From an uncultured Methanosarcinales archaeon (lineage in GTDB: Archaea; Nanobdellota; Nanobdellia; Woesearchaeales; BS150m-G63), in the NCBI GenBank assembly GCA_964630685.1, contig CAZVVW010000004.1, positions 1-64,000 on the forward strand: a stretch of DNA of 64,000 nt, read 5' to 3'. The translations under genes and the position numbers were made by a program. This document shows positions 1-64,000 of the stretch, piece after piece; positions within the stretch are counted from its first letter, which is position 1; the number at the start of each line of letters is the position of its first letter. The notes beneath the pieces were generated by a model. It did not search any database, was not told where the DNA came from, and was given only the letters and a program-made list of their open reading frames with translations.

Positions 1-24
1 TATAAATAACTGGCATCATTATCC

Positions 25-76
<52 letters not shown>

Positions 77-197
77 TTTTCAATATGGTAAATAAATAAA
101 AAATAAAAAAAGAATCGAGATGAAAATCAAATATTCCATAAGAAATGAAGGACACTATCAAATAAATAAATCAGTACCTTATTTTTAAGGTAAAAAA

Positions 198-212
198 CGA
201 AACATTTATATA
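198..212 (+). promoter_or_regulatory. Archaeal BRE/TATA promoter of the TrmB gene
   Basis: CGAAACA-TTTATATA about 38 nt upstream of ATG 250. Confidence 0.55.
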
Positions 213-249
213 TGATTTATTACCTTCCAATAGTAACAAATAACTAAAA

Positions 250-1023
250 ATGATAGTTCAACAAGATTTTTTGACTAAGTTAAAATCACTTGGTCTAAAC
301 AGCTATGAGGCAAAATTATGGACAGCATTACTTTCTTTAGGTACTTCTACAGCAGGCGAATTATCTGATGTAGCAAATGTTCCAAGAAGTAGAAGTTATG
401 ATGTATTAGAGGGATTAGAGAAAAAGGGATTTATAATTGCTAGGTTAGGTAAACCCATAAAATATCTAGCAATACCTCCTGAAGAAGTATTAGATAGGGT
501 AAAACAAAAAGTCAAAAAAGAATATAATGATAAAACTAAATCTATGGATTCTTTAAAAGAAAGCGATATGATGAATGAACTAGATTTATTACATAATAAA
601 GGGGTTAATTTTATAGAACCTTCTGATATTACAGGATCTCTTAAGGGGAGAGATAAAATATATTCTCACCTTAATAGTATGATTAAAAAGGCAGAAAAAA
701 ATATTACTTTAGTTACTAGTGAAGAAGGGGTCAAAAGAAAATTAGACCAATTTGGAAAAGGACTGGAAAAAGCAAATTCTAGAGGCGTAAAAATTAATAT
801 TTGTGCACCTGTTGGGGTGGATAATTTAAAATACCATATTAAAAATTTTATTAATCTAAAAAATATAGGTCAATTAGATGCAAGATTTTGTATTATAGAT
901 AATAAAGAAGTTTTATTAATGCTGACACAAGATAAAAATATTCATAATGATTCAGATGTTGCTGTTTGGTTGAATAGTCCTTTTTTGGCAAATTCTTTGA
1001 GAACACTAATCAAAATAAATTAA
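250..1023 (+). CDS. TrmB-family transcriptional regulator / chromatin protein
   Basis: N-terminal wHTH (GLNSYEAK..TAGELSDVANVPRSRSYDVLEGLEKKG) plus PLD-like C-terminal domain (RFCIIDNKEV). Confidence 0.9.
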   Translation: MIVQQDFLTKLKSLGLNSYEAKLWTALLSLGTSTAGELSDVANVPRSRSYDVLEGLEKKGFIIARLGKPIKYLAIPPEEVLDRVKQKVKKEYNDKTKSMDSLKESDMMNELDLLHNKGVNFIEPSDITGSLKGRDKIYSHLNSMIKKAEKNITLVTSEEGVKRKLDQFGKGLEKANSRGVKINICAPVGVDNLKYHIKNFINLKNIGQLDARFCIIDNKEVLLMLTQDKNIHNDSDVAVWLNSPFLANSLRTLIKIN

Positions 1024-1193
1024 ATAGTTAATCTTAACAATACTTTTTTTGGTTTTAAATAATTAATAGATTATTAAAATATTAAACATTTAATCTTTTT
1101 TAATTATCTAATTTTATTTTTTAAAACAAAACATTTTTATACTCTATCTCCTTATTTTTTGTAAAATACTTTTTTAAAAAGGAGGTCGATAAG

Positions 1194-1397
1194 ATGGCAT
1201 TAACATTGGAACAGCTAACTCTCGCAATAATAGTAGGTACTTTATCTGCAATAGTGTATGCATTAAGAGTTCTTGTGATTTTAGAAAGAAGAATTGCTAG
1301 GATGGATGGCAATATAGTAAAAATCACTAAAAAATTAATTGTAGAAGAACTGAAAATAGAGAAGGCACTAAAAAGAAAAAAAGGAAAAAGAAAATAA
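1194..1397 (+). CDS. Small membrane protein (one TM helix, basic tail)
   Basis: GGAGG Shine-Dalgarno upstream; hydrophobic N-terminus followed by a coiled-coil-like, Lys-rich tail. Confidence 0.7.
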   Translation: MALTLEQLTLAIIVGTLSAIVYALRVLVILERRIARMDGNIVKITKKLIVEELKIEKALKRKKGKRK

Positions 1398-1461
1398 TTT
1401 TATTTTTTTGATTTTATTTTTTAGTTGGATAATTATCTAAATTATGTGCTTTTAATTTAAA

Positions 1462-2364
1462 ATGACTTTTGAAAAAATAGTAAAACAAATCAAAGAATTA
1501 AAAATACAAGGGGCTCAAAATATTGCTATTTCTGCGGTTATGGCTATAAAGTGGTTTTTAGAAAATAAAAGCATTAATTATAAGGAAAACATTTTTTTGG
1601 AAATAAAAAAAAGAGCACAAAGACTAATTTTAACTAGGCCCACAGAACCAGCCATGAGAAATTCACTTAATTATATTATTAAAAACATAAATTCTAAAAA
1701 TTTTGTAAATATAAAAAAAGAAGCAATGGAAAACGCAAATTTCATATTAAAGAGTTTTAAAAAAGCAAATAATTATTTAACAGATATAGGTACAAAAAAA
1801 ATAAGAAATAACAGCATTGTTTTTACACATTGTCATTCTTCTACAGTTTTAAATATATTAAAAAGGGCGCATAACACAGGGAAAAGATTTGAAGTTCATA
1901 ATACTGAAACTAGGCCCCTTTTTCAAGGAAGAAAAACTTCTAGGGAATTAGTCAAGGCAGGCATAAAAAACACACACTATGTAGATTCTGCGATAAATTT
2001 TGCATTAAAAAAAGTAGATTTGGTTTTAATTGGGTGCGATGCAATTCTATCTACAGGGAGAATAATTAACAAAATAGGTACATCTACAATAATAGATTTG
2101 GCAGTTAAACATGATATACCTGTTTATGTATGCACAAATTCTTGGAAATTTGACCCTCAAACGATTTTAGGGTACGAAGAACCCATAGAAAAAAGAAGTA
2201 AACAAGAAGTGTGGCCAAATTCACCTAAAGGAGTTAAAATAGAAAACCCTTCTTTTGAAGTGGTGGATCCAGATAAAATAACAGGAATAATATCTGAATT
2301 AGGCATTTATCAACCAAGCGTTTTTGTAGAAGAACTAAAAAGAGAAAATAAATGGATGTTTTAA
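1462..2364 (+). CDS. Ribose-1,5-bisphosphate isomerase (eIF2B-related family)
   Basis: Motifs IQGA, TRPTE, THCHS (catalytic Cys), ETRP, GCDAI and NKIGT. Confidence 0.8.
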   Translation: MTFEKIVKQIKELKIQGAQNIAISAVMAIKWFLENKSINYKENIFLEIKKRAQRLILTRPTEPAMRNSLNYIIKNINSKNFVNIKKEAMENANFILKSFKKANNYLTDIGTKKIRNNSIVFTHCHSSTVLNILKRAHNTGKRFEVHNTETRPLFQGRKTSRELVKAGIKNTHYVDSAINFALKKVDLVLIGCDAILSTGRIINKIGTSTIIDLAVKHDIPVYVCTNSWKFDPQTILGYEEPIEKRSKQEVWPNSPKGVKIENPSFEVVDPDKITGIISELGIYQPSVFVEELKRENKWMF

Positions 2365-2369
2365 TTAAT

Positions 2370-2858
2370 TTAACTTAATATACTAATTTCTTCTTTTATC
2401 TTTTTGATTGTTTCAATATTATCTTCTTGATTCATTAATAAACCACATTCAGGGCATTTAAAATCAAAATTAGTGGATTGGTCAAAACTTAATCTCATAC
2501 ATTTGTTTTCACAAGTAAAAAAAAGGGACCCATTTTCTCTTTCTAATCTTTCTTGTAATTTTTCTATTTTTTTCTTTTTTAAGTTTAATATCAAATATTT
2601 GATTTGGTCTGTATTAATTGTCCAATAATAAATATACCATCCTTTTTTCTTGTCTTTTTTACGTATAGATGAAACAACATTAAAATTAACTAATTTATAG
2701 AGTAAAAATCTTACTTCTTTAATATCTTTTTCTAAAACTTCAGCTATTTTAAATTCAGATATGTTTTTTTTGTTTTTGAGATAATTAACTATTAAAAGGG
2801 CTTCTTCGCCAGCTACCTCTCTTATTACATATTCTATTATTTTGTTTGATAGTCTCAT
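2370..2858 (-). CDS. tfe: Transcription factor E (TFE alpha)
   Basis: wHTH with RKKDKKKGWYIYYW and Zn ribbon C..C...FKCPECG. Confidence 0.9.
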   Translation of the reverse strand: MRLSNKIIEYVIREVAGEEALLIVNYLKNKKNISEFKIAEVLEKDIKEVRFLLYKLVNFNVVSSIRKKDKKKGWYIYYWTINTDQIKYLILNLKKKKIEKLQERLERENGSLFFTCENKCMRLSFDQSTNFDFKCPECGLLMNQEDNIETIKKIKEEISILS

Positions 2859-2974
2859 CTGCTTAGAAAATCTGTTTTATATCTCATTTTGTGCTTATTT
2901 TATACCTTAATTATGGGGAAAGGGGTTTATAAACCTTTTGGTTATTATAGAGGAGAATTTCCGAAGCAAACAAA

Positions 2975-3340
2975 TCAATAGCTTTTTTGAATGTCAGATA
3001 TATCTTTTATTTTTTCAAAAAATATTTTTTTTTCTTTGCCTTTTTTAATTAAAAGGTAAAAATCACAATCAAAACCCATTTCAATCAAATTTTGCCGTGT
3101 TTTAAAATATTTTTCTAGTTGGTTCCTTTTTTTTTGATTTTCAAAAGGGTAATATTTTGGTTTTCTCGTAGATTTACTTTCTACAATCGCTATTTTTTCT
3201 TTGCCTTCTTGGTTATAAAACAAGACCCAATCAATTTGTTCTGGATTAATTAATTTAAATATTTGTTGGGTATTAAATTTTTCTTGGAGTATTTTTCTAC
3301 TTTCTCTTTCCCACAATTGACCCAATATTCTAGGATTCAT
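2975..3340 (-). CDS. Small PD-(D/E)XK-fold nuclease-like protein (Hjc/YraN-like)
   Basis: N-terminal G..WER helix, then IDW and IVESKS resembling the D...ExK active site. Confidence 0.5.
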   Translation of the reverse strand: MNPRILGQLWERESRKILQEKFNTQQIFKLINPEQIDWVLFYNQEGKEKIAIVESKSTRKPKYYPFENQKKRNQLEKYFKTRQNLIEMGFDCDFYLLIKKGKEKKIFFEKIKDISDIQKSY

Positions 3341-3444
3341 TGTTTACTTTTTAATTTAAGAAGTTTATATATTTTTCTTTATAAATTAATTTAAGAACAA
3401 CTAAAATCAAAAATTTTATAATCTGGTTGAGTTTATATATTAAA

Positions 3445-3654
3445 ATGATAAATAGAACATTACCTTTGGCTGCAATGGAGAAGTTATTAAAAAAATCAGG
3501 GGCAGAAAGAGTATCTGATAGTGCAAAAATTACTTTAAGAGACTCTTTAGAAGGAATAGCAGAAGAAATAGCTACTCAGGCGATGAAATTAGCCTCTCAT
3601 GCAGGAAGGAAAACAATAAAAAGCGAAGATATAAAACTTGCAGCAAGGGATTAA
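3445..3654 (+). CDS. Archaeal histone (HMf type)
   Basis: LPLAAMEKLLKKSGAERVS...HAGRKTIKSEDIKLA histone fold; ATG 3445 preferred over TTG 3427. Confidence 0.95.
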   Translation: MINRTLPLAAMEKLLKKSGAERVSDSAKITLRDSLEGIAEEIATQAMKLASHAGRKTIKSEDIKLAARD

Positions 3655-3662
3655 ATAATCCA

Positions 3663-4562
3663 TTATAATTTTATTTTCATAAAATCTTCTGCACAAACAA
3701 CATCATCAAAAAAGTTTCTGGCATCTTCTTCTAATTCTTGGGTGTTTTTATATCTATTGCTGAAGTGCATTAAGATCAATTTTTTCACATTAGATTTATT
3801 TGCTATCAATGCTGCTTGTTTGGATGTTAAATGATAATATTTAGTTGCTTTGTTTTTTAATTTACTGCTATAAGAAGATTCACAAATAAGCAAGTCTGCA
3901 TTTTTTGCAATCTCATAACAATTATCACATAAAAGGGTGTCTGAAATAATACCTATTTTTTTACCTTCCACTAAATAAGTGAATTTATCAGGGTCTATTT
4001 TTTTGTTTTTCCATTTAATTTCTTTTCCTTCTTGTAATTTTCCCAATAAAGGGCCTTCAGGAATACCTAATTTTTTTATTTCTTGGACACTGATCCTTCT
4101 TTTATCTTTTTCAGTAAAAGAGTAGGCCAAAGAATATATCCCATGTTCTAAAGGAAGGGATTCTAATTTGAATTTTGAATTTTCAAAGAAAACACCTTCA
4201 CTAACTTCTTTTATTTCTATTTTTATTTTTTTATCAGAAGGAAACGCACTAAATATGTAATCTATATTCTTTTTTGTTCCTTTAGGGCCATATAATTTAA
4301 GCGTTTTAGAATAATCAGTGGTAGCAAGGCTTTGTAATACTCCTGGTAAACCAAATACGTGGTCTCCATGCCAATGGCTGATTAATATTTTAGTTATTTT
4401 AGTGAGACTAATTCCTGCAATTTTTAATTGTCTTTGGGTTCCTTCACCACAATCAATAAGAATTCCTTCAGAGCCATAGCTAAGAAACAGAGATTGTTGA
4501 TTCCTTTCTTTTGTTGGAGTCATACAGGAAGTACCCAAAAAAGTTAATATCATTTTAATCAT
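3663..4562 (-). CDS. rnz: Ribonuclease Z
   Basis: FLGTS, DCGEGTQRQ, SHWHGDH metallo-beta-lactamase motif, GP-rich exosite arm, HFSNRY. Confidence 0.95.
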   Translation of the reverse strand: MIKMILTFLGTSCMTPTKERNQQSLFLSYGSEGILIDCGEGTQRQLKIAGISLTKITKILISHWHGDHVFGLPGVLQSLATTDYSKTLKLYGPKGTKKNIDYIFSAFPSDKKIKIEIKEVSEGVFFENSKFKLESLPLEHGIYSLAYSFTEKDKRRISVQEIKKLGIPEGPLLGKLQEGKEIKWKNKKIDPDKFTYLVEGKKIGIISDTLLCDNCYEIAKNADLLICESSYSSKLKNKATKYYHLTSKQAALIANKSNVKKLILMHFSNRYKNTQELEEDARNFFDDVVCAEDFMKIKL

Positions 4563-4648
4563 CAGTTAATTATTTGAGATTATATATCTTTTGTTTTTGT
4601 TTCTTTAAAACCAAACATTTTTTAAACATATTTTATTTTATTAAATTT

Positions 4649-5185
4649 ATGGCTAAAAAAAACATAGTAAAGGCAATTTTTGCTGAAGAAAGGGTACTAA
4701 CAGAAAAAAGCGATTCTGCCAGAGTTTTTTATGATAAAAGTAGGTTTGGAAATATTTTGGAAAATGGAAAACTACAATTATCTCTTTTAGAGGCACTATA
4801 CCTCATAGAAAAAGAAAATTTAATTGTTTTAGATGGAAGAAACAAAGAAATAGATTTTGATAAATTCATCAAGAAATCCAAAAGAAAGGAACCTAATTTT
4901 TGGGTAAGATATTGTGTATTTAAAGACTTAAGGAATAGAGGTTACATTGTTAAAACTGCATTGAAGTTTGGGGCTGATTTTAGGGTTTATGATAGAGGCA
5001 TTAAGCCAGGAGAGGATCACGCTAGGTGGGTGGTTTATCCAGTCCACGAAGCTAGCGGGCTTACTTGGTACGATTTTGCAGCTAAAAATAGGGTCGCACA
5101 CTCAACAAAAAAGAGACTTATGATGGGTATTGTAGATGATGAAGGTGATGTAACTTATTATGAAATAAGGTGGATAAGGCCTTAA
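4649..5185 (+). CDS. endA: tRNA splicing endonuclease (single unit, likely alpha4 type)
   Basis: LSLLEALYL, DLRNRGYIVKTALKFGADFRVY, H and RVAHSTKK catalytic residues; ATG 4649 is the likely start. Confidence 0.95.
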   Translation: MAKKNIVKAIFAEERVLTEKSDSARVFYDKSRFGNILENGKLQLSLLEALYLIEKENLIVLDGRNKEIDFDKFIKKSKRKEPNFWVRYCVFKDLRNRGYIVKTALKFGADFRVYDRGIKPGEDHARWVVYPVHEASGLTWYDFAAKNRVAHSTKKRLMMGIVDDEGDVTYYEIRWIRP

Positions 5186-5267
5186 TTTTTTCTTATTTTT
5201 ATTATTCGAGTTAAACAAACCCCCAAAATAAAAAACTATTTATATCTATTAATTTTATATTTATTTT

Positions 5268-6215
5268 ATGGGGGGGGAAACCGAATTTATACTTAAAAAG
5301 AAGACTATTCTACGTTTAATTAGTGAAAAAGGGCCAGTAATCCCTGCTCAAGTGTATAAAGAAATAGGGGAAAATGTATTGATGGCTTCTGCACTTTTAT
5401 CTGAAATGGCATCAGAAAAATCAATTAAAATTTCTTCTATTAAAATTGGTGGCAGCCCACTTTATTATTTTGAAGGGCAAGAACACCTACTTGAAAAATA
5501 TATAGAAAAATTACATGAAAAAGAACAAAAATCAATAGAACTATTAAAACAAAAAAAAGTGCTGATGGATAGATTATTAGATCCAGTGGTTAGGGTTTCT
5601 TTAAGGCAATTAAAAGATTTTGCAAAGGCATTTGAAGTCAAAATAGGTGAAAATAAAGAGGTGTTTTGGAAGTGGCACTCTTTTCCTTCCAATGAACTTG
5701 AACCAAAAGTAAAAGAAATTTGGAGAAGCACCAAAACGCCCACAAAAACAATAAAAAACCTACAGCCACAACCATCACAATTTAACCAAGATAAAGATAA
5801 TAATAACAAACTAAAAACCCCACTCAAACAACAAATTAAAAAAATAACTAAAGTATCAGAAAAAACAAAAAAACTAACAAAAAAAGAGGTCAAAAAGAAA
5901 AAAGATGAATTTTTGTTGAGGGTACTACGAAATTTTGAGCAAGATAACTTGAAAGTTCTTAGCCAAGAGAATTTAAAGACCAATAAAGAATCTGAATTTG
6001 TTGTTAAAATACCTTCAGCAGTAGGGAATTTAATTTATTATTGTAAGGCAATAAATAAAAAGAAATGTAGTGATAAAGACTTGAGTTCTGCATTTGTTCA
6101 AGGACAATTAAAAAAACTACCAGTGTTGTTTTTGACAACAGGGGAATTAACTAAAAAAGCAAAAGAAATGCTAAAAAAAGAATTTAAATCAATGGTCATA
6201 AAAAGGGTGTCATAA
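5268..6215 (+). CDS. Hypothetical protein abutting fen (wHTH-like N-terminus, low-complexity linker, alpha/beta C-terminal domain)
   Basis: Long ORF whose TAA directly abuts the fen ATG; TATA box upstream. Confidence 0.75.
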   Translation: MGGETEFILKKKTILRLISEKGPVIPAQVYKEIGENVLMASALLSEMASEKSIKISSIKIGGSPLYYFEGQEHLLEKYIEKLHEKEQKSIELLKQKKVLMDRLLDPVVRVSLRQLKDFAKAFEVKIGENKEVFWKWHSFPSNELEPKVKEIWRSTKTPTKTIKNLQPQPSQFNQDKDNNNKLKTPLKQQIKKITKVSEKTKKLTKKEVKKKKDEFLLRVLRNFEQDNLKVLSQENLKTNKESEFVVKIPSAVGNLIYYCKAINKKKCSDKDLSSAFVQGQLKKLPVLFLTTGELTKKAKEMLKKEFKSMVIKRVS

Positions 6216-7250
6216 ATGGGAGTAGCACTAAAAGATTTAGTTGTAAGAAAAGACGTTTCTTTTGAAGAATTAAAAGATAAAATTCTTGTTGTTGATGCAT
6301 ATAATAATTTATACCAATATATTACCACAATTAGGCAAAGAGATGGATCTTTATTGACAGATTCAAAAGGAAATGTGACCTCACATCTTATTGGTTTGTT
6401 TTCTAGAACTACTAGTCTTATTCAAAAAGGATTAAAATTGGCCTTTGTTTTTGATGGTGAAGCCCCAGAAATGAAAAAAGAAGAAAGGGAAAGGAGAAAA
6501 GAAATAAAAATAGAAGCAGAAAAAAAATATCAAGAAGCAGAAAAAAAAGGAGATAAAGAAGAGATGAAAAAATATGCCCCTAGAACTTCTAAATTAACAC
6601 CTAAAATGGTTGAAGAAGCAAAGATGATGGTTAAGGCATTGGGTTTGCCAGTCATTCAAGCACCAAGTGAAGGGGAAGCACAGGCAGCAAAAATGGTCAA
6701 CAAAGGAGATGCGTTTGCAATAATTAGTCAAGATTATGATTCTTTATTATATGGTGCAGAAAGAGTGATCCAAAATTTGAGTGTTTCTACTAAAAGAAAA
6801 ATTAAAGGGTCTGTTGCGTATCAAACAATTAAACCCAGCATGATTGGTTTAAGTGAAAATTTAAACCACCTGGGGTTGGATCAAGATCAATTAATTGTTT
6901 TATCTATTTTAGTTGGAACAGATTATAATCTTGGAGGTGTAAAAGGTATTGGGCCTAAAACAGCACTTAAATTAGTTAAACAATATGGTTCTGATTTTGA
7001 TGATTTATTTAAAGAGTCAAAATGGGGAGACCATTTTAATTTTCCTTGGACAGACGTATATTATATTATAAAGAAAATGCCTTGGAAAAAAGATTATAAT
7101 TTGAATTGGGGTGAACCAAACGAACAAGAGCTTAGAAAATTATTGGTAGAAGAACACAATTTTTCAGAAGAAAGGTTTGAGAAAACAATTAAAAAATTAA
7201 TGAAAAATAAAGAATCGAGAAAACAAAAAGGTCTTGGAGATTTTTTTTAG
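6216..7250 (+). CDS. fen: Flap endonuclease 1
   Basis: MGV start, FVFDG, APSEGEAQAA, SQDYDSLLYGA, GTDYN, GIGPKTA and C-terminal PIP box QKGLGDFF. Confidence 0.97.
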   Translation: MGVALKDLVVRKDVSFEELKDKILVVDAYNNLYQYITTIRQRDGSLLTDSKGNVTSHLIGLFSRTTSLIQKGLKLAFVFDGEAPEMKKEERERRKEIKIEAEKKYQEAEKKGDKEEMKKYAPRTSKLTPKMVEEAKMMVKALGLPVIQAPSEGEAQAAKMVNKGDAFAIISQDYDSLLYGAERVIQNLSVSTKRKIKGSVAYQTIKPSMIGLSENLNHLGLDQDQLIVLSILVGTDYNLGGVKGIGPKTALKLVKQYGSDFDDLFKESKWGDHFNFPWTDVYYIIKKMPWKKDYNLNWGEPNEQELRKLLVEEHNFSEERFEKTIKKLMKNKESRKQKGLGDFF

Positions 7251-8425
7251 ATTTTTAAAACATATATTGGCGTGAGTTCTGTAATTATTTTAGCCATACC
7301 TAAATCTTCTGTTTTTTGAATGACTTCTCTTCCCCTATAAGTGAATTGGAGTTCTCTAACGTTTGAGATTATTTTTTTCCCTACCCCATTGGCCATTTCT
7401 ACCTCAAAAAATCTTTTATTGTTTGTTTCAAAAACATTATCTACAGTCAACGAATCTAAGAATTTATATCCCCCTCCATGTGGGAGGATGTTTGCATTTT
7501 TTAGTCTATTATAAACACCCATTTTTTTTGCTCTTTTCGTAAACCCCAGAGATTCTATTTGGTCTTTTGTGAAATTTTTGTTTCCGCGTACTAAATAAGA
7601 AGGGATATCTGCCCTAATAGATACTGGAAAAATTTGTTTTTTATTTTTTATTGGTTGGCAACCTAAAACTATTTCGTTGGGATTTAAGAGTCCTTGGTGG
7701 CAAATATTGGAAATAATTTTACCATTAAATAATGTGTTGAATGCTATTTCTCTTCTTTTATTTGCAAATTCTTCTGCGTATTTGTAAAATTTAAAATATT
7801 TTTTTAGTTCTTGTCCTTGAAGTGTATGTAAGGGCCCCCAAGGGGTTTTTATTCTGTTGCTCATTTCTAATAATTTTTTGCTATGGTTCCAATAAAGACC
7901 AAAACCCACATCACTATCCTCTTTTAATTCTGGACAACCAGCATGCATTATTGCAGCATATTTTGGAAAATTAGTTGAGTGATTATGTACTTCAAAAATA
8001 TCTATGAAATGGTTACCTTTATAAAAATCCCATTTTATTTTTGTGCCTTTTATTTCAATATTGCTTTTTTGTAATTCCTTTATTTTATTTATTAGTTCTT
8101 TTGGTTTAGGTACCTTATCTATGGATCCTACAAGCATACCGCAAGCATTAGGCAAAGAATCTAAGATTGTTAAGTTTTCTTTTCCCCCTCCCCAACTCAA
8201 TTTCCCTCCATAAGAAATACCAGATTCCCATCTTCCAATATTTCTTGTTACTGTTTCATCGGGAGTTGTGATAAAGGTGGCATTGGGTTCCATACCTAGG
8301 CCTTCTTGGACATAATGTATCTTGGCTAAGCCATACTTCATATTTTCCTGACTTAAGCGAGATGCAGCATCATTTATTCCTGTTGAGAAAATATGTTTTT
8401 TTGCTCTTTCTAAATTTATTTTCAT
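7247..8425 (-). CDS. Highly divergent RtcB-superfamily protein (RNA ligase / guanylyltransferase-like)
   Basis: Ordered motifs TPD, NACGM, GNHFIDI, MHAG, CHQG, PHGGG, TYRG and C-terminal PIYVLK match RtcB MPD, DIxCG, GNHF, HSG, HN, HGAG, AYK and P...K; start 8425 overlaps the upstream stop (ATGA). Confidence 0.7.
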   Translation of the reverse strand: MKINLERAKKHIFSTGINDAASRLSQENMKYGLAKIHYVQEGLGMEPNATFITTPDETVTRNIGRWESGISYGGKLSWGGGKENLTILDSLPNACGMLVGSIDKVPKPKELINKIKELQKSNIEIKGTKIKWDFYKGNHFIDIFEVHNHSTNFPKYAAIMHAGCPELKEDSDVGFGLYWNHSKKLLEMSNRIKTPWGPLHTLQGQELKKYFKFYKYAEEFANKRREIAFNTLFNGKIISNICHQGLLNPNEIVLGCQPIKNKKQIFPVSIRADIPSYLVRGNKNFTKDQIESLGFTKRAKKMGVYNRLKNANILPHGGGYKFLDSLTVDNVFETNNKRFFEVEMANGVGKKIISNVRELQFTYRGREVIQKTEDLGMAKIITELTPIYVLKI

Positions 8426-9531
8426 TTTTTTATTAAATTTACAATTTTTAGTTTTTTTGCATAAGTAAAAACATAATTTAATACCATAAATAATCCAATA
8501 CCAATTACTACCGACATCACAGTCCAAAACAAGAGGTCTTTAGTACTGAAAGAAATAATTTCTCCAACAGCCCCATTATCAGTCATCTTTAATATTATTT
8601 TTGCGCCAGGCATAGCCCCCAAACCCACAATTGTAGCAATAGTTCCAATTGCAAAAATAACTTGAAGAATATTCATTTCTTTTTGCTCATTTTCATTATA
8701 AATAAAGCCTATCAAATCTAAGGTAGAACTTATGTATTCTTTAGTCATATTAAACTGGTCCTTTATATAATTATTTAACCCAACCATTTCTTTGAAATCA
8801 TTGAGTTTTAAATCTTCAAGAACATTTAAAATATTACATTCATCCAACCGTTCGTTTAAGAAATCATCTAATTGGTTGATTTTTTGAAGGGTAGAAATAA
8901 TCAATCTTTTTTTCTCTAACAATTCATCTATTATCAAAGGCAGATCCTTGTATGTTAATTTTTTTTGCTTTCTAAGTTTTTTAACTTCTTGCTCTATTTT
9001 TTTATTATGAACTAAAAGGATTTTTGTTAATTTTTGATAATCTGCTAAAATTATTTGATTTTCAACTAACTCATTTAATTTAGATTTATTTAATTTTATC
9101 TTACTATAAATTGCTAAACCCCCCCCATAATCTTTTGTTAAATATTTTCCTTTAAAAGTATAATCATGAGACCTACCCAATTTTTTATATATCTTTTTAA
9201 TGGGCCCTTGGGGATTTGTGATTATGATGGTTGGTTTTTTTTCATATACTGCATTTTTAAAAAAAGAAGATGCCTCACTATTTGAACTTAATTTGGAAAT
9301 AACATTCTTTTTTAACCAAGAATATAATTCATTTATTTTATTTAAATCTTCTTTGGTTTTTATATATATTAAACCATCCTGAGCAATTTTTATTGTGGTT
9401 TTGGAATCTTTTTTTATTAAGATATAATCAAAATCAGCCCTAGTATATTCAAATTTTTGTTTTAATTTATGTTTTAAATCCAATAAATGTATCTTTGTCA
9501 AATAAACATATGTTCCTATTATCAATTCCAT
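8422..9531 (-). CDS. CorA-like architecture membrane protein (soluble N-domain, long helices, two C-terminal TM segments)
   Basis: Helical stalk ending EQKEMNILQVIFAIGTIATIVGLGAMP, then a second TM helix and a basic tail; no canonical GMN. Confidence 0.55.
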   Translation of the reverse strand: MELIIGTYVYLTKIHLLDLKHKLKQKFEYTRADFDYILIKKDSKTTIKIAQDGLIYIKTKEDLNKINELYSWLKKNVISKLSSNSEASSFFKNAVYEKKPTIIITNPQGPIKKIYKKLGRSHDYTFKGKYLTKDYGGGLAIYSKIKLNKSKLNELVENQIILADYQKLTKILLVHNKKIEQEVKKLRKQKKLTYKDLPLIIDELLEKKRLIISTLQKINQLDDFLNERLDECNILNVLEDLKLNDFKEMVGLNNYIKDQFNMTKEYISSTLDLIGFIYNENEQKEMNILQVIFAIGTIATIVGLGAMPGAKIILKMTDNGAVGEIISFSTKDLLFWTVMSVVIGIGLFMVLNYVFTYAKKLKIVNLIKK

Positions 9532-9532
9532 T

Positions 9533-10183
9533 TTAATTTTCTAGAATCATTTTGTAAGATTCTATTTTTCTTAAGTCCTTTGTTCGTGATTTTAAGTGGG
9601 TTTTTAAGTTGTGAACTATCTTCAGCGTTTCTTTATGAAGCTTTTTCCCCTGAATTCTACTTTCTTTGTAGAATAATTTGTCATAATCTTTTAATCTTTT
9701 ATTGATTCGATCTTCTATGATTTCTTCCATAGTCCCTTTTTTCCCCATTATACCTCTAATCATACCCATAAAACCTAGGCGCTCTAATGCATCTGCATCA
9801 AATACCACTTTTTCTTCTGGACTTGAAGGTTTAATCATAGAGGTAGGGGTGTGTTTTACAACTATCTTGGTAATTTTTCTAATTGTTTTAGTGTGATCTA
9901 TTAAAGATTCAAGAAATTCTTCTGCTCTCGAGCCGCCATCTATTCCATGAAATTCGCCAGTTGTTGCATTTATCCTGCCTATATCGTGCATTAATGCTCC
10001 GCAAATTAATATAAAAGGATCTATATCTTCTTTTATTTTCCTTCCAATTTCTATAGAATGTTTACAAACTTCTAAAACGTGAGAATAATCATGGCCTTCT
10101 GCTTTATGGTGTTTTTTTTCAATAAAACAAATAATTTTTTCAATTATCTTTTTTTCTTTATTAGTTAGTTTTCGTTTAAACAC
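9533..10183 (-). CDS. HD-domain metal-dependent phosphohydrolase
   Basis: GHDYSHV, LMHDIGR, H, KH and VFDADALERLG motifs; SD GAGGTGA precedes GTG at 10183. Confidence 0.9.
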   Translation of the reverse strand: MFKRKLTNKEKKIIEKIICFIEKKHHKAEGHDYSHVLEVCKHSIEIGRKIKEDIDPFILICGALMHDIGRINATTGEFHGIDGGSRAEEFLESLIDHTKTIRKITKIVVKHTPTSMIKPSSPEEKVVFDADALERLGFMGMIRGIMGKKGTMEEIIEDRINKRLKDYDKLFYKESRIQGKKLHKETLKIVHNLKTHLKSRTKDLRKIESYKMILEN

Positions 10184-10296
10184 CAAAATCACCTCTTTTA
10201 AAGTTTGATTGATTAGAGTATATATAAATTTTTTTAAATTTAAGCGAATTTATTTTTTTCAATAAATTTAAATAAGATAATTGAATTGGGGTTATC

Positions 10297-11163
10297 ATGG
10301 AATGGTATTTTTTTGGTTTAATGGCAGCAATCTTTTTTTCTGCCAGAATGTTAGTAGAAAAAAAGACATTAATTAAAGAACACGCATTAGAAATGTCTAC
10401 GGTTTTGTCCATCTTCATTTTCATTTTATTTTTTGTATTTATTGGGAAGGTCGATTTTTCAATCTCTTTTGATATTGTGATTTTAATTTTTTTTATTGCC
10501 ATATTGTGTACGTTTGGTTTTTGGTTTTTAGCAAAAGGAATAAGACATATGCAAGTGTCTGTAACTTCTCCATTACTTAATTTTAGTCCTGCTTTTGTGG
10601 CAATACTCGCAGTGGTTTTTTTAGGAGAAAAATTGAGCTATCTTCAACTTGGAGGTATTTCTTTACTTGTTTTTGGTTCTTATTTTTTGGAAGTAGAACA
10701 CCCATTAAAAAATCCATTCAAACCATTTATTCATTTATTTAAATCTAAATATACTCAATATTTGTTTTTGGCAATGATATTGTATTCTTTTGTTTCTATT
10801 TTAGATAAATTTATTCTTGGAAAAATAGACCAATTTACCTACCTTTTTATTTCCCAATTTTTTGTAATGATCAATTTTATTTTTTTAATTAATTTTCTTC
10901 ATGATGGTTTTAAAGGAATTGGGCACGGAATCAAAAAAGCCGGTAAGTGGATATTTTTGTTGGCAATGATTTTTATCGCACAAAGAATTTTTTATATGAC
11001 TTCTGTAACGATGATACAAGTAAGTTTGGCGTATCCCCTTTATAGGGTAGGCACACTTTTTTCTACTATAATAGGGGGCAAGTTATTTCATGATGGACAC
11101 GCAATTCATAGAATTATTACTTGTTTAATTATGATTATTGGTGCTGCATTGGTTGTGATTTGA
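10297..11163 (+). CDS. EamA/DMT-family transporter
   Basis: About 10 TM segments in two repeats; SPAFVAILAVVFLGEKL signature. Confidence 0.85.
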   Translation: MEWYFFGLMAAIFFSARMLVEKKTLIKEHALEMSTVLSIFIFILFFVFIGKVDFSISFDIVILIFFIAILCTFGFWFLAKGIRHMQVSVTSPLLNFSPAFVAILAVVFLGEKLSYLQLGGISLLVFGSYFLEVEHPLKNPFKPFIHLFKSKYTQYLFLAMILYSFVSILDKFILGKIDQFTYLFISQFFVMINFIFLINFLHDGFKGIGHGIKKAGKWIFLLAMIFIAQRIFYMTSVTMIQVSLAYPLYRVGTLFSTIIGGKLFHDGHAIHRIITCLIMIIGAALVVI

Positions 11164-11167
11164 GACT

Positions 11168-11989
11168 ATGAAAGAAAGAAAAATAAGGGGGCTAACCAAA
11201 AAAGAAAACCTATTAGTTCCAAGATCTTTTGATGTTGTTGGAGATATTCTTATTTTTGCTGAATTTCCTGAAGAGTTGAAGAAAAAAGAAAATTTAGTTG
11301 GTGAATGGTTTATTGAACAAAATAAACACATTAAAGTTGTTTTAAAAAAAGTAAAAAAATATTCAGGAAAATATAGGACTCCAGTTCTAAGGGTTGTTGC
11401 AGGAGAAAGAAGGAAAAAGACAAGATATATTGAACATGGATGTAGGTTTGATTTGAATGTAGAGTCGACTTATTTTTCTCCTAGATTAAGCACAGAAAGA
11501 AAAAGAATATATCAACAGATAAAAAAAGGAGAAAGTGTTTTGGTTATGTTTTCAGGTATTGCGCCATACCCTATAGTGATAAGCAGAAACACTTGCGCTA
11601 AAGAAATTTATGGTATTGAGATAAATCTATTTGCACATAAATTTGCTGAAGAAAACATTTTATTAAATAAGATTAAAAATGTTAAATTGTATAATGGGGA
11701 TGTTGATGTTATTTTACCAAATATAAAAAAGAAATTTGATAGAATTCTTATGCCCTTGCCAAAGGGAGCAGAAGCATTTTTAAGTGTTGCTTTGAGCAAA
11801 ATCAAAAAGAAGGGAGTAATACATTTATATGACTTTTTAGATAAACAAGATATTCCTGATTTGGCTATAGGGAAAATTAAAAATGCTTGCGAAAAAAACA
11901 ATAAGAAATTTAAGATTTTGGAAGTTGTTAAATGTGGGCAATACTCTCCAGGAAAGTACAGAATTTGCGTAGATTTTAGAATACTTTAA
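11168..11989 (+). CDS. tRNA G37 methyltransferase (Trm5/Tyw2 family)
   Basis: FDVVGDI, YFSPRLSTER, MFSGIAPY SAM-binding motif, FDRILMPLP. Confidence 0.85.
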   Translation: MKERKIRGLTKKENLLVPRSFDVVGDILIFAEFPEELKKKENLVGEWFIEQNKHIKVVLKKVKKYSGKYRTPVLRVVAGERRKKTRYIEHGCRFDLNVESTYFSPRLSTERKRIYQQIKKGESVLVMFSGIAPYPIVISRNTCAKEIYGIEINLFAHKFAEENILLNKIKNVKLYNGDVDVILPNIKKKFDRILMPLPKGAEAFLSVALSKIKKKGVIHLYDFLDKQDIPDLAIGKIKNACEKNNKKFKILEVVKCGQYSPGKYRICVDFRIL

Positions 11990-12012
11990 AAATAAACAAC
12001 GATTATTTCTTT

Positions 12013-12083
12013 ATGCGCGATGATTTGGTGAACACCCACAGATCCGAAAGGAAATGATGAAAGGAAGTAACTAATGAGCGTAT
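12013..12083 (+). ncRNA. Box C/D methylation-guide sRNA
   Basis: Terminal stem ATGCGC/GCGTAT; C-like GATGATT; guide; D' CAGA; TCC-GAAA-GGA hairpin; C' ATGATGA; guide; D-like ATGA; T tract; GC-enriched relative to its flanks. Confidence 0.8.
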
Positions 12084-12090
12084 TTTTAAT

Positions 12091-12230
12091 ATGAAACAAT
12101 TAATATGTCCAAAATGCAATTCAAAAGAAATTGTCCTAAATGTGGGTGGGCAAACAGGAAAGTATGAATGCAAAAAATGTGATATGTAGGGGCACTTATT
12201 ATAGAAAAAGAAATTAATTTAACCAAATAA
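12091..12230 (+). pseudogene. Small Zn-ribbon protein with apparent 1-nt frameshift
   Basis: MKQLICPKCNSKEIVLNVGGQTGKYECKKC stops at 12189; the shifted frame continues YVGALIIEKEINLTK, restoring CKKCGYVG if one G is added. Confidence 0.55.
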
Positions 12231-13361
12231 ATTCATATAATCATTTCCTTCTGCTTTTTCCCTTGCTTTTACTTTTTTTATTGCTTTTAGAAAATCTTTT
12301 TCAGTTATATTTATTTTATCTTTTCTTATTGCAAAATAACCCGATTCAGTACAAACTGCTTTTATTTCTGCACCAGAGAATTTTTCCATTTGTTTGATGA
12401 TTTTATCTATCTCAATGTCTTTATCTAATAACATATTTTTTGTGTGGATTTTGAATATTTCTTTTTTTCCTTCTTTATTTGGCAGAGGAATCTCAATTAA
12501 CCTATCTAATCTTCCTGGCCTAGTTACTGCCGGATCTAAAATATCTTTTCTGTTAGTACATCCAATTACTTTTACATTTTCTAAATGTTTGAACCCATCT
12601 ATTTCTGCAAGAAATTGCATAAATGTTCTTTGTACCTCCCTTTCTCCAGAAGTTCCAACATCAATTCTTGTAGCTGCAATTGCATCAAGTTCATCAATGA
12701 ATATAATGGTTGGAGATTTGGTCTTAGCTAATTTGAATATTTCTTTAACTAGTTTTGCCCCTTCTCCGATGAATTTTTGAACTAATTCAGAACCAACAAT
12801 TTCTATAAATGAAGAATTAGTTGAGGAAGCGACCGCCTTTGCTAAGATTGTTTTTCCGGTTCCGGGAGGGCCATAAAGGAGAATTCCTTTTGGTGGTTGA
12901 ATTCCTATTTTTTTAAATAATTTTGGTTTTTTAAGTGGGAGTTCTATGACTTCTTTAATTTCTTCCATTTGTTCTTTTAATCCACCAACATCACCCCATT
13001 TAGTTGTTGGTTTTTCTAAAATAACGAATTTTTCAACATCAAAATTCTTTGATAATTCTATTTTTTTTATGATTGTAAGGTTTCTTTGTTCAACTAATAC
13101 TTGATCCCCTGATTTAATTTTTTCACAATCATGGGAAAGATTCACAAAAAACTGATTTCCATTTTGAATTCTTATAATGGCATTTTTGTGATAGATTTCT
13201 TTAACTTCTGCAACCATTAAAGGAGTACTTTTGAATTTTTCTACTTCTTTTTTTAATTCAGAAACAGCTTCTCTTAATAAAGAAGTTTCTTCTTGTGAAA
13301 TAGATTCTACTCCATAATTATAACTTATTTCTTTTTCTTCATTGTTTGCTTTTGGCGGCAT
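12219..13361 (-). CDS. pan: Proteasome-activating nucleotidase (AAA+)
   Basis: Coiled coil/OB N-domain, PPKGILLYGPPGTGKT, KFIGEGA, IIFIDELD, GEREVQRT and RPGRLDR. Confidence 0.95.
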   Translation of the reverse strand: MPPKANNEEKEISYNYGVESISQEETSLLREAVSELKKEVEKFKSTPLMVAEVKEIYHKNAIIRIQNGNQFFVNLSHDCEKIKSGDQVLVEQRNLTIIKKIELSKNFDVEKFVILEKPTTKWGDVGGLKEQMEEIKEVIELPLKKPKLFKKIGIQPPKGILLYGPPGTGKTILAKAVASSTNSSFIEIVGSELVQKFIGEGAKLVKEIFKLAKTKSPTIIFIDELDAIAATRIDVGTSGEREVQRTFMQFLAEIDGFKHLENVKVIGCTNRKDILDPAVTRPGRLDRLIEIPLPNKEGKKEIFKIHTKNMLLDKDIEIDKIIKQMEKFSGAEIKAVCTESGYFAIRKDKINITEKDFLKAIKKVKAREKAEGNDYMNLFG

Positions 13362-13423
13362 TTTATCTATTTAATAAAGGGGGTATTTTTAAGTTTTTGC
13401 CTTATTTAGGTTGGTATAATGCC

Positions 13424-15166
13424 TTAAATCGCAAATTTACCCTTTTTTAGAATCCAAAATTCTTGTTTGCCTTTTACCCCATATATATCCATTTTTTGTT
13501 TTTTTGCGTTGATTACAATGTCATAATGGTATTCAGTTGTTCTATCTGGGTCAAATCCAGACCCCAAAGCAATGTGAATCATATTTGCTATTTTTTCGTT
13601 GACTATAAGGTAATCACATAATTCTGCTTCTGGATTTGTGTTTATTGCAAATTCTCCTAATTTATTGAAGTTTTTCTTTTTTAGATTGATAAGCGATTGG
13701 GGGAGAGATTTGTGTTTTTCTTTTTCAAGAAGCGCCCTCCAAGCATTCCTTTTTTCTTGATTGAGTTTTCGAATTATCTTTTTTGGTCCGCTGATGATTT
13801 TATATCCTTTTTTATCTGCTTTTACCACTAAAGGAATTTTTTCACTCAACATGTAACTTTGATCTATGCTAATTACAACGTCCCCATAAAAAGTTCCTTT
13901 AATATACTCAGGTGTCAGAAATGCTTCTCCGCCAGGAATGTTGGCCATGTTACCCACCTTCATACCTGTTTTTTTGTAGTATGTTTTGTTGATTTTATTT
14001 CTTGTTTCAGTTCCACTTAATTTTGCTTCTCTTTTGATGTTTTTCCCCTTTAAAAATACTTCAAAATTAGATTTTTTGGATTTTACAATTATTTTATCTG
14101 CTTTTTTCATTACATCTGCAATTGATTTATTCCTTTTTTGCATATCAAACCAATTTATTTTACTTGTTTTGATGAAAATATCTATCGGAAGAGTTTCTGT
14201 GAAACATACCCTGCTTTGAGGGTCTCTTGATTCTTCTTTTGATTGTGGATACCATTCAAATTTATAGATAATCCCACCAGGACTAGGCCACCTTGTTTTT
14301 TTATTTGGTGTTGGATAACCTATTGTTTCTCCAAAAAGGTGCTTTCCCCCATAACCCTTTCCATGAATAAAGAAATTAATATCTGAAGGTTTTAAACAAT
14401 TTAATTTTAATAATTTTGATAATTTTTTGTATTTTTGAAATACTGGCTCATCTATGTTTTTTTCTAATTCACAACCAAGCAAAGTTGTTTTTAAGTCCGA
14501 TACCCTATTTGCAGGTTTCAAGATGGATGTTTTTGAGCTAGATGCACCAAAAGAAACTTTATTTTTTAAAGAATCTTTCATTGCCCTTGCGATCGAAAAA
14601 GAATCTAAGTAATCTTCTAATGGGAGTTCTAATTGCTTAGGTATTAATTCAAAACCAACACCTACAGATTCCCACCATTTTACATTGCATGCTTGAGACC
14701 AAATCACTCTTGAGGTTTCTAAAAGATCTTTTTGCCTATATGGTTTAAACCATTTTGTTTTGAATTTAATACATAATTTTTCTTGGTTGAAACACTCATT
14801 GGTGTTTAGAATTAAATCTGGTTTTTTGAATATTTTTTTAAATTTACCTTTTGTTTTCTTTTCAACTTCGTTGATGAATTCTGAAAGGGCAATCGTTTTT
14901 TTATTTTCAATTTTTTGAGTTAACTGATTATAGGTTTCCCATACTCGCGCTAATGCTTTATATGCGTGATTGCCTTTTTTATTTATTCCCACCACATTTA
15001 ATTCTACATCTAGATTGTGGAGAGCTTTAGATAATGGTGCTATAGAGTAATATGCTTGTTTGTTGTTTTTTTCTAATAAAATTAGAATCGCTTTCTTTTT
15101 ATATTTTGAAAAAGATGTTTGGTAATATTTTACTGCACTGTCAAATTCTTTTTTGTTGTATTTCAT
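13424..15166 (-). CDS. Peptidase M29-like (aminopeptidase T/II) protein with long N-terminal region
   Basis: C-terminal NIPGGEAF, LGEFAINTN, NEKIANMIHIALG and HYD motifs. Confidence 0.7.
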   Translation of the reverse strand: MKYNKKEFDSAVKYYQTSFSKYKKKAILILLEKNNKQAYYSIAPLSKALHNLDVELNVVGINKKGNHAYKALARVWETYNQLTQKIENKKTIALSEFINEVEKKTKGKFKKIFKKPDLILNTNECFNQEKLCIKFKTKWFKPYRQKDLLETSRVIWSQACNVKWWESVGVGFELIPKQLELPLEDYLDSFSIARAMKDSLKNKVSFGASSSKTSILKPANRVSDLKTTLLGCELEKNIDEPVFQKYKKLSKLLKLNCLKPSDINFFIHGKGYGGKHLFGETIGYPTPNKKTRWPSPGGIIYKFEWYPQSKEESRDPQSRVCFTETLPIDIFIKTSKINWFDMQKRNKSIADVMKKADKIIVKSKKSNFEVFLKGKNIKREAKLSGTETRNKINKTYYKKTGMKVGNMANIPGGEAFLTPEYIKGTFYGDVVISIDQSYMLSEKIPLVVKADKKGYKIISGPKKIIRKLNQEKRNAWRALLEKEKHKSLPQSLINLKKKNFNKLGEFAINTNPEAELCDYLIVNEKIANMIHIALGSGFDPDRTTEYHYDIVINAKKQKMDIYGVKGKQEFWILKKGKFAI

Positions 15167-15193
15167 TTTATTTACCTCTTTTATTGTTCTCTT

Positions 15194-16234
15194 TTATGGT
15201 TTTACTTTTATTAATCTTTTTGTTGTTTTAGTCAATGTTTTTGGACCCTTTTTGGTTAAGAGAATCGTATCTTCAATTCTAATTCCTTGTTTATTGTATA
15301 TTCCTGGCTCTATTGTGAAAATGGTGCTTTCTTTTAGAGATTCTTTTGATTTTTCCTTAATGGAAGGAGATTCATGAATCTCAATTCCTAAACCATGCCC
15401 TAAACCATGTATTAATTTTTGTTTTAATAATTTTTCCGCTTGTTTGAAGAGAATGCTGCATTTTTTATTTATTTTGGAATCTTGAATTAAGGTTTTTTGG
15501 GTTTTTAATAAATCTCCATATATTTGAATTTCTTCTTTTGAGGGGTTTCCCAAATAAATTGTCCTACTCATATCTGAACAATATCCTTTGTATTTTACAC
15601 CCATATCAATTAGACAAAAACCCTTTTTTAATTTAGTGTTTTTTGGTTTGTGGTGAGGGTATTTTGAATTTGAACCTGACGCCACGATGGGGTCGAAAGC
15701 AAGCTCTAATCCTTTTTGGATGGTTTCATGTACAATAAAAGAAGAAACATCTGTTTCTGTAGTTAATTTTCTTTTTTTAATTTAATTTAATGTTTTTTTG
15801 AATATTTTATCGGTTTCTTTACATGCCTTAGTTATTTTTTGCACTTCTTTTTTTGTTTTAGTCGACCGTAATTTGGTTGTGATTGCAGAAATATCCAATA
15901 TTTTTTTATTTTTGAATGATTTTTTGATTCCCCTATATTGGTTGAGGGTTATTTTGTTTTTGTTCAACCCAATTGTTTTGGGGGTTATATTTTTACTAAG
16001 ATAATCAGTTATTTTTTTTGGCCATTTAGTTGGTTTGATGAGAGATTCTTTTTTTGCTGATAATAAGTTCATTGTTGGAATGAGTAAGGTTGGTTGAGTG
16101 GTTGTTGAGATAATTAAGCAAGCAAAATCCCCAAAATTAGAAAAATATTTTATATTTGGATCGTTACCAAAAAAGATTGCTGTTTGAATTTTGGCTTTTT
16201 TTAATTCTTTTTTAAATTCATTTATTTTGGTCAT
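15194..16234 (-). pseudogene. Xaa-Pro aminopeptidase (M24B) interrupted by one in-frame TAA at 15782-15784
   Basis: Creatinase-N domain and LRSTKT..E in the 5' ORF; reading through the TAA continues in frame (TTETDV...FDPIVASG) into IDMG, SDMSRT, HGLGHGLG, HE, TIEPGIY and RIED. Confidence 0.8.
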
Positions 16235-16300
16235 TTTTTTTAATTTGATAAATGTTAATAAAAATCTTTTGTTTTTGAGTTTGATTGGTTTGTTGATTGA

Positions 16301-16315
16301 GGGAAGGTTTATATA
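16301..16315 (+). promoter_or_regulatory. BRE/TATA promoter, likely leaderless transcript
   Basis: GGGAAGG-TTTATATA about 23 nt upstream of ATG 16338. Confidence 0.55.
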
Positions 16316-16337
16316 TTTTTAGTATTTTTGAAAATGT

Positions 16338-17546
16338 ATGAAAGAAAAAAGATTGAATAATGGGATGAATATTGTTTTTGAAAAAACGAGCACAGAATCA
16401 GTCACTATAGAAGTTGCAGTAAAAGTAGGATCTAATTATGAGGATAAAACGATCGGTGGCATAAGTCATTTTATAGAGCATCTTGTGTTTTGTGGAACTA
16501 AAAACAGAAAAAATTCAAAAGATTTAACTAATGAAATAGAAAGGTTGGGTGGCGAATTAAATGCTGCGACTGGAAACGAAACAACTTTTTTTTTTATTAA
16601 AATTCCTAAAAAACATCTAAAGATAGCTTTAGATGTATTATCAGATATTTTATTGAATCCCCTATTTAGGGAAGAGGATATAGAAAAAGAAAGAAAAATA
16701 ATTCTTGATGAAATAAATATGATAAATGACGAACCTAGATTTTATCAATGGATTTTATTTCAACAGGCGTGTTTTAATAGCCAAATAGGGAATCCCGTGT
16801 ATGGAACAAAAAAAAGTGTGAAAGGAATAAATCGACAGGAGGTATTAGATTTTTATAAAAAGTATTATGTCTCGAATAATATGTATCTCTCTATTGTGGG
16901 GGGTTGTGAGGAACCATTTGAATTAGTAAATTCTTTTTTTAGTGGTTTTGAAAAAGGAAAGATAAAAGAACTCTTTTTTGAAGAACTAATTAGAACTTAT
17001 CCTAATGAAAAAATAGAAGAAAAAGAAGTGACCCAATCGTATTTTGTTTTAGGTTATAAAACAGTACCTAAAAGACATAAAGATTCAATTGTTTTTAAGG
17101 TAATAAAATCAATTCTTGGCAGAGGCCAATCTGGGAAATTATTTGACGAAATAAGAAATAAAAGAGGGTTAGCTTATGATGTTGGTGCATATGATGAAGC
17201 TGGAATGGGCTATGGGTTTTTTGCAACTTATGCATGTACAGAACAAAAGAATATTGAAAAAATAAAACAATTAATTCTTGAAGAGTTGGATAAATTATTG
17301 GATGTTAGTGAGAAAGAAGTTAGTGAAGCAAAAACATTTTTAGAGGGGAATTTTTTAATTAATATGGAAGATACCCACAAAAGGGCGACATTTCTTAATT
17401 CTTGGAATTTATTTGGAAAATTAGGGGGTGCATCGAATTATTTGAAAAAAATAAATGGTGTAACTAAAGAAGATATCAAAAGAGTCGTAGGACAATATTT
17501 TGGGAGAAATTATACTTTGACTATTTTAAAACAAAAAGAAATTTGA
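16338..17546 (+). CDS. M16-family zinc peptidase
   Basis: Inverted zincin HFIEH, GGELNAAT, IEKERKIILDE and IRNKRGLAY. Confidence 0.93.
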   Translation: MKEKRLNNGMNIVFEKTSTESVTIEVAVKVGSNYEDKTIGGISHFIEHLVFCGTKNRKNSKDLTNEIERLGGELNAATGNETTFFFIKIPKKHLKIALDVLSDILLNPLFREEDIEKERKIILDEINMINDEPRFYQWILFQQACFNSQIGNPVYGTKKSVKGINRQEVLDFYKKYYVSNNMYLSIVGGCEEPFELVNSFFSGFEKGKIKELFFEELIRTYPNEKIEEKEVTQSYFVLGYKTVPKRHKDSIVFKVIKSILGRGQSGKLFDEIRNKRGLAYDVGAYDEAGMGYGFFATYACTEQKNIEKIKQLILEELDKLLDVSEKEVSEAKTFLEGNFLINMEDTHKRATFLNSWNLFGKLGGASNYLKKINGVTKEDIKRVVGQYFGRNYTLTILKQKEI

Positions 17547-17575
17547 TTTTTAATTTTATAAAATTCCCAAGCCAA

Positions 17576-18646
17576 TTATTCATTTATTTCAAAACTCTGT
17601 ACTTGTTTTAATAATTTTGCTGGCTTCCCTGTCTTGAAATGATCTCTTACTGGTTCGAGAAGTTCATTTATGTATTTTGCCGTGCTAGATTTAAGATCCA
17701 TCGGGTGTAATTTTTTATTTTTGAATGCTGTTTCGAGTTCTTGATAATTTTTAAAAGAGATATTTCCTCCAAATTTTTCTGGACGAACCACCCTAAATTC
17801 TTTTATTTTTTCAAAGATCAAATATTTACAATATTCTAATATTGGATTTTCCTCAATCACCCCTTCTGGACAATATGCTTTGTTTAGTTTTTTGTTTACT
17901 TCTTCTTTTGTATCTGTCATAAAAATGGCAGAATCGGGATTGGATTTGGACATCTTTATTTCTATTGCCCTATCTACTGTTGCTGTGCCTTGAGGTGGGT
18001 GTCCTAGCCCCATTAACATGTGGTGGTGTACTGCTATGGGTTTCCAAAAACCAAGCTTGGGCCCAATTTCTCGCGCCAAAACATTTACTTTTCTTTGGTC
18101 CATTCCTAATTGAGCAATATCAATTTTTAAATAAAATATATCTGCTGCTTGCATACAAGGATAAAAGATTTGGGATGCATACAAGGATTCTCCTTCTTTC
18201 CTACCCATTATTTGGCCACACCTAGTAATTCTTTTAACTGTGGAATTTCTTGCTATTTGCATTACTGTTTTCCAATAATTCACATCTTTCATTGCCTCAT
18301 TAGCCCAAATAAATTCTACTTTATCCATATCCATTCCAGTGGCTCTCCAAACTTCTATGAAATATTCTCCACAAATTTGTATTTTTTCTAGATCTCCGCC
18401 TAATTTATTATTTGCCCACGCATGCCAATCAGCAACCCACATTTTAAATTTACAACCAGCTTTAATCATTTTGTTGATATTAATTGCCCTTAGAAGCCCT
18501 TGAGCTATGTGTATTTTGCCGCTTGGTTCAAAACCATCATAAGCTATTGGATTTTTTTTAGTTTTGAGAAGTTCCTTTAATTCATCCTCTTTAATTACTT
18601 CTTCGCCAACTTCTTTTATTAAATTTAGTCGTTTTATTAGTTCCAT
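17576..18646 (-). CDS. tyrS: Tyrosine--tRNA ligase (archaeal type)
   Basis: YDGFEPSGKIHIAQG, YPCMQAADI, LGMDQRK, KMSKS and LHPMDLK. Confidence 0.95.
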   Translation of the reverse strand: MELIKRLNLIKEVGEEVIKEDELKELLKTKKNPIAYDGFEPSGKIHIAQGLLRAININKMIKAGCKFKMWVADWHAWANNKLGGDLEKIQICGEYFIEVWRATGMDMDKVEFIWANEAMKDVNYWKTVMQIARNSTVKRITRCGQIMGRKEGESLYASQIFYPCMQAADIFYLKIDIAQLGMDQRKVNVLAREIGPKLGFWKPIAVHHHMLMGLGHPPQGTATVDRAIEIKMSKSNPDSAIFMTDTKEEVNKKLNKAYCPEGVIEENPILEYCKYLIFEKIKEFRVVRPEKFGGNISFKNYQELETAFKNKKLHPMDLKSSTAKYINELLEPVRDHFKTGKPAKLLKQVQSFEINE

Positions 18647-18713
18647 CTTATTGAGATTTAAGTCTGAAAGTATAAATATCTTTCTTTTTTGAATTTTATT
18701 AAATTAAACTTTT

Positions 18714-18728
18714 CGAAAGGTTTATATA
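18714..18728 (+). promoter_or_regulatory. BRE/TATA promoter of the PRC-barrel gene
   Basis: CGAAAGG-TTTATATA, close to the archaeal consensus. Confidence 0.6.
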
Positions 18729-18779
18729 TTATCTAACTTACTAATTGAGATATTATTAGAGGGTTATAGGTGGACAAAA

Positions 18780-19043
18780 ATGGCTGAAGAAGAAAAGAAA
18801 TTTTCAAAACAATTATTGGGGAAAACTGTTGTTAGTAAAACAGGTAAAAGGTTTGGTGAAGTTGGAGATATGGTGTTTGAAACAAAATCTGGAGAATTGA
18901 TTCACGTTGTTTTACAGAATCCTACAAGTTATACTCAGAAAATGGAATTAGAAAAAGATAAATCAGGAAGTATATTAATTCCATTTAGTGCAGTTATTGC
19001 TGTTGGTGATTTTCTAGTTGTAGCAGAAGAAGACATAATATAG
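18780..19043 (+). CDS. PRC-barrel domain protein
   Basis: LLGKTVVSKTGKRFGEVGD...IPFSAVIAVGDFLVV. Confidence 0.9.
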   Translation: MAEEEKKFSKQLLGKTVVSKTGKRFGEVGDMVFETKSGELIHVVLQNPTSYTQKMELEKDKSGSILIPFSAVIAVGDFLVVAEEDII

Positions 19044-19106
19044 TTCTCTTTTTGTTTTATTATTATAGAAAAGCATATAAATTAAACATATATAGGTGGT
19101 AGTACA

Positions 19107-20057
19107 ATGAGCTCTTTATGGACTGAAAAATATAGGCCAGAAACGTTTTCTGATATTAAAGGTCAGAAGGAAATAGTTAAGAGGGTAAAAGCTTTTGTTA
19201 AGTTGAAAAATATGCCGCATCAGATGTATGCTGGCCCTGCAGGAATAGGTAAATCTAGCTTGGCTTTAGTTGTAGCAAAACAACTTTTTGGAGAAAATTG
19301 GAAAGATAATTTCTTAGAATTAAATGCTAGTGATGAAAGGGGCATAGATATTGTAAGAACTAAAGTAAAAAATTTTGCAAGAACAAAAGCATTAGGAAAC
19401 GTACCATTTAAAGTTATTTTTTTAGATGAATGCGATGCTTTGACTAAAGAAGCACAACAAGCATTAAGAAGAACTATGGAGAATTATACTAATACTTGCA
19501 GGTTTATTTTGAGTTGCAATTATAGTTCTAAAATAATAGATCCTATTCAAAGTAGGTGTGCTGTTTTTAGATTTAAATTACTCGATACATCTGAGTTATT
19601 GGAAATTGTCGATGCAGTAGCAAAAAAAGAAGAACTCAGTTTAAATAAAGAAGTTAAAGCTGCTTTAATTGAGGTTTCTGGAGGGGATTGTAGGAGATTG
19701 GAAAACTTAATGCAAAGTGCATCTGCGGCATCAAATAAAATAGGTGTTGAAGATATATTTGCACTCGCTTCCATAGCTAAACCAAAGGAATTATTGGGAG
19801 TATTGGAATTGGCAGCATCTAATCAATTTATTAAATCAAGAGATCAATTGTTAGATATTATGCTTAAATATGGGTTGTCTGGACTAGATATGGTTAAACA
19901 AATACAAAAAGAAGTATGGAATTTGAAGATAGAAGATAAGAAAAAAGCAAAATTGGTTGATAAGTGTGGAGAAATTGAGTTTCGAATGGTTGAAGGAAGC
20001 GATGAATTTTTGCAACTTGAAGCATTAATTGCTTATATTAATTATATTTCTAGTTAA
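19107..20057 (+). CDS. rfcS: Replication factor C small subunit
   Basis: WTEKYRP, GPAGIGKS, LELNASDERGID, LDECD and QSRC; no intein. Confidence 0.96.
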   Translation: MSSLWTEKYRPETFSDIKGQKEIVKRVKAFVKLKNMPHQMYAGPAGIGKSSLALVVAKQLFGENWKDNFLELNASDERGIDIVRTKVKNFARTKALGNVPFKVIFLDECDALTKEAQQALRRTMENYTNTCRFILSCNYSSKIIDPIQSRCAVFRFKLLDTSELLEIVDAVAKKEELSLNKEVKAALIEVSGGDCRRLENLMQSASAASNKIGVEDIFALASIAKPKELLGVLELAASNQFIKSRDQLLDIMLKYGLSGLDMVKQIQKEVWNLKIEDKKKAKLVDKCGEIEFRMVEGSDEFLQLEALIAYINYISS

Positions 20058-20108
20058 TAACTCTTATTCGACGAATTAATTAGATTAATGGTTGTGTTTT
20101 GAATTAAG

Positions 20109-21575
20109 ATGCCTGAAAAAGAGGATAGTGAAAATATTGAAATGTTGCTGAAAGAAGTGAAAGAGATTCAGCAACAAATGAACAAAACAAAACCTATTGA
20201 TTTGTCTGATTCTAAGTTGAGAAACGAGTTAATCAAGAAAGAAGGAGTTATTTATGAATTAAATCAAGAGTTAGAATCAAGAAGAAAATTAAATGATAAA
20301 TTCGAACTTTTATTTGGTGTTTTTTCTAGGCAATTAAATTATATTAAAAATTTAAGAAGCAGTCTTAAGAGTAGTAAGTATCTAGGTCAAAAAATGGAAG
20401 AGGGCCTTAGAAAAAAAAGAAATTTAGTTTTGAATTTAAAAGAAAAATTAGGAAAAACCGAACAAGAAATTTCTTTGATTAAAGTTTTATTGAAAAAAGA
20501 AGTCTTAACAAATAAAGATTCTTTGATTAAGCTGGAAAAATTGGGGAAAGCCAAAGGGGTGAAAGAAAAAGAATACAAAGAACTTTTAGGTCTTTTTAAA
20601 AAACAAATGATTGTTATGGATAATTTAAAGGAACAATTGAAGGGGGAAAATGGGAGAATACAAGCATTGATTAAAGAGGACACATCAAAAGAAGTGATAA
20701 TAACAAATAAAAATAAATTGATATTTAAGCTTAAAAAAGATATTTTTTTAGCAAATAAAATTTTGCACGAAGGTTTTGAAAATGACGAATTTCTGAAAGA
20801 TTTAGGTCAAGAACTTAAAGCAAAGCCGGAAGAGTTGATTAGTGGAAAAATAAACCCTAAAAAATGGCTATACTTATTAAAATCTCTGAAAAAAGAATTA
20901 GCGGAAAAAGAGAAGAAAATAATCAAAAGGGACGAAGAAATAAAATTAGTTGAAAAAGATGCACTAGAATTACAAAACGAATCTGAAGCTTTTAAGAAAC
21001 GATTAGATGCAGTAGAATCTACAAATAAGAGCCTAATGCGAGAAAATTTTGAATTAAGTAATAAGACAGAATTTCTAAATAGGGCAATGAGTTCTTTGAA
21101 AAGTAAAAATGAAAGATTGGATTTAGAATATGGAAAATCTATGAACAATTTAAAACAAGAATATGGGTTGAAGATTAAGAGATTAATGAAAGAGAAAGTT
21201 GAAGAAGAAGTTCGGATAAGGGCATCTAGTTTAAGGGAAGATCCATTGAAATTAAAAGATGGTGACGAAGAAAAAGAAAGTGAGGAATATAATAAACTAA
21301 AAGAACAAGAAAAGTCTAGTGAACAACTCACCAAGAAACACAAACATTCTCAAATAACTCTTGCAAAAAAAGGCACTATGAATAGGATAAAATCCCATAA
21401 AGAACATTCTTTATTTGGGTCTTCTACTAAAATATATTCTCCAAAACATGAAGAATTGGTGCCTTTGATAAAAATTGCTTTAGAACATGGAGAAAGCAAA
21501 GAGAAAGTAAAAGAATCGTTACTTAATTCTGGGCATGAACGCATCTTGGTTGATAAAGCATTATCTAAATTTTAA
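20109..21575 (+). CDS. Long coiled-coil hypothetical protein
   Basis: K/E/L-rich heptad pattern over about 370 aa; small helical C-terminal module. Confidence 0.7.
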   Translation: MPEKEDSENIEMLLKEVKEIQQQMNKTKPIDLSDSKLRNELIKKEGVIYELNQELESRRKLNDKFELLFGVFSRQLNYIKNLRSSLKSSKYLGQKMEEGLRKKRNLVLNLKEKLGKTEQEISLIKVLLKKEVLTNKDSLIKLEKLGKAKGVKEKEYKELLGLFKKQMIVMDNLKEQLKGENGRIQALIKEDTSKEVIITNKNKLIFKLKKDIFLANKILHEGFENDEFLKDLGQELKAKPEELISGKINPKKWLYLLKSLKKELAEKEKKIIKRDEEIKLVEKDALELQNESEAFKKRLDAVESTNKSLMRENFELSNKTEFLNRAMSSLKSKNERLDLEYGKSMNNLKQEYGLKIKRLMKEKVEEEVRIRASSLREDPLKLKDGDEEKESEEYNKLKEQEKSSEQLTKKHKHSQITLAKKGTMNRIKSHKEHSLFGSSTKIYSPKHEELVPLIKIALEHGESKEKVKESLLNSGHERILVDKALSKF

Positions 21576-21664
21576 TTGATTGTTTAATAAAATATAAAAA
21601 AATAGCTATTAAAGAAATATATAAAACAAAAAATAAACAAAAAGAAAAAATAAGAAGGTTAAAT

Positions 21665-22609
21665 TTAACCTTCTGCGTGTTTTACTAAAACATTGGTTGA
21701 GATTTCTTGTTCGTAATCATAATCTAATATTATTTCTGTTACTTTTTCGAAATCTCCAGATGAACCAGATACACTTTGGGTGCAGGTAATTGCCCTTTTT
21801 CCATCATATAAGGTGACATAACCTGTTGTTGCTGTTCCTTCTGTTAGTCCAGTACATTCTAAACCTTCCATCCCTGTATCTACCGAGATAAATACTCTAT
21901 CTTCATTCGTAAGTGTATCTTCACAATTAGTGTATTTCCCAAAGATTTTTCCCGTTCCTTTGTGCCATACATCAAATGTAAAAGCTATTTTATCATTTGC
22001 TCGTGTAGTTTCCTTAAAATTAGATACTTGTACAGGTGCACCAGAATTAAAGGCGATTTTAGCTTCTTTAACATTACAGACTCCATCTGTAGTACTTAAG
22101 GGGTTTTCTTTTATACATATTTTAGTATCTGCTTTAGTTGCATATTTGTAACAAAGTTTAGCTAAAAAAGGGAAATTCATATTTCCACTCAGATATTCTC
22201 CGTAACTGAAATCTCCGGCCGTAGGGAATGTTAAATGAACAATTCCTCCTTCAGTGATTCCACCCTCTGCATTTTTTTGTGATCCTAAGAGTTCTTCAGC
22301 AGTTGCTTGAATTAAATCATTTGTTGTTGTACCGAAGTCAGATGCATATATCCCACTTATTTTTACAGAAGCATCTCCTGCAATGACATCTGTTTCCCCT
22401 ATGTTTTCTATTTTAAGTACTGCGGTAAAAGGAAATGCCCCTCCATCATATACTTCTTGAGGTGGTGCTCCTTCTATGAATTCGATTGTTAATCCAGTAG
22501 TGCCTCCGATGAATGGGTCTGCCATTCCAGGACCTGTTTTTTGATTGCACCCCACAGTGAAAACTAGTAAGATTGCTAGAAAAAGTATTCCAAGATATTT
22601 TATTTCCAT
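21665..22609 (-). CDS. Putative surface lipoprotein (paralog 3)
   Basis: Signal peptide ending VGC; beta-rich body with CYKY.T...IC and GAPV motifs; SD GGAGG. Confidence 0.75.
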   Translation of the reverse strand: MEIKYLGILFLAILLVFTVGCNQKTGPGMADPFIGGTTGLTIEFIEGAPPQEVYDGGAFPFTAVLKIENIGETDVIAGDASVKISGIYASDFGTTTNDLIQATAEELLGSQKNAEGGITEGGIVHLTFPTAGDFSYGEYLSGNMNFPFLAKLCYKYATKADTKICIKENPLSTTDGVCNVKEAKIAFNSGAPVQVSNFKETTRANDKIAFTFDVWHKGTGKIFGKYTNCEDTLTNEDRVFISVDTGMEGLECTGLTEGTATTGYVTLYDGKRAITCTQSVSGSSGDFEKVTEIILDYDYEQEISTNVLVKHAEG

Positions 22610-22710
22610 TATAATCCCTCCTTTATTGTTAATTTTATTATTAGTGATTATTGAGGATACTAAACAGAAGGATTTATTTAAACTTTTCTATTGTAATCTA
22701 ATGAGGATAT

Positions 22711-23629
22711 CTAAATTTCACTTCTTACTTCTAAAGAAGTTCTTGTAGAACTTTTATAGCCATAATCTAACTTCATTGTTAAAGGAGACTTGAATGCTGC
22801 TTGATTGGCATCTAAATCATTAGTACTACAATATATTTTAGCACTCCCATCAACTAATTTAATCATTCCATTAGGTTCACAATCAAGAAGGATTCCAGAT
22901 ATCTCTGGAGTGTCATAATATACATTTCCTAATTCTTCATATCTATATCCAAAAGGACAAACATCTCCGTCTATTACAATGCCATTTCCGGCATTTCTTA
23001 TGGTCAAAATTAATCTTAATTTTTCATATCCGGGTTCTACTTGAACAGAAGTTATTGCGACGGGCGCACCTTGTCCACCACCACCACCAACATCTGTTGC
23101 GTGNNNNNNNNNNNNNNNNNNNNNNNNNNNNNNNNNNNNNNNNNTCATGAGTGTTAATTCTTGGATTTGGGTCTACACAAATAGGAATTGTTGCGGTTGT
23201 TTGGTAATCAAAACAAGCAATTGCTTCTATTTGAGTGTTGTATTTATCTACTCCTTCTGGGAGTGTTATATCTACGAGTTCTTCTTGCACAATTGTTTTA
23301 CTTCCTTCATGATTATATTCATTTTTTCCATCTACGCTAAATTGAAGGGTATTTTCCCCAAAGATTGGAATAATGCTGGTATCAAATCCTGTTAAGTATA
23401 TTTCCCCATATTCTACATTATATGCTCCCTTGTTTGATATTTCTACAATAACATCCATCACATCTCCACTATATACTATATTTGGGGGCATTTGAGGTAA
23501 AAATCGTAGAGTGAGCGCTTGAGTGCCCTTGTGATACTCAATATCATATTTTTGGGTTTTTCCACTATTACATCCAAAACTAAAAGAAATTAAGAGTAAT
23601 AGTACAATTAATATCGCTTCTTTTTTCAT
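22711..23629 (-). CDS. Putative surface lipoprotein (paralog 2), spanning the N gap
   Basis: Signal peptide ending FGC; CFDYQT...IC before the gap and GQGAPV after it, collinear with its paralogs. Confidence 0.7.
23104..23144. other. Assembly gap (41 N)
   Basis: Run of N. Confidence 0.99.
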
Positions 23630-23678
23630 TATGTCCTTTATTTATGCTTTAATTATTTAAAGTTTTCTAAAAAGGCAA

Positions 23679-24632
23679 TCAATCCATTTGTTTTTTAATG
23701 GTAATGTCTTTGGAGATTGTCGTTGTATACCCATAATCTACCTTTATATGTAGAGGGGTTAAATAAGTTCCTTCTTTCTGATTTAGTTTTTCTGTAAAAC
23801 TACAAATCATTTTTCTTTTTCTGTTTTTTAATTTTATTGGATTTTCAGGTTTACAATCTAATCCTATTGGTTCACCATACATGAATAATTCTGCAGAAAA
23901 AGATAAATGGTTTAAGTCACCTTCTTCAAGTGGACCAGAAGAACAAAAAGAATCTAGGTTGTCTTTATTTATTACATTCCCAGATCCTCTGTTTTCTAAG
24001 TGTATTGTGAATTGAGGTTCTATGGTGTTTTCTTGAGTATGGTGAAACATCCTTGTTTCTATTTTGGTGATTGTAACTGGCGCACCTTGCCCGGAACCAA
24101 GAACAGATTCACCAGGACTACAAATTTTATCTTTTTGTAAACCATACACATCAGAATCAATACAAATATCTGTTGAAAAATCTGTTCCATATTTATAACA
24201 AGAAGTGATGTATGTATGAGTTTTATGAATGGTGCTTTCTGGATCAGGTATTTTTTTTGCTTTTAATTGATATGTGATAATATCTTGATTACCTTTAGGA
24301 AATTCCTTGGATTTTCCTTCTATATCGAAATCTTGTTTACTTATTTCTTGTATTTCCAAATAATCTTCTTCTGTAGCAATTTTTATTATACCATATTCTA
24401 TATCTTGAGCACCCTTGTTTTCTAATAAAATATTTAAAGAAAATACATTTTCTTCATACACTTCTCTAAGAGGGGACTTTTCCATAAATTTCATCGAAAG
24501 AGCACCAAAACCTTTTTTATAATCTACATCTGTAACTATTGTTTTTTGATTTCCTCCACCAAATTGACATCCACTAATTACTAAAAAAACTAATATTGAT
24601 GCCAATAAATAATTTATTTTTTTCATTTTCAT
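23679..24632 (-). CDS. Putative surface lipoprotein (paralog 1)
   Basis: Signal peptide ending ISGC; CYKYGT...IC, GQGAPV and DYGY motifs. Confidence 0.75.
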   Translation of the reverse strand: MKMKKINYLLASILVFLVISGCQFGGGNQKTIVTDVDYKKGFGALSMKFMEKSPLREVYEENVFSLNILLENKGAQDIEYGIIKIATEEDYLEIQEISKQDFDIEGKSKEFPKGNQDIITYQLKAKKIPDPESTIHKTHTYITSCYKYGTDFSTDICIDSDVYGLQKDKICSPGESVLGSGQGAPVTITKIETRMFHHTQENTIEPQFTIHLENRGSGNVINKDNLDSFCSSGPLEEGDLNHLSFSAELFMYGEPIGLDCKPENPIKLKNRKRKMICSFTEKLNQKEGTYLTPLHIKVDYGYTTTISKDITIKKQMD

Positions 24633-26674
24633 TTTCTTATGCTAATTACTTTAGAGGTTTCAGATTCAAATAAATAATCAATAGATACCCTAAAATATTT
24701 TGTGGATAAAGGAACATCCCCTAAAAGAGAATGAATATCATTTAATTGCGTTCTACAATTAAAACTTCTATATTCTTGGACTTCACCTATTTGTTGAATT
24801 TCCTTTAATTTAAATGTATTTTCTCCTAAATCCTCAAAAAAATAATCACAATTTTCTGAATTTAAATATAATCCGATGGGCAGACGTATTTTTACATCTG
24901 TGATTTCTTTTATTTTTCCTTCCCAAGTGTTTTCTATTGTAAAACCTATTTTGGGACTCATTTCATCTGAAACACCTATTGGTTGAGAAGTTGTATCTAT
25001 TCCTAATTTAATTGGACCATTAGTGTAAATTGGAATTGGCATTTTTTCAGTTATTTTATATTCAATAAATGGATCTATATTTGCTCGTCGCATAACTTTT
25101 TTCCTTTCTTCATCCATAAAATAACTTTTTAAGTAAGCAGACGTTTTAAAATTATAATTTGCAAAGAAAGTTATTTTTTCAGATCCAGTTTTATTAAACC
25201 CGTCCTTGAAAGTACAATCAATATCTTGCTCATCGTTTCCTATTATTATAAATTCACTTATAGACATTTCCCCTTCCCCAGCAGAAGAATTACATTTTAA
25301 TTGAATATTGATTGGTTCTTTTGAAGCAGTTCTTACCTTTAGGATACCCCATAATTCAACAGATTCATTTATAGTGATTAAGGGATCAGATAACTCAATG
25401 TTTTCTATAAAGATGCCTAATTGTTCTTCTTGTTCTTCTTGTCCACTATAATGGTAATCTTCTCCTGTCGCTTGTTTTACTTGGTTTGCGAACCCCGCTT
25501 TGATAAAATCTGGAATCCTAAGTATCATATCTATAATATTAAGTAGAGCATTTTTTAGGAGTTGCCAAACATTTCCAAGCGCCCCTAGAAATTCTGTATT
25601 TTCAGTGTTTTGCAACATAGGAATTTGTTGCCAAGTATTATTTACAATCATAGTAGGGATACCTGCAAAAGCAATAATGAACCAAATAAGAAACATTATT
25701 TTTTGAAAAGAATGCAATAAAGGGGTTGTAGGTTCTAAGAGTACAAACCAGATAATATAAATAGGAAACACTGCGAGAATTATATTGAGCACACTCTTTT
25801 CTATAGTTGCAGGAAAATATTTTATTAATAACAGAGGTATAAGATATGCAATTAGTGCCAATATTAAGGATTTAACAAATGCAAATTGACTATCTCTCGA
25901 GAAAACTGCTTGATTGGGGTCTCTAAAGACCATTGCCCAACCCAAAATACTTAAAACCAAATAACCAAGAATTCTTAAATTGTTGTTTGAATAACTAATC
26001 CAACTATCAGCTATATGAAATAAAAGAGTTAAAAGAAAGAAAGCATTAATCATTCCTCCTTCTTTTACATGTTTCCATCCTGCACCAACTCCTGATGCAA
26101 CACCCCTTCCCGCAAAAGCACCTACTGTAGCGCCTGCAGCAACAACTGGTGCAACTCTTTTTGCGGCGTTTATTGTCTTATCTTTTGCTTTTCCTGCTAA
26201 ATCTTTTGCTTTTTCTGCTGTACTTTTTTTGATTTTTTCTATTTCTTCATCGGTTTTTTCCTTTTTTTCTTCAGCATTTTGGGCGTTTTCGGCAGTTTTT
26301 TCTGCAGTTTCGGCAGCATCTTCTCTATTTTCGGCAGCATCTTCTACTGTTTTAGATACTTCTTTTTCTGATTTGCTTTCATCTTTAGCAGTTTTTTCTG
26401 CAGTTTCGGCAGCATCATTTGAAGTATCGGCAGCACTTATTTTTTCAGATTCTATAGCTTTTTCTTCTTTCCCAAATTGTTTTGCCATATTTGCACGTAT
26501 AGAATTAATAGTGGGTTTTGCTTTTTCTACAGTCTTATTTGCAAATGTCTTCACATTTGATGCAGTTTTACTTTGAGAAACAGTGTTTGCCATATTTTTT
26601 GCTTTTTGACCTATGTTTTTAGTAGCACCCTTAAAAGTTCCACCAAGACCACCTAATTTGCCTCCAATACCCAT
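24629..26674 (-). CDS. Multi-pass membrane protein with Ala/Lys/Glu-rich N-terminus and beta-rich C-terminal domain
   Basis: About 5 TM segments; C-terminal region resembles the downstream paralogs; ATGA overlap with the next gene. Confidence 0.75.
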   Translation of the reverse strand: MGIGGKLGGLGGTFKGATKNIGQKAKNMANTVSQSKTASNVKTFANKTVEKAKPTINSIRANMAKQFGKEEKAIESEKISAADTSNDAAETAEKTAKDESKSEKEVSKTVEDAAENREDAAETAEKTAENAQNAEEKKEKTDEEIEKIKKSTAEKAKDLAGKAKDKTINAAKRVAPVVAAGATVGAFAGRGVASGVGAGWKHVKEGGMINAFFLLTLLFHIADSWISYSNNNLRILGYLVLSILGWAMVFRDPNQAVFSRDSQFAFVKSLILALIAYLIPLLLIKYFPATIEKSVLNIILAVFPIYIIWFVLLEPTTPLLHSFQKIMFLIWFIIAFAGIPTMIVNNTWQQIPMLQNTENTEFLGALGNVWQLLKNALLNIIDMILRIPDFIKAGFANQVKQATGEDYHYSGQEEQEEQLGIFIENIELSDPLITINESVELWGILKVRTASKEPINIQLKCNSSAGEGEMSISEFIIIGNDEQDIDCTFKDGFNKTGSEKITFFANYNFKTSAYLKSYFMDEERKKVMRRANIDPFIEYKITEKMPIPIYTNGPIKLGIDTTSQPIGVSDEMSPKIGFTIENTWEGKIKEITDVKIRLPIGLYLNSENCDYFFEDLGENTFKLKEIQQIGEVQEYRSFNCRTQLNDIHSLLGDVPLSTKYFRVSIDYLFESETSKVISIRK

Positions 26675-26687
26675 TTTAATTAAAGAA

Positions 26688-27872
26688 TTATGTTAATTCA
26701 ACTATCAAATCCACAATATTTAGGGTTGTTTTTGGTTTTATTTCAACATAATTGTTTCCTTGCTCTACCCAATTGTTGATGTTTTTATTAAATTCTTTCT
26801 CTGTTTGATCTATCTCCGTTAAATGGCCATTCACATTTATCGTTGCTTTTTTATTTTCATCGTCATCTATAAAAGAAAGAGTTAGAAGAGCATCATTTTC
26901 TTCATTTGTGATTTCTTCATATTGAGACTCATTTATTTCAAAATAATAAAGGGCAGATTTAGTTTCTTTTAGATAATCTACAATTTTTATTTGTTCTAAA
27001 CTATAGCTCCCCTTAGATGTCGTAAATTTTATTTTATTTTGTCCACTGTTTAGAATCGCAGGTGAAAAACTTTGTTGATAAGAATCGTCGCAAATAGGTA
27101 TTGCAGAAAATACATTTCTATTGTTTATTTGGATAGTTAATTTTCCTATTTCATTAATATTACTACAATAAGGAATAAATTTTAGAACAGATTCTTCTAA
27201 ATTTAAATATTCTGTATTTGTTAAAGTGAAAGTATTTTGACCTTCTTGGCCACTAATATCCGTCACATCACCAATAATTTGCATATTTTTAAATTGATAC
27301 TCATTGGTTTTCCAAAAGGCTAAACCAACACCATCTATTTTAAATTTTAAAGTGTTATCTTCATTTAATAATGATTTTTTAAGTGTTACTGGTGCAGGGG
27401 TCAAACTTTCAAATTCTCCCTCATAAATTAATTCGTCGTTTAAATAAATGTAAAGAATTCCTTTTGCTTTTGTTGAAGTGATTGATAAAATCACATTTTC
27501 AGTATTTTCTAATTCACCTATTTTGAAATTGATTGTTTTAAATTTTTCATCGAACCAACCTTTTCTGATTATAAATGGATTTATAGAATCTAGCACTTCT
27601 GCATCTGTTGTTTCAAATAAATAAATATTTCCTATATTATGCAGCTCAATTGTGCTCGGAAAATAAGTTAAAGTACCAATATTTTCTGAAAGAAGTATAT
27701 TTTCTTGTTCTTCTGCTTCTTGATTTTCCCCATTAGAAGAAGTATTATCTCCTAATAATTCTTCTCTGCTTTCCGGAGGTAAGAACAAAACATATAAAAT
27801 AATTATTAATGTAATAATAACAATTAGTGTTGATGCTCCACTTGATGTGGCTTGGGCTTTTTTATTCGACAT
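26688..27872 (-). CDS. Exported protein with class III (prepilin-like) signal peptide
   Basis: MSNKKAQ followed by a hydrophobic helix; SD AGGTGA before ATG 27872; beta-rich repeated body. Confidence 0.7.
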   Translation of the reverse strand: MSNKKAQATSSGASTLIVIITLIIILYVLFLPPESREELLGDNTSSNGENQEAEEQENILLSENIGTLTYFPSTIELHNIGNIYLFETTDAEVLDSINPFIIRKGWFDEKFKTINFKIGELENTENVILSITSTKAKGILYIYLNDELIYEGEFESLTPAPVTLKKSLLNEDNTLKFKIDGVGLAFWKTNEYQFKNMQIIGDVTDISGQEGQNTFTLTNTEYLNLEESVLKFIPYCSNINEIGKLTIQINNRNVFSAIPICDDSYQQSFSPAILNSGQNKIKFTTSKGSYSLEQIKIVDYLKETKSALYYFEINESQYEEITNEENDALLTLSFIDDDENKKATINVNGHLTEIDQTEKEFNKNINNWVEQGNNYVEIKPKTTLNIVDLIVELT

Positions 27873-27944
27873 TAAGTTCACCTTTTTTACTTATTGAATT
27901 AACAACAAGTATTTATATATATAAATGTTTTCCTATTTTTGAGG

Positions 27945-29003
27945 ATGAAACTAATTTATAAGAATTTAAAGAAAAAGGAAATTAAGTTTAAAGTAGAGAA
28001 CATAGATGATTTATGGTATTTAAGTCACATTATTGAAAATGGAGATGTTCTTAAAGGAAAAACTACTAGGAAAATAGATTATGGGAAGGGCGAAAAATCA
28101 AGAGCAGAGAAAAAATTAATTTTTTTGGCAATAGGTGTGGAAACAGTAGAATTTCATAAACATTCTAATATATTAAGGGTGTTGGGTAAAGTTGTTGAAG
28201 GTCCTGAAGAAGTAGGGAGTGGAAGTCACCATACTTTTGAATTGGACGAAGGAGTGATAGTTACTTTGATTAAACAAAAGTGGCTGAAATTTCAGATAAA
28301 TTGGTTGGATGAAGCAGTTAAATCTAAAGTAGCTAAAATTTTAATTTGCGTACTTGATCGTGAAAATGCTTATTTTGCTTTATCTAAAAAATATGGTTAT
28401 GAAATGTTATCTTCTCTTGAAGGGGAAGTACAGAAAAAAGAGGAGAGGGCAAAATTGGGCGGACAATTTTATGTAAGTGTTATTGATGTTTTGAAAGAAT
28501 ATCTAAAAAGATATAAACCTGCGAATATTGTTGTTGCGAGCCCTGCTTTTTTTAAAGAAGATTTACTTAAATTAGTTAAAGATGAAGGATTAAAGAAAAA
28601 AATAGTTTTGGCAAGTTGTTCAAATGTAGGTAAAAATGGAATCAATGAAGTTTTGAAAAGGCCAGAAGTAGAACAAGTGTTAAAACAAGATCGAATTACT
28701 AAAGAAATTAAAATGGTTGAACAAGTTTTAAGTGAAATATCTAAAGACGGATCAGTGGCTTATGGAGTAAAAGCTGTTGAAAGTGCATTAAATGCTGGAG
28801 CAATTAAACTTTTTTTAGTTTGTGACCAATATATACAGAAAAAGAGAAGAGAAGGAAATTTTGAAAAAATTGATAGTATGATGAAATGCGTAGAAGATAT
28901 GAAAGGAGAGATACATATAATCGGAAGCGAACATGAAGGGGGGAAAAAATTATCTGGATTGGGTGGGATTGCTGCTATTTTAAGGTATAAATTAAATTAT
29001 TGA
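27945..29003 (+). CDS. pelA: Pelota (ribosome rescue factor)
   Basis: DDLWYLSHII, T.RKI, LRVLG, GSHHT, VAYG and LGGIAAILRY. Confidence 0.95.
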   Translation: MKLIYKNLKKKEIKFKVENIDDLWYLSHIIENGDVLKGKTTRKIDYGKGEKSRAEKKLIFLAIGVETVEFHKHSNILRVLGKVVEGPEEVGSGSHHTFELDEGVIVTLIKQKWLKFQINWLDEAVKSKVAKILICVLDRENAYFALSKKYGYEMLSSLEGEVQKKEERAKLGGQFYVSVIDVLKEYLKRYKPANIVVASPAFFKEDLLKLVKDEGLKKKIVLASCSNVGKNGINEVLKRPEVEQVLKQDRITKEIKMVEQVLSEISKDGSVAYGVKAVESALNAGAIKLFLVCDQYIQKKRREGNFEKIDSMMKCVEDMKGEIHIIGSEHEGGKKLSGLGGIAAILRYKLNY

Positions 29004-29031
29004 ATTTTTAAATTCTATTTTTATGATCTAA

Positions 29032-30102
29032 TTATTTAGCTATTTTTAGAACTTCTTTTGCAATCATCAAAGTCTCATTTGTTTTTGTAACTCTTACTTT
29101 TACTGCCGAATTTTTTGATGAGATTATTTCTGCATTCGCGTTGTTTTTATTTTTGTCAATTTTAATTCCAAGATAAGTTAGATTTTTTAGGATTTTTTCT
29201 CTTACTATTGCAGAGTTTTCTCCAATGCCTGCAGTAAATACTAAATTATCTAACCCATTTAAAGTTGATACATATGATCCTATATATTGAATTATTTTGT
29301 AAATAAATATTTCAACGGCAAGTTTTGCTCTTGGAGATTTGTTTTTTAGGAGGTCTCTTAAATCATTGCTAATACCCGAAATACCTAAGAGTCCTGATTT
29401 TTTGTTAAGTAAATAATTTATTTGCTTAAGAGATAGTTTTTGGTGTTTTATTAAGTAAGGAATTATTGAAGGATCTAAATTTCCTGAACGTGTGCCCATC
29501 ATAATTCCTTCTAATGGCGTAAAACCCATTGAGGTGTCCATGGATTTTTTGTTTTTTATAGCAGTAATGGAACACCCACTACCCAAGTGGCAAGTGATAG
29601 TTTTTCCTTTTAGTTTTTGTGAAACATATTTGTGAGATAATCCATGAAATCCATATTTCTGAATTCCTGATTTAAAGAATTTATAAGGGATACCATAAAC
29701 TTTTGCTTTGCTTGGTAATGTGTGGTGGAAAGCAGTATCAAATACAGCATATTGTTTAGGTTTTGGAAATAGTTTATGAGAAAGTTCAATTACTTTTATT
29801 TCTGGAATTTCGTGGAGGGGTGCAAGTTCTGCGACTTTTTTTAATTTTTTTATTATATTGTTGGTTATTTTTGATGGTTTTTTTATTTTACCTCCATGAA
29901 CAACTCTATGGCCTATTGCATCGATATTAGTTTTTTTTGAAATTAAGAGTGTTCTAATTTCTTTTAATGCATCTGAATGTGTTTTGAATTTTCCTTTTCT
30001 TTCTCCAATTCTTTCTATACAATTTGAGAATAATTCATTTGTATTTTTGAAAAGAGAGTATTTTATAGAAGAAGAACCCACATTTAATACCAATATATTC
30101 AT
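29032..30102 (-). CDS. ackA: Acetate kinase
   Basis: ILVLNVGSSSIKY, GHRVVHGG, APLH, VFDTAFH, YGFHGLSH, MGFTPLEG, FTAGIGENS and TNE. Confidence 0.95.
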   Translation of the reverse strand: MNILVLNVGSSSIKYSLFKNTNELFSNCIERIGERKGKFKTHSDALKEIRTLLISKKTNIDAIGHRVVHGGKIKKPSKITNNIIKKLKKVAELAPLHEIPEIKVIELSHKLFPKPKQYAVFDTAFHHTLPSKAKVYGIPYKFFKSGIQKYGFHGLSHKYVSQKLKGKTITCHLGSGCSITAIKNKKSMDTSMGFTPLEGIMMGTRSGNLDPSIIPYLIKHQKLSLKQINYLLNKKSGLLGISGISNDLRDLLKNKSPRAKLAVEIFIYKIIQYIGSYVSTLNGLDNLVFTAGIGENSAIVREKILKNLTYLGIKIDKNKNNANAEIISSKNSAVKVRVTKTNETLMIAKEVLKIAK

Positions 30103-30228
30103 TTTACCCCCTTCTGTTTGGTTTATTAATTTTGATTATTTAATTTTGATTATTTAATTGTAGTTAGAAAACTTTAAATAATTTGTCTTTTATATTTGTG
30201 TTGGTGATTAAAAATCGTAAAAAAAAGA

Positions 30229-32184
30229 GTGATAGAATCAATATCTAAAAAATCTAAAAAATTTTCTCCTAGTAAGAATTTTAGAAAAAAGGCACATATA
30301 AAAAGTTTTCAAGAATATTCAAAGTTATATAATGAGTCTATAAAAAATCCAGATTTATTTTGGGCCAAACAGGCAGAGGAATTATGTTGGATTAAAAAGT
30401 GGGATAAAGTATCTTCTTGGAAAAAAACAAAATTAGAATGTAAATGGTTTGAGGGTGGAAAAATCAATATTTCTTATAATTGTTTAGATAGGCATTTAGA
30501 AGTCAGAGGGAATAAAACGGCTTTGATTTGGGAACCTGAAGTTGGAAAAGTCAAAAAATATACTTACAAAGAATTGCATAAAGAAGTATGTAGGTTTGCC
30601 AATGTTCTGAAAAAATATGGAGTCAAAAAAGGAGATAGGATATGTTTCTATATGCCCATGATTCCTGAATTAAGTATAGGTATGCTTGCTTGTGTGAGGT
30701 TGGGTGCAATACATAGTGTTGTTTTTGGTGGATTTAGTATTGAATCTCTTAAAGATAGGATAATCGATTCTAAATCTAAAATTTTGATTACTAGTAATGC
30801 TAGTTTAAGAAAAGGGAAATCTATACCTATGAAAAATAATGTAGATAAGATTCTTGGTGATTGTAAATCTTTGAAGAAAGTTGTTGTTGTTAAACGTGCA
30901 GATGATGTCGATACATTTATGAAAAAAGGAAGAGATGTATGGTGGCATAAGGAAGTTGATTCAAAAAATATTAAGGAGTTTTGTGAAGTTACTAGTGTTG
31001 ATTCTGAACATCCTGCCTTTATTCTTTATACTAGTGGTACAACTGGAACTCCTAAAGGAGTGGTGCATGCAACTGCAGGTTATTTGATGTATACTTATTT
31101 AACTTTCAAATATGTTTTTGATTATCATGAAGAAGATGTTTTTTGGTGTACTGCAGACATTGGGTGGATAACAGGTCACAGTTATATTGTTTATGGCCCC
31201 CTTGCGAATGGAGCTACCACAGTCATGTTTGAAGGAGTACCCACATATCCTGAGCCAGACAGATATTGGAGAATAGTGGATAAATATAAAGTAAATATTT
31301 TTTATACTGCTCCCACAGTCGTTAGGGCTTTGGAAAGGTTTGGTAAAGAATGGGTGGAAAAACATGATTTGAGTAGTTTAAGGTTACTCGGAAGTGTTGG
31401 TGAACCAATTAATCCTGATGCGTGGATGTGGTATCATAAAGTGATAGGGAAAGGGAAGTGTCCTATTGTAGATACTTGGTGGCAAACAGAAACTGGGGGA
31501 ATTTTAATTACACCCTTACCAGGAGCTGTTGATTTAAAACCTGGATCTGCATGCTTTCCTTTTTTTGGGGTAAAGGCGAGTGTGTTTAAAGAAAATGGAA
31601 AAAAAGCAAAATCAGGAGAAGGAGGCTATTTAGTGATTGAAAAACCTTGGCCAAGTATGTTGAGGACAGTATATAAAAATCCCAAAAGATTCAAAGATAC
31701 TTATTTTAATAAATTTCCTGGAATGTATTTTACAAGTGATGGAGTTAAATGCGATAAGGAAGGTTATTTTTGGATAATGGGTAGGATTGATGATGTTGTT
31801 AATATTTCTGGACATAGATTAAGTACTGCAGAAGTAGAAGGAGCGCTTGTTAGTCATAGTGATGTCACTGAAGCAGCTGTTGTACCTATGCCACATAAAA
31901 TTAAAGGAAAAGCAATGTACGCGTTTGTGACTTTGAAAAAAGGATTGGTTGGTGATGATGAATTGGTTGAGAAATTGAGAAGCCATGTAGGTGGAGAAAT
32001 AGGACCTATCGCTAAACCAGATAGAGTTCAATTTACTGATTCTTTACCTAAAACTAGGAGTGGTAAAATAATGAGAAGAATTTTAAAAGCAATCGCTGAA
32101 GGGAAAGAAGATGTTGGTAATACAATGACTTTAGCAAACCCCGAAGTTGTTGAAAAATTGAAACAAGAAAGGATTTCTATTTAA
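30229..32184 (+). CDS. acs: Acetyl-CoA synthetase (AMP-forming)
   Basis: LYTSGTTGTPKGV, WCTADIGWITGHSY, DTWWQTETGG, GRIDDV and LPKTRSGKIMRR. Confidence 0.96.
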   Translation: MIESISKKSKKFSPSKNFRKKAHIKSFQEYSKLYNESIKNPDLFWAKQAEELCWIKKWDKVSSWKKTKLECKWFEGGKINISYNCLDRHLEVRGNKTALIWEPEVGKVKKYTYKELHKEVCRFANVLKKYGVKKGDRICFYMPMIPELSIGMLACVRLGAIHSVVFGGFSIESLKDRIIDSKSKILITSNASLRKGKSIPMKNNVDKILGDCKSLKKVVVVKRADDVDTFMKKGRDVWWHKEVDSKNIKEFCEVTSVDSEHPAFILYTSGTTGTPKGVVHATAGYLMYTYLTFKYVFDYHEEDVFWCTADIGWITGHSYIVYGPLANGATTVMFEGVPTYPEPDRYWRIVDKYKVNIFYTAPTVVRALERFGKEWVEKHDLSSLRLLGSVGEPINPDAWMWYHKVIGKGKCPIVDTWWQTETGGILITPLPGAVDLKPGSACFPFFGVKASVFKENGKKAKSGEGGYLVIEKPWPSMLRTVYKNPKRFKDTYFNKFPGMYFTSDGVKCDKEGYFWIMGRIDDVVNISGHRLSTAEVEGALVSHSDVTEAAVVPMPHKIKGKAMYAFVTLKKGLVGDDELVEKLRSHVGGEIGPIAKPDRVQFTDSLPKTRSGKIMRRILKAIAEGKEDVGNTMTLANPEVVEKLKQERISI

Positions 32185-32214
32185 TTTTGAAATTATTTTT
32201 TTAATTTTTATTGA

Positions 32215-33219
32215 TTATAATTTTATGTGTTTTTTGTGGAATGCTTTTTGTGCTTGAACAGAGGTTATTGCTGTTATATTTACAATATCTTCTACACTAC
32301 ACCCTCTACTTAAATCATTGATTGGTTTGTTTATTCCTTGAAGTACTGGACCAACTGCCTTTGCATGACCCAGATGCTCAACTAATTTATAACTTATATT
32401 TCCACTTTGGATATCTGGAAAAATTAGGATATTTGCATTCCCTTTTAGTATGGAAGTCGGTGCTTTTAATTTTGCAACTTTAGGACAAATTGCAGCATCT
32501 ACTTGGAGTTCTCCATCTATTGTTAGATTTTTTCTTTTGTATTTAACTATTTCAACTGCTTCTTTTACTTTGCTTGCTAAAGGGTGTTTTGCAGAACCAT
32601 GTGTCGAAAAAGAGAGCATAGCAATCTTAGGTTTTATTCCAAATGTTTTTGCTGTTTCTGATGTATCTATTGCGATTTCTGCTAAATCTTTTGCATCAGG
32701 TTCTATTTCTACGGCAGAATCTGCAAAGAAAAGAACTTTATTTTCTAAGAACATTAAGAACACTCCAGATACTCTGTGAAACTTTCCTTTAGTTTTTATT
32801 ATCTGAAAAGCAGGTTTTAAAGTATGTGCTGTTGGGTGAATAGCGCCAGAAACTAACCCGTCTGCCTTATTGAGTTTAACCATCATAGTACCAAAATAAG
32901 CACAATCTTTTATTTTTTCTTTTGCCATTTCTTCAGTTAATCCTTTGTCTTTTCTTAATTCATATAATTTTTTAGCGTATTTGTTTAAGTATTCAGATTT
33001 TTGATTATCTATTATTTGAACGTCTTTGAGATTTAATTTTAATTTATTTGCTTCAGATAAAATTTCTTTAGGATTTCCTAAGAGGATAATTTTTGCTAGT
33101 TTTTCTTTTAGTATTATTTCTGTTGCTTTGAGAATTCTTTCATCATTTCCTTCTGGAAATACAATTGTTTGTAATTCTTTTTTAGCTTTTGCTTTTATTT
33201 GTTTTAAAAGTTTCTCCAT
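32215..33219 (-). CDS. pta: Phosphate acetyltransferase
   Basis: IVFPEGNDERILKA, ADGLVSGA, AMLSFSTHGS, DGELQVDAA, GNISYK and PINDLSRG. Confidence 0.95.
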   Translation of the reverse strand: MEKLLKQIKAKAKKELQTIVFPEGNDERILKATEIILKEKLAKIILLGNPKEILSEANKLKLNLKDVQIIDNQKSEYLNKYAKKLYELRKDKGLTEEMAKEKIKDCAYFGTMMVKLNKADGLVSGAIHPTAHTLKPAFQIIKTKGKFHRVSGVFLMFLENKVLFFADSAVEIEPDAKDLAEIAIDTSETAKTFGIKPKIAMLSFSTHGSAKHPLASKVKEAVEIVKYKRKNLTIDGELQVDAAICPKVAKLKAPTSILKGNANILIFPDIQSGNISYKLVEHLGHAKAVGPVLQGINKPINDLSRGCSVEDIVNITAITSVQAQKAFHKKHIKL

Positions 33220-33283
33220 CTTTTTATGTAGTATATTGTTTAGGCTTTTAAAAATTTTCTTTTCTTCAAGCTAAAAATCTATC

Positions 33284-33419
33284 AGAGTTAATTCTTAACT
33301 CTAAAAGATTCTCAAAGAAACCTTTAGAAAAGAGTTTTATACTCTTTACAAAAAACAAGGAGACTCTTTAAGTCTCCAATCTTAAAGATTACTGCAATGG
33401 TAATCTTTAAATATTAGTT
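33284..33419. promoter_or_regulatory. Cluster of four inverted repeats plus a TATA box in the divergent pta/trmB intergenic region
   Basis: AGAGTTAA-3-TTAACTCT, AAAGAGT-5-ACTCTTT, GGAGACT-5-AGTCTCC and TTAAAGATTAC-7-GTAATCTTTAA. Confidence 0.6.
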
Positions 33420-33525
33420 GTGTTTAGTAAAGTATAACTTATTAAGAGTAGTATCACGTTTTAATTTTTTATTTAAGTGAAAATCACAATTAAAAAATAA
33501 AAAAGAAAGAGAGGTAATATTAAAA

Positions 33526-34344
33526 ATGATAGTCAAAGAAGAATTTTTAAGTAAATTAAGGGGATATTTCTCATTAAACCTTTATGAGGTAAAGATTTGG
33601 ACTGCTTTATTGTCTCGAGGAGTTTCTACAGCTGGAGAATTATCTGATATTGCTAATGTACCTAGAAGTAGAAGTTATGATATCCTTGAAAGTTTAGAAA
33701 AAAAAGGATTTGTTGTGCTAAAATTGGGTAAACCAATAAAATATATGGCAGTTCCACCAACTGAAGTCGTTGAAAGAGTAAAGAAAAATGTGCACGACGA
33801 AATGAAAAATAAAGTTGGTAGATTAGAAGATTTGAAAGATACAGAAGTGTTGAATGAATTAAATACTTTACATACCCAAGGTATAGAATTAGTGGGTCCT
33901 GCCGATCTTAGTGGTTCTTTGAAAGGAAGGCATAATTTGTATAATCATCTTGAAATGACTATTAGGGATGCAGAAAAATCAGTTGTAATTATGACTACAC
34001 CTCAAGGACTTATGAGAAAAGTAGAAGGACTTAAACCCATTCTTGAAAAAGTAAAGAAAAGGGGTGTTGATGTTAAGATAGCCGCACCTTTGGAAAAAGA
34101 ATGTTGGGGAGCTGTTAAAGATATTTCTGGTGTTGCAGAAGTTAAACATACAGATCATAAAGGAAGATTTGCAATTGTTGATGGTAAAGAATTAGTGTTT
34201 ATGGTTTTAGATGATACTGAAGTGCATCCAACTTATGATGTTGGTATCTGGGTAAACACACCTTTCTTTGCAACAGCATTGAATAACCTTTTTGAAATTG
34301 CTTGGGAAGGAATGACTCCATCTGATCAAGTCGTTAAAAAATAA
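33526..34344 (+). CDS. TrmB-family regulator (paralog of 250..1023)
   Basis: LNLYEVKIWTALL...TAGELSDIANVPRSRSYDILESLEKKG; RFAIVDGKE; SD GAGGT. Confidence 0.92.
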   Translation: MIVKEEFLSKLRGYFSLNLYEVKIWTALLSRGVSTAGELSDIANVPRSRSYDILESLEKKGFVVLKLGKPIKYMAVPPTEVVERVKKNVHDEMKNKVGRLEDLKDTEVLNELNTLHTQGIELVGPADLSGSLKGRHNLYNHLEMTIRDAEKSVVIMTTPQGLMRKVEGLKPILEKVKKRGVDVKIAAPLEKECWGAVKDISGVAEVKHTDHKGRFAIVDGKELVFMVLDDTEVHPTYDVGIWVNTPFFATALNNLFEIAWEGMTPSDQVVKK

Positions 34345-34476
34345 TTTTTATTTTTTTCTTAATTTTTTTATTTTTATCTTTATCATTTTTGTTTTTATTC
34401 TTTCTTAATGTCTTTTAATTTCTTTGATTTTCTATATGAGAAAGATTTTTAAAGAAGTTAGTGTTTATATTTGTGT

Positions 34477-36012
34477 ATGGATGTCAAATCGTTAGTTGCT
34501 AAGTTGAGCCCACTGGAAAGAAAAGTTTTACCTTTGTTATCTAAATTTGATTCTTTTAATGATTTGATTGATAATTCTGGACTAAAAGATGTTGAAGTTA
34601 TGAGGGCATTACAATGGCTTGAAAATAAAAAAATACTGGTTTTGAAAGAAGAAGTAGAGGAAGTTGTGTTATTGGGTAAAAACGGAAAAGAATATGTTAA
34701 GAAAGGTTTGCCTGAAAAAAGATTCCTACGGGCGATAAAAGAAAATAAGTTGAGTTTGGGGGAAATCGGCGATAGAGAAGGACTTAACAAAGAAGAATTG
34801 AATATATGTATTGGTGTTTTGAAGAGTAAGGCAGCTATAGTGTTAAATAAAGAAAGTGGTTTGATAATCTCAATTACAGATAATGGAAAAAAATTATTAG
34901 AAAAAGAAAGTTTGGAAGAACAATTTCTAAAAAAAGATTTTCCAGTAGTATCGAAGGAATTAAAAGATGAAGAGAGGTTCGCATTTGATAATTTATCTAA
35001 AAGGAAGGAGATTATACGTTCTGAAGTGATTAAAACCCGTTTTGCGGAAGTAACCAAATTAGGTAAGGAAATTCTTAAAAAGAAAATTTCTATAGGGGAG
35101 GTTTTAGATAAGTTAACTCCAGGTATGCTTAAAACCGGAAAATGGAAAAAGAAAAAATTTAGGGCATATGATGTAGAGATTAATGTTCCTAAAATTAATA
35201 GGGGTAAAAGACATTTTGTAAATCAAGCAGTTAAATCTACTAGAAAAATATGGATGGATATGGGTTTTCAGGAAATGACTGGAGATATGGTTCAAAGTTC
35301 TTTTTGGAATTTTGATGCTTTATTTACTGCACAAGATCACCCCGTGAGAGATTTACATGATACTTTTTTTATTGGGAACCCCCTTAATGCTAAATTGCCT
35401 GATGTTGGGCTTGTTGGAAAAGTAAAGAAAACACATGAAGATGGCTGGACAACCGGAAGTGAAGGGTGGGGATATAAATGGTTGGAAGACGATTCAAAGA
35501 GGAATGTGTTAAGAACACATACCACTTGTTTATCTGCTCAGACTATTGCAAAACTTAAGAAAGAAGACCTGCCTGCCAAATTCTTTGCACTTGGAAAATG
35601 TTTTAGAAACGAGACTTTAGATTGGAGTCATTTATTTGAGTTTAATCAAACAGAGGGAATAGTTATAGACCCAAATGCTAATTTTAGCCATCTTATTGGT
35701 TATTTGAAAGAATTTTTTAAGAAAATGGGTTATGAAAAAGCAAGATTTAGGCCTGCTTATTTTCCATATACAGAACCAAGTTTAGAGATAGATGTGTTTC
35801 ACCCTGTACGTAAGGAATGGGTAGAGTTAGGGGGTGCAGGAATATTTAGGCCTGAAGTGGTCAAACCTTTATTAGGGATAGATGTTCCTGTTTTAGCTTG
35901 GGGCCCTGGTTTTGATAGAATGATATTGGAATTTTTTAAAATAAATGATATTCGTGAATTATATAAAAACGATTTGAAACAATTGAGAGAAATGAAAGAG
36001 TGGATGAAATAA
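34477..36012 (+). CDS. pheS: Phenylalanine--tRNA ligase alpha subunit
   Basis: WNFDALFTAQDHPVRDLHDTF, LRTHTT, FRNE...H..EF.Q, FPYTEPS and GIFRPEV. Confidence 0.96.
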   Translation: MDVKSLVAKLSPLERKVLPLLSKFDSFNDLIDNSGLKDVEVMRALQWLENKKILVLKEEVEEVVLLGKNGKEYVKKGLPEKRFLRAIKENKLSLGEIGDREGLNKEELNICIGVLKSKAAIVLNKESGLIISITDNGKKLLEKESLEEQFLKKDFPVVSKELKDEERFAFDNLSKRKEIIRSEVIKTRFAEVTKLGKEILKKKISIGEVLDKLTPGMLKTGKWKKKKFRAYDVEINVPKINRGKRHFVNQAVKSTRKIWMDMGFQEMTGDMVQSSFWNFDALFTAQDHPVRDLHDTFFIGNPLNAKLPDVGLVGKVKKTHEDGWTTGSEGWGYKWLEDDSKRNVLRTHTTCLSAQTIAKLKKEDLPAKFFALGKCFRNETLDWSHLFEFNQTEGIVIDPNANFSHLIGYLKEFFKKMGYEKARFRPAYFPYTEPSLEIDVFHPVRKEWVELGGAGIFRPEVVKPLLGIDVPVLAWGPGFDRMILEFFKINDIRELYKNDLKQLREMKEWMK

Positions 36013-37671
36013 ATGCCTACAATAAATTTGAATAAAAATGTATTTGAAAAGCTTGTTGGAAAAAAGCTAGCTTTGGATAAATTGAAAGACAGAATTAGCA
36101 TGTTAGGTACTGATTTAGAGAGTATAGAAGGTAATGAAATTATTGTAGAAGTTTTTCCAAATAGGCCAGATATGTTGAGTGAACAAGGATTTGCTAGGGC
36201 TTTTTCCAGTTTTATAGGTGTTAAAAAGGGATTGAGAGAATACAAAGTTCATAAAGCAGGAAAAGGAAGCAAATATGTTGTTAAGATTGAAGATGTTGTT
36301 AAAAAAGTCAGACCCCATACTACATGTGCTATTGTGAAAGGATTAAAATTAGATGATGAAAAAATAAGAGAAATTATACAAATACAAGAAAAATTACATG
36401 TAAGTTTTGGTAGAAACAGAAAAAAATTAGCAATAGGAATCTACCCTCTTGAAGAAATTAAATTACCAATCACTTATACTGCTAAAAAACCCAAATCATT
36501 TAAATTTTTACCCTTAGAAGGCAAGAAAGAGATGAATGGGTTGCAGATATTAGGCCAACATCCCACTGGAAGAGAATATAGTCATTTACTTGAAGGTAAG
36601 CAAGTGTTTCCTTTATTTATTGATGCTGTAGGCGAAGTGTTGTCAATGCCACCAATTATTAATTCTGAGAAAACCGGAAAAGTATCCAAAAACACAAAAG
36701 ATGTTTTTATTGAATGTAGTGGATTTGAATTTAAAGCGCTTAATCAATGTTTGAATATAATTGTAACGGCTTTGGCTGATATGGGTGGGAAAATTTATGA
36801 GATGGAATTGCAGTATGGTAAGAAAAAAGAGATTACTCCGAATCTCAATGCTGTTGAAAGGGATTTAGATGTGGAGTATATTAATAAGATTCTTGGGCTG
36901 GAGTTGAAAGAGAAAGAGATTTGTGGATTATTGGAAAAAATGGGATATGGAATTAAAAGTAAGAAAGTTTTAATTCCTGCTTATAGAACTGACGTGCTAC
37001 ATCAAATAGATTTAGTAGAAGATGTTGCGATTGCTTATGGTTATGAGAATTTTAATGTTGAAATACCTAATGTTGCTACAATAGGGGGAGAAGATAAGTT
37101 TGAGGTGTTTAAATCAAGGGTTGCTGAAGTGATTGTAGGTTTGGGTTTGATTGAAACAATGTCTTATCATATTACTAATGAAGATATCCATAATAAAAAG
37201 ATGTGTTGTGAGATGGAGTTAGTTGAATTAGAAAACCCTTTAACTAAAGATTATTCTGTTTTGCGTGCTTGGATAATTCCTAGTTTAATGCAGGTGCTGT
37301 CTGAGAATACTAGTAGAGAATACCCTCAAAATATATTTGAAATTGGAAGTGTGTTCAGTCTTGATGGGAAAAAAGAGAATGGAGTTAGAGAAGCAGTTAG
37401 GATAGGTGTTGGGCTATGTGGTGCTGATGTTGATTTCACGAGCGCTAAACAGGTGTTTGATGCTTTGATGAGGGCATTAGATGTAAAATATGAAATGAAA
37501 GAGACAAAACACGAGAGTTTTATTGCTGGAAGAGTTGCTAGGGTTGGTGTTGATGGAAAAAATGTAGCTTATGTTGGAGAGATTAGGCCAGAAGTGTTAG
37601 AAGAATTTGAAGTGAATGTGCCTGTTGTTGGTTTTGAACTTAACTTAAGCGAATTGTTTAAATTAGTTTAA
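36013..37671 (+). CDS. pheT: Phenylalanine--tRNA ligase beta subunit
   Basis: MPTI start, PNRPDMLS, QEKLH...GRNR, SMPPIINS and YRTDVLH..DLVEDVAIAYGY. Confidence 0.96.
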   Translation: MPTINLNKNVFEKLVGKKLALDKLKDRISMLGTDLESIEGNEIIVEVFPNRPDMLSEQGFARAFSSFIGVKKGLREYKVHKAGKGSKYVVKIEDVVKKVRPHTTCAIVKGLKLDDEKIREIIQIQEKLHVSFGRNRKKLAIGIYPLEEIKLPITYTAKKPKSFKFLPLEGKKEMNGLQILGQHPTGREYSHLLEGKQVFPLFIDAVGEVLSMPPIINSEKTGKVSKNTKDVFIECSGFEFKALNQCLNIIVTALADMGGKIYEMELQYGKKKEITPNLNAVERDLDVEYINKILGLELKEKEICGLLEKMGYGIKSKKVLIPAYRTDVLHQIDLVEDVAIAYGYENFNVEIPNVATIGGEDKFEVFKSRVAEVIVGLGLIETMSYHITNEDIHNKKMCCEMELVELENPLTKDYSVLRAWIIPSLMQVLSENTSREYPQNIFEIGSVFSLDGKKENGVREAVRIGVGLCGADVDFTSAKQVFDALMRALDVKYEMKETKHESFIAGRVARVGVDGKNVAYVGEIRPEVLEEFEVNVPVVGFELNLSELFKLV

Positions 37672-38349
37672 TATTTTGATTTTATTTTGATTTCTATTAT
37701 TTAGGGTATTTGCTAATTCACAAAATCCACATTCTTGAGGGGCAGGTTCTGAACTATAAAGAGTGTCTAATGCGTTTTCGAAAAGTGAGACGCCTGCTTT
37801 TTTATTTATATCTAATTTTACTAATTCTGTAGAAAATTCTATATTATTAAAATCATCTATGTTAGAAGGAAAATAGAACAATAAAAAAGCATGGTTGTGT
37901 GTTTGGTAGTTGTTTTTTTCTAGTAAGAAGGAATAAATATTTAATTGATTTTGATAATAAGTGTATGTGTCCTCTTTTGGAGGATATCCTCTTGTTTTGT
38001 AATCAAGTACTGCAATTTTATTATCCTTTATTATTAATTCATCTACTGCGCCCATGAGTATATTTCCTTGGCCATCTTCATATCTCAGTCCTTTAAATGG
38101 GTTTCTGAATTCTTTTAATTTTTCTGTGTTGTTGAAGAGCATATATTCTTCTGCTTCAGTATCATCTAATTCTGGAGGGATATCTGGACGAAAATTATCA
38201 AAATGATTTTTGATTATTAGGTCTAATTTGCTACCCATAGAAGGAAATATGCCTCTTGGTCTTTCAATTTTTTCATTGTGTTTTAACCAAAAACACCTAG
38301 GGCAATCAGTGTATAATTTTAAGGAGCTAGGAGATAATCTATACGGCAT
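37663..38349 (-). CDS. Solo Cas4-like / RecB-type PD-(D/E)XK nuclease
   Basis: LSPS..K.Y..CPRC, GAVDEL, DYKT, QLNIY and C-terminal CGFC. Confidence 0.8.
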   Translation of the reverse strand: MPYRLSPSSLKLYTDCPRCFWLKHNEKIERPRGIFPSMGSKLDLIIKNHFDNFRPDIPPELDDTEAEEYMLFNNTEKLKEFRNPFKGLRYEDGQGNILMGAVDELIIKDNKIAVLDYKTRGYPPKEDTYTYYQNQLNIYSFLLEKNNYQTHNHAFLLFYFPSNIDDFNNIEFSTELVKLDINKKAGVSLFENALDTLYSSEPAPQECGFCELANTLNNRNQNKIKILN

Positions 38350-38485
38350 GTGTTATTTATTGTTTTGTTGATTTATATATTTTTGTGAAGGCTAAAATAG
38401 GTTTTAGATTACAATAAAATATAAAAAAGTGTTTTCATATTTTATCATTATATGCATATTTTATTATTGTAGGTGAGGTGGTATT

Positions 38486-39004
38486 ATTTCCAAAAAGAGA
38501 CAATATTTAGGCATAGATGAATCTAATCATGGTAGATTTCCAGAGATATTTATGGGTGTTTATTCTAATGTTGGGGCAGATATAAAAAAACAAAAGTTAT
38601 TGGGGAAAAAGAGAAAAAGTGAACCCGTTTCTTCTATTATTAGTGGAAGGGGGAGAGATTTTCATTATTTAGTTATTACAGAAGAATATGGTAAACTGTT
38701 TAAACAAAAAGCATGCTTAATCGCGTATGCTGAGCTTATAAAATCTTTTTCAGGTTTGGAGAAAATAATTATTGATGGTGCATTGAGGGGAGATTTTCAA
38801 GAAGAATTAAGAAATATCCTTTATCCGAGACGTTATAATATACTTGCAGCTGCAAAAGCAGACATGAATTATGGAGTAGTCAATTTAGCAGATCAGATTG
38901 CTAATGTGATTCATAGAGACTATAAATATCCAGAAAGAATAAAAAAATATTTACCACACCTAATTACCCCTAAGATTGAAGATTACCTTAGTTTATTGGA
39001 CTAA
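38486..39004 (+). CDS. RNase H-fold protein (RNase HII/DUF3800-like), probable ATT start
   Basis: The frame upstream of ATG 38552 encodes YLGIDESNHG; later IIIDG and KAD..Y.VV.LADQIA; SD GAGGTG sits 5 nt before ATT. Confidence 0.55.
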   Translation: MSKKRQYLGIDESNHGRFPEIFMGVYSNVGADIKKQKLLGKKRKSEPVSSIISGRGRDFHYLVITEEYGKLFKQKACLIAYAELIKSFSGLEKIIIDGALRGDFQEELRNILYPRRYNILAAAKADMNYGVVNLADQIANVIHRDYKYPERIKKYLPHLITPKIEDYLSLLD

Positions 39005-39036
39005 TGGGTGTGGTTGAGTTGTTGATTGGTTAATAC

Positions 39037-39450
39037 TTATTTTGTTTTTTTGGTTGTTGCTTTTGTTGTTTTCTTTTTTGGTTTCTCTGTTTTTTTTGTA
39101 GTTTTAGTTGCCGTTTTTGGTTTTTCTTTAGGTTTAGATTTTGTTGTTGCTTTTTCTTCTAGTGTTCTCTTTTTTCTTGCTTTTTTAGGTTTTTCTGTTG
39201 CTTTTTTAGGTTTTGTTACGTTTACTTCCATCTTTAATTTTTTGAATTCTTTTACTATATCTACATTAGATGCCTCCTTATTAATTTTAATTATTTGGTC
39301 TAAGGGTTCAAGATGTATTAAATTACATTTTCTACGTCTTGTTTCTCCATCTATCAATACATAATTAGATTTTAGAATATCCACAATAACACATTTTTTA
39401 CCCGCATCTCTACCGGCAATTTTTACACATAATCTTCCAATTCCATACAT
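39037..39450 (-). CDS. rpl14e: 50S ribosomal protein eL14 with Lys-rich tail
   Basis: IGRLCVKIAGRDAGKKCVIVD...RRRKCNLIHLEP. Confidence 0.93.
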   Translation of the reverse strand: MYGIGRLCVKIAGRDAGKKCVIVDILKSNYVLIDGETRRRKCNLIHLEPLDQIIKINKEASNVDIVKEFKKLKMEVNVTKPKKATEKPKKARKKRTLEEKATTKSKPKEKPKTATKTTKKTEKPKKKTTKATTKKTK

Positions 39451-39543
39451 TTTAGTTCCTCCAGTTTCCTTTTTTAAAGGGTTTGTTACCAAATTTTCCC
39501 AGGAAACTATATTTATTATTTGATGAATGTAACTTGTATTTAT

Positions 39544-39807
39544 TTATTTATTTATTGAGCTCTTTATTTTTGCTCTAGTACATTTAGAACAGAGTTTACC
39601 GCCAAAAGGTCTTTGTGGCCTTTTTTGACTTTTAGGGGTGTTTTGTGCTTTGTAAGGTCTCAATCTCGGTACTCCTTTTAATTCTGCTTTGCAATTAGCA
39701 CAATGTGCTACCTTAGGTTTTCTTTTTTTATAAGTTAATTTAGTTTTACTGATAACTCTAGTAAAAACCCTTCTTAATGATCTTGATTTATGTTTTCCTG
39801 CTGGCAT
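39544..39807 (-). CDS. rpl34e: 50S ribosomal protein eL34
   Basis: KSRSLRR, CANC..L.GV and KRPQRPFGGKLC. Confidence 0.93.
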   Translation of the reverse strand: MPAGKHKSRSLRRVFTRVISKTKLTYKKRKPKVAHCANCKAELKGVPRLRPYKAQNTPKSQKRPQRPFGGKLCSKCTRAKIKSSINK

Positions 39808-39848
39808 TTTTGTAGTTTATATAGTTTAATTGAGTTCATTTAAAAGCT

Positions 39849-40592
39849 TTACGCTAAATTCATCCATTTTCTAAGAGCCATACTGAATATCAAAGAAAGG
39901 ATAATGTATGTGCCTAACCAACCTAACTTCCATCCGAATAAATTTAGTACTTTTAGTTTTTCATTATTGATGTTTAATGATTTTAAATGGGGATCTTTTA
40001 TATGTTTTGTTGGCTCTTTGTAGGCTAATTCAGTTGTGATCAATACTTCTTGGAGATGACTATTGTCATTGAATTCATATTCAAGAAGATATTCTCCTGC
40101 TTCCCCTTTTAATATCCATTTTGCTTGATTATTTGTAATTGTTTGTGTTTGATCACCCATTAAAATTATACCTTCAGGAACATTTAAATTAATTGTTCCA
40201 GTAGCATCTTTGAATGTTGCTGTTGTGATAAATTCTTGATTAGGCATTATAGGATAATAAGCAAGATGGGATGTTAACCAACCAAATATGATAATTATTG
40301 GAATAAATGTAACTAATGTAGGTTTCATACTTAACCCCATATACTTCATATTTGTTTTCATTGCTTTTTGTTGTACTTCCATTGCTTTTTCTGGATGGTC
40401 TTTGAGTTCTTTTGTTTCTTTTTGGAACTCTTTCATCTCTGCTTTTAAGGTCTTCATCAAATCTTGATCTGTCATTAATTTGTAAATTACTGTAATTATA
40501 AGAGACACTAGAAAGGAGATTATTAAGACTACCCAAAAAGGATGTAGGGTTAACAAAGGATTCAATATTGGTTCAAGTATTTTTTCAAACAT
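39849..40592 (-). CDS. EMC3/TMCO1 (DUF106, Oxa1 superfamily) membrane insertase
   Basis: TM1, coiled coil, MKPTLVTFIPII and WLGTYII; conserved position after secY. Confidence 0.85.
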   Translation of the reverse strand: MFEKILEPILNPLLTLHPFWVVLIISFLVSLIITVIYKLMTDQDLMKTLKAEMKEFQKETKELKDHPEKAMEVQQKAMKTNMKYMGLSMKPTLVTFIPIIIIFGWLTSHLAYYPIMPNQEFITTATFKDATGTINLNVPEGIILMGDQTQTITNNQAKWILKGEAGEYLLEYEFNDNSHLQEVLITTELAYKEPTKHIKDPHLKSLNINNEKLKVLNLFGWKLGWLGTYIILSLIFSMALRKWMNLA

Positions 40593-40599
40593 TTTAGTT

Positions 40600-41991
40600 T
40601 TATTGCCCTATGAATTTTCTTAACATTGGGTTCATATCCATCATGTGTTGTTGTGCTATTTCTTCATATAATTTGTAAATAATCATAACTGCTAATAAGA
40701 TTCCAGTTCCTCTAGATAGTGCTCCAGCAACGTCTGCCACGCCTGCTAAGAATCCTACTGCAAGTCCACCCATAACTGTTAATGGTATTATGTATCTTTT
40801 TAGTAATCTTTCTAATACTCTTTGATCTTTTCTAAATCCTGGTATTTGTAAACCTGAAGACATTATTTGTTTTGCTTGTGATTTTGCGTCCATTCCTGCT
40901 GTCTGCATCCAAAACCATGAAAATAATACTGCTCCGCCCATCATGAATGCTAAATATACAAGGGCATGCCCTACTTGAGATAATGTGAGGCTTCCTTTAA
41001 TTACACTACCAAGTATATTTGGTGAATAAAGCCAAGAAACAAGTCCACTTACAGGGGTGTTTCCACTAAAAGTACCTAGAAATGGGTGTCCCCAGTTTTG
41101 CAATAGTCTCGCCCAAAGTTGAATGTTTGCCATTAATGCAGCAACCAATATTACTGGAATATTACTAGTATATAAAAAATTTAAAGGCCATCGCATTCCA
41201 TGCCCCCTTACTCTACCAAAACTCAAGGGGATTTCTATTTTCATTGCTTGACCATATACTGCCATAACAAATACTAATATGGTTGCTAAAAGTCCTCCAA
41301 GCATTAGTCCTGCAGTAATTTTATCTCCAATAGCTAATGATTGAAATAATGCAGGAATAGCTCCTGTTGCTATGTTTGGGTTGGTTGGAGAAGCTAATGG
41401 ACTAAAAGATCTTATAAAAATACTTTTACTCACTCCTGCTGCGATGAATAATGAGATTCCGGATCCAAATCCCCATTTACTTATCACTTCATCCATAAAC
41501 ATGATCATTAATCCACCAAGAATTAATTGGAATATTAAGATTAATTGTAAAGGAAAATAAATGCTTGTGCCAAGAAATACATTAGCTGGAGCTAACCCAC
41601 CCATAAATACATAAATTCCTGCTTCAAATACTATGAAAAAAATAGCTAAAAGTTTTTGAATTCCTTGAAAATTTTTTTTGCCTTCTGTACTGGTTAAGTC
41701 AAATTTAACAATTCCTGAACCATTTAATAGTTGTAATACGATAGATGCTGTTACTATTGGCCCAATACCCAAAGATATTAAAGAACCAAATTGAGCTCCA
41801 AGAATTAATGATAAATATTCAAATTGTTGTAATGCGTTTTCCCCTAAACCAAATAAAGGAATCATTCCAAGAAGAAAGAATAGGCCAAGAACAATTCCAG
41901 TCCATTTTAATTTTTCTTTAAAAGATAATCTTTTTTGGGCAGGTTTTGCTACTTCAGGCAAATTCATTAAAATATTTTTTAAAAAAGACAT
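40600..41991 (-). CDS. secY: Preprotein translocase SecY
   Basis: LPEV..P, LGIGPIVTASIVLQLL, KWGFGSGISLFI, YTSNIPVIL, IPGFR and GTGILL. Confidence 0.97.
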   Translation of the reverse strand: MSFLKNILMNLPEVAKPAQKRLSFKEKLKWTGIVLGLFFLLGMIPLFGLGENALQQFEYLSLILGAQFGSLISLGIGPIVTASIVLQLLNGSGIVKFDLTSTEGKKNFQGIQKLLAIFFIVFEAGIYVFMGGLAPANVFLGTSIYFPLQLILIFQLILGGLMIMFMDEVISKWGFGSGISLFIAAGVSKSIFIRSFSPLASPTNPNIATGAIPALFQSLAIGDKITAGLMLGGLLATILVFVMAVYGQAMKIEIPLSFGRVRGHGMRWPLNFLYTSNIPVILVAALMANIQLWARLLQNWGHPFLGTFSGNTPVSGLVSWLYSPNILGSVIKGSLTLSQVGHALVYLAFMMGGAVLFSWFWMQTAGMDAKSQAKQIMSSGLQIPGFRKDQRVLERLLKRYIIPLTVMGGLAVGFLAGVADVAGALSRGTGILLAVMIIYKLYEEIAQQHMMDMNPMLRKFIGQ

Positions 41992-41992
41992 T

Positions 41993-42421
41993 TTACATCA
42001 ATTCTCCACCAGCTTTTTTTAATCTTTCTTCTGCTTTTTTGGAGAATGAATCTATTTTAAGTTTTAATTTTTTTGTAAGAGTCCCATTACTCAATAATTT
42101 ATCATAGCCTAATTTACTCAAATCTATTTCAAATATATTTTGAGTTTCCTTTGCTATACCTTTTTTAATCCAAGTAGGTAATTTAATTTCTATTTCTTTA
42201 AAATTGATTGTTTTAATTGTTTTAAATCTACTTGTAAAACCATATTTTCCGAAATATTTTCCTTTCCAAATTGATGGTTTTTTTGCATCGCCACGTTTAC
42301 CTGAACCTGCTGCACCCCTTCCTCCACGATGGCCGGCTCCTCTTCGTTTCTTCATAGAGCCACAACCATGGGTTTTTGAGCCCCTATATTTCACTTTTTT
42401 CTTTAATCTGTTTGCAGTCAT
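41993..42421 (-). CDS. rpl15: 50S ribosomal protein uL15
   Basis: RGSKTHGCG..KKRRGAGHRGGRG; operon position. Confidence 0.93.
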   Translation of the reverse strand: MTANRLKKKVKYRGSKTHGCGSMKKRRGAGHRGGRGAAGSGKRGDAKKPSIWKGKYFGKYGFTSRFKTIKTINFKEIEIKLPTWIKKGIAKETQNIFEIDLSKLGYDKLLSNGTLTKKLKLKIDSFSKKAEERLKKAGGELM

Positions 42422-42466
42422 TTTGATACCTTGTCTTTATTTATCTTTATTGATCTTTATTTATAT

Positions 42467-42886
42467 TTATAACATCTTTTGGATTAAGAGGTTAATTTTG
42501 TCTCCCCTGTATCCTAATACTCCTCCTTTAGTGAAAGGAGTCTTGATCCCTTTTCTTTCAAATCCTCCTCTTGGAGGTGCTAATCTAAATAGGTTAGGTT
42601 TTTTTGTATTTTTTCTTTTAGATATTAATGCCTTTTTTGTTTCTGGATTTAGTTCTCCCCAAGTTATATAATCTTTACATTTTTTTATCATGCCAAGATA
42701 ATTTGGAGCATTTTCTATAATAATGCAACTGTTAGTTATATTTAAATTTAGCATTTTGAGGGTATTAACTATTACTTTATTTACTTTGATAGACCCCCTT
42801 ATTCTAATCACTGCCAATTCAATAGGTTTACTTTTTTCAGTTGATTTTTTCTTTTCTGTTTTTGCTTTTTCTTTTAATTTTGCCAT
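42467..42886 (-). CDS. rpl30: 50S ribosomal protein uL30
   Basis: AVIRIRG, YITWGE, FRLAPPRGG and LGYRG. Confidence 0.92.
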   Translation of the reverse strand: MAKLKEKAKTEKKKSTEKSKPIELAVIRIRGSIKVNKVIVNTLKMLNLNITNSCIIIENAPNYLGMIKKCKDYITWGELNPETKKALISKRKNTKKPNLFRLAPPRGGFERKGIKTPFTKGGVLGYRGDKINLLIQKML

Positions 42887-42887
42887 T

Positions 42888-43817
42888 TTATTCTAATAAA
42901 CCATCTTTAATCCCTAAAGCTTCAACATCGTGAGGCTTTACTTTAGTTGTGCTCAATTTTCTTAATGCTTTTAAACAAGCTTTAATAAGATTAATTTTTG
43001 ATTTTGTTTGTCCAAAAGTTCTTGACCAAATATCTTTAATTCCTGCCAATTCTAAGATTTTTGCGCAACTAGATTCTACACAAAGACCAGTTCCTTTTGG
43101 AGCAGGTATTAGTTCAATTTTAACTGAACTACATTTTCCTTCTACTTCAAATGGGATTGAGTGGGGTGTTTTACAATTACATTGCCATGAACCACACCCT
43201 CTTTTTATTTTAATTAAATCTAATTTTGCGTTTCTAAATGATTTTTCTCGTGCAGGGACAGTTTCTTTAGCTTTACCATACCCAACACCAACATACCCAT
43301 CTTTATTTCCTACGACAGCATAAGTTGCAAATCTTGGTTTATTTCCTTCAGGTGTTTTCTTTTGAGTTTGTTTAAAAACTCTTCTTTGTCCTCCACCAAA
43401 CTTACCTTTTGATTGCCCAATTAGTAATAAATCTTTTTCGATGTTTGGGATTAAAGCATCCACAATTTCAGGTTCTAGTATTTTTAATCCATTATCTAAA
43501 ATATAATCCATTTCTTTAATTTCTTTATTTTTTACTTGATTTCCTAAACCTGTTTGAGGTTTCCAAGAATCAATATCAAAACTATTTCTAGATATTTTTT
43601 CTTCTATTTTTCCTTTAGTGATATCTTTTGCAGCTTTTTTAACGTCTGCTTCTGCTTTTTTAATATCTTCTTCTATTTCTTTTTCATCTATCTTTATTTC
43701 TACAGGCTTTTCTTCTTTATTCTGTTCTTTAACAGGGATTTCTTGAACCTTTTTTTGAGAGGTTTCTTTTACTTTTTCTTCTTCTTGACTTGGTTTTGAG
43801 TCTTTTTCTTTTTCCAT
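42888..43817 (-). CDS. rps5: 30S ribosomal protein uS5 with long charged N-terminal extension
   Basis: W.P.T.LG, VVGNKDGYVGVG, RGCGSW.C.C..PHS and PAPKGTGL. Confidence 0.94.
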   Translation of the reverse strand: MEKEKDSKPSQEEEKVKETSQKKVQEIPVKEQNKEEKPVEIKIDEKEIEEDIKKAEADVKKAAKDITKGKIEEKISRNSFDIDSWKPQTGLGNQVKNKEIKEMDYILDNGLKILEPEIVDALIPNIEKDLLLIGQSKGKFGGGQRRVFKQTQKKTPEGNKPRFATYAVVGNKDGYVGVGYGKAKETVPAREKSFRNAKLDLIKIKRGCGSWQCNCKTPHSIPFEVEGKCSSVKIELIPAPKGTGLCVESSCAKILELAGIKDIWSRTFGQTKSKINLIKACLKALRKLSTTKVKPHDVEALGIKDGLLE

Positions 43818-43826
43818 TTTATTTTA

Positions 43827-44381
43827 TTATTTCATTAATTTTTTTTTAGTATCTTCAAATTGTTTTAATATGTCTATTTTATTTTTTTGATATTTTGAAA
43901 ATTGTGTTTTTGATTCTTTTTGATTCTTTAAGTAATTAGTTATATTTGTTCCTTTGATAGATTCTTCGTTAGGAAACATGCTTTCTGAATGCGGCGTTTT
44001 TAATCCATTATCTATTGCACCTTTTAATGCTGCAAAGATTCTTGAACCTTTTGTTGTGCTATGTAGGCCTAAATCAACAACAACTTCACCCACTTTTTTC
44101 TCGTTTGCCTTTTTTGCCAATAATAATCCAGTTAAATAAGCTGCAGGAATATTTCCAGTGTTTGCTGTCCACCCCATTTTTTTTAATTCTGAAGAATTTG
44201 TGCCCACAATTATTTTATCTCCATTTGTTTGATATTCTATAATTTGAAGAGATATATTATTCAAAGATCTTCTGATAACTAATCTTGGTTTTTTAGAGAG
44301 TAATAGTTTTAATCTCTTTTTATAATTAGTTTTTCCTTCTCGTTTTCTCCTATAATTTACTTTTTTTATTGTTTTGCTCAT
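43827..44381 (-). CDS. rpl18: 50S ribosomal protein uL18
   Basis: RRKREGKTNYKKRLKLL, NIPAAYLTGLL. Confidence 0.94.
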   Translation of the reverse strand: MSKTIKKVNYRRKREGKTNYKKRLKLLLSKKPRLVIRRSLNNISLQIIEYQTNGDKIIVGTNSSELKKMGWTANTGNIPAAYLTGLLLAKKANEKKVGEVVVDLGLHSTTKGSRIFAALKGAIDNGLKTPHSESMFPNEESIKGTNITNYLKNQKESKTQFSKYQKNKIDILKQFEDTKKKLMK

Positions 44382-44824
44382 TTTTTACCTATTATTTTTT
44401 CTAGGAAGATTTTTATGTGTCTTTTACTTCTGAAAAATCCACCTTTAGATTTTGATCTTAAGTCCCTATATGTTTTACCTTCAATAATTTTTTTATCTTT
44501 GATTTCTTTTATGAATTTTCTTTGCAATCTTATTTTGTTTATCCATATTTTTTTCTTAGGTAATCTAGCTGTTTTTTTACCTTTTCTTGAACCATGTCCT
44601 TTTCGTTTTCCTTTATTTCTTTGAATTTGTCTTTTTTTAGCTCTACCCCGTGAAATTCCTTTAATTGGTTTTGCAGTTATTGCTTCATCTTTTATTAAGG
44701 ATCTTAAATCTGCTTTAGTTATTGCTTCTTTTATTTCGTCCAATCTTTCATTATCAAAAGTAACTCTTTTTTTAGAGCAATTCAATAATTTTGCAGATAT
44801 TGTTTTTTGGGCTGTTAATTTCAT
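44378..44824 (-). CDS. rpl19e: 50S ribosomal protein eL19
   Basis: AITKADLRSLI, GHGSRKGKKTAR and KGGFF. Confidence 0.94.
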   Translation of the reverse strand: MKLTAQKTISAKLLNCSKKRVTFDNERLDEIKEAITKADLRSLIKDEAITAKPIKGISRGRAKKRQIQRNKGKRKGHGSRKGKKTARLPKKKIWINKIRLQRKFIKEIKDKKIIEGKTYRDLRSKSKGGFFRSKRHIKIFLEKIIGKK

Positions 44825-44835
44825 TTTGATTGGGA

Positions 44836-45432
44836 TTATGCTTTTTTAGTTAATGCTTTATCTTTTTCCTTTTTCTCTTCTGATTTCTCTTTTTTTAATT
44901 CTTCTTCTGTTTGTTCTACTTTGTCTTCTATTTTATCTTTCTTTTTCTCTTCTGATTCTTTTTCTTTTGCTTTTTTCTTTGCTTCTTCTTTTTTAGCAGT
45001 TTTGCTTGCTGTTTTTTTCTTTTTAAGTTCTTTTTTTTGTTTTAATTTTTCTTCTGTTTGTTTAAGGAATAATTCAGGATCTTTCATATTTAATATTATA
45101 ATTTTTGATTTTAATGCTTCTTTAATTAATTCTATTTTTTTCTTTAACCCTATCTTGGTGAGTATGATTCCCTCATCCTTTGAAATATTTTTTAATTCTT
45201 TTATAGTTGAAATTGTTTTTGCTTTGATTCCTTTTACTAAGTGTTTTATTTCTTTTGGTGCACCATAACCTATTTTAGGTTTTAATCTATATCCTTTTTG
45301 AGCTAATCTTATTTTTGATTGTAATCCTCTTGCCCTTCTCCATCTAGCTTTGACCCTTCCTTTTTTATGGGAATCTTGCCTAATAAAATCTGGTTTTTTT
45401 CTCTTAGTTATTTTTGTAGTGGTTCTGTTCAT
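44836..45432 (-). CDS. rpl32e: 50S ribosomal protein eL32 with K/E-rich tail
   Basis: KPDFIRQDSHKK..V..RWRRARGLQSK, PKIGYG. Confidence 0.92.
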   Translation of the reverse strand: MNRTTTKITKRKKPDFIRQDSHKKGRVKARWRRARGLQSKIRLAQKGYRLKPKIGYGAPKEIKHLVKGIKAKTISTIKELKNISKDEGIILTKIGLKKKIELIKEALKSKIIILNMKDPELFLKQTEEKLKQKKELKKKKTASKTAKKEEAKKKAKEKESEEKKKDKIEDKVEQTEEELKKEKSEEKKEKDKALTKKA

Positions 45433-45974
45433 TTGATTTCTTTTCCGTCTTTTTCAATTATAAATATCCCATCTTGAAATATTCTTCTATCTTTATTAGT
45501 GATTCTTGTTAATTGTTCTATGTCTGCTGCGATTTGTCCAGCTGTTTCTTTACTTGTCGATTCAATAACTATTTCATTTCCATTTAATTTAACTTCTGCT
45601 CCTTGTTTTAATTTAAGTATTCTTGGATGTTTTTCTCCAAAAAAGTTTTTTACGGTTAGTTCATTATTGTTAATTGAAACATTCATTGGGAAGTGGCTTG
45701 AGCAAATTTTTAATTTATATATGTGGCCTTCTGTTGCCCCTTTTATCATATTAAGTATGTGTGCTTTAATGGTTCCTGCTAATTTTTTTTCACGTTTTGT
45801 TAATCTTTTAGAGCTTAATTTAATTTTATTGCCATCAATTTTTAAATATATTAAAGGATTAAGGAAATCTCTTTTTGTTTCTCCTTTTTCTCCTTTAAGG
45901 GTTAAAATTGAATCTTGTAAATTTGCTTGGACCCCCCCCAATAATTCAATTTCAATATCTATTTTTTTGTTCAT
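45429..45974 (-). CDS. rpl6: 50S ribosomal protein uL6
   Basis: HFPMNV, NFFGEK and DRRIFQDGIFI. Confidence 0.94.
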   Translation of the reverse strand: MNKKIDIEIELLGGVQANLQDSILTLKGEKGETKRDFLNPLIYLKIDGNKIKLSSKRLTKREKKLAGTIKAHILNMIKGATEGHIYKLKICSSHFPMNVSINNNELTVKNFFGEKHPRILKLKQGAEVKLNGNEIVIESTSKETAGQIAADIEQLTRITNKDRRIFQDGIFIIEKDGKEIK

Positions 45975-45979
45975 GATAG

Positions 45980-46369
45980 TTAGTAAACAAATGCAATTAA
46001 TTTTCCCCCAATTTTATTTTCTTTAGCTTCTTTTTGAGTCATGATTCCCTTTGATGTTGAAATTATTATAATTCCAAAATCTTTTGCAGGTAAAAATCTT
46101 TTTTCAAATTTTTCATAATTGTTTTGTTTTATTGCAAATCGTGGTTTTATCACTCCACATTTGTTAATATTATTAATTAAATTTAATTTAAGGGAAGTTC
46201 CTTGCCGAGTCTCTGTTTTTTCAAAATCTCCCACAAAATGATTGTCTTTCATAATTTCCAATATTTTTTCAATTACTTTGGAGCTAGGTCTGATTAAACA
46301 TTCCTTTTTTCCTATCTTTTCTGCATTCAGGATAACTGATAATGCATTTGCTAATGGGTCATTTAACAT
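45980..46369 (-). CDS. rps8: 30S ribosomal protein uS8
   Basis: DPLANALS, INKCGVIKPRF, FLPAKDFG and STSKGIM. Confidence 0.94.
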   Translation of the reverse strand: MLNDPLANALSVILNAEKIGKKECLIRPSSKVIEKILEIMKDNHFVGDFEKTETRQGTSLKLNLINNINKCGVIKPRFAIKQNNYEKFEKRFLPAKDFGIIIISTSKGIMTQKEAKENKIGGKLIAFVY

Positions 46370-46378
46370 TTTTTCCAC

Positions 46379-46609
46379 CTAATTGTATTTTTTAAATCCT
46401 ATTTTTGAGGCAATATCTCTGAAGCAAGTCCTACAAATACCTAATTTATATTTGTTTATGCTTGCATATTTTCTGCCACAAGTTTTACATTTTTTACTGC
46501 TTCTTCCAAATTTTCTTTCTTTTGGGGCATTGTGTTTGATAAATTTAGTTAATTTAGCTGGTTTTACTTTAAGTTGTTTGAATACTTTTGTATGGCTGCT
46601 TGTAGTCAT
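46379..46609 (-). CDS. rps14: 30S ribosomal protein uS14 (Zn type, N-terminally extended)
   Basis: CKTCG...ICRTCFRDIA..IGFKKY. Confidence 0.92.
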   Translation of the reverse strand: MTTSSHTKVFKQLKVKPAKLTKFIKHNAPKERKFGRSSKKCKTCGRKYASINKYKLGICRTCFRDIASKIGFKKYN

Positions 46610-47121
46610 TCTTCATCACCTATCTTAACATTGAATTTTTTTTGCATAAATTCTATTGATTCTAATTTATTTATATTATGTTTTTTAGGAATTTTTTTCT
46701 TGAAATTTTTCCTTCTTTTAATTCTAAATCCGGGCCTTTCTAAAGTTACACAAACTTCTAAACCAATTATACCAATATCTGGATTATATTTTGCTTCTGG
46801 AATGTTAATATATTCTGGAATTCCAAATGCAATGTTTCCATAATCATCAAATTGTTTTTCAGTCAGTATGTTTTCTTTTGATTGTAATAATCTTATTAAT
46901 AATTCTTCTGCTTTTTCCCCCCTTAATGTAACTTTGCATCCAATCGGTAAACCTGGCCGCAATCCCCACTGAGCTATTCTTTTTTGAGTGGTTGTTTTAA
47001 CTGGTTTAACTCCTGAGAGTTCTTTTAATAATAATAATGCTTTATCTAGTATAGATTGATTTTTTCCAACACCTATATTAAGAGTTATTTTCCCTATTTT
47101 TATTTCTTTCATTGGATTCAT
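46606..47121 (-). CDS. rpl5: 50S ribosomal protein uL5
   Basis: NPMKEI, IGCKVTLRG, FGIPEYI and LERPGFRI. Confidence 0.94.
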   Translation of the reverse strand: MNPMKEIKIGKITLNIGVGKNQSILDKALLLLKELSGVKPVKTTTQKRIAQWGLRPGLPIGCKVTLRGEKAEELLIRLLQSKENILTEKQFDDYGNIAFGIPEYINIPEAKYNPDIGIIGLEVCVTLERPGFRIKRRKNFKKKIPKKHNINKLESIEFMQKKFNVKIGDEE

Positions 47122-47816
47122 TTTTCAAATAAACTTATTGCACTTTTTTCTTTTCCAATTATAAAAGCATGATTTTTGGAAGTTTCTAGGCTTTCGTTAC
47201 CTTTTGTTTTGAAAATTAATTGGTTGCCATCTATTTTTTCTATTGTCCCTGATTCTGCAACGTGTTTTCCACCTGTTAAATAAACTGTAGATGATTCTTC
47301 TAATTTGAAGTGGTCTTTTATTTTTTGAGTAGAAAGATCTATGATTATACTGTCTCCAGGTTTGTATTTTTTATCTTTTACTAAGACATTTTTACTTCCT
47401 GAGAGGTTTAACTGGATTTTTCCTTTTTTTATTATTGTTTTATTTAATATTTTGAAAATTCCCAAATTCTTTTCTATTTCTTTTAATTCTAATAATTCTA
47501 ATTTTCCTTTTTTAGTAAGTAAAACTCTGAAATATTTGTTCATGGAAGGTATTTCAAGTACATCCATTAATCCAATAGTATCATGAATATCCGTTCTTTT
47601 TATTTTGTTGATCAATATGTCTTTATTGTTTAAGATGTATTTTGCTTCTTTTGCGCTTTTTGCATATTTTAAATAATCTCTCAATAGAGTTCCTAATGCA
47701 AAACCTTTTTTGAAGGATGCGCTTCCTGCAAAGGGCCTGATTATGAATTTGTTTTCCTTTTTCATTATTTCCCAACTTTTAGGAGAAGGGATTCTTTTTA
47801 AGTGGTTTTTAGTCAT
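47118..47816 (-). CDS. rps4e: 30S ribosomal protein eS4
   Basis: HLKR..SP.SW, IGLMDV and TGGKH. Confidence 0.93.
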   Translation of the reverse strand: MTKNHLKRIPSPKSWEIMKKENKFIIRPFAGSASFKKGFALGTLLRDYLKYAKSAKEAKYILNNKDILINKIKRTDIHDTIGLMDVLEIPSMNKYFRVLLTKKGKLELLELKEIEKNLGIFKILNKTIIKKGKIQLNLSGSKNVLVKDKKYKPGDSIIIDLSTQKIKDHFKLEESSTVYLTGGKHVAESGTIEKIDGNQLIFKTKGNESLETSKNHAFIIGKEKSAISLFEK

Positions 47817-48189
47817 TTTTTCTCTCCATGGATTTTATTCTTTTTTTGTCTTCTAAATCTAATGATAGGATTAAAAGGTTTGATGATGCAATTGGTGCTA
47901 ATCTTTTAGTACCATCTTTTTTGATTATTTCAATACCTGTGATGAAAATTTTCCCCCTTTTTGTTTCAACTTTTTCAATTGTGCCTGTTTTTCCCTTAAA
48001 TGTACCCCTCATTATTTTGATTTTATCTCCTTTTTTTATTTGGGCAGATCTTTTATGGTATTTTTCTTTTAATTCTTTTGATAAATGAGATGACATTAGT
48101 TTTCTTTTTATGTGTAAAGGAGCATTAGTTCTATACTTACGTTGGTTTCTTACTTTTTTACTCGATTTCCACGATTTTTTGAATTCCAT
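47809..48189 (-). CDS. rpl24: 50S ribosomal protein uL24
   Basis: QRKY..NAPLH, LSKEL and KOW motif KGDKIKIMRG. Confidence 0.94.
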   Translation of the reverse strand: MEFKKSWKSSKKVRNQRKYRTNAPLHIKRKLMSSHLSKELKEKYHKRSAQIKKGDKIKIMRGTFKGKTGTIEKVETKRGKIFITGIEIIKKDGTKRLAPIASSNLLILSLDLEDKKRIKSMERKND

Positions 48190-48215
48190 TTTGTTTTTTG
48201 ATTGTTATTTTATGA

Positions 48216-48617
48216 TTATATTACTATTTTTGCTAATTTACTTATTCCAGGCCACCTTTCACATGCTTCTTTTGCAATCGCTCCCTTGAATAAAGTGCCT
48301 TTAGGATTTCCCTTATCATCTTTTAATACCACTGCAGCATTATCTTCAAATTTTACTCTTGTACCATCTGCTCTTTTATATTCTTTTTTTTGTCTTACTA
48401 TTACTGCCAAAACAACTTGTTTTACCATATCGGGCCTACCTTTTTTTACTGAAGCTAGCACTACATCACCAATTCCCCCTGCAGAAAGTCTACCTTTGGT
48501 TGTTTTGTGCCCTTTTACTGAAAATATCCTTAGACGTCTTGCACCTGAATTATCACAAGTGTCGATATATGCTCCGACAGGTAGCGCCCTTGATATTTTT
48601 CCTTTTAATGCTTTCAT
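48216..48617 (-). CDS. rpl14: 50S ribosomal protein uL14
   Basis: DNSGA, VIVRQKKEY and FEDNAAV. Confidence 0.95.
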   Translation of the reverse strand: MKALKGKISRALPVGAYIDTCDNSGARRLRIFSVKGHKTTKGRLSAGGIGDVVLASVKKGRPDMVKQVVLAVIVRQKKEYKRADGTRVKFEDNAAVVLKDDKGNPKGTLFKGAIAKEACERWPGISKLAKIVI

Positions 48618-48994
48618 TTTTTCTTTTCAGTTGTTTTTTTAGTTGTTTTTTCAGTTTTTGAAATGGATTTTGTTTGATTTGTTTTTTCGTTTTCAGTTAT
48701 TTTTTCTATCACAACGAATTTTTTTGCCTTGCTTAAAGGCCTACATTCTTGAATTTTAACTATGTCTTTTTCCTTTATGATTATACATCCCGGTTTGTGC
48801 GCCATAACTTTGGTTTTTCTTTTTTCATATCTTTCATATTTGGGAATTAATCTAGTTCTGCCCCATTCAACAACTATAGTTTTATGTGCTTTTGCAGATA
48901 CTACTGTCCCTGTAAAGATTCTTCCTCTAGGTTTAAGTCCGCCATGAATTGGGCAATTCTTATCATTACATTGATTTTCGTTTTTTGATTTCAT
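48614..48994 (-). CDS. rps17: 30S ribosomal protein uS17
   Basis: CPIHGGL..RGR, PKYERYEKR and ECRPLSK. Confidence 0.94.
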   Translation of the reverse strand: MKSKNENQCNDKNCPIHGGLKPRGRIFTGTVVSAKAHKTIVVEWGRTRLIPKYERYEKRKTKVMAHKPGCIIIKEKDIVKIQECRPLSKAKKFVVIEKITENEKTNQTKSISKTEKTTKKTTEKKK

Positions 48995-49245
48995 TTTATT
49001 TTTAGTTTGATTCTTTCCTCTGGTTTTAGTTGAAGTATTTTTCCGTCAACTGTTATTTTTTTGTTGTTTATTGTGAATACCAATTGTTGAGCTTTGTTTA
49101 TTTTTTTTCTTTGATTGTTTTTTATTATTATTTCAAATGTGTTTTTTGTTTCATTGATAATTTTCCCATTTAGTTTTTTCAAAGGCAATTGTATAGTTTG
49201 GCCTATGAGTTCTCCTTTAAGGAATTTCTCAACCGTTTCTTTCAT
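48991..49245 (-). CDS. rnp1: Ribonuclease P protein component 1 (Rpp29/Pop4)
   Basis: ELIG, GKIINETKNT and KPEERIK; conserved operon position. Confidence 0.88.
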   Translation of the reverse strand: MKETVEKFLKGELIGQTIQLPLKKLNGKIINETKNTFEIIIKNNQRKKINKAQQLVFTINNKKITVDGKILQLKPEERIKLKIK

Positions 49246-49249
49246 TGTT

Positions 49250-49558
49250 TTATTTTATTTTGATTGTTTCTGGACTAAAACCAAGTTGAGATAAAATCTC
49301 TTTGATTTTTGTTTTGTGATTTCCTTGCAAATCGATTTTTCCGTCTTTTGCTGTTCCGCCACATGCCAATTTTGCTTTTAGTTTCTTTGCGAGATCTTTT
49401 ATGTTGATATCTGATTGATCGATCCCTTTAATCACCGTATATTGTTTTCCAAATTTTCTTCTCTCTATGCCCACTATGATGTTTTGGCTTTCTTTTGCGA
49501 TAGATTCACAAACACACAACTCTGTTGGTAGTCCACACTTCATGCATATTTCGCTCAT
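49250..49558 (-). CDS. Translation initiation factor aIF1 (SUI1)
   Basis: CGLPTELCVC, LKAKLACGGT and LQGNH. Confidence 0.93.
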   Translation of the reverse strand: MSEICMKCGLPTELCVCESIAKESQNIIVGIERRKFGKQYTVIKGIDQSDINIKDLAKKLKAKLACGGTAKDGKIDLQGNHKTKIKEILSQLGFSPETIKIK

Positions 49559-49755
49559 TGCTTTGGTTTAATTTCCTCCTTGTTTTGTATTGTTTTGATA
49601 CGTGCGATATTTTTTTTGATATTTTTAATATTTGATTGGCCTTTTGCAGCAGATCCTGTTGAAATTTGAGCATTACTTTTCATTAGTTCTTTTCTTAGTT
49701 CATCCAATTTGGATTTTAAATCCTTTTTGCTCAGGTTTTTTAGGTTTAATTTCAT
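49555..49755 (-). CDS. rpl29: 50S ribosomal protein uL29
   Basis: KLDELRKELMK...IKKNIARIKT; operon position. Confidence 0.9.
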   Translation of the reverse strand: MKLNLKNLSKKDLKSKLDELRKELMKSNAQISTGSAAKGQSNIKNIKKNIARIKTIQNKEEIKPKQ

Positions 49756-50648
49756 TTTTTCTTAGTTGTTGATTTTTTTGTTTTAGTTGTTTTTTTTGTT
49801 GGTTTCTTTTTATCTTCTTTTTTATCTGTTTTTTCTTTTTTTACTTTTTTCTTATCGCCTTTTTTAGCTTCTTTCTTTTCTTCTTTTGTTTTTGCTTTAG
49901 TTGCTGTTTTTTTTGTTTTAGTTGTCGGTTCCGTTTTATCTGTTTTTTTTTTATTTTCTTCTATTTTTTTCTTATCATCTTTTTTTGTTTCTTTTTTATC
50001 TTCTTTTTCTTTAGATGTTTCTTTTACTGTTATTTCTTCAGTCACTTCTTCCATTTTTAATAATTCAATGTCATTTTTTTCTTTTAATTCTTTTGGCATT
50101 ATTCTAACCTGTATCCCTACTGCACCACTTTTTAAGTGTGCAGTTGCTATTGCTTTTTTAATTCCCGATACAGCCATATCACCACATTTTTTTAAATATC
50201 CTTTGTAAAATCTCCATCTTTTTGCTCTTGCCCCAGGGATTTTTCCAGAGATAAGGATTTCAATTCCCAATGCTCCTGTGTTCATAACATCTTCAATTAC
50301 TTTGTGACCAATGTTTTTGAATCTTGAAGAACCAAATCTTTCTAAGTAAGAAGCTATTCTTTCAGCAACAATATTTGCATCAAGATTTAAATCTTGGACC
50401 TCATTGATTTCTATTTGAGGATTATCTAAGTTAAATTTTCTTTTTAGGTCTGCTGTGAGTTTTTTTATATTTCCACCTTTTCTTCCAACTATAAGTCCTG
50501 GTCTGGAAGCACTTATGATTACTTTTTCACCTAAAGGAGTTCTTTGTATTTTAGTTCCACTATAACCTATTCTTTTGAGATTTTTTTGGATATAATCTCC
50601 TATAATATATTCTTTTAATTTTCTTGATATGAATTTTCTTTCAATCAT
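49752..50648 (-). CDS. rps3: 30S ribosomal protein uS3 with long K/E/T-rich tail
   Basis: RTPLG, RPGLIVGRKG KH domain, ISGK and GYLKKCG. Confidence 0.94.
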   Translation of the reverse strand: MIERKFISRKLKEYIIGDYIQKNLKRIGYSGTKIQRTPLGEKVIISASRPGLIVGRKGGNIKKLTADLKRKFNLDNPQIEINEVQDLNLDANIVAERIASYLERFGSSRFKNIGHKVIEDVMNTGALGIEILISGKIPGARAKRWRFYKGYLKKCGDMAVSGIKKAIATAHLKSGAVGIQVRIMPKELKEKNDIELLKMEEVTEEITVKETSKEKEDKKETKKDDKKKIEENKKKTDKTEPTTKTKKTATKAKTKEEKKEAKKGDKKKVKKEKTDKKEDKKKPTKKTTKTKKSTTKKK

Positions 50649-51262
50649 TTTTGAGTTTTAGTGGTTTCCTCCTTAGTTTCTTTTCCTTTTCCTTCCTTTT
50701 CTTTTTTCTTATCTTCTTTTTTCTCAGTTGTTTTCAGTTTTTCTTTTGATTTTTTGTTATCTTCTGTTTTTTGTTCTTCTTTTGGTTTGGGTTGTTCTTT
50801 TTTTTCAATTGTTTTTGGTTTTTCCTTAGATTTTTGAATAATTTCTTTACTCTCAACAACTATTTCTAAATGAGTTCTTTTGCTTTTTCTTCTTCTTTTT
50901 CTTCCATGTCTCCAAGGTGTGCTTGCTTTGTTTGCACATAATTTAAGGATTGTTAAATCTGAAGTGCTCAACCCTTTTGATTGTGCATTTGCTTCAACAT
51001 CATTTAATAATTGCAATATTGCTTTACTTGCATTTAAGGGATATCTCCCAGCCGCAATTTTTCCTGGTTTATGACCTACATCACTATTGAATCTTTTGAA
51101 GGGGATAGCTTCTTTTTGAGCAATAACTCTTTTAAGTGTTGCTTTTGCTTTTTCCAGACTTTTTTTTCTTATATGGTTGCAAATCTCTATACTATGTTTA
51201 GTAGATATATGTAAATCTACTGCAGATGCTTTTGCTGTGTTTTCAGTGTTCGTTTTTTCCAT
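50645..51262 (-). CDS. rpl22: 50S ribosomal protein uL22 with K/E-rich tail
   Basis: ISTKHSIEIC, IPFKRF, GRYP and NAQSKGL. Confidence 0.94.
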   Translation of the reverse strand: MEKTNTENTAKASAVDLHISTKHSIEICNHIRKKSLEKAKATLKRVIAQKEAIPFKRFNSDVGHKPGKIAAGRYPLNASKAILQLLNDVEANAQSKGLSTSDLTILKLCANKASTPWRHGRKRRRKSKRTHLEIVVESKEIIQKSKEKPKTIEKKEQPKPKEEQKTEDNKKSKEKLKTTEKKEDKKKEKEGKGKETKEETTKTQK

Positions 51263-51302
51263 TTTTGTCTGGTTTTTTATTGTTTTCTTTGATTTATTTT
51301 AT

Positions 51303-51686
51303 TTATTTAACTGATATGTTTGAACTGGATCTTGTAGCACCGACTCCTGGTGAGTTATGTCCTACCTTTTTTCTAGTTAAAGAAAATTCACCTAATAAAT
51401 GGCCAATCATTTCTCTTTCAATATTAACTAAAACAAATTCTTTTCCATTGTGTACTTTAATTATTTTTCCAACCATTTCTGGGAGGATTATTAAATCTCT
51501 ACAATGAGTTTCAATGTTCGATTTGTTTGCTCTAATTTTTTTTAAGAGTAATTTTTGTTCTGGAGAAAATCCTTTTTTGATAGTTCTCCTTTGTTTTGAT
51601 GGGAGCAATTCTGCTAATTCACCCATACTCATTTGTTGAAGTTCTTCTAATTTTTTTCCTCGATAAGTATATTCTTTTTTTATCAT
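51303..51686 (-). CDS. rps19: 30S ribosomal protein uS19
   Basis: YRGK.LEEL, THCRD, MIGH.LGEF and PGVGATRSS. Confidence 0.95.
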
Positions 51687-51691
51687 TTTAT

Positions 51692-52408
51692 TTACCTTTT
51701 ACCTGTTTTCCTTCCAGTTCTTCTTGCTCTTAACATTCCCACTTTTCTTCCTGGGGGAGCTCCCCTTGGAGTCACTGTAGGTTTACCTTTGTGGGAGCTT
51801 GTTGTTCCTCCAAATGGATGGTCAACAGCATTCATTGATGTTGCTCCACTTCTTGGATACAATTTATTTCTTGCTCTCTTCATTTTCATTCTAGTTCCTG
51901 CTTTTAGTATTGGTTTTTCAGATATTCCTCCACCTGCAACAGTTCCGATGCTAGCTTTACATTCTTCAAAAAATTCTTTTTGTTTTTTTGAAGGAAATTG
52001 AATAACCACTTTGTTTTTTATTTTTGCAACAACCCTCGCAAAAGCACCAGCAGATCTACAGAATTTTCCATTATCTCCAGGTCTTGATTCTATATTAAAT
52101 ACCTTGGTTCCTTCTGGAATATCTTTTAATTGTAATATGTTTCCTGATTTTATTTCTACATTAGGACCATATTGGATATATTCTCCTACTTTGATTCCTT
52201 CTGCAGCTATTAATAAATTTGATTTTTCTGTTGGGTGGGATACTTTTGCTAATGGAGCACTATGTGCTGGGCAAAGGATAAAATCAAGTATTTTTGATTT
52301 TGTGTCTTCTTTTTTCGGATAAGTGGAACTTCCTTTATACCTATGGCTAGGTGCTCTGTAGGTCATACTTCCTTTTCCCCTTGCTTGTTGTATTAGTCTT
52401 TTTCCCAT
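51692..52408 (-). CDS. rpl2: 50S ribosomal protein uL2
   Basis: [23 protein letters not shown] and PPGRKVG..ARRTG. Confidence 0.95.
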
Positions 52409-52442
52409 TTTATTGTTTTTATTGATTTATTTTTTATTTTAA

Positions 52443-52706
52443 TTAACCCATTAATCCGAGATTAGTTGCAATATCTATTGCAGGCGTTTCATTTGAAAAC
52501 TTAACATATGCCCTTTTTTTTCCATCTGAACCTATGAAGGTATTCACTTTTTCTACTTTTGCATCAAATATTTTTTCAACGGCTTGTTTGATGTCTGGTT
52601 TTTTGGCAGATTTATCTACCATGAATATAAGTTTATTTTCTGATTCCATTAATCTTATTGATTTTTCAGTTGATAATGGGTGTTTGATTATTTTATATGG
52701 ATCCAT
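52443..52706 (-). CDS. rpl23: 50S ribosomal protein uL23
   Basis: TEKS, ENKLIF, KVNT and KKRAYV. Confidence 0.94.
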   Translation of the reverse strand: MDPYKIIKHPLSTEKSIRLMESENKLIFMVDKSAKKPDIKQAVEKIFDAKVEKVNTFIGSDGKKRAYVKFSNETPAIDIATNLGLMG

Positions 52707-52708
52707 TT

Positions 52709-53632
52709 TTATTTAGTTGATTTTTTAACTGGTTTTGATTTTGACACTTCTTTTTTTTCTGTTTTTGGTTGGGGTTTTTCTTTCTTTTCCTTTATTTTTG
52801 ATGTTTTTTCTTTTTTCTTTTCTTGTTTCTTTTTGACTGTACCCAAAAATAATTCTTCTTGTTTTAATTTTTCAATAGCTCCTTCTGTGAAAAGGGCAAC
52901 CCTTCCTGGTTGTGCTCCAGGTGCAAGAAGTTCAGTGTTTAAATTTTCTATTTCTACAACATTAATATTTAGGTTTTTTGCTGAATCTGAAATCTTACAT
53001 TTTTGAGATGTGATAATTAAAGGTCCTTTTTTCTTAATGTATTTTCTTCCTCTTGATTTTCCTTTTCCAGCCCGTATTTTTCTATCTGTTTCTAATTGGA
53101 TTTTTAAATTTGTTAACGCTGCTTTAACATCTTTTGTTTTTGAAATCGCTTCAAATTCATTGTCTAATATAAAAGGATAATCTTCTGGAACAATGTAATT
53201 TTTTTCTTCTAAATATTTTTTATCGAATGTTGCAGCCATAGCTGAACAAATCGCTTTTCTTCTTTCTTTTTTGTTGATCTTAATTGATAGATTTTTTTCT
53301 GCTTTAGGTGGGTGGGCTCTTCTTCCACCAACTGTCTGGGGTGCGAATGCCCCAACATAATTTAACCTTGTACCTCTTCTAGACATTACTTTTCTTGGAG
53401 TTCTTGATTGTCCAATTCCATATGTGCTTCTATAACTATTACGTCTTTTAGATAAGTAAGCTGAAGCTCGTTTTCCTGCTCCAGGAGATGCACCATAATT
53501 CTGCCGTTTGTGGCTTTGAATAGTTAGAACTGCTTTTTTAATTATGTCTGCTCTAACTGGTACTGTAAATTGTTTAGGTAATTCTATATCCCTTTTTACA
53601 GTTCCTTTAGTGTTTTTTATTTTTAATTTCAT
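52709..53632 (-). CDS. rpl4: 50S ribosomal protein uL4 with K-rich tail
   Basis: VRADII, GGRRAHPPK, INKKERR, RAGKGK.RGR and LAPG. Confidence 0.94.
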   Translation of the reverse strand: MKLKIKNTKGTVKRDIELPKQFTVPVRADIIKKAVLTIQSHKRQNYGASPGAGKRASAYLSKRRNSYRSTYGIGQSRTPRKVMSRRGTRLNYVGAFAPQTVGGRRAHPPKAEKNLSIKINKKERRKAICSAMAATFDKKYLEEKNYIVPEDYPFILDNEFEAISKTKDVKAALTNLKIQLETDRKIRAGKGKSRGRKYIKKKGPLIITSQKCKISDSAKNLNINVVEIENLNTELLAPGAQPGRVALFTEGAIEKLKQEELFLGTVKKKQEKKKEKTSKIKEKKEKPQPKTEKKEVSKSKPVKKSTK

Positions 53633-54597
53633 TTTTTATTAATATATTCAATGATTGGTTTTTCTTGAGATATTTTCTTTTTTGATCTTATTGGTTGAGT
53701 TAATACAATCAATCTCTTTTTAGGTCCTGGAATTGAACCCTTTATTAATATGAATGTATTTTTTACTTTTCCATAATGCGCAATTCCACTTTTAGGATTA
53801 ATTTCTTCAAGGTTTGTTGATATTTTAATTAATTTTTTATTATATTCTGTTCTTGTAAAATAACCAGTTTGACCTGCATGAGCAACTTTCCACATTATAT
53901 GTGTTTGCCCTTTCCAAGGTCCTAATGATCCAGGGTTTCTTCTAGCTTTTTCTGCCTTATGACTTGTTAAACCAATGCCAAATCTTTTTACAGGTCCTTG
54001 AAATCCCCTTCCAGTTGTGATTGCATGAATATCTATTAATTGGGTTTCTTCAAATATTTGATCTATTGAAATTTCTTTTCCAATATTTTCTTTAATAAAA
54101 TTTAATTGATCTTCTTTAGTTCCACCAAGTGCAATTTCCATTAGATCTGGTTTTTTCTTTCCAATATCTGTTTGTTTTGGTTGAGTGTAAACTAAAATTT
54201 TAATTTCATCATATTTTTCTGGAGAAAGTTGTTTAGTGCTTGTTTTTTTAGGAAGATTCAATCTTCTTTTTAATTCTTTATCAAGATTTTCAACAAGATG
54301 TTCAGAAATGAGTTTTAAACCAAAAATGGTTTTTTTGTAGAAGTGAGAAGCAGCGATTTTGAGTGGAGGACATTCAACGATTGTGACTGGCACAGAAATT
54401 GATTGGTCTTTAGTCATTGAGTTTGGATCATTGTCCTTCACAATGATATGAGTCATGCCTGCTTTGTAGCCGATAAATGCCAATGGTTTTGGATCTTTGC
54501 TTTTAGCCCAAGACCTTATTCTTGGCTTATGGCTTTTAGCCCTTCGTCTAGGCCAAAACTGTAAACTTCCGCTTCTTGGTTTGTGTGTGCTAGGCAT
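53629..54597 (-). CDS. rpl3: 50S ribosomal protein uL3
   Basis: PRSGSL.F.PRRRA, GYKAGMTH, GFQGPVKRFG and GSIPGPKKR. Confidence 0.95.
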   Translation of the reverse strand: MPSTHKPRSGSLQFWPRRRAKSHKPRIRSWAKSKDPKPLAFIGYKAGMTHIIVKDNDPNSMTKDQSISVPVTIVECPPLKIAASHFYKKTIFGLKLISEHLVENLDKELKRRLNLPKKTSTKQLSPEKYDEIKILVYTQPKQTDIGKKKPDLMEIALGGTKEDQLNFIKENIGKEISIDQIFEETQLIDIHAITTGRGFQGPVKRFGIGLTSHKAEKARRNPGSLGPWKGQTHIMWKVAHAGQTGYFTRTEYNKKLIKISTNLEEINPKSGIAHYGKVKNTFILIKGSIPGPKKRLIVLTQPIRSKKKISQEKPIIEYINKK

Positions 54598-54955
54598 TTT
54601 CTATGTCCCTTAATTTTTGTCTGCGCTAAAGACATTAATATTTCCTCTTTTTTGGAGTACAAAAAGATTTTTTAAATCTTTCTTGGATTTCAAATGACCT
54701 TTTAGTAAAGCTTTTTTTATCAAGAAGTATCTTGGTACTGAAAAAGCTTTTTTTCAGGCCTTGTTTATGCATTATATTTAAACAAAATTAGTCTAAATAC
54801 TTTCGACAAGTTGTTGTTTTCTATAGAAAACTTGGTTGCTTTATAAAGCTTATGCTTTTCTATTTCATTCTATCACTATAAAAAGTAGAAAAGGGGTTTA
54901 ATTGAAGTAATTTACTTGAATTTAGATTATGATTTGGAGATAACGGTCTTTTCTT

Positions 54956-55101
54956 AAAGCAAGTAAAATCCTTAGATTTCACCCACAATCAGGAAATAAT
55001 GGCTGATTATTTCTGAAAGTAAGCAAAATTTTAGATTTTGCTCACAATCAGGAAATAATGGCTGATTATTTCTGAAAGTAAGCAAAATTTTAGATTTTGC
55101 T
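54956..55101. repeat. 59-bp perfect tandem duplication (2 copies plus a degenerate partial copy) with internal palindromes
   Basis: CACAATCAGGAAATAATGGCTGATTATTTCTGAAAGTAAGCAAAATTTTAGATTTTGCT at 54984-55042 and 55043-55101; degenerate partial copy at 54956-54983. Confidence 0.9.
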
Positions 55102-57282
55102 TATATGTCGACATTTAGGATAGCCTGAGCACCCATAGAATTCTCCGTAAAAAGATTTTCTTAATACTAGTTCTTTGCCACATTTAGGGCACATTTTTTT
55201 CTCTTTTGTTTTTTTATCATCTTTTTTATCTGTTTTATTATTCCTATTTGTTTTAGAAACGCAATCAGGATTTATGCAAAGTTCTTGTGGCCTTTTTCCC
55301 TTTTTTATTACATTGACCATAGGGTAATTACATTCCTTGCATAGGTTTTCTGAATTTTTGATTAATCCATTTGGAGGCAATTTAAAGGTGGTTTTACAAT
55401 CAGGATATTTAGTACATGCAATGAATTTTCCAAATTTACCTCTTTTTATAGTCAGTTGCCCATTTTTACAAGTTGGACATTTACCTATGTGATTTGCTTT
55501 ATCTTGAGTTTCTCTTGTAGCATCTATTAATCCTTCACCTATTTCTTTTTCTTTTTCTTTGAATTGTTTTAATATTTTTTTTAGAATCTCTTTAACTTCA
55601 TCTAAGACTGTTTCTTTTTTCTTTTTATCTGAACGAATATGTTCCATTTCTTCTTCAAAATGCCTTGTTAATTTTTCATCTATTATTCCTGGAGAATATT
55701 TTTTTAATGTATCCACTGTCGCTAAACCGAGAGAAGTTGCTTCTATGGATTTTCCTTTAAGATAATTTCTTTGGAACAATTTATCCACTATATCTGCTCT
55801 TGTGGATTTTGTGCCTATATTTCTTTTTTCTAATTCTTTGATTATTGAAGATGGAGTATACCTCTTTGGTGGTTGAGTTTCTTTTGAGTGGATTTTTATT
55901 TTTTTTACAGATACACATTCTCCCTGATCCATTTGTGGAAGTTCTTCTTCTTTTAAGGATAAATAAGGTTGGTAAAAAGTGTGCCACCCAGGTTCTAAGG
56001 TAGTTATTCCTTTTGCAACAAAAATTTCTTGATTACAATCCACTTTTGCAGTTGTTAATTGTCTTTTGGCAATTGGTGCAAAGGTCGATAAAAATCGTTT
56101 TACAATCAAATCATATAATTTTTTAGCATGACTATCTTCCAGTTTTTTTGGAATTATGCCTGTTGGATAAATAGCTGGATGGGCAGGATCTGATTTTTTA
56201 CCTTCATTAGGTTTAAGTGTTTTTTTGAGGAGAGCGTCACATAATTCTTTGTAATTTTTTTGTTTTGAAAGTTCTTTTATTATTTTGTCATACCCAATTC
56301 CTTTTGGTAATTTTTGAGAAGATGTTCTTGGGTAAGATATATAGGAATTTGTGTATAGATCTTGAGCTATTTGAAGTGTTTTTTTAGGGGGTATTCTTAA
56401 GCACCTATATGATTCTATTTGAAGTGTAGTGAGATCAAATGGAAAGGGAGGTAGTTGATTTTTTTCTTTCTTTTCTATGGATTTTATTGTTGCACTTTGA
56501 TTTTTTGTTTGTTCGAGCACTTTGTTTGCTTTTTCTTTTTCCCAAAATTTGTCTTCGATATGCCATGCAATTAAGTTTCCTTGTTTTACATTTCCGTTCA
56601 ATTCTATTTGCCAGAAAGGTGTTGGAATAAATGCCTTTATTTCCCTATCTCTATCTGTTATTATTTTTAGTGATGGACCTTGTACCCTTCCTATGCTTAA
56701 AATTTTGAATGCTCCAGTTGCTTTGATTGAAGCAGTTAATGCCCTACTTAGATTTATACCATACATCCAATCAAGAAAATGTCTGGTTTCTCCTGCATTT
56801 GCTTGCCCCCAATCTATATTGGGAGATTTGTTTTCATAAGCTTTTATTAAATCAGGTTTAGTTAATGTTGAAAATTTCATTCTGTTAGCATCTTTTTTTT
56901 GTAATGCGAATCTTACTATATTTAGGCCAATAACTTCCCCTTCAATATCATAATCGCAAGCTATAGTGAATTCTGAAGCCCCTTTTGATAATTTTTTTAG
57001 ATTAAGAAGATAATCTTTTGAATATTTTTGGGCTTTATTCATGGAAGCAGTATCTACCCAATGCATATTGAATACAGGATAAGCCCATCCATTTTTTTCT
57101 TTTTCATCTACAGAATAAAGATGTCCTACCGCAGAAGCAACTATGATTTCTTTATTATTGTGAGTTATTTTATAATAAGGAACTTTTCTTTTGTAGGTTT
57201 CTTTTTGGGGAGTTTTGTCTGCTAATGCAGTTGCAATCTTAAGTGCAGCACTTGGTTTTTCGCAAATTATTAGTTCATACAT
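55090..57282 (-). CDS. topA: Type IA DNA topoisomerase with C-terminal Zn ribbons
   Basis: IICEKP, GHL, DYDIEGE, SIGRVQ, ISYPRT (catalytic Tyr), AHPAIYPT, GTKSTR and three C4 ribbons. Confidence 0.95.
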   Translation of the reverse strand: MYELIICEKPSAALKIATALADKTPQKETYKRKVPYYKITHNNKEIIVASAVGHLYSVDEKEKNGWAYPVFNMHWVDTASMNKAQKYSKDYLLNLKKLSKGASEFTIACDYDIEGEVIGLNIVRFALQKKDANRMKFSTLTKPDLIKAYENKSPNIDWGQANAGETRHFLDWMYGINLSRALTASIKATGAFKILSIGRVQGPSLKIITDRDREIKAFIPTPFWQIELNGNVKQGNLIAWHIEDKFWEKEKANKVLEQTKNQSATIKSIEKKEKNQLPPFPFDLTTLQIESYRCLRIPPKKTLQIAQDLYTNSYISYPRTSSQKLPKGIGYDKIIKELSKQKNYKELCDALLKKTLKPNEGKKSDPAHPAIYPTGIIPKKLEDSHAKKLYDLIVKRFLSTFAPIAKRQLTTAKVDCNQEIFVAKGITTLEPGWHTFYQPYLSLKEEELPQMDQGECVSVKKIKIHSKETQPPKRYTPSSIIKELEKRNIGTKSTRADIVDKLFQRNYLKGKSIEATSLGLATVDTLKKYSPGIIDEKLTRHFEEEMEHIRSDKKKKETVLDEVKEILKKILKQFKEKEKEIGEGLIDATRETQDKANHIGKCPTCKNGQLTIKRGKFGKFIACTKYPDCKTTFKLPPNGLIKNSENLCKECNYPMVNVIKKGKRPQELCINPDCVSKTNRNNKTDKKDDKKTKEKKMCPKCGKELVLRKSFYGEFYGCSGYPKCRHISKI

Positions 57283-57331
57283 TTTTGAATTGGGTGAAGA
57301 AACCAAAAAAAGCGCTCATATAATAATGTTA

Positions 57332-58675
57332 CTATTCTTTGTTTTTCTTAGGTTTTGAGGGGTTTTCTTTTTGTTTTTTATGTTTTTTAGGTTTTTTATT
57401 GAGATAAATAGTTTTTCTAATAGTATAACTTACAGGGTTTTTTATTTTGTTACATAAATTGTCAGGATTACAAATTCCCAATTCTTTGTAATACAAATCA
57501 TTGGAACAATTAGGTGGAAGGATTTTCTTTTTTTGTGCTTTATGATATCTTAATTGTCCAACTGAATAAACTTCCCTCATTTCTTCAGGGTTGTTTTTGT
57601 TCCATTTTTTTAAAAGTTCTTCGATATCATCATAAGACCAACCTACACTAGTTAAGAAGTTTATAATGATAAACAAAAATCTTTTTTTCCCATCCTCTAA
57701 ACCTTTTAATCCTTGGGTTATACAAGGTGGAAAGAATTGTTCTGGCATTTTTGTTTTAATCTCAAAGTGATCTTTGTTTTTTTCTTTTAATGAGGGGTGT
57801 TCTTCTTTTTTTACTTCAAAATCAAAGGATTGTACTATTAGTTTTTTTGCTTCATTTTCTTTTGCATTCGAATCATCTAGAAATTTAAATTTTGAAATAG
57901 TTACATCTTTTGCTTTTGCATGTTCAAGTCTAAAATCAAGAACTTTGTCAGGATTTAAGGGAATGCTTACTAGGCCACTTTTTTCATTGAAGGCATAGGG
58001 CATTCTGATCAAATGTCTACTCGATATTAAAATAGTATCCACTTCTAAAACTGTGAAAGGATCGAATTTATTTTCTTTTACTATTTCTTTGAAAGGTTTA
58101 CCTGTTTTTTTAATTATTTCAGTTATGGTATTCAGTTTTAAAAGTTCTTTTGCTAAAGGTTTTTTGATCATTTCTTTTAGATATTCTGCTATTTTTCTTG
58201 GTCCTTCTGGAAAGAGGTATTTTGTTTCTTGTTGATGTATCTTTTTTGGAAAGGCTTTGAAAGGTACCGCAATGTGGAAACCAGAACCTCCTGAGAACTT
58301 ACAAGAAACTGAATTTATTCCTTGGTATTTTAGGGCTTTGATTAATAGGTCTGTAGTTATTCTTCCATATTCTACAAATTTACAATCAATATCTAAAATG
58401 AGATCCCAACCAATTCTTAATTCATCTAATTCTTTCTTTTTTAGAGAAGGGCCTAGTCGCGCAGGATTTGACCAGAGTTCTTCTGACATGTGGAAAGAAG
58501 TTGCTCCACGTTTCGTTAGTTCTAATACATCTTGAGGGTAGCTTAGGGTGTCTGGTCTTGCACCAAATCCTTCACCGAATCTTGTGGCGATTTCTCTGTT
58601 TTTAGAATAATGAACTAATTCTTTTTGGATTTCTGGTCTTTTGTAATGAAGCAGTGCTGCGCTTAATGTTACCAT
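57332..58675 (-). CDS. Fused DNA primase small/large subunit (PriS-PriL)
   Basis: PriS motifs WDLILDID, KFSGGSGFH and HLIRMPY fused to the PriL Fe-S domain FPPCI, PPNC...C.PD.LC..IKNP. Confidence 0.9.
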   Translation of the reverse strand: MVTLSAALLHYKRPEIQKELVHYSKNREIATRFGEGFGARPDTLSYPQDVLELTKRGATSFHMSEELWSNPARLGPSLKKKELDELRIGWDLILDIDCKFVEYGRITTDLLIKALKYQGINSVSCKFSGGSGFHIAVPFKAFPKKIHQQETKYLFPEGPRKIAEYLKEMIKKPLAKELLKLNTITEIIKKTGKPFKEIVKENKFDPFTVLEVDTILISSRHLIRMPYAFNEKSGLVSIPLNPDKVLDFRLEHAKAKDVTISKFKFLDDSNAKENEAKKLIVQSFDFEVKKEEHPSLKEKNKDHFEIKTKMPEQFFPPCITQGLKGLEDGKKRFLFIIINFLTSVGWSYDDIEELLKKWNKNNPEEMREVYSVGQLRYHKAQKKKILPPNCSNDLYYKELGICNPDNLCNKIKNPVSYTIRKTIYLNKKPKKHKKQKENPSKPKKNKE

Positions 58676-58773
58676 TTTATTGATTGTAAGGTTAAGGGTT
58701 ATATATCTTTTTTGTTAATTGAGAGTATATATAATTAGTTAGTTTTTTATATTATTGAGGCGTTTACGTTTTT

Positions 58774-59619
58774 ATGGGAATTGGAAACCAAGTTAAAACA
58801 ATTGTATTATTAGGATTATTGACTGCTTTGCTGTTATGGATAGGTAGTTTTTGGGGTAAAAGTGGATTGATTATTGGATTGGTTTTTGCTTTAGTAATGA
58901 ATTTTGGAAGTTATTGGTTTTCTGATAAGATTGTTTTAAAGATGTATAAAGCTAAAGAGGTTACTGAAGTCCAGGAGCCAAGATTATGGAAAATGGTGAA
59001 AGAGGTTTCTCATCTGGCTCATTTACCCATGCCTAAAGTTTATGTGGTGCCGAGTGGTGCTGCAAATGCGTTTGCTACTGGAAGAAATCCACATAATGCT
59101 GCTGTTGCTTGCACACAAGGAATATTAGAACTTTTGAATGATTCAGAGTTAAAAGGGGTAATTGCTCATGAGATGAGCCATATTAAAAATAGAGATATTT
59201 TAATTTCAACTATTGCTGCAACTATTGCTGGAGTGATAAGTTATGTTGCTATGATGGCTAGATGGGGTGCTATGTTTGGTGGTTTTGGCCGTGATAGGGA
59301 TGGAGGAAATATGATTCAGTTATTGGTGTTAGCTATTCTTACACCTATTATTGCTACAATTTTACAATTGGCTATTTCTAGAAGTAGAGAGTTTTTAGCT
59401 GATGCAAGTGCTGCTAAGATATTACATAATCCACATGGATTGGTTGGGGCTCTTGAGAAATTGAATAGTAATGTTAAAAGGCATCCATTGCGTTTTGGTA
59501 ATCAAGCAACTTCTTCTTTATTTATTGTGAATCCTTTTAAGGCTGGAGGGTTGATGGGTCTATTTAGTACACATCCTAAAATGGAAGAAAGGATATCTAA
59601 GTTGAAAGCGATGGAATAA
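58774..59619 (+). CDS. htpX: Zinc metalloprotease HtpX (M48)
   Basis: NAFATGRNP, AHEMSHIKNRD, SRSREFLAD and LFSTHP. Confidence 0.95.
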   Translation: MGIGNQVKTIVLLGLLTALLLWIGSFWGKSGLIIGLVFALVMNFGSYWFSDKIVLKMYKAKEVTEVQEPRLWKMVKEVSHLAHLPMPKVYVVPSGAANAFATGRNPHNAAVACTQGILELLNDSELKGVIAHEMSHIKNRDILISTIAATIAGVISYVAMMARWGAMFGGFGRDRDGGNMIQLLVLAILTPIIATILQLAISRSREFLADASAAKILHNPHGLVGALEKLNSNVKRHPLRFGNQATSSLFIVNPFKAGGLMGLFSTHPKMEERISKLKAME

Positions 59620-59649
59620 TTATCTTTGATTATTTATATCTATGAAGAA

Positions 59650-61857
59650 TTAATTTGATTCATATTCTGTATCAACAATCTCTTTTATCTTTTTTGCTTT
59701 TGTGGTGCCTATTTTTTCAACTTTTATGAGTTCTGTTTGTTTTGCGTTGATTATGTTTTTTATTGTTTTAAATTCTTTGAGAAGAGGTTTTGCTAGTGTT
59801 GAGCCAATACTTGGAAGAGCACTTACTAAGTATTCTTGCTGTTCTTTTAGACTACGGGAACTTTTGTTGCTGTGAGGGGTGAAAGAGTCTTTATTTTTTT
59901 CTTGTTCTCTTTTAGCTATTATATATAGGAGTGAAGCTGTTTCTTCTGCATCTATTGTTTTTATTATAGGTATCTTATAATCAATAGCTATTGTTGCTAA
60001 CATCCCCCTTATTGAGTTTGGATGTACTCTTCTTACTTTGTAGATGTCTTGTTCTCCTTCTATAACTATTATGGGTGAATCATAGTTTTCTTTTAGATTT
60101 TTTATCTGTTCTAGAAGCCTGCCGTCTACTATTGAGTTGACGAAGTCGAGGGGAGTTTTGAATTCTACTGCAGCTCTTTCACTACAGAGATAATCTGCAC
60201 TTTTCAGCTGTTGAAGTTTTATTTCTACACCTTTAGCTATTAGGTTTTTTATTATAGCTGAACTTCTTTCTCTATGGTCTGCGAAAATTAGTAGATTGTG
60301 ATTAGGAATAAATTCTTTCAGTGTAGGTTGTTCTTTTTTTCTTAAGGGGGAAGAGATTTTATTTTTCAGGGTTTCAAGAATCCCATGCATCTTTTTTTGT
60401 TTATGGTGGGCGCTCCATCTGAAAGCAACATCTCGTGTGTTTTTAGTTAGAAGTATAATGACTTTTCCTTTTTCTAGTCTTCCTGTTCTTCCTTTTCTTT
60501 GTATGTGGCGAATAGCGCTAGGTATTGGTTCATAGAAAACAACTAGATCTACTTTTGGAATATCCAATCCTTCTTCAGCTATAGATGTTGCTACAAGAAT
60601 ATTGAATTTGTTTTCTCTGAAATCATCAAGTATTGCTTTTTGTTCTTTTTGACTGAGACCAATCCCCTTTTTTTTTAATTGCCCAACAAAAAGATTTGCT
60701 TTAGCCCCTTTTAGTTTATTTAATTCTGAAACTATCTTGGATGCAGAATCTCTATATTGGTTGAAAATTAAAATTTTGGTGTTTGTTTTTAATTCCTGAG
60801 TTATTATTTTTCTTAATTTGATTAATTTTGGATGTTCCATTTTTTCATCAATCAATCTTTCTGTGAGTAGAAATACTGATTTGAAATTTGGGTCTGCTAC
60901 AAGATTTTTGACTGCTTTTATTTTTGTGGTGATTGACTGGGACCTTAATTTTTGTAGATATTGGTAGATGGTAGAAATTCCCTGTGTTTCTATTAATTCT
61001 TGGGCATGTTGTATTTTAATTATTTCTGCAACCAATGAAATAGATTGCCATAAAGTGTAGTTTGTTCTTTCTTGAGTTGCTTGTTTATGGAGTTCTGTTT
61101 GCATCCCCAATAATTCTCTTTTATTGATATATGCTAATGGTTTTTTTATAATTCCCCAAGATTTTAATTTTTGCAATCTTTCTTTTGCTGTGTTTTCAAG
61201 TAGAGTTTTTATTTTCTTTAATTTTTCTGGGAGTTCTACTTCCACCCACATTAATTCTGTTTCTTGGACATAAGGTCTGACATCTGGATCTTGTTCTGTT
61301 CTTACTTCAACCTCTTCTATGAAAAGATTTTCACATACTTCTGTGATTTTTTCTATCTCTGAACCTGGAGAAGCAGTAAGTCCTATTATTCTTGGATATT
61401 TTGCTAATTTATTATATTGTTTTGCAACCCAAACATAAGCATAATTACTCACTGCTCTGTGGGCTTCATCTACTCCAAGAAGGCTCACTTCCTTTAGGTT
61501 GATTCTTTTTGAGATTATATCATTTTCAATGCTCTGTGGTGTGCTGAAGATTATTTTTGAATTTTTCCACAATTCTATTCTTTTCTTGGGTGGTGTCGCC
61601 CCTGTAAAAATAGCCATATCTTTTGGGTTTGTGCTAAAGTTTTTTTTGAAGGCCAAAAAATATTGATCAATTAAAGGTTTTGTAGGCCCAACCAATAATA
61701 TTTTGGATTTTGGATATTGGGTTAATCTTTGGGCGGCTAACATGAGAAAAATATTTGTTTTTCCAAGACCTGTTGGAAGCACAACTAAAGTATTTTTTAT
61801 TGATGCTGTAGCTAAGATTGTTTCTTGATATAATCTAGGAGTAAAATTTTTAATCAT
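59650..61857 (-). CDS. hef: Hef helicase/nuclease (FANCM-like SF2 helicase, ERCC4 and HhH domains)
   Basis: PRLYQ, LPTGLGKT, DEAH, TASPG, EEGLDI, QRKGRTGR; ERCC4 D.RE..DY..VEFK..DF..SIVDGRL. Confidence 0.93.
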   Translation of the reverse strand: MIKNFTPRLYQETILATASIKNTLVVLPTGLGKTNIFLMLAAQRLTQYPKSKILLVGPTKPLIDQYFLAFKKNFSTNPKDMAIFTGATPPKKRIELWKNSKIIFSTPQSIENDIISKRINLKEVSLLGVDEAHRAVSNYAYVWVAKQYNKLAKYPRIIGLTASPGSEIEKITEVCENLFIEEVEVRTEQDPDVRPYVQETELMWVEVELPEKLKKIKTLLENTAKERLQKLKSWGIIKKPLAYINKRELLGMQTELHKQATQERTNYTLWQSISLVAEIIKIQHAQELIETQGISTIYQYLQKLRSQSITTKIKAVKNLVADPNFKSVFLLTERLIDEKMEHPKLIKLRKIITQELKTNTKILIFNQYRDSASKIVSELNKLKGAKANLFVGQLKKKGIGLSQKEQKAILDDFRENKFNILVATSIAEEGLDIPKVDLVVFYEPIPSAIRHIQRKGRTGRLEKGKVIILLTKNTRDVAFRWSAHHKQKKMHGILETLKNKISSPLRKKEQPTLKEFIPNHNLLIFADHRERSSAIIKNLIAKGVEIKLQQLKSADYLCSERAAVEFKTPLDFVNSIVDGRLLEQIKNLKENYDSPIIVIEGEQDIYKVRRVHPNSIRGMLATIAIDYKIPIIKTIDAEETASLLYIIAKREQEKNKDSFTPHSNKSSRSLKEQQEYLVSALPSIGSTLAKPLLKEFKTIKNIINAKQTELIKVEKIGTTKAKKIKEIVDTEYESN

Positions 61858-61974
61858 AAAATTGAGATAGACTATTAGTTTATATAGATTTATAGCTTTT
61901 TATTCTTATTTTTGATTGTATATAATCTAATTCTAAATGGGTCGAAGGGTTTTAATTTTGTTTATTTGATTTAG

Positions 61975-62283
61975 CTATTTTAAATATTTATTTTCGTGTA
62001 AATAATAACTAAACAATGCACCTATTAAGAATAAAAGAAGAGTTACGAATTTATTACCATAATAACTTCCAAGAATATATCCTATTAAGAATCCTACAAT
62101 GACTATAAAATAAGGTATTTTTACATTTTTTCTTTGCTGAAACCAGAATCTTCCAACAATCATTCCACAGAGAAATATAATAATGTAACTTAGGAATGCG
62201 CTCCCTGATGAAGTTGCCAGAAAAAATCCAATTACTAATAATATAAATGCTGAAATTTCTGCCCAATCTTTTGAAAAATTCAT
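61975..62283 (-). CDS. Small four-TM membrane protein
   Basis: Hydrophobic ORF; SD GGAGG inside the upstream gene supports ATG 62283. Confidence 0.7.
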   Translation of the reverse strand: MNFSKDWAEISAFILLVIGFFLATSSGSAFLSYIIIFLCGMIVGRFWFQQRKNVKIPYFIVIVGFLIGYILGSYYGNKFVTLLLFLIGALFSYYLHENKYLK

Positions 62284-62287
62284 TTTA

Positions 62288-63040
62288 TTATATAGCCTCC
62301 TTTTCAAAATAAATGTAAAACAATAACCAAGCGATTCCTGCAATTAATAATGCAAAAATCCATGAATAAATACTAAAATAAACCAATAGCCCATAACCTG
62401 CTATGAATCCAAATAAGGTTATGTAAAATAATCTAGAATAAAAAAATGTGTGAATGCCATCTAAGGGTGGGATTGGTAAAAGGTTGAATACTGCAACTGC
62501 CCAATTAATCAAAAATGCTTTATGAACTAGAGCTGTATTAATGGGTAGTGTAGGGAACCAGAGAACCAATGTTTTTAATAGTGTTGCGAGCACTATATTT
62601 GCTAAAGATCCTGCTAATCCTATCATCCCTAAATCTATAGGTCTTATACCATATCTGAATTTTCCAAGTTTTTGAATTGCTAAATGATGGAGAGTCATAC
62701 CACTTAAGGCAAAGAACCACAAATATCCTCTTGAGATTATACAAAGTATAATTGCGGCTGCAATTCCATACCACCAAATTCTAGTTTTTACTTCATATCC
62801 ACGGTGGACACCATATAATTTATGGGCAGATTCATGAACGATAATCGCTAGTAGAGATATAATAGTAGCATTAATTAAGTTTTTTAAACCCACAAAGAAT
62901 TCAAATTCTACTCCATATCCCCATTCTCTGTATGAAGCTATGAAACCAAACACTAATGCAGCGATTAGTATCCCAGTCACCTCTTCTTTACTGAACTTGA
63001 AGTAACGCTTTACTTTATCTTGAAAGTCGCGAAATCCCAT
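62288..63040 (-). CDS. Site-2 protease (M50) family membrane metalloprotease
   Basis: HESAH and FNLLPIPPLDG motifs. Confidence 0.88.
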   Translation of the reverse strand: MGFRDFQDKVKRYFKFSKEEVTGILIAALVFGFIASYREWGYGVEFEFFVGLKNLINATIISLLAIIVHESAHKLYGVHRGYEVKTRIWWYGIAAAIILCIISRGYLWFFALSGMTLHHLAIQKLGKFRYGIRPIDLGMIGLAGSLANIVLATLLKTLVLWFPTLPINTALVHKAFLINWAVAVFNLLPIPPLDGIHTFFYSRLFYITLFGFIAGYGLLVYFSIYSWIFALLIAGIAWLLFYIYFEKEAI

Positions 63041-63068
63041 CTTTTTTTAAATTATAGTTTGTAGGTAT

Positions 63069-63767
63069 TTAAGTATTTTGCTTTATTTTGAAAGAGTAAG
63101 AAATTGCTTCTTGGTCTTTTATTAATTCTATAACTTCTTTTTCATGACCAGCTCCAATGATTGCTAATATTTTTTTGTTGTTTTGGATTAAATGAAACAG
63201 GTTTCTCGCAATTATTTTGTTTCTTTCTTTTATGAGTACTTTGTAGATTGAAGGATAGCGTTTTTTTACTTTAGCGATTAATTTTTTTATAATTTTTTCA
63301 TCAGGTACTTTTGTTAGATCAAAATCAATCTCTTTTTTTCTAAAAATAACTGCTTTGATTATGTCTACTAAAAAATTAAATTTTTCCTTCCAAGTTATTT
63401 CTTGAGAAAGTCTTTTGAGGGTGATTTCAATATCTTGATCAATCAAGGCTAATTTAATTTTGTGTTTTTTTGCTAGTTTTACTGCTGTGAGCATTTCTGC
63501 CCCTGGTTTTACTCCTACAACTTTTCCTAGTTTTTTCTCTGCCCATGCACCAATTAAACTGAATATGAACCCCTTGATACCTACTTTGAAAATATCTTTT
63601 AGATTGATTGAACGTTTTCCTTTATGGAGAAGCCCATATAATCTTTTTTGATCTAATTCAATTCCAATTATTTCTGGTTTTTGTGATTCTATGGCTTCTT
63701 TTACTTGATTTATGCTTTGTTTTGCGATGTGCGAGGTTCCAATGATTGTTAGGTTTTTGTATTTCAT
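63069..63767 (-). CDS. TraB/PrgY family protein
   Basis: IIGTSH, IELD..R, PGAEM, LIDQDIEITL, LIKERN and IIGAGH. Confidence 0.9.
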   Translation of the reverse strand: MKYKNLTIIGTSHIAKQSINQVKEAIESQKPEIIGIELDQKRLYGLLHKGKRSINLKDIFKVGIKGFIFSLIGAWAEKKLGKVVGVKPGAEMLTAVKLAKKHKIKLALIDQDIEITLKRLSQEITWKEKFNFLVDIIKAVIFRKKEIDFDLTKVPDEKIIKKLIAKVKKRYPSIYKVLIKERNKIIARNLFHLIQNNKKILAIIGAGHEKEVIELIKDQEAISYSFKIKQNT

Positions 63768-63944
63768 TTTTTAATTAAGAATACTAATTAAAGGTAATCT
63801 TTAAATATTAGTTAGTTTTAATAAAACTATCCATTAAAAAGAAGAAGACAAACGAATTAATTAAAATATTTGTCTTCTATAATTATGGTAATCAACTTAA
63901 TTTATTAATAAATTATGTATATTGCTATATGGAGGGGAATTAAT

Positions 63945-64000
63945 ATGTTAAAGATGAAAAGAATATCTGAAGCTTATGATATGAAAGTTTTTACTGATAC
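63945..64000 (+). CDS. 5' end of a probable second PRC-barrel protein (truncated by window end)
   Basis: SD GGAGG; MLKMKRISEAYDMKVFTD resembles a PRC-barrel N-terminus. Confidence 0.5.
   Translation, partial: MLKMKRISEAYDMKVFTD

Follow-up and report, generated by a model that had tools for sequence, protein, structure and literature searches.

A conserved HD phosphohydrolase/RtcB-like gene pair, separated by a CorA-fold membrane-protein gene in one DPANN lineage

Do three genes that share an apparent operon in a Woesearchaeota-like DPANN archaeon belong to one system? The window, i.e. the whole stretch of 64 000 nucleotides that was analysed, comes from a genome of 0.94 Mb (~30% GC, 96.6% complete) and contains, at positions 7247–10183, three tightly packed minus-strand ORFs in the order HD phosphohydrolase, CorA-fold protein with two C-terminal transmembrane helices (the 2TM protein) and RtcB-like protein. 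A sequence-only reading had suggested that the trio looked like the writer, eraser and membrane effector of a nucleotide-signalling or defence/stress module, or like a membrane-linked RNA-repair module. The three predicted folds stood up, and the HD and RtcB-like genes proved to be a conserved pair, but the three-gene system did not survive comparison with other genomes.

Organization of the locus

The HD phosphohydrolase is encoded by the first gene of the operon (9533–10183, minus strand; 216 residues), which starts with the GTG at 10183–10181. The ORF list offers a further GTG upstream (10192), and the start given here was chosen because the orthologs all open with M-F-x-R. It is preceded, at a distance of 5 nt, by a Shine–Dalgarno-like GAGGTGA (10189–10195) that is identical in the nearest relative of the locus (L002; 89% identical, with the same synteny). 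Further upstream, TTTATATA at 10228–10221 is a candidate archaeal TATA box, read from the sequence and conserved in L002, that may serve as the promoter element of the operon. The 2TM gene (8422–9531, minus strand; 369 residues) begins with the ATG at 9531 and is separated from the HD stop codon (TAA, 9535–9533) by the single base 9532, forming a TAAaATG junction (9531–9535). Its own stop codon is joined to the start of the RtcB-like gene in an ATGA overlap (8422–8425). The RtcB-like gene (7247–8425, minus strand; 392 residues counted from the ATG at 8425) encodes a compact and highly divergent protein of the RtcB superfamily. It is convergent with the plus-strand gene for FEN1 (6216–7250; PF00867/PF00752), with an overlap of 4 nt, and an EamA gene (10297–11163, plus strand) diverges from the HD gene. 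The coupling of the three genes and their setting between fen and an EamA transporter had been read correctly from the letters.

The three-gene arrangement is not an assembly artefact. The RtcB-like/2TM junction is bridged with no mismatches by independent contigs of other public runs, X3, X4, X5 and X6, from two studies (X3 and X5 have the same record lengths and may be a single data set), and the 2TM/HD junction is bridged, again with no mismatches, in a contig of X4.

Fold and active site of the two enzymes

The HD protein matches PF01966 with 46.7 bits (cut-off 22; E = 4.7e-12), in agreement with the sequence-only reading. Its closest relatives of known structure are the stand-alone HD proteins Lin1889 (3b57; E = 8.3e-10), 2pq7, 3djb, YpgQ (5dqv; E = 5.4e-7) and YedJ (3gw7). 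With the proteins of the YpgQ/YedJ/Lin1889 type it shares the HD domain and the extended metal motif H...HD...H...H...D, and residues His31, Asp32, His35, His66, Asp67, His79, His111, Asp129 and Asp131 are invariant in 26 orthologs. It differs from them in forming an ortholog group of its own that tracks the RtcB-like gene, with scores of at least 281 bits for orthologs compared with at most 57 bits for paralogs. The NCBIfam equivalog model of YedJ (PRK10119) gives only 34.5 bits, far short of its cut-off of 286. YpgQ is described as an Mn-dependent (d)NTP pyrophosphohydrolase (PMC8177086).

The RtcB-like protein of the window has no Pfam match (none to PF01139 at E ≤ 1) and no NCBIfam match, and among 25 members of its family a single one matches PF01139 (E = 9.3e-7). 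Neither hhalign (E = 0.084) nor a family profile searched against the PDB (E = 0.48) gives a significant sequence match to RtcB. The AF2 model (pLDDT 91.7), in contrast, identifies the protein as having the RtcB fold. The top Foldseek matches (E ≤ 1.4e-6) are all RtcB, with a best E of ~1e-8, and VIA gives Z scores of 19.9–22.8 against ten RtcB entries over 298–314 residues (r.m.s.d. 3.1–3.5 Å; 14–17% identity); the entry ranked after them scores Z = 5.3. The initial guess of a divergent RtcB was therefore upheld at the level of the fold (Z of 20–23 in round figures).

The active-site motifs are collinear with those of canonical RtcB. In order, the window protein has Cys95, Asn138-His139-Phe140-x-Asp142, His161, His243-Gln244, His316 and the penultimate Lys391, for which the counterparts in Pyrococcus horikoshii RtcB (PhoRtcB) are Cys98, Asn202-His203-Phe204-x-Glu206, His234, His329-Asn330, His404 and Lys480. 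In PhoRtcB, as described in PMC9745838, Cys98, His203, His234 and His329 are ligands of the metals M1 and M2, Asp95 additionally binds M2, His404 is the nucleophile and Glu206 and Lys480 contact the guanine. Because the sequences show no significant resemblance to RtcB, these equivalences rest on the collinear motifs and the fold match, and hhalign places His161 and His316 one residue off register. Cys95, His139, His161, His243 and His316 are invariant in all 25 core and all 30 wider family members, down to 23% identity. Judged by these motifs, the RtcB-like protein has retained the Cys and His positions with which the Pyrococcus enzyme binds two Mn ions and carries GMP. Asp142 and Lys391 reach at least 90% conservation across the core family, and both vary in distant branches. 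At the canonical D-I-N-C-G, the region of Asp95, the family reads D89-x-x-P-N93-x-C95; Asp89 is not conserved across the wider family, and Asn93, Asp56 and Asp133 are nearly invariant.

The RtcB 3'-phosphate/5'-OH RNA ligases (PF01139; e.g. 4dwq from P. horikoshii and human RTCB, 7p3b) share with the RtcB-like protein the fold and a collinear motif order (Cys, NHF, three His, penultimate Lys). The RtcB-like protein, however, is ~90 residues shorter, with a spacing of 44 rather than 105 residues (PhoRtcB numbering) between the Cys and NHF, and it has HQ in place of HN and HxGxPE in place of HCGSRGxGHQ. The canonical HGAGRxMSR, in which Arg360 and Arg364 are invariant in five canonical RtcBs, is replaced by H316-G-G-G-Y320; Tyr320 is invariant and the Arg residues after the nucleophile are absent. 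The Arg residues that follow the RtcB nucleophile act in RNA-end steps. With this pair replaced, the substrate is probably handled in a different manner from a tRNA exon end.

A conserved gene pair and a lineage-specific insertion

In 39 of 80 loci, the gene immediately next to the RtcB-like one encodes an HD homolog (34 of these homologs score above 150 bits and five score 36–50 bits), and the 38 that fall into a single cluster all share the strand of the RtcB-like gene. The other 41 loci, part of which are short contigs, have no adjacent HD gene. The pair loci span DPANN, Bathyarchaeia, Asgard and several bacterial phyla. Among 401 genomes of the order, the RtcB-like gene is patchy (14 genomes); the HD ortholog (at least 281 bits) is found in 11, all of them within these 14 carriers, and no RtcB-like-negative genome contains an HD match above 57 bits. 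Where the two genes are unlinked, an HD ortholog of ~300 bits is present elsewhere in four of five such genomes, including that of Promethearchaeum syntrophicum MK-D1. In L002, to which the window's sequence is sister in the tree, the HD gene abuts the RtcB-like gene through the same TAAaATG junction. The HD and RtcB-like genes are hence a conserved, unnamed two-gene module, kept together by linkage or co-inheritance in archaea and bacteria alike. The copies encountered in the analysis are all annotated as hypothetical proteins, and our search found no published description of the pair.

The RtcB-like gene is an extra copy. Canonical RtcB is present in 46 of 50 carrier genomes, including that of the window (545.6 bits), where the sequence-only reading had proposed to look for it, and the RtcB-like protein is for this reason not the tRNA ligase. 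Such coexistence would also be expected of a redundant or decaying tRNA-ligase paralog with no role of its own, yet that explanation is highly improbable given the 44–62% identity between the domains over the full length, the very short branch that separates the bacterial and archaeal clades in the tree, the invariant catalytic residues and the dedicated, co-inherited HD partner. These features point instead to a function of its own that is under strong purifying selection.

The 2TM protein shows a different pattern. Its AF2 model (pLDDT 83.9) matches CorA, Mrs2 and CmaX in Foldseek (E = 4.9e-5 to 3.8e-3; best probability 1.0), and the 15 with E ≤ 0.001 all belong to CorA or Mrs2, with TM-scores of 0.28–0.40, so that the earlier guess of a CorA-like protein was right as far as the fold is concerned. 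It shares with the CorA/Mrs2 channels the N-terminal α/β domain, the long helices and the two C-terminal transmembrane helices (hydrophobic segments at about 286–310 and 331–359). No Pfam family is matched at cut-off, PF01544 not even at E ≤ 1. In CorA, TM1 ends with a GMN motif; G[MVI]N occurs in none of 23 members of the 2TM family, which have a conserved LGAMPG instead. The family is small and confined to DPANN and Patescibacteria.

No 2TM homolog lies next to the RtcB-like gene in any of the 80 related loci, and the gene is absent from L002. It is found in six of the 401 genomes of the order, of which only that of the window also has the RtcB-like gene; in the other five, the fetched flanks contain neither the HD nor the RtcB-like gene. 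The 2TM gene is thus an insertion exactly at the HD/RtcB-like junction that is restricted to the lineage of the window. We consider it very probable that the HD and RtcB-like genes work as a module of which the 2TM gene is no core part.

This distribution bears directly on the proposal that the HD, CorA-like and RtcB-like proteins form one nucleotide-signalling or defence system whose effector sits in the membrane. The three genes are tightly coupled in the window's genome, CorA-fold effectors occur in some type III CRISPR systems, and in two loci (L004 and L005) the same junction is occupied by a YdjM-family membrane-protein gene (PF04307) unrelated to 2TM, all of which would suit such a system. 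Against it, the 2TM gene is missing from every other RtcB-like locus, even the 89% identical one, and all three genes occur together in one genome of 401. The window's genome, at 96.6% completeness, has no Cas10/Csm1 (TIGR02578). Neither PADLOC nor PHROG has a match for the RtcB-like or the 2TM protein (the only PADLOC match, of HD to the Cas10 HD domain, has E = 0.0061), and searches of viral contigs and plasmids yielded no relatives. As the genes fail to co-occur elsewhere, which the sequence-only reading had itself named as an outcome that would refute the trio, and neither PADLOC matches for the RtcB-like and 2TM proteins nor Cas10/Csm1 are present, the writer/eraser/membrane-effector reading is unsupported, and we regard a three-gene system as very unlikely. 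A recent insertion within an operon can give tight translational coupling in one genome without a functional system.

A secondary recruitment in this lineage is somewhat less improbable, although still unlikely: the 2TM protein would be a channel for divalent cations, expressed along with two enzymes that depend on metals and of use to this organism, but the module in general would do without it. The insert is translationally coupled to both neighbours, the 96.6%-complete genome has no PF01544 CorA, and Mn is required by RtcB (PMC9745838) and YpgQ (PMC8177086). Such a role is disfavoured by the lack of the GMN motif throughout the 2TM family and by the varied contexts of the gene in other DPANN genomes, and in-operon insertion alone can yield the coupling.

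Possible chemistry and significance of the pair

The neighbours of the RtcB-like gene are heterogeneous, and many represent plain synteny, such as pyruvate kinase in nine DPANN loci. Among the 80 loci, archease is nearby in six, canonical RtcB in five, PolX in four, a TIGR00375 PHP protein in six, a CpdA/SpdA-like metallophosphoesterase in six and an NTPase (PRK13695) in five; the five loci with the NTPase are all of the Planctomycetota type. Archease is absent from 10 of the 50 carrier genomes, six of them of the Planctomycetota type.

The best reading of the pair, to which we give about even weight, is an accessory GTP/Mn-dependent enzyme that would activate phosphate ends together with a dedicated phosphohydrolase. 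With GTP and Mn, the RtcB-like protein would build up a His316-NMP adduct, from which the NMP would be transferred to an end carrying a phosphate monoester. The likeliest target would be a nucleic-acid end with a 3'-phosphate or cyclic phosphate, in an accessory heal-and-seal or end-capping route; we hold a nucleic-acid end as the substrate at slightly less than even weight. The HD protein would prepare or clear the end or the nucleotide adduct, for example by hydrolysis of a cyclic phosphate or a 3'-ppG, or by NTP pyrophosphohydrolysis.

The pair may instead serve small-molecule chemistry, in which the RtcB-like protein would guanylylate a non-polymeric phosphomonoester (for instance the 3'-phosphate of a nucleotide, or a metabolite that carries a phosphate) to give an NMP-activated or phosphodiester product, and the HD protein would hydrolyse that product or an NTP, the two forming a writer/eraser pair without a membrane effector. 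The loss of the RNA-end-associated Arg (HGGGY versus HGAGRxMSR), the pyrophosphohydrolase activity described for the relative YpgQ (PMC8177086), the nearby PRK13695 NTPase and the fusion of an RtcB-like protein to an APH-type small-molecule kinase domain (P0159; PF01636, E = 3.2e-20) are consistent with this possibility. The fusion, however, is a lone metagenomic protein, archease and canonical RtcB immediately adjoin in five to six loci, PolX, the PHP protein and the cyclic-phosphodiesterase-like metallophosphoesterase occur at others, and no conserved signalling receptor or effector lies nearby. We consider the small-molecule alternative to have a minor share of the probability.

The pair has parallels in the RtcB–archease and RtcB2–PrfH RNA-repair modules, in which an enzyme of the RtcB fold likewise has a small dedicated partner, and several loci have archease and canonical RtcB beside the pair. 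The partner here is an HD hydrolase and not archease or a release-factor homolog. More speculatively, the pair may be an unrecognized branch of RtcB chemistry that keeps the binuclear metal site and His-NMP, has lost the RNA-end-binding Arg residues and acts on another phosphate monoester (the 3'-phosphate at a DNA end, or that of a small molecule which becomes an NMP-activated compound), with the HD protein as the matching hydrolase. It would have been distributed through anaerobic archaea, Asgard among them, and bacteria of sediments and the sea.

To our knowledge, RtcB is the sole enzyme family that seals 3'-phosphate ends via a histidine–GMP intermediate. A divergent, strongly conserved and unnamed branch with its own phosphohydrolase would broaden the range of RtcB chemistry. 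The pair would offer enzymologists of RNA and DNA repair a defined two-protein system to assay, and its carriers include the cultured Asgard archaeon P. syntrophicum MK-D1 together with many uncultured sediment lineages.

Arrangement and integrity of the locus

The genes for an HD phosphohydrolase, a membrane protein with two transmembrane segments (2TM) and an RtcB-like protein lie at 9533–10183, 8422–9531 and 7247–8425, all on the minus strand. ORF and sequence reading bears out the coordinates, common strand and junctions proposed by the sequence-only reading. The HD gene starts with GTG (10183–10181), and all of its orthologs begin M-F-x-R; GAGGTGA is found 5 nt upstream of this start and a TTTATATA box at 10228–10221, both on the minus strand. 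A single base (9532) separates the HD stop from the next ATG, and within the ATGA at 8425–8422 the 2TM gene ends and the RtcB-like gene starts. The trio is convergent to the FEN1 gene (6216–7250) and divergent from an EamA gene (10297–11163). Both junctions are bridged with 0 mismatches by contigs of other public runs (two studies); thus, the arrangement is real DNA. The window has a GC content of ∼30%, and the source genome (936 502 bases, 96.6% complete) has relatives labelled Woesearchaeota or Nanoarchaeota.

Genes for tRNA processing surround the locus: an RNase Z-like metallo-β-lactamase (3663–4562), a tRNA intron endonuclease (4649–5185; PF01974/PF02778) and a TRM5/TYW2 methyltransferase (11168–11989). 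Their proximity may be coincidental, since the nearest relative locus (L002) has identical synteny. Two large ORFs in the window, at 5268–6215 (315 aa) and 13424–15166 (580 aa), are devoid of Pfam matches at E ≤ 1e-5.

Folds and active-site residues

The three folds proposed from the sequence, namely HD, CorA-fold 2TM and divergent RtcB, proved correct, since Pfam (for HD) and model-based structure matches (for the 2TM and RtcB-like proteins) agree. The HD protein matches PF01966 (E 4.7e-12), and its closest solved structures are Lin1889, 2pq7, 3djb, YpgQ (5dqv) and YedJ; YpgQ is described in a passage of PMC8177086 as an Mn-dependent (d)NTP pyrophosphohydrolase. Neither Pfam nor NCBIfam holds a family that matches the 2TM protein. 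Its model (pLDDT 83.9) is matched by CorA, Mrs2 and CmaX channels only (E 4.9e-5 to 3.8e-3); the two hydrophobic segments are C-terminal and an LGAMPG sequence is conserved, with the GMN motif found in none of 23 family members. This family is small, with 24 relatives, all DPANN-labelled or unlabelled except for one from Patescibacteria. One homolog (locus L088, G363:C70) lies beside apparent molybdopterin-biosynthesis and aldehyde:ferredoxin oxidoreductase genes, as judged by eye from translations.

The RtcB-like protein has no match in Pfam or NCBIfam, and phmmer returned 0 hits in the PDB. The structural matches of its model (pLDDT 91.7) are RtcB ligases only (Foldseek E ∼1e-8), with VIA Z scores of 19.9–22.8 and r.m.s.d.s of 3.1–3.5 Å over 298–314 residues at 14–17% identity; the next fold scores Z 5.3. 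Profile comparisons are not significant: the family profile reaches RtcB in the PDB at E 0.48–0.51, worse than chance hydrogenase matches at 0.29, and hhalign gives E 0.084. A word-indexed search gathered 846 clusters at E ≤ 1e-3, every named copy of which is called hypothetical, and searching 1.84 billion representatives with the profile yielded 342 proteins (E ≤ 1e-3) and no bridge to canonical RtcB (the PF01139 tRNA ligase). One metagenomic protein of 743 aa (P0159) carries an APH-type phosphotransferase domain (PF01636, residues 57–268) N-terminal to an RtcB-like domain (336–735); the example is isolated, and its fusion could stem from gene calling.

According to passages of PMC9745838, the M1 metal of Pyrococcus horikoshii RtcB is bound by His234, His329 and Cys98 and M2 by Cys98, Asp95 and His203; His404 is the nucleophile, Glu206 and Lys480 contact guanine, and Asn202 and Asn330 contact phosphate. 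The collinear counterparts in the RtcB-like protein are C95, N138-H139-F140-I141-D142, H161, H243-Q244, H316 and the penultimate K391, equivalences that rest on motif order, the fold match and the non-significant hhalign alignment, in which two motifs are out of register by one residue. The metal and nucleophile positions C95, H139, H161, H243 and H316 are invariant in 25/25 close members and in 30/30 members down to 23% identity, whereas D142 and K391 are conserved (≥90%) in the core group only. No counterpart of Asp95 is assignable by motif comparison. In contrast to canonical RtcBs from the same loci, which contain HGAGRxMSR with both Arg residues invariant and terminate in ...KG, the family contains HGGGY with an invariant Tyr.

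Conservation of the pair and insertion of the 2TM gene

The sequence-only reading had proposed the trio as one system. We fetched 80 RtcB-like loci from GTDB species genomes, mostly metagenome bins bearing the submitters' taxon labels, which span DPANN, Bathyarchaeia, Asgard archaea (including Promethearchaeum syntrophicum MK-D1, L075), Methanocellales, Planctomycetota, Spirochaetota, Desulfobacterota, Chloroflexota, Clostridia and Aerophobetes, among other groups. An HD homolog directly adjoins the RtcB-like gene in 39 of these loci (34 scoring >150 bits and five 36–50 bits), and the 38 adjacent HD genes that form one cluster are without exception co-oriented with the RtcB-like gene, some lying upstream of it and others downstream. 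The other 41 loci, some of which are short contigs, lack an adjacent HD gene; where it is not adjacent, an ortholog of ∼300 bits was located elsewhere in four of five genomes (three Planctomycetota-type and P. syntrophicum MK-D1). A 2TM homolog is present in 0/80 loci. Among 401 genomes sampled from the order of the window, the RtcB-like gene occurs in 14 and the 2TM gene in six, and only the genome of the window has both. HD scores in this sample are bimodal, with at least 281 bits in 11 genomes and ≤57 bits for every other match; all 11 also carry the RtcB-like gene, which adjoins the HD gene on one contig. Flanks of ∼1–8 kb around the five other 2TM genes, some reaching contig ends, contain no HD or RtcB-like gene. 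The HD/RtcB-like pair is therefore conserved and co-inherited, and the gene order recurs in other genomes as a pair; a conserved three-gene system is not borne out.

Several genomes are flagged as unpublished. L003 and L004 (G402 and G403) account for two of the six archease loci, two of the five RtcB-adjacent loci, two of the five rows of alignment A2 and two of the 50 genomes in the canonical RtcB/archease survey (see below); L004 is also one of two loci with a YdjM-family insertion, and G132, G208 and G374 are three of the 14 RtcB-like and three of the 11 HD carriers. The contig from which P0003 of alignment A1 derives is equal in length to that of L003. Leaving these genomes out does not change the conclusions.

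The 2TM gene was inserted into the HD/RtcB-like junction. L002, in which the RtcB-like and HD proteins are 89% and 92% identical to their counterparts in the window, shares the synteny of the window, with PAN, Trm5, EamA, HD and RtcB-like genes followed by a convergent FEN1. After its HD stop the same TAAaATG is found, the ATG of which opens the RtcB-like gene directly; in the window the 2TM gene begins at this ATG, and ...LERAKKHIFSTG follows a new ATGA start. An ancestral 2TM gene that was repeatedly lost was rejected: the family tree joins the window to L002 as its sister (support 99), and both fall within a DPANN clade that has 26 rows, a position that makes one gain far more parsimonious than many losses. 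The GC content of the insert (0.250, compared with 0.29–0.32 for its neighbours, with similar GC3) is too weak an indication to prove foreign origin. A gene for a YdjM-family membrane protein (144 aa, PF04307, E 4.4e-9) lies between the HD and RtcB-like genes at L004:5552–5983, with a matching gene in L005; thus, the junction tolerates insertions. Gaps of ∼430 nt between the two genes in genomes G265 and G132 may hold an insert of the YdjM type.

In the tree, a short, well supported branch divides 33 bacterial rows from 48 archaeal ones, two of which are bacterial-labelled and apparently mis-binned bins; the RtcB-like family is slow-evolving and patchily distributed. The RtcB-like genes of two bins labelled Deltaproteobacteria and Deferrimicrobium (L029 and L039) nest among Bathyarchaeota and Helarchaeota, and L029 is nearly identical to the locus L035, which suggests mis-binned contigs or recent transfer.

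Genomic context and possible function

The genome of the window has, as the sequence-only reading had advised checking, a separate canonical RtcB (545.6 bits), which is located together with archease on another contig. In 50 carrier genomes picked from the 80 loci, with longer loci preferred, canonical RtcB is present in 46 and archease in 40; the ten archease-negative carriers include six Planctomycetota-type genomes. A role of the RtcB-like gene as a backup tRNA ligase was rejected because the gene is patchy (14/401) and sits beside canonical RtcB. Some canonical RtcB frames are 814–986 aa long (L005:6999–9953 and, as genome:contig, G404:C7, G420:C27, G438:C31 and G414:C111); from their split Pfam match (positions 1–50/57 and ∼29–49 to 426) they look like intein-containing proteins.

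Neighbours that recur beyond lineage synteny in the 80 loci are archease (six), canonical RtcB (five), PolX (four), a TIGR00375 PHP protein that we take to be of the endonuclease Q family (six), a CpdA/SpdA/YfcE-like metallophosphoesterase (six) and an NTPase (five). In several lineages that are not related to each other (loci L075, L030, L032, L033, L047, L057 and L064), the RtcB-like gene has polyamine/hypusine genes nearby, which encode pyruvoyl arginine decarboxylase, agmatinase and deoxyhypusine synthase. Suggested from the sequence alone, a defence system finds no backing: neither the RtcB-like nor the 2TM protein has a match in PADLOC or PHROGs, and the genome, at its 96.6% completeness, contains no Cas10. 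Pattern and tblastn scans of viral contigs and a tblastn search of PLSDB plasmids found no relatives.

By analogy with RtcB, the RtcB-like protein would form a His316–NMP intermediate and then pass the NMP to a phosphate monoester, and the HD enzyme may prepare or clear the end or adduct. Because the neighbours are repair-flavoured, we tentatively favour nucleic-acid 3′-phosphate or cyclic-phosphate ends as the substrate, with close to an even chance of being right. A small molecule is a rather unlikely substrate, and would fit the loss of the Arg residues after the nucleophile, the one APH-kinase fusion (P0159) and an HD partner akin to an NTP pyrophosphohydrolase.

The literature and family libraries searched hold no description of the RtcB-like family or the HD/RtcB-like pair, a coverage that takes in few subscription journals; PMC7824862 uses RtcB-related terms in unrelated passages.
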